A DNA stretch of 20,490 bases from Candidatus Fraserbacteria bacterium (GTDB lineage: Bacteria > Bipolaricaulota > Bipolaricaulia > RBG-16-55-9). The notes beneath the pieces are model-generated. The model was given only the letters and a program-made list of their open reading frames with translations, was not told where the DNA came from and made no database searches. Position 1 is the first letter of the stretch; every line of letters begins with the position of its first letter. Position numbers and translations under genes: made by a program. The stretch covers positions 1-20,490 of the forward strand of contig JBBIPG010000039.1 in NCBI GenBank assembly GCA_037442925.1, given 5' to 3'. Shown here piece by piece: positions 1 through 20,490 of this stretch.

Positions 1-62
1 GACTGTTCAACGCGGGACTTACAGATTATCATATTATGGTAAGGCAGCGGAGTTGAATTGTC

Positions 63-102
63 AACCCACCGGTTGACTCACGGCCGGTGGGTTCTCCCTT
101 TT
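63..102 (+). terminator. Probable intrinsic terminator hairpin of an upstream transcript
   Basis: AACCCACCGGTTG (63-75) pairs with CGGCCGGTGGGTT (81-93) as a 13-bp stem with 2 G-U pairs and loop ACTCA. It is followed by pyrimidine-rich CTCCCTTTT. Confidence 0.55.
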
Positions 103-163
103 CTTGTCTCTGAAACTCCTGTCAGTTTTCCACCCTCATGCCATATGATAAGTCGCGTTCTGC

Positions 164-192
164 TTGAAACCAGCGTTTCTGTAGGCTACATT
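164..192 (+). promoter_or_regulatory. Sigma70-type promoter of the TPR fusion gene
   Basis: TTGAAA (164-169), 17-nt spacer, TACATT (187-192). Confidence 0.55.
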
Positions 193-221
193 GCCACATG
201 AATTTGGGAGGGAGGCAGCTC

Positions 222-2912
222 ATGCACACGAAGCGAATTCTCTGGAGTGTAGTGGCTATAGCTCTTTTGGCCGTTGTGTCACTCGTCGGCGTAACGCTAT
301 GGCAGCGCAACGCACAGCTTGACTCCTCCACGTATGGTCTTCGTGTGAACGGGGAAGCAGTCTCTCAAGCAGACCTCGATCTGGCGACTCAGAACCTGAT
401 GCAAGCCTATAGAGAGGCCTATGTCCAACAAGGGAGCGGGGATTTCGATCAGCTCCTTGCTGGCTCAGTCGGGGGGTACTACCAGCTTCAGATCCGCTAC
501 CAAGCCGCTCAACAACTGATCGAACGCGCACTCGTTCGCCAGGAAGCCCGACGCCGCGGCATCAGCCTGCGCCGCGATGAGATCGAACAAGCCTTCCAGG
601 AACGCTACCAACGTTTTCTGCAAAGCAGCAATGTAACAGAAGCTGAACTGCGAGAACTCTTTGCGGACCCCGCCAAGAAACGTTTAACCCAGCAGCTCCT
701 CAGCATCCGCGATGAGAGCGTCGATGCCCTCAAAGAGCGAATACGGCAAGAGGCAGAACAGAATCTGCTGCGGACACGTCTGGCCGAAGCCGTGCTGGGA
801 CCGCAATTGTCCCTTGCCTCCGACGCAGGCAAGGAGCGTTGGAGCACATGGCTTGATGAGCTTACGATGCAGAGTAAGATCGCCTTTAGCGATCCTTTAC
901 TGAACGCGTATCACTTGGAGCAGCTCGTGGATCGCGGAAAGACGACAGAAGAACGCCTGCGCTACTTGGACGAGGCCATTGCGGCCTATCAAGAGATCAA
1001 AGCCAAACAGCTCTCTTCCGATCCCAATCTCGATTACTACCTCGCGCAACTCTATAATCTTAGAGTCAACTGGAGCTTGCAGCTCGAGCAAGAGCTAAAA
1101 GCTCAAGCGCAAAAGGACCAGCAAGCGCAAGAGAAACTAGATCGTGTGCAGAAACAGATCGAAAGCAACCGCCAGAAGGCCACGCAATTCTTCTTCAACT
1201 CCGGCGTGAACGATGAGCGCCAGTTCCAGACCCTCCTCATGGCCGATCCCAATAATCCCTTCTATTACTATCTCTATGCGCGCTTCCTGCTGGCAGACAG
1301 GAAGGACGTGACTCGCGCACTGCGGTGGCTCAAGAAGGCCCTAGAGCTGGACCCCAGATACGTGGATGCCTATGTTTTGCTGGGCGACCTGAACGTCTTC
1401 CGCGAGCATTTCGTGGAGGCCATTGATGCTTATTCTACGGCTCTACCGCTGGCCAAGGATTGGGAGGCCAGCGGCCAGCCGTTCAGGACAGCAGACAGTC
1501 GACCCGCTTCCGTCCAACGCAAGCTGGCGGAGGCGTATCTGGGTCTCGCTCGACAGTTAGAGCAGTTCCCGCAAGTGGGTTCAGAGGAGCAGAAGGCTTC
1601 TGCCATCTCGCAAGCGGATGAATGGCTCCAGGATCTACTCCGATCTCTGAAAGAGACCGATCCATCCTATGGCACTGTTCTGGCAGATCTTGGCGATGTG
1701 GAATTCCTCAAGGGCAACTACGCCCAAGCCCAAGAGCGCTATCAGCAATCGCTCTCGTATGCCCAGGACAAGTCCGTGCAAGCGAAACTGGGGCAAGCGT
1801 ATCTTCGGAATCAACAACTGCCGGAAGCCCAACAAGCGTTTCAAACGGTGCTTCAGCAAGATCCCACGTGGGCACCAGCCCATCTCGGTCTGGCACAGAC
1901 CTACCTTGCCCAAGGCAGACAGAGCGATGCTCTACAAGAATACAAACTGGCTTTTCAACAAAGCGCGATGCTCAGCTATGCCGAGAGACGGCAAATTGCT
2001 CTCGAAGCGATCCAACTTGCCCCAGACGATGCCGAGATCCACTTGATGCTCGCCGATTTCTATCTGGAACAAGGCGTCTACCAGGGAGCCAAAGACGAAT
2101 ACCAGATCGTTCTTCGCTTCCAGCCCAATTCTGTCGCGGCACTCAAGGGGTTTGGCAAAGCCTCACAAATCCGGCTCGAATACGAACAGGCGTTGAGATC
2201 TTTCCAGAATGCGCTGAAGCAGAACCCCTCTCCCCAAGAGCAGGTGGAGCTATATAAGCTGATTCTTGAGGTGGCGCGGGCAGTGGCCGGCCCCGGCAAG
2301 CCCGTGGGAGAAGAAGGACAGAATGCGCTCTACCAACTTGCCGCGCTCTATCTCAACGCAGGGGAACTTGACAAGGGGCGAAATACTCTGCAAGAGCTAC
2401 GTGAGAAATACCCCACGTATCGTAGAGACGACGTGGCAAGCTTGGTGCGGCAACTCACCCGCCTTGTCGGCGACACCCTTCCAGGACAGCCCGTGGCCGA
2501 TCAAGGACACAGAATCATCGCCCCCGGCGAAGGACATCCCCCCTACAATTCCACTCCTCCAACCTCCGGCTGGCACTATGCCATCCCGGCGCGTTGGGGA
2601 ATCCACGAGAGCGCCATTCCCGATGAGGTCCAGTTGCGCAACTTGGCCGGCGGGGGCGTGCTCATTCAGTACAAGCCAGATCTCGCCTCAGAAGAACTCC
2701 AACAACTGCGCACCTTCGTCGCCGAACTGCGCAAGGACGAGAAGTACTGCAAGGTCATTCTTGCACCCTACGAGCGGCTGGACTACGCAATCACCCTCAC
2801 AGCTTGGAATCGCATAGAGAAGCTGCGCGCCTTTGATGCAGAGGAGTTGCGCATCTTCATCGATGCTTTCATCGGCAAGGGACCTGAAGTCGGTGAAGTG
2901 ACCTGCTCATAA
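222..2912 (+). CDS. Membrane-anchored protein: SurA N-terminal-like domain, many TPR repeats, C-terminal DUF3105-like domain
   Basis: ATG 222 follows GGAGG (211-215); an in-frame ATG at 198 is the alternative. An N-terminal hydrophobic helix is followed by SurA_N-like VNGEAVS...QLIERALVRQEARRRGI. TPR motifs include ALELDPRYVDAYVLLGDL, LGDVEFLKGNYAQAQERYQQSL and DPTWAPAHLGLAQTY. The C-terminus has YNSTPPTSGWH...LTAW, typical of DUF3105. Confidence 0.85.
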   Translation: MHTKRILWSVVAIALLAVVSLVGVTLWQRNAQLDSSTYGLRVNGEAVSQADLDLATQNLMQAYREAYVQQGSGDFDQLLAGSVGGYYQLQIRYQAAQQLIERALVRQEARRRGISLRRDEIEQAFQERYQRFLQSSNVTEAELRELFADPAKKRLTQQLLSIRDESVDALKERIRQEAEQNLLRTRLAEAVLGPQLSLASDAGKERWSTWLDELTMQSKIAFSDPLLNAYHLEQLVDRGKTTEERLRYLDEAIAAYQEIKAKQLSSDPNLDYYLAQLYNLRVNWSLQLEQELKAQAQKDQQAQEKLDRVQKQIESNRQKATQFFFNSGVNDERQFQTLLMADPNNPFYYYLYARFLLADRKDVTRALRWLKKALELDPRYVDAYVLLGDLNVFREHFVEAIDAYSTALPLAKDWEASGQPFRTADSRPASVQRKLAEAYLGLARQLEQFPQVGSEEQKASAISQADEWLQDLLRSLKETDPSYGTVLADLGDVEFLKGNYAQAQERYQQSLSYAQDKSVQAKLGQAYLRNQQLPEAQQAFQTVLQQDPTWAPAHLGLAQTYLAQGRQSDALQEYKLAFQQSAMLSYAERRQIALEAIQLAPDDAEIHLMLADFYLEQGVYQGAKDEYQIVLRFQPNSVAALKGFGKASQIRLEYEQALRSFQNALKQNPSPQEQVELYKLILEVARAVAGPGKPVGEEGQNALYQLAALYLNAGELDKGRNTLQELREKYPTYRRDDVASLVRQLTRLVGDTLPGQPVADQGHRIIAPGEGHPPYNSTPPTSGWHYAIPARWGIHESAIPDEVQLRNLAGGGVLIQYKPDLASEELQQLRTFVAELRKDEKYCKVILAPYERLDYAITLTAWNRIEKLRAFDAEELRIFIDAFIGKGPEVGEVTCS

Positions 2913-2920
2913 TCCGTGAA

Positions 2921-3676
2921 TCAATTCTGTCTTCTTCCGATGATGATATCGGGATCTCCGTCGTGGTCTACATCTATATAATCCTCTTTCCCAGGCTCGA
3001 TCAAAATCTCGTCGTCACCGTCGCTGTCCAGATCGAGCATGGCCACGATGGCCCCGGTGGAACGCCGGGTTTCGCTGAGCACCCCTACCCATAAGACCTC
3101 AAGTGGATCGGTATCTTCGCGGTCAAAACCAAACCTTCCAGCAAAGTAATCACCACGAGCACGCGCCTTGTCTTGAACCACAATCTCCCAATCGCCATCC
3201 CCTTCGATGTCCGCAAAACCAGCGATCAATCCAAGCTCTTCCGGATCGACATTGCCATCGTTATCGAGATCTAGGCCCTGAACCCCAATCCAGATCGCTT
3301 CGACGTCGTCATCTCCATCTGCGTCCGCGCTTCTGACGCGCGCGGAACGAAGCGTGGGGTCTGAGATGACGAGCTCCATCTCCGGCCGACCGTCAAACTC
3401 CGCCCAACCGAAGAGGCTCCCGCCACCCCTGGTCCCGACTGTAAGCTTATCAAAATCGCCCTTTCCCTCTATGCCCGTCACCGTGGTCTCCCCGGGATTC
3501 AACGCAGGATCTTGGCAATAGGTCTCGATATCGGCCTCATCTAAGTCATTATCCAGCTGGGTCTCGTTGCACTCTACATCATCAAGTGCCGTGCCAATTC
3601 CCGCCAGCGCATATCCGATTGCAGCAGCTACCATTAGAGCTACCACCACTTCTTTCCCTCTGAAGCGCCACAACAC
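2921..3676 (-). CDS. Secreted acidic protein with DxDxDG (calcium-blade/VCBS-like) repeats
   Basis: GTG start with AGGAGGT SD (3687-3693) and an N-terminal signal peptide. Repeats: DADGDDDVE, DLDNDGNVD, DIEGDGDWE, DLDSDGDDE, DVDHDGDPD. Confidence 0.75.
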   Translation of the reverse strand: MLWRFRGKEVVVALMVAAAIGYALAGIGTALDDVECNETQLDNDLDEADIETYCQDPALNPGETTVTGIEGKGDFDKLTVGTRGGGSLFGWAEFDGRPEMELVISDPTLRSARVRSADADGDDDVEAIWIGVQGLDLDNDGNVDPEELGLIAGFADIEGDGDWEIVVQDKARARGDYFAGRFGFDREDTDPLEVLWVGVLSETRRSTGAIVAMLDLDSDGDDEILIEPGKEDYIDVDHDGDPDIIIGRRQN

Positions 3677-3732
3677 GTCTTACCCTACCTCCTGTAGTTG
3701 ATGTGCAAATCTGTGAGCGAGATCGCTGCCCG

Positions 3733-4890
3733 TTACCCGCCGCCTCCTCGGGACGCATATGGGTCAGCGGCATCTCGGAGTGCATCTCCCATGAAGTTAA
3801 AAGCCAATACCGAGATGATGATAAAAAATCCAGGGATGAGCAGCCACCAGTGTTTCGACAACGAGGAGATGTTGTTCGCCGCGTTCAGCAGCAGCCCCCA
3901 GCTGGTGGCCGGCTCATGGACACCCAGACCCAGAAAGCTGAGTCCGGCTTCGGCCAGGATGAGACCTGGGATCGTCAGCGTGGAAGCCACGATCAAGTAG
4001 CTCATCGTGTTGGGCAGAAGATGCCGGAAGATGATTCGACCATTGCTCGCCCCCATGGCGCGGGCCGCGAGGGCATACTCCTGCTCGCGAAAAGCAAGAA
4101 TCTGGCCTCGCAATACGCGGGCGATCCCGGTCCAGCTGGTAACGGCTAAGATGAGGATGATCCCCACGAAGCGCTGCTCCTCGGAGATATCCCGAGGTAA
4201 GATCGTGGCCAAAACGAGCAGAAGCGGAAGAGCCGGATAGGACTGGAGCACCTCAATGAGCCTCTGGATCGCCATGTCGACCCAGCCGCCATAGTAACCC
4301 GAGAGGCCACCGAAGAGGATGGCCAAGACGAGAATGATGATGAGAGACAGCGGTCCGATGGCGAGCGAAACCCGGCCTCCCAGCAAGGTGCGACTGAAGA
4401 GATCCCGGCCGAAGAGATCCGCCCCAAAGAGGAAGACTTGCCCCGGAGAGTCCGGTGGCTCACCTGTCCCGAACAGGTGGATATCCGTGGAGATTAGGCC
4501 AAGCAACTTGTAAGGATCTCCCCGCACGAAGAAGCGGATGGGGTAGAGGCGGCTGGTGTCTTCCCGAAAGGACGGCTCTCCCGTCTCGGGATCGAAGCTG
4601 CGCACGGTGGCGTAGACGAAGGGACCCATGAATCTCCCTTCGTGGAAGAAGTAGATCCGGGTCGGGGGAGCGTATCCCAACTGTTGGTGGAACTGATCTC
4701 CGGCGTAGGGGCCGATGAAGTCCGCAAAGACCGTCAGCACGGTCAAGAGGAGGATGATGACGCTTCCTAAGACGCCCAACCGATGGCGCTTAAACCGCCG
4801 CCAGATCAGCTGCCCCGGGGTCAGTAGCGGCTGCTCGCTGATCTCCGGCTCGACTCGGGTCTTCTTCCTCTTCAGTTCAGCTACAGCCAT
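3733..4890 (-). CDS. oppC: Peptide/oligosaccharide ABC transporter permease (OppC/DppC family)
   Basis: OppC_N motif WRRFKRHRLG, FGADLFGRDLFSR, EAA-like EYALAARAMGAS, and C-terminal AFNFMGDALRDAADP. Confidence 0.92.
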   Translation of the reverse strand: MAVAELKRKKTRVEPEISEQPLLTPGQLIWRRFKRHRLGVLGSVIILLLTVLTVFADFIGPYAGDQFHQQLGYAPPTRIYFFHEGRFMGPFVYATVRSFDPETGEPSFREDTSRLYPIRFFVRGDPYKLLGLISTDIHLFGTGEPPDSPGQVFLFGADLFGRDLFSRTLLGGRVSLAIGPLSLIIILVLAILFGGLSGYYGGWVDMAIQRLIEVLQSYPALPLLLVLATILPRDISEEQRFVGIILILAVTSWTGIARVLRGQILAFREQEYALAARAMGASNGRIIFRHLLPNTMSYLIVASTLTIPGLILAEAGLSFLGLGVHEPATSWGLLLNAANNISSLSKHWWLLIPGFFIIISVLAFNFMGDALRDAADPYASRGGGG

Positions 4891-4896
4891 AGGCTC

Positions 4897-5934
4897 TCAC
4901 TCATAGCGCACGCGCGGGTCCACCCAGGCCAAGAGGATATCCGCAATGAGATTTCCGATCAGCAAGAAGAGCGCGAAGAAGAGAAGCACGGTCACGACGA
5001 CGTACTCATCCGGAGGCTGAAGCGACTGGAAATAGAAGATCTCCAGATTGGGCATGTTGAGCACTTGAGCCGCCAACAGCGAGCCGCTCACGAAGGCCGG
5101 CAGGGATTGGCCGAAGATGGAGATCATCGGGTTGATGGCGTTGCGCACGGCGTGCTTGTAGATGACGATCCGTTCTGCCACTCCCTTGGCGCGGGCCGTC
5201 TGGACGTATTGAGAGCCCAAGATGTCGAGCAGTGTCCCGCGCATGACGCGCTGGAGGCCAGCAATTCCCGCCGCTCCGATCACGAGTACCGCCGGCCATA
5301 GATGCGCTAAATAATCGACGAACTTGTTCCAGTTCCAGTGCCACGGCCACGGAGACCCAGCAATGTAGGGCTGTGAAAAGATGCCGCCAACCGCCGGATA
5401 CCCGAGGTTCGTCAACACAAAGAGAAGCACCAAGGCGCTAAAGAAAGTCGGGATCGAGAGGCCGACAAAGCTAAAGAGCGTCAGGCTATGATCCCCTAGC
5501 GAGTACTGGCGGGTGGCAGAGTAGATCCCCAAGGGAAGGGCTACCAGCCAGACGAAGATGAAGGTCGGAATGGTGATGAGCAGCGTGATGGGGAGGTACT
5601 GCATGATCAAGTCGCCGACGGGTTGACGCTTCTCGAAGGAGTAGCCGAAGTCCATCGGCTGAAAATGCACGAAGGGGAAGCTCAAATCCACCGTCGGCTT
5701 GCCCACGATGCCGTAGAGCCACTTGCCATAGCGCACATACCAGGGCTGATCCAGCCCGAGATTCTTGGCGTATCGTTCAATGGTCTCCGGGCTGACCCGC
5801 GGGTTGAGCTTAAGCTGGGAGACGAAGTCGCCATTGAACTGTTCTTGTAGCGCGATGATGGCAAAGCTGACCAGCGAAACCAGAAAGAGCGTGGGAATCA
5901 TCAAGAGCACCCGGCGTATGATGTAACTGAGCAT
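4897..5934 (-). CDS. oppB: Peptide/oligosaccharide ABC transporter permease (OppB/DppB family)
   Basis: MLSYIIRRVL start, GLDQPWYVRYGKWL, YVQTARAKGV, KHAVRNA, and C-terminal DPRVRYE. SD AGGAGG at 5943-5948. Confidence 0.92.
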   Translation of the reverse strand: MLSYIIRRVLLMIPTLFLVSLVSFAIIALQEQFNGDFVSQLKLNPRVSPETIERYAKNLGLDQPWYVRYGKWLYGIVGKPTVDLSFPFVHFQPMDFGYSFEKRQPVGDLIMQYLPITLLITIPTFIFVWLVALPLGIYSATRQYSLGDHSLTLFSFVGLSIPTFFSALVLLFVLTNLGYPAVGGIFSQPYIAGSPWPWHWNWNKFVDYLAHLWPAVLVIGAAGIAGLQRVMRGTLLDILGSQYVQTARAKGVAERIVIYKHAVRNAINPMISIFGQSLPAFVSGSLLAAQVLNMPNLEIFYFQSLQPPDEYVVVTVLLFFALFLLIGNLIADILLAWVDPRVRYE

Positions 5935-5980
5935 CCCACGCCCTCCTTTTCTGGTTCTGGTTCCACGCGCGTCTTACGAG

Positions 5981-8713
5981 TTATCTTGCACTTGTGGAAA
6001 CGCCTAGTCTCCCTTTCCCTTCCAGCTTGGCCCGGCAGTCGTCTGTCCGCTGCCACCACAGCTTGTCGCCGAAGGCCACCCACTGCTGGAGGTTCCCCGA
6101 TTGCGGCCGGAAGTTCTGGCTGTTCACCAGGCACTGATCAACCCCATAGAGGAAGATGACGTTAATAAGGTAGATCACCCCTAGGTTCTCCGACTCCAGC
6201 CGCGTGAACTCGTTGTAGTACTTCTCTTTGGCTTCTTCGACATCGAAGACCTTGGCCCCATCTTCCAGAAGCTGTTCGGCGCGCACCTCCCAGTCGGGCG
6301 GATTGTCCTTGGACGAGTAGCGCCAGAAGTGGAGGAAGCCATTGATGCGCCAGACGTTGATGCCTCCCGTGGGGTCGACCCCGCCTGTGAAACCAATGAC
6401 GACGGCTCCGTAGCGGCTCCCCTGCAAATCGGTGACCAAGGCGTTGAAGTCTTGAGATTGGTATTTGGCTTGTAGGCCCGCTTCCTTGAAGTCGTGCTCG
6501 ATCTGCTGGGACATCTGCTCACGGATGGTGTTGCCCCGGTTGGTCACGAGCGGGAAGCTGATATCGCGCTGATCTTCTGGGCCAAACTTCTGAGCGCAAT
6601 CGGCGTTGTCGCGGCACGCTTGCTGCGAGACTAAGAATTTATCGGTGATGTTGCGTGTGCCGTCGCCATCTACATCGGTCAGGCCCAGATCATCGAGCAT
6701 CTGCTTGGCTTTGGGCAGATCATAGGGGTATTTCTTGGCAGATTCGGCGTCATAGAACGGCGAGGGAATCGAGATCCACGCCCACTGGGGAGCAGCCAAG
6801 CCTTGATAGATGTTCTCAATCATGGCTTGCTTGTTCATCGCGTAGGCCAGTGCCTGACGGAATTCCTTGGCTCTCATTACGTACTGGAGCGCCTGGTGGA
6901 AAGGATCTCCGGGCTTGAGCTTAGAGATGTCTTGATTGAGCACCAGGAACGTGTTCCCGTACACCGGGCCGTCCTTGATAGTCTGCCAGCCTTTGTCTTT
7001 GGCGCTCCCTACGATCTCCGCCCAGTCCTGTGGCCGCGAGCCATACATGTCCGATTGTCCGCTCTTGAAGTAGAGGAACTGGGTGTCGATGTTCTGGACG
7101 ATCAAGACGGCCAGCTCATCGAAGTAGGGCAGTTGCACGCCGTCCGCATCCACGCGCCAGTAGTAGGGGTTGCGCTTCAGCAGCACTTGCTGTCCTGTCT
7201 GGTATCCCTCCAAGACGTAGGGACCTAAGCCGGCAAACTCTTCCGGTGGGGTATTCGTGTTCCAGGTGTTGTTGAAGGTGTCGGGTGAGACACCGGCGAA
7301 TTGCCCCGCTTGAGCCGCCTGCATGGCCCGATCGGCATACGACTTGGACTTTTCTAGGGCATCGCGCAGGTCGCCGGGCGCGAGCGCCTGGATAAGCTGG
7401 TCGAGGTCCTGTTTCACGGCCTCTGCCGCTGTCGTGACTTGTTCCGCGTTCTTGGCATCGATGGCCGCCGAAAGTTGCTTGAGAGCCTCATCGAGAGCCG
7501 CCAGGGCCTGTTCGCTGGCCTTCTTTAGATCCTCGCGGTTGTTGTTCACAGTGCTTTGGATGCCTTGCAGAGCGCCTCCGGCACCCGGATTGAGCTTGGC
7601 GACGTATTTGGCCAGCTTGTGTTTCGGCAATATGGTAAGGCTCAGACAGTCGCGCAAGAGCGGGCGGTAGGCTTCTGTAACCGTAGCCTGAACGGTGTAA
7701 TCATCGATCTTGTCGACCTGGACGAACTGGTCTCCAATAATGCAGCCATCCCGGTTGTTGGTGTTGACGTCATCGTTCCCCGTGACATCCATGAAACTGA
7801 AGACGACGTCGTCTGCTGTGAAGGGTTGGCCGTCAGACCACTTGATGCCCTGGCGTAAGTAGAACGTGATGCTCTTGCCATCAGGAGAGACCACCCAGCT
7901 CTTGGCCAGGCCGGGCATCAGTTCCGCCGTCATGGGGTTGACGTCCACAAGACCGGCCGTGCTCTGCATCAAGAGGATGATATCCGTCGAGCTGGTCTCG
8001 GCTGCGGTGGCTGGATTCAGGGTCTTCGGGCCCGAGCCGAAGACGGTCACAACGAGCTTCCCTCCTGGGATGCCGGTGTCTGCAATACCGTGGTCCGCTG
8101 TGATGACCTGGGCATCCGGAGGAATACTGCCGCCGGGGCGAAGCGGCGAGACAGCTGGCTCAACCACGGAGAGTGTCCCCTTCCATCCCAGGATCTCCAC
8201 GGTATGCTTGCCTTCCGTATCCAGCTTCGCAATCTCGAAACGAAACATCTTCTCTTCCTGAGCGGCGAGTGCCACGGTCTGTGAGCTCACGGCCTTGCCA
8301 TCCAGTTTCAGCTCTACGGCCAATCCGGAAAGCGCACTGGTACTCTTGAGATAGACGTTGTAAGCAGCCGATCCGCCCACCAGCACATAGCCGTTCTCCG
8401 GGAAGCTTTCGACTTTGACGACTTGGGGTGCGCCGGTCGGAGTAGTGGGTGTAGGCGTGGGCGCGCCGGGTTCTTTTGTCTTCTCTTCTTGAGGGATCTT
8501 CTCTTCTGATGTCAGCGCCCTCTCTTCCGGCTTTGTCGCAGGAGCCTCCTCTTTCTTTGCCGTCTCTGGCGCCTTGGGTTGTTCTTGAGTTGGCGGTTGC
8601 GGTACTTGAGATGTCTGCTTCTGTCCCCCACAGCCGGAGAGCACCACCATCATGCCCGCAAGGGTCAATAAGAATAGCACGAGTTTCATCTCCCAACCAC
8701 GCCACTTCGTCAT
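5981..8713 (-). CDS. oppA: ABC substrate-binding lipoprotein, family 5 (OppA/DppA-like), with extra N-terminal Ig-like domain and helical insertion
   Basis: Lipobox LSGC (Cys28). SBP_bac_5 motifs: GPKTLNP, LAKSWVVSPDGKSITFYLRQGIKWSDGQPFTADDVVFS, GLGPYVL, NPYYW. SD GGAGGAGGA at 8721-8729. Confidence 0.9.
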   Translation of the reverse strand: MTKWRGWEMKLVLFLLTLAGMMVVLSGCGGQKQTSQVPQPPTQEQPKAPETAKKEEAPATKPEERALTSEEKIPQEEKTKEPGAPTPTPTTPTGAPQVVKVESFPENGYVLVGGSAAYNVYLKSTSALSGLAVELKLDGKAVSSQTVALAAQEEKMFRFEIAKLDTEGKHTVEILGWKGTLSVVEPAVSPLRPGGSIPPDAQVITADHGIADTGIPGGKLVVTVFGSGPKTLNPATAAETSSTDIILLMQSTAGLVDVNPMTAELMPGLAKSWVVSPDGKSITFYLRQGIKWSDGQPFTADDVVFSFMDVTGNDDVNTNNRDGCIIGDQFVQVDKIDDYTVQATVTEAYRPLLRDCLSLTILPKHKLAKYVAKLNPGAGGALQGIQSTVNNNREDLKKASEQALAALDEALKQLSAAIDAKNAEQVTTAAEAVKQDLDQLIQALAPGDLRDALEKSKSYADRAMQAAQAGQFAGVSPDTFNNTWNTNTPPEEFAGLGPYVLEGYQTGQQVLLKRNPYYWRVDADGVQLPYFDELAVLIVQNIDTQFLYFKSGQSDMYGSRPQDWAEIVGSAKDKGWQTIKDGPVYGNTFLVLNQDISKLKPGDPFHQALQYVMRAKEFRQALAYAMNKQAMIENIYQGLAAPQWAWISIPSPFYDAESAKKYPYDLPKAKQMLDDLGLTDVDGDGTRNITDKFLVSQQACRDNADCAQKFGPEDQRDISFPLVTNRGNTIREQMSQQIEHDFKEAGLQAKYQSQDFNALVTDLQGSRYGAVVIGFTGGVDPTGGINVWRINGFLHFWRYSSKDNPPDWEVRAEQLLEDGAKVFDVEEAKEKYYNEFTRLESENLGVIYLINVIFLYGVDQCLVNSQNFRPQSGNLQQWVAFGDKLWWQRTDDCRAKLEGKGRLGVSTSAR

Positions 8714-8748
8714 TCCAAGATCCTCCTCCAGCGGATTTCCGCTGGTCT

Positions 8749-8777
8749 TTTATATCACGACCCCCCTATCTTGACAA
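8749..8777 (-). promoter_or_regulatory. Sigma70-type promoter of the ABC operon
   Basis: Minus strand TTGTCA (8777-8772), 17-nt spacer, TATAAA (8754-8749), with an extended -10 TG. Confidence 0.65.
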
Positions 8778-8847
8778 CTCCCTCGCGATACGCCACGGCA
8801 ACCCCCCTGGGGGCAGCGTGGGAAAGTCCATGGAGTCTAGGGAGCCT

Positions 8848-9033
8848 TCAGGCTTTCACGACTCTTCCGGCTTTCAAGCATCGCGTGCAGACCGTCAGGG
8901 TCACCCGGTGGCCGTTCTGGAGCGCCCTTACTCTTTGAAGATTGGGTCGACGAGCTCGATTCACCCGGTTCCCCGCGTGGCTCACTTTGTGGCCGAAGCT
9001 TACCCCTTTGCCACAGATTTCACAGACCGCCAT
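8848..9033 (-). CDS. rpmB: 50S ribosomal protein L28
   Basis: MAVCEICGKGVSFGHKVSHAGNRVNRARRPNLQ...VCTRCLKAG is the Zn-ribbon L28 form. True start is ATG 9033; SD-like GAGGTG overlaps the etfA stop. Confidence 0.95.
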   Translation of the reverse strand: MAVCEICGKGVSFGHKVSHAGNRVNRARRPNLQRVRALQNGHRVTLTVCTRCLKAGRVVKA

Positions 9034-9043
9034 ATGAATCGCT

Positions 9044-10015
9044 TCACCTCGCTTTGACCTTGGTAATCTCTTCAATCAATGCCGGGACGATCTCATGGAG
9101 ATCCCCAATGACACCGTAATCGGCTCGGGAGAAGATGGGCGCTTCGGGATCTTTGTTGATGGCCAGAATGCGCTTTGTCCCCTTAAGCCCTACCATGTGT
9201 TGAATGGCGCCACTAATCCCACAGGCAATATAGAGATCAGGCGCGATCTGTGTGCCCGTCTGCCCGATTTGATCCGCATGGGGACGCCAACCGTTGTTCG
9301 TGGCCACGCGGGTTCCACCTACGGCCCCACCCAAGAGCTTGGCCAGTTCTTCGAGAATCCGAAAACCCTCCGCGCTCCCTACGCCACGTCCTCCTCCAAC
9401 GACCACTTTGGCTTCGGGCAGCGATACTCCGGTCTTTTCCGATTCGATGCGCCTGACGACCCTTACCCGAAAATCCTTCTCATCGAGCGAAGGGCGAAAC
9501 TCTTCCGTGACAAACTCCCGCGCCGGAGAACTCTGTGCCGCCACCGCATGAGGAGCAACCGTGAAGAGCTTGGGTTCGTTCAGGAGTTCTGCTTCTTCCA
9601 GAAGGCTTCCTCCCCATCGCAGCCGCGTCACACCGAACGATGCCCCCGGCCGGACCTCCGTGCAGTTGGCTGCCATCCCCACGCCCAAGCTGGCAGCCAC
9701 GCGCGCCAGGAGTTCATTCCCGCGGTCCGTCCCTGCCGCTGTGACCACCTGCGGGCGGACGGACCCAATCAGCTGAACCAGGCTCTTGGTCCAAGCCTCC
9801 GGTGCAAAGTCACTGAAACGCTCATCCTGCACGAGATGGGCTCTCGGTACTCCATACGCTTTCAAGGACGCAGCCAACGCCTGAATCTCTCTGCCGATCA
9901 GCACCGCATGTACAGCAGCACCTATCTGCTGAGAGAGGCCCCGCGCGAGCGTGAGCATCTCCAGCGATGCCTCTGCAATCTTCCCTCGATCATGCTCTAT
10001 GATTCCAAGGATCAT
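9044..10015 (-). CDS. etfA: Electron transfer flavoprotein alpha subunit
   Basis: FAD-binding signature VVVGGGRG, QIGQTG, LYIACGISGAIQHMVG, AINKDPEAPIF. Confidence 0.95.
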   Translation of the reverse strand: MILGIIEHDRGKIAEASLEMLTLARGLSQQIGAAVHAVLIGREIQALAASLKAYGVPRAHLVQDERFSDFAPEAWTKSLVQLIGSVRPQVVTAAGTDRGNELLARVAASLGVGMAANCTEVRPGASFGVTRLRWGGSLLEEAELLNEPKLFTVAPHAVAAQSSPAREFVTEEFRPSLDEKDFRVRVVRRIESEKTGVSLPEAKVVVGGGRGVGSAEGFRILEELAKLLGGAVGGTRVATNNGWRPHADQIGQTGTQIAPDLYIACGISGAIQHMVGLKGTKRILAINKDPEAPIFSRADYGVIGDLHEIVPALIEEITKVKAR

Positions 10016-10017
10016 CT

Positions 10018-10767
10018 CTAGATCACCCCGAGCTCCTTGAGCTTCGCCATAACCACGGGCACGGCTTCTTTACCTTGACCCAGTATCTCGACTTGGCCGC
10101 TGCGCTCCGCCGGTTTTTTCAATCTCTGCTTGACCAGCTGCGCCTGAGGTTTAGAGAGTTTGATCCGCTCAATCTCCTTCTTCTTGGCCGTCATGATGCC
10201 GCGTAGCGAAGGATGCCGAGGAGAGTTGATTCCCTCTTTCACCGTGAAGACAGCCGGCAGCGGGAGTTCATACACCTCCCAGCCGCCTAAGACCTCACGC
10301 TTGGCAATGGCTTTGCCGTCTTGAATCTCGAGGGCTTTGATGCCAGCGACACAAGGGATATCCAGTGCCTGAGCCACACGGATTCCCACTTGATAATTGC
10401 ACCCATCGGCACACTCATTTCCGAACAAGAGCACATCAAACCGGCTCGCACGAACGGCCTCAACAATCGCTTGGGCTGTGGCTTGTGGATCCCATTCACT
10501 CCCGTCTGTCTCTAGAAGAACCGCACGTTCGATGCCCTTGGCCAGCGCTTCACGAAGCTGTTCCGCGGCCGCCTCTGGCCCCAGGGTCAATACGGTCGAA
10601 CTGCCGCCATGCTTCTCGATCAACCGAATGGCCTCTTCGACCGCACACTCCTCGTGTGGGCTGATCGTGAACTCCATGTTGCGCGTGTCGATGGCCTGGG
10701 CATCGGCTGTAAGCTCAAACCGCGCTCCGGTATCGGGTACACGCTTGACGCAGACCAGTACGTTCAT
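10018..10767 (-). CDS. etfB: Electron transfer flavoprotein beta subunit
   Basis: MNVLVCVKRVPD, ECAVEEAIRL, PRHPSLRGIMTAKKK. ATG 10767 is preferred; GTG 10776 is the alternative. Confidence 0.93.
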   Translation of the reverse strand: MNVLVCVKRVPDTGARFELTADAQAIDTRNMEFTISPHEECAVEEAIRLIEKHGGSSTVLTLGPEAAAEQLREALAKGIERAVLLETDGSEWDPQATAQAIVEAVRASRFDVLLFGNECADGCNYQVGIRVAQALDIPCVAGIKALEIQDGKAIAKREVLGGWEVYELPLPAVFTVKEGINSPRHPSLRGIMTAKKKEIERIKLSKPQAQLVKQRLKKPAERSGQVEILGQGKEAVPVVMAKLKELGVI

Positions 10768-10785
10768 TCTCCTCACCTGATCGAA

Positions 10786-11484
10786 CTACCTCACCCCGGC
10801 CTTTGGCCACCCCTCCCCGATTCGGAGAGGGGGTGGGGGAGAGGTCAGATAATGCGGCTCCAACTCGTAGAATTCATCGTGGCCGGATCTTTGATACGTT
10901 TCCCACCCCAGTCGGGCCATCTGAAGACCAGAAGGGCGATTGAGTATCGGCGGTGCCACAGCTCTGGGACCGAATCTGGCCCTGAGCCTTGCACGATGCT
11001 CCTCTGCGCCAGGTCCGATGAAAAGCAATCCCTCTGGACTTTCGAGCTTCTGCATGAGGGTCTCTAGCAAAACCGTCTGGACAGGGGCCAATAGCTTGCC
11101 CTGATGATAGCCGGCGGCATAGACCCAATCACGGCGGTCCACCAGCAAAACCCAGACCGGGCCCTCCCAGAAATCCGCGGCGCGTGCGTACGCCTCGATA
11201 GTTGAAACCCCAACAATGGGAATCTTCAAAGCACGAGCTAAGCCCTTGGCCGTCGCAATCCCGATGCGCAGGCTCGTGAATGATCCAGGGCCGATGGAGA
11301 CTGCCAGCAACTCCAACTCTCGCCGTCGGGATCCCGCAAGCTTCAAGGCCGCATCCAGGGCTGGCAGGAGTTTCTCCCCCTGCTTAAGGGCTGCAGAGAA
11401 GGCGATCTCACTTAGGGGACGGCCCTCTTGCTGAAGACCCACGCACCCTTGCTCGCCGCCGGTATCCAAGCCCGCGATGAGCAT
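10786..11484 (-). CDS. tsaB: tRNA threonylcarbamoyladenosine biosynthesis protein TsaB
   Basis: MLIAGLDTG N-terminus, VSIGPGSFTSLRIGIATAKGLA signature, LEPHYL near the end. Start is set at ATG 11484 rather than the ORF-track 11580. Confidence 0.92.
   Translation of the reverse strand: MLIAGLDTGGEQGCVGLQQEGRPLSEIAFSAALKQGEKLLPALDAALKLAGSRRRELELLAVSIGPGSFTSLRIGIATAKGLARALKIPIVGVSTIEAYARAADFWEGPVWVLLVDRRDWVYAAGYHQGKLLAPVQTVLLETLMQKLESPEGLLFIGPGAEEHRARLRARFGPRAVAPPILNRPSGLQMARLGWETYQRSGHDEFYELEPHYLTSPPPPLRIGEGWPKAGVR
10788..10845. repeat. GC-rich branched palindromic REP-like element overlapping the tsaB 3' end
   Basis: Outer arms ACCTCACCCC/GGGGAGAGGT. Inner hairpins GGCC-TTT-GGCC and CCCCTCCCCG-ATT-CGGAGAGGGG. 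Confidence 0.7.
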
Positions 11485-11492
11485 GACATCGC

Positions 11493-11521
11493 ATTGTAGA
11501 AGACGGAGTAATTCGATGCAA
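11493..11521 (-). promoter_or_regulatory. Sigma70 promoter of tsaB operon (probably leaderless)
   Basis: TTGCAT (11521-11516), 17-nt spacer, TACAAT (11498-11493), then 8 nt to the ATG with no SD. Confidence 0.7.
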
Positions 11522-11528
11522 GCCCCGC

Positions 11529-11557
11529 TTGACGCAGAAACCGTTTCATGGTATAGT
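11529..11557 (+). promoter_or_regulatory. Sigma70 promoter of glutaredoxin gene, back-to-back with the tsaB promoter
   Basis: TTGACG (11529-11534), 17-nt spacer, TATAGT (11552-11557), with extended TG. Confidence 0.75.
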
Positions 11558-11596
11558 GCAACCCTACTATCGATCATCAAAGGAAGGGACTTCAGG

Positions 11597-11833
11597 ATGC
11601 CTCAAGTTACTATTTACACGACACCTACCTGCACGTACTGCAAATCCGCCAAGAAATTCTTCGAGGATCACCAGATCGAGTACGCGGAATACGATGTCTC
11701 CAAAGACATCGAAAAAGCTCAGTACATGGTGGAGAAATCCGGTCAGACAGGTGTACCCGTAATCGAAATCGATGACGAGATCATCATCGGGTTTGACAAG
11801 CGCCGCATCGCCTCTACTCTGGGAATCGACTAG
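11597..11833 (+). CDS. Glutaredoxin-like protein (NrdH/YruB family)
   Basis: MPQVTIYTTPTCTYC (CxxC), SGQTGVPVI, IIGFD. Purine-rich SD AGGAAGG upstream of ATG 11597. Confidence 0.9.
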   Translation: MPQVTIYTTPTCTYCKSAKKFFEDHQIEYAEYDVSKDIEKAQYMVEKSGQTGVPVIEIDDEIIIGFDKRRIASTLGID

Positions 11834-12743
11834 TCTTCTTGTGCCAGCGAGCGAAGAACTGGCGCGTGACCTCCACATCAGCCTGAATCTGAGCTCTTAG
11901 TTCTTCCAGAGTAGAGAAGCGTTGGTCGTCTCGCAGGCGGGCGAATAGCTGCACTGCCAGCTCTGTCCCATAGAGCCCTAGCTCCTTCTTTAGATCAGCT
12001 TCCAGAATGTGAACCTCAATCGAGATACGGGCACCATCGAATGTGGGACGCCGCCCAATGTAGAGCGCACCTGCTCTTCGCTCGTTCTCATAGAAGACTT
12101 GGGCCGCATAGATCCCTTCTCTGGGCACGAGAAGATCCGGGTCAAGAGCCAGATTGGCCGTAGGGAAACCCAATATCCGCCCCTGTCCCTCTCCGGCGAT
12201 GACTCGCCCCCAGAGCTGGGGGGGATTCCCTAGAAACCTCGTGGCTCGTTCGACGTCCCCTGCTTGGAGGGCCTCGCGAATGGCCGTGCTGCTCACTTGT
12301 TCTCCTTGCACGAAGATGGGTTCCACAACGTGAACATCCATCCCCAACTCGCTACCCAAGTGCTGCAGCGTGGAGACGTTACCCGCTCGATTTCGACCAA
12401 AGCAGAAGTTACTGCCAACGACCACGGCCCTTGCGCACAGACGCTCGTGCAGAATCTGGGTCACGAATTCTTGCGGTGAGAGGGGCTGAATCTCTGGAAA
12501 TTCGCTGACGATCACTTGATCCACAGATTGCTTAAGAAGTGTGATTCTCTTTTCGGCCGGCATCAGGAGCGGCTTCGCTCGGCCCAAATAACTCTGAGGC
12601 GGACGGGAAAAGGTAAAGACCAGACTCCGAAGACCGCGTCTTCGGGCAAGCTCTTGGGTTCGCTGCAGCAAGGCCCGGTGGCCCAGATGGAGCCCATCGA
12701 ACGTTCCGATGGTGACAACGGAAGGAGCCCTTAGCTCAGCCAT
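11814..12743 (-). CDS. ribF: Bifunctional riboflavin kinase/FAD synthetase
   Basis: IGTFDGLHLGH, VSSTAIR, GRILGFPTAN, IEVHIL, RLRDDQRF. Confidence 0.96.
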   Translation of the reverse strand: MAELRAPSVVTIGTFDGLHLGHRALLQRTQELARRRGLRSLVFTFSRPPQSYLGRAKPLLMPAEKRITLLKQSVDQVIVSEFPEIQPLSPQEFVTQILHERLCARAVVVGSNFCFGRNRAGNVSTLQHLGSELGMDVHVVEPIFVQGEQVSSTAIREALQAGDVERATRFLGNPPQLWGRVIAGEGQGRILGFPTANLALDPDLLVPREGIYAAQVFYENERRAGALYIGRRPTFDGARISIEVHILEADLKKELGLYGTELAVQLFARLRDDQRFSTLEELRAQIQADVEVTRQFFARWHKKTSRFPE

Positions 12744-13707
12744 GAGGTTGCGCGGCGAGCGCCCTTTGGACTTCGGCGATCACGCGCGCTTCTACGTCCT
12801 CCAAGGTTCCAGGGATCAGGCATCCGGAGGCTTGCTTGTGCCCACCACCCGAGAAGAGCCGCGCAATGCGGCTGACATCCAACCCCTCGTCTTTGGCACG
12901 CAGGCTCACCTTGATCTTGCCTGTACCCATCTCTTTGAAGAGCAGAGCGACCCGAACGCCATCCGTCGCCCGCAACTCCTCTGCGAGCCTCTCCGTGTCA
13001 TTGACGCTGGCATCCGCTTGCCGGAAGGCCTCCTGCGAGATCGAGCTCCAGATGATGCCGTCACGGACTTGAGCATTCAAGAGCGTGTGACCCAAGATTC
13101 TGACTTCAGGCAATGTGCGCCGCTCGTAGATCTGTACGGCCACTTCGCGGGCTTGAGCCCCATAGCTCAGTAGCTCCGTCGCCACGCGCAACGCATCGAC
13201 ACTCACGTTGGAGTTTCGGAATGAGTCGGTGTCGGCAACGATCCCGGCATAGAGGCATGTGGCCAGTTCCGGCGTGATCTTCACTCCCAAGTGTTGAGCC
13301 AGTGTGTGCAAGAGCATCGTCGTGGAGGCAGTCGCCTTGACCCAATTGATGTGTCCAAAACGTGGGTTATCCCCATGGTGATCGATGTTGACGATGAGAG
13401 GGTGATCTTTGACCAATTGGAGAACGGCCTCCCCTACGCGGTTCAGCTGGCCACAATCGACTACGAACCAAGCGTCCATCGGTCCTCGCGGGCTCTCGAG
13501 GGCCGAGTGGATCGAGTCCGCGCCGGGAAGAAAGCGCAACGTCTCTGGAACTGGGTCACGCAACACAAGCCAAGTCTTCTTCCCCAAGGCTTCCAGGATG
13601 TGTTTGATCGCCAGTTGACTCCCCACGGCGTCCGCCTCCGGGCTCAAATGGGAAGTGACAGCAAACCACTCGTACTCTCGAATTACGTGGATGACCTGAT
13701 CGATCAT
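12736..13707 (-). CDS. nrnA: DHH/DHHA1 phosphoesterase (nanoRNase/pAp phosphatase NrnA)
   Basis: [45 protein letters not shown]. Confidence 0.9.
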
Positions 13708-13732
13708 GTCGTGGCTCAGTATACTTCATCAG

Positions 13733-13762
13733 TTGCTGGAGTGCGAGCCGGTTCATTAGAAT
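13733..13762 (+). promoter_or_regulatory. Promoter of ruvB (probably leaderless)
   Basis: TTGCTG (13733-13738), 18-nt spacer, TAGAAT (13757-13762), then 7 nt to ATG 13770 with no SD. Confidence 0.6.
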
Positions 13763-13769
13763 AAGCCCT

Positions 13770-14819
13770 ATGGTCCGCGAGGCGATCACCCGAGGCGAGG
13801 AGCGCGAAGAGGATCGAGTCATCCAGTCGCTTCGTCCGAGGAAACTCGCGGATTTCATCGGCCAAGAGAGGATCAAAACCCAGCTTCAGCTCTATATGGA
13901 AGCCGCCGCGCGCCGTCGTGAAGTGCTCGACCACATTCTCTTACATGGCCCTCCGGGCCTGGGCAAGACATCACTGGCACACATCGTCGCTGCCGAGCTG
14001 AACGTGAACATAAAGCTCACATCGGGTCCGGTCATCGAGCGCCCGGGAGATCTGGCTGCCATCATCACCGGCCTTTCGGAAGGCGATGTGCTCTTCATCG
14101 ATGAGATCCACCGCCTGAGGCGCAATGTCGAAGAGCTGCTCTATCCCGCCATGGAGGACTTTAAGCTGGACATCGTGATCGGTGAGGGTCCCAGTGCCCA
14201 GTCGCTGCGCATCGATGTTCCCTGCTTTACGCTAATCGGGGCGACCACACGCACTGGGCTGCTCACGTCACCGCTGCGCGATCGTTTTGAGGTGATCTTT
14301 CATCTGGATTTTTACAGCGAAGCCGAACTGCAAGAGATTGTGCGACGGGGAGCTGCCATTCTCCAGGTGGAGATCACGGAAGAAGGGACACGGGAGATTG
14401 CCCGTCGGGCGCGAGGCACTCCTCGCGTCGCCCATAGATTGCTCAAGCGCGTGCGCGACTACGCTCAAGTGAAGGGGCCTTCTGGCGAAAAGACGGTGAT
14501 CACCTGTGAGATCGCCCGCGAGGCGCTTACGATGCTCGGAGTAGACGAAGAAGGATTGGATGAACTCGACCTGAAAATCCTACACACTCTCATCGAAAAG
14601 TTCTCCGGCGGACCCGTGGGTCTCGAAACCTTATCTGCTGCGCTCAGTGAAGAGAAAGATACCCTCTCGGAAGTCTATGAGCCCTACTTGCTCAAGAGGG
14701 GATTCATACAGCGCACACAACAAGGGCGCGTGGCAACGGAGCAAGCCTATCGCCATCTGCGGCTGAAGCCGCCGGCTCAATCCCTGAGATTGATCGCAGA
14801 AGAGTCCGAAGAGGGTTGA
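13770..14819 (+). CDS. ruvB: Holliday junction branch migration helicase RuvB
   Basis: [13 protein letters not shown], Walker A GPPGLGKT, Walker [32 protein letters not shown]. Confidence 0.97.
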
Positions 14820-15031
14820 TCGAGTGTGCTGGTCCCGGCAATGAGTTCTTTCGCACGCTCGTAATCGTCCTCCGACACACAGACCCAGGGATAGGTATCG
14901 GCAAGAGGGATATCTCCTAGAAGCCACTGCATGTGCTCCCCTTGGACTACGGCTTCAATCCCTTGCGATGCCAAGAAGCCCCTGATGAGATGGGCCTCTT
15001 GCGGGCTCTGCGCGATGTAGACTCGTTTCAT
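14777..15031 (-). CDS. DUF2007 (putative signal-transducing) small protein
   Basis: MKRVY...[21 protein letters not shown]...[15 protein letters not shown] fits the DUF2007 pattern. ATGA overlap with the upstream HTH gene. Confidence 0.8.
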
Positions 15032-15369
15032 CTTCTCTTGGAAGACTTCGCTCGCTTCTTCGCTGATGATTTCTTCGCCTTCGTCCGTTTCTTCGTGGAC
15101 TTCTTGCCCACTGGCCCCGCTTGCTGAACGAATTCATCTACTTTCTTTGTGTCGACATCCTTCAAGCGCTTGGCGAGGCTCTTGAGTTCTTGCGAAGTCA
15201 CCTCTTCATCGAGCCACGCTTCCAGTTGATCCAGAGGGATCCGCCACTGGCCGGCGATCTGGATGCCCGGAAGTTCACCGCTCTCCAGCATCGCCTGAAC
15301 CTCTTCCAGCGGGATGCCTAAATATTGAGCCGCTGTCACCGGTCGCAAGTACCCACCCAGCTGTCTCAA
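15028..15369 (-). CDS. Excisionase-like HTH (HTH_17) DNA-binding protein with Lys/Arg-rich C-terminal tail
   Basis: YLRPVTAAQYLGI...GELPGIQIAGQWRIPLDQLEAWL, with tail [28 protein letters not shown] start with GAGGAG SD (15379-15384). Confidence 0.8.
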   Translation of the reverse strand: MRQLGGYLRPVTAAQYLGIPLEEVQAMLESGELPGIQIAGQWRIPLDQLEAWLDEEVTSQELKSLAKRLKDVDTKKVDEFVQQAGPVGKKSTKKRTKAKKSSAKKRAKSSKRR

Positions 15370-15391
15370 CGTCCATCACTCCTCTGAAATT

Positions 15392-15922
15392 TCAGATCTT
15401 GCGCAGCCGCCGCATGCCTGCGATGAACTCGCGCACCACGCCCGTGAAGCGCTCCCAACAGAGAATCAAGGCGAGCACGATCCAGACGAGATAGGCGTAT
15501 GCTGCCCAGGACGACTCCTGATATGCGATGATCAAAGGAAGAGCCACCAGAGGGAAGGCAAACATCTCTGTCACCGACTTGGAGCCGGATGACCAGAGGA
15601 TGAAGATCGCGGCAATGGTCGTGTAGACCAAGGCCAAAGGCAGAGAGACGAAGCCGGAGAAGGTGAGATACACAAATCCAGAGAAGACCATGACCATGTC
15701 CAGCAGAAAGTCGTGCTCGCCTAGCCATGTGTTCTCCGCTGCTCCGGGCAACTCGCTTCGGGCGCGCCGCGCCAAGCGCCCGTCGAAGATGTCCGTGGTC
15801 CAGCCGAGAATCGTGAGGAGAACAACCCAGGGCAAGGCTGCTTTGCCTCGTAAGCTCAGGGCCACAATGACGATGGCGATGAGCGCCCGCGAAGCTGTGA
15901 ACCAATCGGCCAATCTCTTCAT
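15392..15922 (-). CDS. CDP-alcohol phosphatidyltransferase family membrane protein
   Basis: ADWFTASR (NxxTxxR-like) and the TDIFDGRLARR...G..D...D motif, with about 5-6 hydrophobic helices. Confidence 0.78.
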   Translation of the reverse strand: MKRLADWFTASRALIAIVIVALSLRGKAALPWVVLLTILGWTTDIFDGRLARRARSELPGAAENTWLGEHDFLLDMVMVFSGFVYLTFSGFVSLPLALVYTTIAAIFILWSSGSKSVTEMFAFPLVALPLIIAYQESSWAAYAYLVWIVLALILCWERFTGVVREFIAGMRRLRKI

Positions 15923-15956
15923 CTTCTCACGCCCCCTTCATACCCTACTCTAGAAA

Positions 15957-15985
15957 ATAATAGCCTCAAGCGCAGGGAGAGTCAA
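15957..15985 (-). promoter_or_regulatory. Sigma70 promoter for the phosphatidyltransferase-HTH-DUF2007 operon
   Basis: TTGACT (15985-15980, overlapping the upstream stop codon), 17-nt spacer, TATTAT (15962-15957). Confidence 0.65.
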
Positions 15986-18900
15986 CGCCCGAAGGAGAGC
16001 GTTTGATCCGTGGGAGAGTACTCGATCTCGGCCGTGGGAAAGGCGTTGATGCGTACTTGAACCCAGAGCTGGTTCTGATTGCCATACAAACCAATTTGCC
16101 AGCAGGCTTGGCAGAACTTCTTGATAATCCCAAATCGGGATGCCGTAAGACGCCCCAAGCGAAGATCGTACTCACCTCCCAACGCCAACTCCCAACCTCC
16201 AAGAGCCCAACTGGATTCGAGGTTCACACGTCGCAGCTCCAGTCGATTCACATCAAACCGAAACCCTGCACGCAGCGGTTGCCCCAAATCCAGCTTAGCA
16301 ATCACATCCTCGTAGCGGGCGCTCACAAAGTTATAGCCGCCATTCACGTTCAGCTGCACTCCCCAAACACTCAGGCTCGCTTGTGCCGTAGTGCGCCGGA
16401 GGCGCTGCTTGTTTAGATCGTACTCCACGCCCGACGAGATCTGAGCTATGCCCACGCGATACGCCACGCCGAAGTTGACAGGAGCGAAGCTCCCCTGTGT
16501 CCAATCATATCCCGAATTCAACTGAATACTCCCCCGCGACAGAAAACTCCCCATCCCTCGGAATGTGACCCGATCGGTTAGCGTCAGTTGATCGAATTGA
16601 AAGGGACTCTGGCCTCGTACAGCGCGATAAAGATAGTCCAGCGTTATAGTAAACCCGCGCACCGGCGTGAAGATCCATTGCGACAGAAAATCCCACGAGT
16701 CACGGCGATTGGGTTCGTAGAGTGAAATACGATAACCGGAATTCGCCGTCAGTTGCACCCCCGGCACGACCATCAACGTTTCAAGCCCTACTTGAACTCG
16801 GCCATCGAAACGCGAACTCTCGCGCGTCGTATGATCTACCGCTTCCTCGTGATAGCGCCCCCAGTCGATTCCTCCCGAGTAACGGAACGGGAGATCCCCC
16901 AGACGCACCGGCCTCTGCTGCAGCGAAAGCTCAGGCAGCCGCTCCAGCGTCAGATAGCTCAACTGCTCCAGCGTTTCGGGATCGGGTTCCGCGGGTAGAA
17001 GATTCTGATCTCGACTGAAGCCCACTTGCCAGGTCCAATCTCCTGCGATTCCCAAGAGCAGCGCCTGCGAGAGCAGCCGTGTGGCTTCGCGAGCGAGAAG
17101 TCCCGTGCGCAACCCTGAGGATAAACTAAGGGTTATCGCGTCGCTCAACTGCAGACGATCTGACCAATCCAGGGCAAGCGCTTCTTCTTCCCCCACCAAC
17201 CGATAGAACGAGAAACGACCCCCGCTGGATGAGGGCAGAACTTTGTAGTTCAGATCCAGTCCACTGCCCACTTCGCCATAACGGGTGTAGTAGTCGAGCA
17301 GCAAGAATCCAAAATTCTCTGCATCGACGAAGATGGGAACACGCCACTTGGCAAACCACCCTCGTGCGGCATCATTCCCGATCTCCGGCAAGAAGGGATA
17401 CTTCTGCTGAACATCGGTCAAGGGAGCCAAGTACGCCGGAGCCCAGAAGACAGGCTGTCCCAAGGCGCGCAGCGTGATATTGAAGGCCACCAGCACCTCG
17501 TCAGGGCGGATGAGAAGCCTTCCCGCACGAATCGAGTACGAGGCTTGAGGGATGGTCTCTTCGCACGTGCAGGTGGTAAAATCCCCGTTCAAGACATCCA
17601 CAAGGCTCACTTCATTCTCTTTGTCAAATGTGAAACGAGCCTCCTCACCCTGATACCGCAATCGATGCGTCTCCCCCCGAGAGTTGACAAAATCTGTGGC
17701 TCCCATAAAGCGCTCGACAAAGGCATCTTGAGCACGCCATTGGCTAGGAGCTTCCGGGTCTTCCATCAGACGCAATCGCAGTCTATCCGCTTGCGTCGTC
17801 TGCTTTTGTGCCTCCTGCTCCAGAACGACTTGCCCTGAAGCTTCGACTTCCCATGTCGACTCATGGGTGTTCTGCAGTGACACACTCTGCGCGGACAGTC
17901 GGCCTCCCGTGAACTTCACGGAGGCAGACTGGACGAGGGTGATCTCGTGCGGGCTGACTCGCGTTCCTTCTTGCCTGAAAACCGCCTGGAGTTCCTGAGC
18001 ATCTCCCGATAGTTCACGATAGACGAACTGGGCCCCTTCGGCTTCGACTTTCCAGCGGTTGTCCTCGATGCGCCGCAGTCGTAGCTCGTCCGCTTCGATT
18101 GTGACATCTTGATATTGCGCGCGCACATGACCCTGCGCGATGATAGTTTTCCATGCTTCTGCTACCGTGACGGCATCGGCGGAGATCTCAATGGGGACAG
18201 GTTCCGTCATCTGCTGGGCCGTGGCATCCGTGATGATTCCTAATGGCAAAAGTGAAGCCAGCACGAGGGGTAGAAGACGTTTCGCACGATCCAGAAGATC
18301 AATCCGTCCGAGACGGTTGGCCTTTAAGAAGAGCAAAAGACCCATCAGCCCAAAGAGGAGGTTGGGCAACCAGGCTCCCCAGGCCGGAGGGAGATCCCCG
18401 CGATTGCCCAGGATCTCCGCCGTCCAGAAGAGTAGGCCCTGATAGAGAAGCACGAGGAGCACACTCAGGATCACACCCAGCGCGCGGCCACGTGGCCCGA
18501 TAAGCAGACTGAGAGGTGCCCCAAAGAGCGCAAAGACAAAAGACGCTAGGGGAATGGCGATCTTCAAATGATAATCCACGATTAGACTTTCCGCCGGTCG
18601 GCCGATCTTCCGAAATGCTTCAATGCGTTCCGATAGCTCTCCCAGGCTCATCTCGCTCGCGCTGCGCTGTTCGAAGACCATCTTCTGGATCTGCTGACCT
18701 ACTTGAATGGTCATCGTGTCGAACTGATTGCGGTAGCGTAGGTTGCCCTGATCGTCGAAGGCATGGATCACACCGTTTTGAAGCTGCCACGCGTCGTCTT
18801 GCCAGATTGCGCTCTGTGCGGTGATCACCTTTGGGAACGTCCCGCCGTCTTCGAGGTAGATCCTGCCACTCAGATCGTAGATGAGCACATCTTCTAGGAT

Positions 18901-19413
18901 GTTCTCTTCTGCATCATAATGGCGCACGTAAAAGAAGCGATCGTCCGCGCCCTTGAAGAAGGCGTTATCGCGGATCTGCGGCGCGGAGCGACTTCCATAG
19001 AACTGCTGCAAATAAAGATTTAGGAACTGGCGATTTCCCCAGGGAGCCAGCCGATCGCTGATCAGAAGATCGACACCACTCAAGATGAGCCCAACAACCA
19101 GTAAGGGCATGACGATGCGACGCAGTGAGATCCCAGCGGCTTGCAGTGCGATGATCTCCCGATCGTGCCCCAGCCTTCCTAAGGCGAGGAAGATCGCAAA
19201 GAGCGTGGCCACCGGCAGCGCCAGCACCAGAAGATACGGGAGTTGGTAGAGGAGCATGAGCACCAGCGCTCCTGGAGGAATCACCCGATCCACCAATAAT
19301 TGTGAAAACCGTCCCATCAAGAAGAGCAGGAAGAAGATGAGAAAACCCACAGTGGCCAACAGGAAAGGGATCGCCATTTCTCTAAGCAAATAGCGATCGA
19401 CGATCTTGAGCAT
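15982..19413 (-). CDS. Fusion of LptF/LptG-family permease (aa ~1-365) with LptD/OstA-like jellyroll plus beta-barrel (aa ~400-1143)
   Basis: The N-part has LptF/G motifs IVDRYLLRE, LGRLGHDREIIALQAAGISL, KIAIPLASFVFALFGAPL and GAWLPNLLF. The C-part has OstA-like PIEISAD...AQGHV...IEADEL, the LptD hallmark FTTC...YSIRA...GQPVFWAP, amphipathic beta-strands, and C-terminal CQACW. Confidence 0.85.
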   Translation of the reverse strand: MLKIVDRYLLREMAIPFLLATVGFLIFFLLFLMGRFSQLLVDRVIPPGALVLMLLYQLPYLLVLALPVATLFAIFLALGRLGHDREIIALQAAGISLRRIVMPLLVVGLILSGVDLLISDRLAPWGNRQFLNLYLQQFYGSRSAPQIRDNAFFKGADDRFFYVRHYDAEENILEDVLIYDLSGRIYLEDGGTFPKVITAQSAIWQDDAWQLQNGVIHAFDDQGNLRYRNQFDTMTIQVGQQIQKMVFEQRSASEMSLGELSERIEAFRKIGRPAESLIVDYHLKIAIPLASFVFALFGAPLSLLIGPRGRALGVILSVLLVLLYQGLLFWTAEILGNRGDLPPAWGAWLPNLLFGLMGLLLFLKANRLGRIDLLDRAKRLLPLVLASLLPLGIITDATAQQMTEPVPIEISADAVTVAEAWKTIIAQGHVRAQYQDVTIEADELRLRRIEDNRWKVEAEGAQFVYRELSGDAQELQAVFRQEGTRVSPHEITLVQSASVKFTGGRLSAQSVSLQNTHESTWEVEASGQVVLEQEAQKQTTQADRLRLRLMEDPEAPSQWRAQDAFVERFMGATDFVNSRGETHRLRYQGEEARFTFDKENEVSLVDVLNGDFTTCTCEETIPQASYSIRAGRLLIRPDEVLVAFNITLRALGQPVFWAPAYLAPLTDVQQKYPFLPEIGNDAARGWFAKWRVPIFVDAENFGFLLLDYYTRYGEVGSGLDLNYKVLPSSSGGRFSFYRLVGEEEALALDWSDRLQLSDAITLSLSSGLRTGLLAREATRLLSQALLLGIAGDWTWQVGFSRDQNLLPAEPDPETLEQLSYLTLERLPELSLQQRPVRLGDLPFRYSGGIDWGRYHEEAVDHTTRESSRFDGRVQVGLETLMVVPGVQLTANSGYRISLYEPNRRDSWDFLSQWIFTPVRGFTITLDYLYRAVRGQSPFQFDQLTLTDRVTFRGMGSFLSRGSIQLNSGYDWTQGSFAPVNFGVAYRVGIAQISSGVEYDLNKQRLRRTTAQASLSVWGVQLNVNGGYNFVSARYEDVIAKLDLGQPLRAGFRFDVNRLELRRVNLESSWALGGWELALGGEYDLRLGRLTASRFGIIKKFCQACWQIGLYGNQNQLWVQVRINAFPTAEIEYSPTDQTLSFGR

Positions 19414-19422
19414 GATGCACTC

Positions 19423-19451
19423 ATTCTAGAGATAGTGACTGCCAAGCTCAA
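19423..19451 (-). promoter_or_regulatory. Sigma70 promoter of the lpt fusion gene (near-leaderless)
   Basis: TTGAGC (19451-19446), 17-nt spacer, TAGAAT (19428-19423), then 9 nt to the ATG with no SD. Confidence 0.6.
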
Positions 19452-19654
19452 CTTGGAGAAATAGTTTCAAGGTCGATGCAACTGAAGATGCAAGGTGGAT
19501 GCTGTAGCAAAGTCTGTCATCATCGTGAAGGATGAACCATAAACTTGTATAATGACTGGCGTTTAGGCTAGAATATAGTTGCAAGCTCATCGGCAGTTTT
19601 GCTACCATCGAAACGTAGCAGGTAGCTTAGAGCACAGTTGTACACTGAGCTATA

Positions 19655-19663
19655 TGATATAAT
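19655..19663 (+). promoter_or_regulatory. Extended -10 promoter upstream of the methyltransferase
   Basis: TGaTATAAT at 19655-19663, followed by AAGGGGG SD-like sequence and ATG 19687. Confidence 0.5.
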
Positions 19664-19686
19664 TCTAAGGGGGCGAAAGACAATTT

Positions 19687-20334
19687 ATGGCAAGGTATAT
19701 ACCACTCGACCTCGAGCACGGCAAGGGTCGTTCCATATCTGAGAAAGCCCTTATGATCCCCGAAGAACTTAGAGACAGCATTTACCTTGGGGATTGTAAG
19801 GAATTTCTGAGCAAGCTACCGAATGAAAGCATTGATCTAGTGGTTTCCTCTCCTCCTTACAACATTGGGAAAGGCAAAGAGAAGCGCCGTGAACTCGAAG
19901 AGTATCTCAATGAACAGCAGCATGTACTGGCAGAGTGTGTTCGATTACTTCGTCCAACTGGTTCAGTTTTTTGGCAAATTGGCTCTTATACGGATGATGG
20001 TCTTCATATCCCCTTGGATGTTCGGATCTTCCCAATCCTAGAAGGTCTTGGTATGATCCCGCGTAATCGCATCGTTTGGATTCGCCAGCATGGACTTCAT
20101 GCCAGCAAAAGGTTCTCATGTCGACATGAAACGATTCTGTGGTTCACTAAAAGTGATGGCTACAAGTTCTTCCTCGATCCCATAAGGGTTCCTCAAAAAT
20201 ACCCAAACAAAAAACAGTGGAAAGGCGAACGCAAAGGCGAGTTAACAAGTCATCCACTGGGTAAGAATCCTGGTGATGTTTGGGCATTTCGCAATGTCAA
20301 ACATAATCACGAAGCCCGATGCATGAGCAGGTGA
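19687..20334 (+). pseudogene. Site-specific DNA methyltransferase (N4-C/N6-A, beta class), C-terminally truncated
   Basis: GDC..., SIDLVVSSPPY (motif IV), LRPTGS, RNRIVW, HETILWFTK and GKNPGDVW are present. The ORF stops right after KHNHE, with no HP..FP motif and no SAM-binding DPF/YxGxG motif in any forward frame. Confidence 0.75.
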
Positions 20335-20443
20335 AAATGCTGTGCTATTGGTCCTGAACACGATCGGAATACCGGCCTTCCCCTTGACAAAGACCTCCCC
20401 AGCTCTTTCCCTCTGGGAAAAGCCTTTCACCGGAGGGATGATC

Positions 20444-20490
20444 ATGTCTGAGCTGGAGAGGTTCTTCTGCTTCCTGGATCAGTTGTTGCG
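20444..20490 (+). CDS. 5' fragment of an unidentified ORF running off the window (MSELERFFCFLDQLL...)
   Basis: GGAGG (20432-20436) lies 7 nt before ATG 20444, and the frame is open to the window edge. Confidence 0.45.
   Translation, partial: MSELERFFCFLDQLL

Follow-up and report, generated by a model that had tools for sequence, protein, structure and literature searches.

The window, that is the whole stretch of 20,490 nucleotides that was analysed, carries on its minus strand a single unbroken frame of 1143 aa (P0001, 15982..19413, about 129 kDa) in which an lptF/G gene is fused to an lptD-like gene. A sequence-only reading of the locus had described an LptF/G permease followed by an OstA jellyroll and an LptD-type barrel, with both ends of the Lpt bridge encoded in one gene. 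The frame and the order of its parts are confirmed, as the Pfam families LptF_LptG (residues 7-363) and LptD_N/OstA (residues 409-509) both match above cut-off, and matches to LptF/G and to LptD-like profiles fall within the same gene. Directly downstream of the fusion on the same strand lies a gene of the CDP-alcohol phosphatidyltransferase family (15392..15922, PF01066, E 4.8e-5).

The permease domain occupies residues 7-363 (18325..19395, minus strand) and matches PF03739 with an E-value of 3.6e-89 and 299.7 bits against a cut-off of 27.9, covering profile positions 1-352 of 353; PDB matches are to LptF and LptG. From family membership the domain presumably comprises six transmembrane (TM) helices and a periplasmic jellyroll. 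The specific LptF and LptG models fit P0001 about equally and both below their cut-offs (184.7 of 230 and 176.8 of 240 bits), and by sequence the permease is of a single LptF/G type that is not assignable to LptF or to LptG of the heterodimer. There is one copy of lptF/G per genome and therefore a homodimeric permease, raised earlier for the case that no second lptF/G exists, is plausible.

The LptD half begins with an LptA/LptD-N-type jellyroll region (residues 409-617, 17563..18189, minus strand), in which PF03968 (LptD_N/OstA) matches residues 409-509 above cut-off (E 2e-6); the same family is matched in 15 of 43 members of the C-terminal part. The region closes with a Thr-Thr-Cys-x-Cys stretch that aligns to the Thr-x-Cys stretch of LptD in profile comparison, and its cysteines, C615 and C617, are kept in 56/56 aligned sequences. 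The remainder (residues 618-1143, 15985..17562, minus strand) is a predicted LptD-type β-barrel with a second cysteine pair near its end (C1101 in 55/56 and C1104 in 56/56 sequences). When a profile of the 43 C-terminal parts was compared with the PDB, all eight matches at E ≤ 1 were to LptD, the best being 8H1R (E 1.5e-4) and the other seven weak (E 0.04-0.24), and the homology takes in the Cys-bearing stretches. Language-model neighbours of P0001, which count as one source of evidence, belong to LptD/OstA clusters (0.92-0.97). Hydrophobicity alternates after residue 402, where a TM helix is absent, and residues 661-1143 contain 33 alternating segments by a score that responds to helices as well and is too crude for a strand count to be set against the 26 strands of the large LptD barrel. 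The earlier claim of an LptD-type C-terminal barrel thus stands at the level of profile homology; the Pfam barrel model itself, PF04453, has no match in the barrel part of P0001, a narrow model that also misses five of seven control diderms with LptF/G. The LptD-like half likely forms an outer-membrane pore, its barrel being predicted.

A fusion of this kind might arise from an assembly error or a frameshift that joins two adjacent genes, and separate permease and LptD proteins are encoded in six related genomes. Against this, 49 of the 61 Bipolaricaulota genomes have an unbroken frame across the junction, two of these being single-contig assemblies, and LptF/G lies within frames of 900 or more residues in 74 of 81 Thermotogota genomes. 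A single search returned 56 further homologues of 1022-1200 aa. A contig from a second study (run X4, depth 2.6) bridges the junction and is identical over positions 18162-18360, with zero differences; runs X2 and X3 yielded no contig across the junction, and run X1 is possibly the very source of the window. Since 56 long homologues, the widespread read-through and an independent junction-spanning contig all agree, the fusion is not an assembly error; the artefact reading is refuted and its residual probability is negligible.

The earlier view that the architecture was uncharacterised does not hold, for a fusion of this type had already been reported in Thermotoga maritima (G4FGC1, Tmari_1743), where it was named the "pABC permease" and presented as an envelope-spanning protein (Sexton et al. 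2023, PMC10160955). P0001 falls within this type, with LptF/G, jellyroll and barrel in one single-copy frame, and the T. maritima host is likewise LPS-free, with a toga. The jellyroll regions of the two proteins are homologous (hhalign 95.9%) and their permease domains group together (SH-aLRT 99, in a quick tree made without a one-clade test), whereas the barrel sequences failed to align in the hhalign comparison. P0001 has two Cys pairs and close Thermotoga relatives have single Cys residues. The 2023 paper counts G4FGC1 as one of the barrels that have Sec-dependent signal sequences, the position of the signal not being given, and its main text, as far as available, contains neither "cleav" nor "signal peptide". 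In the literature searched, which included few subscription papers, the fusion appears in that paper only and, its SI Appendix aside, neither cleavage nor a Bipolaricaulota fusion is mentioned. The available parts of PMC13721041, PMC13067283, PMC6092417 and the J31 preprint (bioRxiv 10.1101/2025.11.21.689855), the last describing the first Bipolaricaulota isolate, do not mention the fusion. The fusion architecture is already known from T. maritima; what is proposed here is a reading of the fusion as a cleaved precursor.

The two halves meet at a junction (residues 364-399) that looks like an internal signal peptide in its layout, with a predicted cut after A399. Its putative n-region is a basic cytoplasmic linker (residues 364-379, 18277..18324, minus strand) that is net positive in 56/56 aligned sequences, its putative h-region is a seventh hydrophobic segment (residues 380-393, 18235..18276), and a predicted signal peptidase I site follows, A397-x-A399 and then Q400 (18214..18234), as judged from its pattern and from motif counts against shuffles. 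Neither the seventh segment nor a signal-peptidase-like site between the halves figured in the sequence-only reading. Mean pairwise identity in the seventh segment is 0.25, against 0.39-0.71 for TM1-6, and conservation peaks at A399 (0.83; h region 0.25, c region 0.16), with Ala at column 399 in 51/56 sequences and Gln at column 400 in 40/56. The hydrophobic core is present in 173 junctions, and the order of basic linker, hydrophobic core, small-residue site and first jellyroll strand recurs in all three lineages. The free-standing P0102 and P0084 begin with the same leader-then-strand layout, and this genome has two signal peptidase I genes.

A strict motif (Small-x-Ala followed by Q, E, A, D or S, no more than 18 residues past the core) occurs in 52 of 70 Bipolaricaulota junctions (31% when shuffled, 0/500 shuffles as high) and in 9 of 12 Firmicute junctions (33% when shuffled, 1/500 as high), counts that come from patterns set by hand after the sequences were viewed and from homologues that are not independent. 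Past the in-to-out helices of the same Bipolaricaulota proteins it is found in 0/67 cases for TM1, 21/69 for TM3 and 2/70 for TM5, and it also exceeds shuffles after TM3 (30%) and TM4 (43%). Junctions are not set apart from TM2 or TM4 by the loose (-3,-1) rule (junctions 94%, TM2 91%, TM4 97%), nor does hydrophobicity tell the junction segment from a true helix, the best 19-mer scoring 1.88 against 1.84 for TM6 and scoring lower in only 33/70; an unsupervised cleavage-motif search settled on the border of the hydrophobic stretch and gave no usable motif. Ala-Gln is seen at 41/70 junctions in Bipolaricaulota and in 48/171 N-terminal signal candidates from this genome, as against 29/495 internal helices. 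Small-Phe-small is seen at 51/91 junctions in Thermotogota and in 14/35 signal candidates from Athalassotoga, as against 15/139 internal helices. The junction motif matches each lineage's own signal-peptide style, although Thermotogota junctions show no enrichment of the Ala-site motif (12/91), unlike the Athalassotoga signal candidates (14/35).

It is proposed, with a probability of roughly 0.78, that LptF/G and LptD are joined in one frame by what is predicted to be the signal peptide of LptD, and that the precursor is cut by signal peptidase I after A399. The predicted products would likely be an inner-membrane permease of 45 kDa and a translocon of 84 kDa in the outer membrane. This differs from the picture drawn for T. 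maritima in 2023, namely a single uncut chain with seven helices anchored in the inner membrane and the barrel in the outer, and the implication of the sequence-only reading that one mature polypeptide spans both membranes is likewise disfavoured, by the resemblance of the junction to a cleavable signal peptide and by Thermotoga peptides that come from the LptD half only. An uncut chain has in its favour that the seventh segment is hydrophobic enough for an anchor, that the preceding linker is conserved (0.53) and that the cut is deduced rather than seen directly, and a figure legend in PMC10160955 terms G4FGC1 envelope-spanning. The conserved, lineage-typical small-residue site speaks against it, as do the six genomes that encode two separate proteins and the two barrels per pump that a homodimeric permease would bring. 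The tether, moreover, would be very short: in P0001 and in T. maritima the first strand follows just 2-9 residues after the predicted cut. By the dimensions of the proteins, an anchored LptD on so short a tether could not sit beyond LptF and LptC.

Further evidence against the uncut chain comes from the published T. maritima peptide table (PMC10160955), which concerns an organism other than the host of P0001. None of the 41 listed rows begins before residue 411, and the detectable peptides listed amount to 0 of 9 for the permease half and 22 of 37 for the LptD half (Fisher p 0.0012; 0.0007-0.003 over four settings), a count to be read with the proviso that the table shows 16/25 and 25/37 of the counted peptides, equal to 167 out of some 278 and 266 out of some 388 covered residues, neighbouring proteins being thinned alike, so that unlisted permease-half peptides are possible. 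The same toga samples did yield 14 other permeases of the inner membrane. The permease half is not listed in any T. maritima sample, the inner-membrane samples having 0/14 of the permeases; the toga samples contain inner-membrane proteins and do not thereby fix the location of the two halves of G4FGC1. The search behind the table was tryptic and each of the 41 rows is tryptic at both ends; no peptide with a new N-terminus is listed. It is possible that the LptD-only peptides come from clipping during preparation. Taken with the junction, these data leave the uncut chain improbable.

LptD-only peptides would also be accounted for if LptD were translated from a start codon within the linker, the long frame merely reflecting a lost stop, and an in-frame ATG, GTG or TTG is present in the linker of 26 of 42 fused loci. 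A Shine-Dalgarno-like site precedes such a start in only one of the 42, no start codon lies between residues 361 and 383 of P0001, and the permease, carrying the tail all the same, would have to be cut; internal initiation is accordingly judged highly improbable.

For the cleaved precursor a sequence of events can be suggested. The starting point is observed: two domains stand in one frame across a conserved junction. From LptF/G topology, Sec would insert the six helices and leave the chain end in the cytoplasm, whereupon the seventh segment would re-open export and the 744-residue tail would be threaded into the periplasm. Signal peptidase would then cut the precursor, as the motif statistics and the Thermotoga peptides suggest. 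Going by family knowledge and gene presence, folding of the released barrel in the outer membrane would fall to BamA, and disulfides may form between the two Cys pairs; an Omp85 protein is encoded in this genome. The single gene copy suggests that two permease halves would pair with two LptB and with LptC. LptB is found above cut-off in 50 of 61 genomes and LptC in 39 of 61, the two being adjacent here on contig C46. Because no separate LptA was found, LptC would dock onto the jellyroll of LptD itself. No LptE match above cut-off was found in this 94%-complete genome, where divergent forms might escape.

Compared with the canonical LptB2FGC-LptA-LptDE system of E. coli and Pseudomonas, the P0001 system shares the LptF/G fold family, LptB, LptC, the LptD jellyroll and the Cys positions, but has one lptF/G rather than two, fused to lptD, and a host in which separate LptA and LptE and genes for lipid A or Kdo were not found. 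The Lpt system of Acetonema longum (PMC13018214, in the part available) likewise has a single LptF/G read as a homodimer, a divergent LptD and no LptE, whereas its genes are separate, LptA is present and LPS is made. For the cut itself a parallel exists in Staphylococcus aureus LtaS (PMC12260438, in the part available), a polytopic membrane protein from which signal peptidase I (SpsB) frees a large outer domain; there the cut inactivates one enzyme, whereas in P0001 it would free a second functional protein for another membrane.

The last step, the identity of the cargo, is the most tentative: it may be a glycolipid or glycerophospholipid and not LPS. The sequence-only reading had suggested that the host may be an atypical diderm, and the host group is without detectable LPS genes: LpxC, LpxB and KdtA were not found in this 94%-complete genome, and LpxC occurs in one of the 61 (G035, with 5% contamination and unfused). 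Of the 42 loci with enough flank, 12 have a homologue of the CDP-alcohol phosphatidyltransferase immediately downstream (families f1 and f9), and a link of this gene to the cargo lipid is possible. In a reading compatible with cleavage, the machine might instead move surface lipoproteins, in keeping with the lack of detected LPS genes and with what we take to be an lgt-like gene adjoining lptC-lptB on contig C46. A precedent in an LPS-free diderm is the Borrelia LptD homologue (10.1101/2022.12.21.521298, in the part available). Lipoprotein cargo is nevertheless rated unlikely, given the phospholipid-synthesis-family gene that follows the fusion in those 12 loci and the same fusion in diderm Firmicutes; LPS production is described for Halanaerobiales (PMC5007114, in the part available).

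The wider proposal, towards which the analysis leans with less assurance than towards the cut itself, is that a cleaved polyprotein yielding a six-helix inner-membrane subunit and an outer-membrane barrel became fixed throughout two deep-branching phyla and arose again in Firmicutes, that in the LPS-free phyla with a toga a minimal LptB-LptF/G-LptC-LptD bridge without LptA or LptE would carry a non-LPS lipid to the outer membrane, and that the envelope-spanning model for Thermotoga would be wrong. If true, the published model of outer-membrane supply in Thermotoga-like cells would be corrected and extended to Bipolaricaulota, and a bacterial precursor cut into an inner- and an outer-membrane protein would couple their synthesis one to one. 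It would also explain the reported "absence" of LptD from atypical diderms (PMC5007114, PMC8871954, in the parts available), LptD being hidden behind a permease annotation. The cargo of Lpt in LPS-free cells can now be tested, since T. maritima is in culture and a first isolate of Bipolaricaulota exists.

As to origin, the most likely event is that neighbouring lptF/G and lptD genes lost the stop codon between them in the ancestor of Bipolaricaulota and Thermotogota; some diderm Firmicutes are also fused. In the split relatives the break falls within the linker, and the hydrophobic leader stays on LptD.

The fusion of an LptF/G permease with an LptD-like protein is encoded by a single open reading frame of 1143 residues in the window sequence (15982-19413, minus strand), and the uninterrupted frame claimed by the sequence-only reading is thereby borne out. 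Residues 7-363 match the Pfam model LptF_LptG (E 3.6e-89) and residues 409-509 match LptD_N (E 2e-6), confirming the permease and jellyroll domains of that reading. No Pfam model matches the final 530 residues, and the proposed LptD-type C-terminal part is supported by profile comparison instead. The permease scores almost equally against the LptF and LptG models, each time below the model's own cut-off, and all 18 whole-protein PDB matches are confined to the permease part. A profile built from 43 C-terminal parts yielded eight PDB matches, every one of them LptD (best E 1.5e-4, remaining seven 0.04-0.24), covering the stretch at the jellyroll end and the Cys-bearing C-terminal strands. Atlas feature neighbours are LptD/OstA clusters. 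In the alignment of 56 sequences C615, C617 and C1104 are invariant and C1101 is kept in 55; in LptD, disulfides connect the two Cys-bearing regions. On sequence grounds, the C-terminal half is a predicted LptD-like barrel.

The fused frame is no artefact. An independent contig from a second study crosses the junction with zero differences. One search found 56 homologues of 1022-1200 residues (30-99% identity), several labelled Candidatus Bipolaricaulia or Acetothermia by their source. Among 61 Bipolaricaulota genomes, 56 (the source genome included) have an LptF/G match and five do not. The gene is single-copy in 52 of the 56, the exceptions being G048 with two unfused copies, G013 with one gene across two contigs, and two others with a sub-threshold second match. 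The junction is read through in 49 of the 61 genomes (46 with frames of at least 775 residues and three ended by a contig edge past the junction). Split lptF/G and lptD occur in six genomes (five of family f10, and G035), and one further genome holds an undecidable fragment.

The fusion also reaches beyond Bipolaricaulota. The 149 proteins classed, which are the best matches of an exhaustive search and two earlier searches, comprise 49 with LptF/G and a long tail (including P0059, which is no true fusion), 50 tandem permeases, 37 single permeases and 13 others. Named fusion members come from Thermotogota, Halanaerobiales and other Bacillota; LptF/G is found in 80 of 81 Thermotogota genomes, with a frame of at least 900 residues in 74 of the 81. 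Against the C-terminal profile, Halanaerobiales P0082 aligned over 484 columns (99.8%) and the T. maritima protein over the jellyroll alone (95.9%). Sexton et al. 2023 (PMC10160955) present T. maritima G4FGC1 as LptF/G, LptA and LptD domains fused in one protein, which they draw across the envelope; an architecture that the sequence-only reading did not know to be characterised was therefore already in print. The Bipolaricaulota protein is a member of this Thermotoga-type fusion. A reading of such a fusion as cleaved was not found in the literature searched. Kosmotoga-type fusions (P0109, P0121, P0127, P0142, P0177) have about 1450 residues, some 350 more than Thermotoga, and the extra part of P0109 has no Pfam match.

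The joint between the halves is signal-peptide-like and conserved. TM6 is followed by a basic linker (364-379, with a net positive charge in all 56 aligned sequences), a hydrophobic segment (380-393), A397-x-A399, Q400 and the first jellyroll strand at 409. TM1-6 show a mean pairwise identity of 0.39-0.71; the value is 0.25 for the hydrophobic segment and 0.16 for 394-398, against 0.83 at A399 and 0.57 at Q400, a pattern perhaps sharpened by the aligner's gap placement. Over the evidence as a whole, a precursor that is cut at an internal signal peptidase site to yield permease and LptD is judged probable (roughly 78%). Here, the precursor would be threaded through the inner membrane by Sec and cut between the halves by signal peptidase I, the freed LptD would be folded by BAM, and a permease homodimer would pair with LptB and LptC to export what may be a non-LPS lipid.

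Motifs were scored in the 18 residues past the hydrophobic core of 173 junctions, with lineage taken from the source name, otherwise from search origin and tree, and with P0063 (partial) and P0059 excluded. Small-x-Ala followed by a polar or small residue occurs in 52 of 70 Bipolaricaulota (31% when shuffled), 9 of 12 Firmicutes (33%) and only 12 of 91 Thermotogota (18%). Ala-Gln is present at 41/70 Bipolaricaulota junctions, 48/171 N-terminal signal candidates of the source genome and 29/495 internal helices, and small-Phe-small at 51/91 Thermotogota junctions, 14/35 Athalassotoga signal candidates (drawn from 400 kb of sequence) and 15/139 internal helices; the junction motif is thus enriched in each lineage's own signal peptides, with patterns picked after the sequences were viewed, TM limits set by eye, and heuristic candidates that include uncut anchors. 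An uncut chain spanning the whole envelope, as drawn for T. maritima, is the rival explanation and is considered unlikely. Several results speak against the cut: the loose (-3,-1) rule fails to discriminate junctions, the stricter motif is elevated also after TM3 and TM4, the seventh hydrophobic segment matches TM6 in hydrophobicity, and an unsupervised motif search recovered no cleavage motif. Cut and uncut forms can be told apart in a cultured organism. Across the source proteome, Ala-Gln past N-terminal hydrophobic segments (48 of 171) exceeds the 14% of shuffled sequences and resembles the Bacteroidetes Q-rule (PMC5837995).

Published peptides bear on both explanations. P0343, labelled T. 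maritima MSB8 by its source, fits G4FGC1 in mass (122,157) and in 27 of 27 peptide coordinates. In the tables available from PMC10160955, G4FGC1 has 0 spectra in both inner-membrane samples, whereas its counts in the two toga samples are 38 and 77; the fractions are impure enough that these peptides do not place the protein in a membrane. All 41 listed peptide rows begin at residue 411 or later, and the permease half has no peptide among the rows listed in any sample. Counting fully tryptic peptides of 8-20 residues and moderate hydrophobicity, none of the 9 from the permease half is listed, against 22 of 37 from the LptD half (p 0.0012); for G4FGC1 and neighbouring proteins alike, the table gives roughly two thirds of the peptides counted. 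The contrast is strengthened because permease peptides are detectable in toga samples, where 14 other permeases appear. The spectra search was tryptic, so that a newly cut N-terminus could not show. All 14 permease-named rows of the available dataset 2 have zero inner-membrane spectra, which in itself questions the purity of the fractionation.

Natural splits occur at the same joint. In family f10, lptF/G stops in the linker and lptD follows directly with its own hydrophobic leader (both genes seen at four loci); free-standing P0102 and P0084 have a leader with a terminal Ala, then Gln. In a quick tree of 100 permease domains, rooted at the midpoint and with SH-aLRT as the sole support measure, Bipolaricaulota (98) cluster with Thermotogota (100) at a support of 99, and Firmicute fusions form two groups intermixed with single permeases. 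The simplest reading is one fusion in the common Bipolaricaulota-Thermotogota ancestor and separate Firmicute events. Family f10 nests inside that grouping, beside fused proteins (SH-aLRT 100), which points to secondary fission. G035 (loci L035, L036; 5% contamination) is the sole relative with LpxC and has a separate native-type LptD and an unfused LptF/G outside the phylum's clade; either LPS has truly been retained there or the bin is mixed.

Contig C46 of the source genome (94% complete) carries lptC-lptB, and the genome also encodes a BamA-like Omp85 gene broken by a contig end, two weaker Omp85 matches and two signal peptidases I; no separate LptA-type gene, no LptE over the cut-off, and no LpxC, LpxB or KdtA were found in it. 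The fusion would work along Lpt lines, yet differs from a strict LPS transporter in that the cargo genes were not found in its host. Across the 61 genomes, LptB is found in 50, LptC in 39, Omp85 in 59 and LpxC in one. Hao et al. report that no LPS genes turned up in Ran1 (PMC6092417), and a toga-like sheath is described for strain J31 (bioRxiv 10.1101/2025.11.21.689855). Among relatives the jellyroll region is between about 120 and 365 residues long, as would be expected if it set the bridge span in place of LptA. On C46 (6517-10523), a CTP synthase-like gene, lptC and lptB lie in a row with an lgt-like gene on the opposite strand (the CTP synthase-like and lgt-like labels being read from sequence), and there is a lipobox-like Cys at the N-terminus of LptC; this gene order resembles the pyrG-kds-lptC-lptA-lptB cluster minus the Kdo genes and lptA. 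Two genomes of genus g18 (G037 and G046; 93% and 90% complete) keep Omp85 but yielded no LptF/G, no LptB over the cut-off and no LptC, and may have lost Lpt. In families f9 and f10 the Pfam LptC model matches in 0/8 and 0/8 genomes, among them two single-contig genomes whose jellyroll is the shortest, at about 123 residues; these families may have either a diverged LptC or an even smaller bridge. In the source genome, two secreted proteins, each about 930 residues long (C9:27926-30751, C1:53710-56487) show a weak C-terminal Omp85 match and, in our own reading, a putatively peptidase-like N-terminal part.

Directly downstream of the fusion lies a CDP-alcohol phosphatidyltransferase-family gene (15392-15922, minus strand). 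Of the 42 loci whose flanks are long enough, 12 have such a gene in this position, and they belong to two distant families; it is a possible hint to the cargo lipid. A 904-residue protein (198-2912, plus strand) with SurA N-terminal, TPR and DUF3105 domains is possibly a periplasmic chaperone. Between 19500 and 20490 the G+C content falls to 48%, and an N4/N6 methyltransferase frame of 215 residues that breaks off well before the end of its Pfam model (1-154 of 221) suggests a broken, acquired restriction-modification gene.
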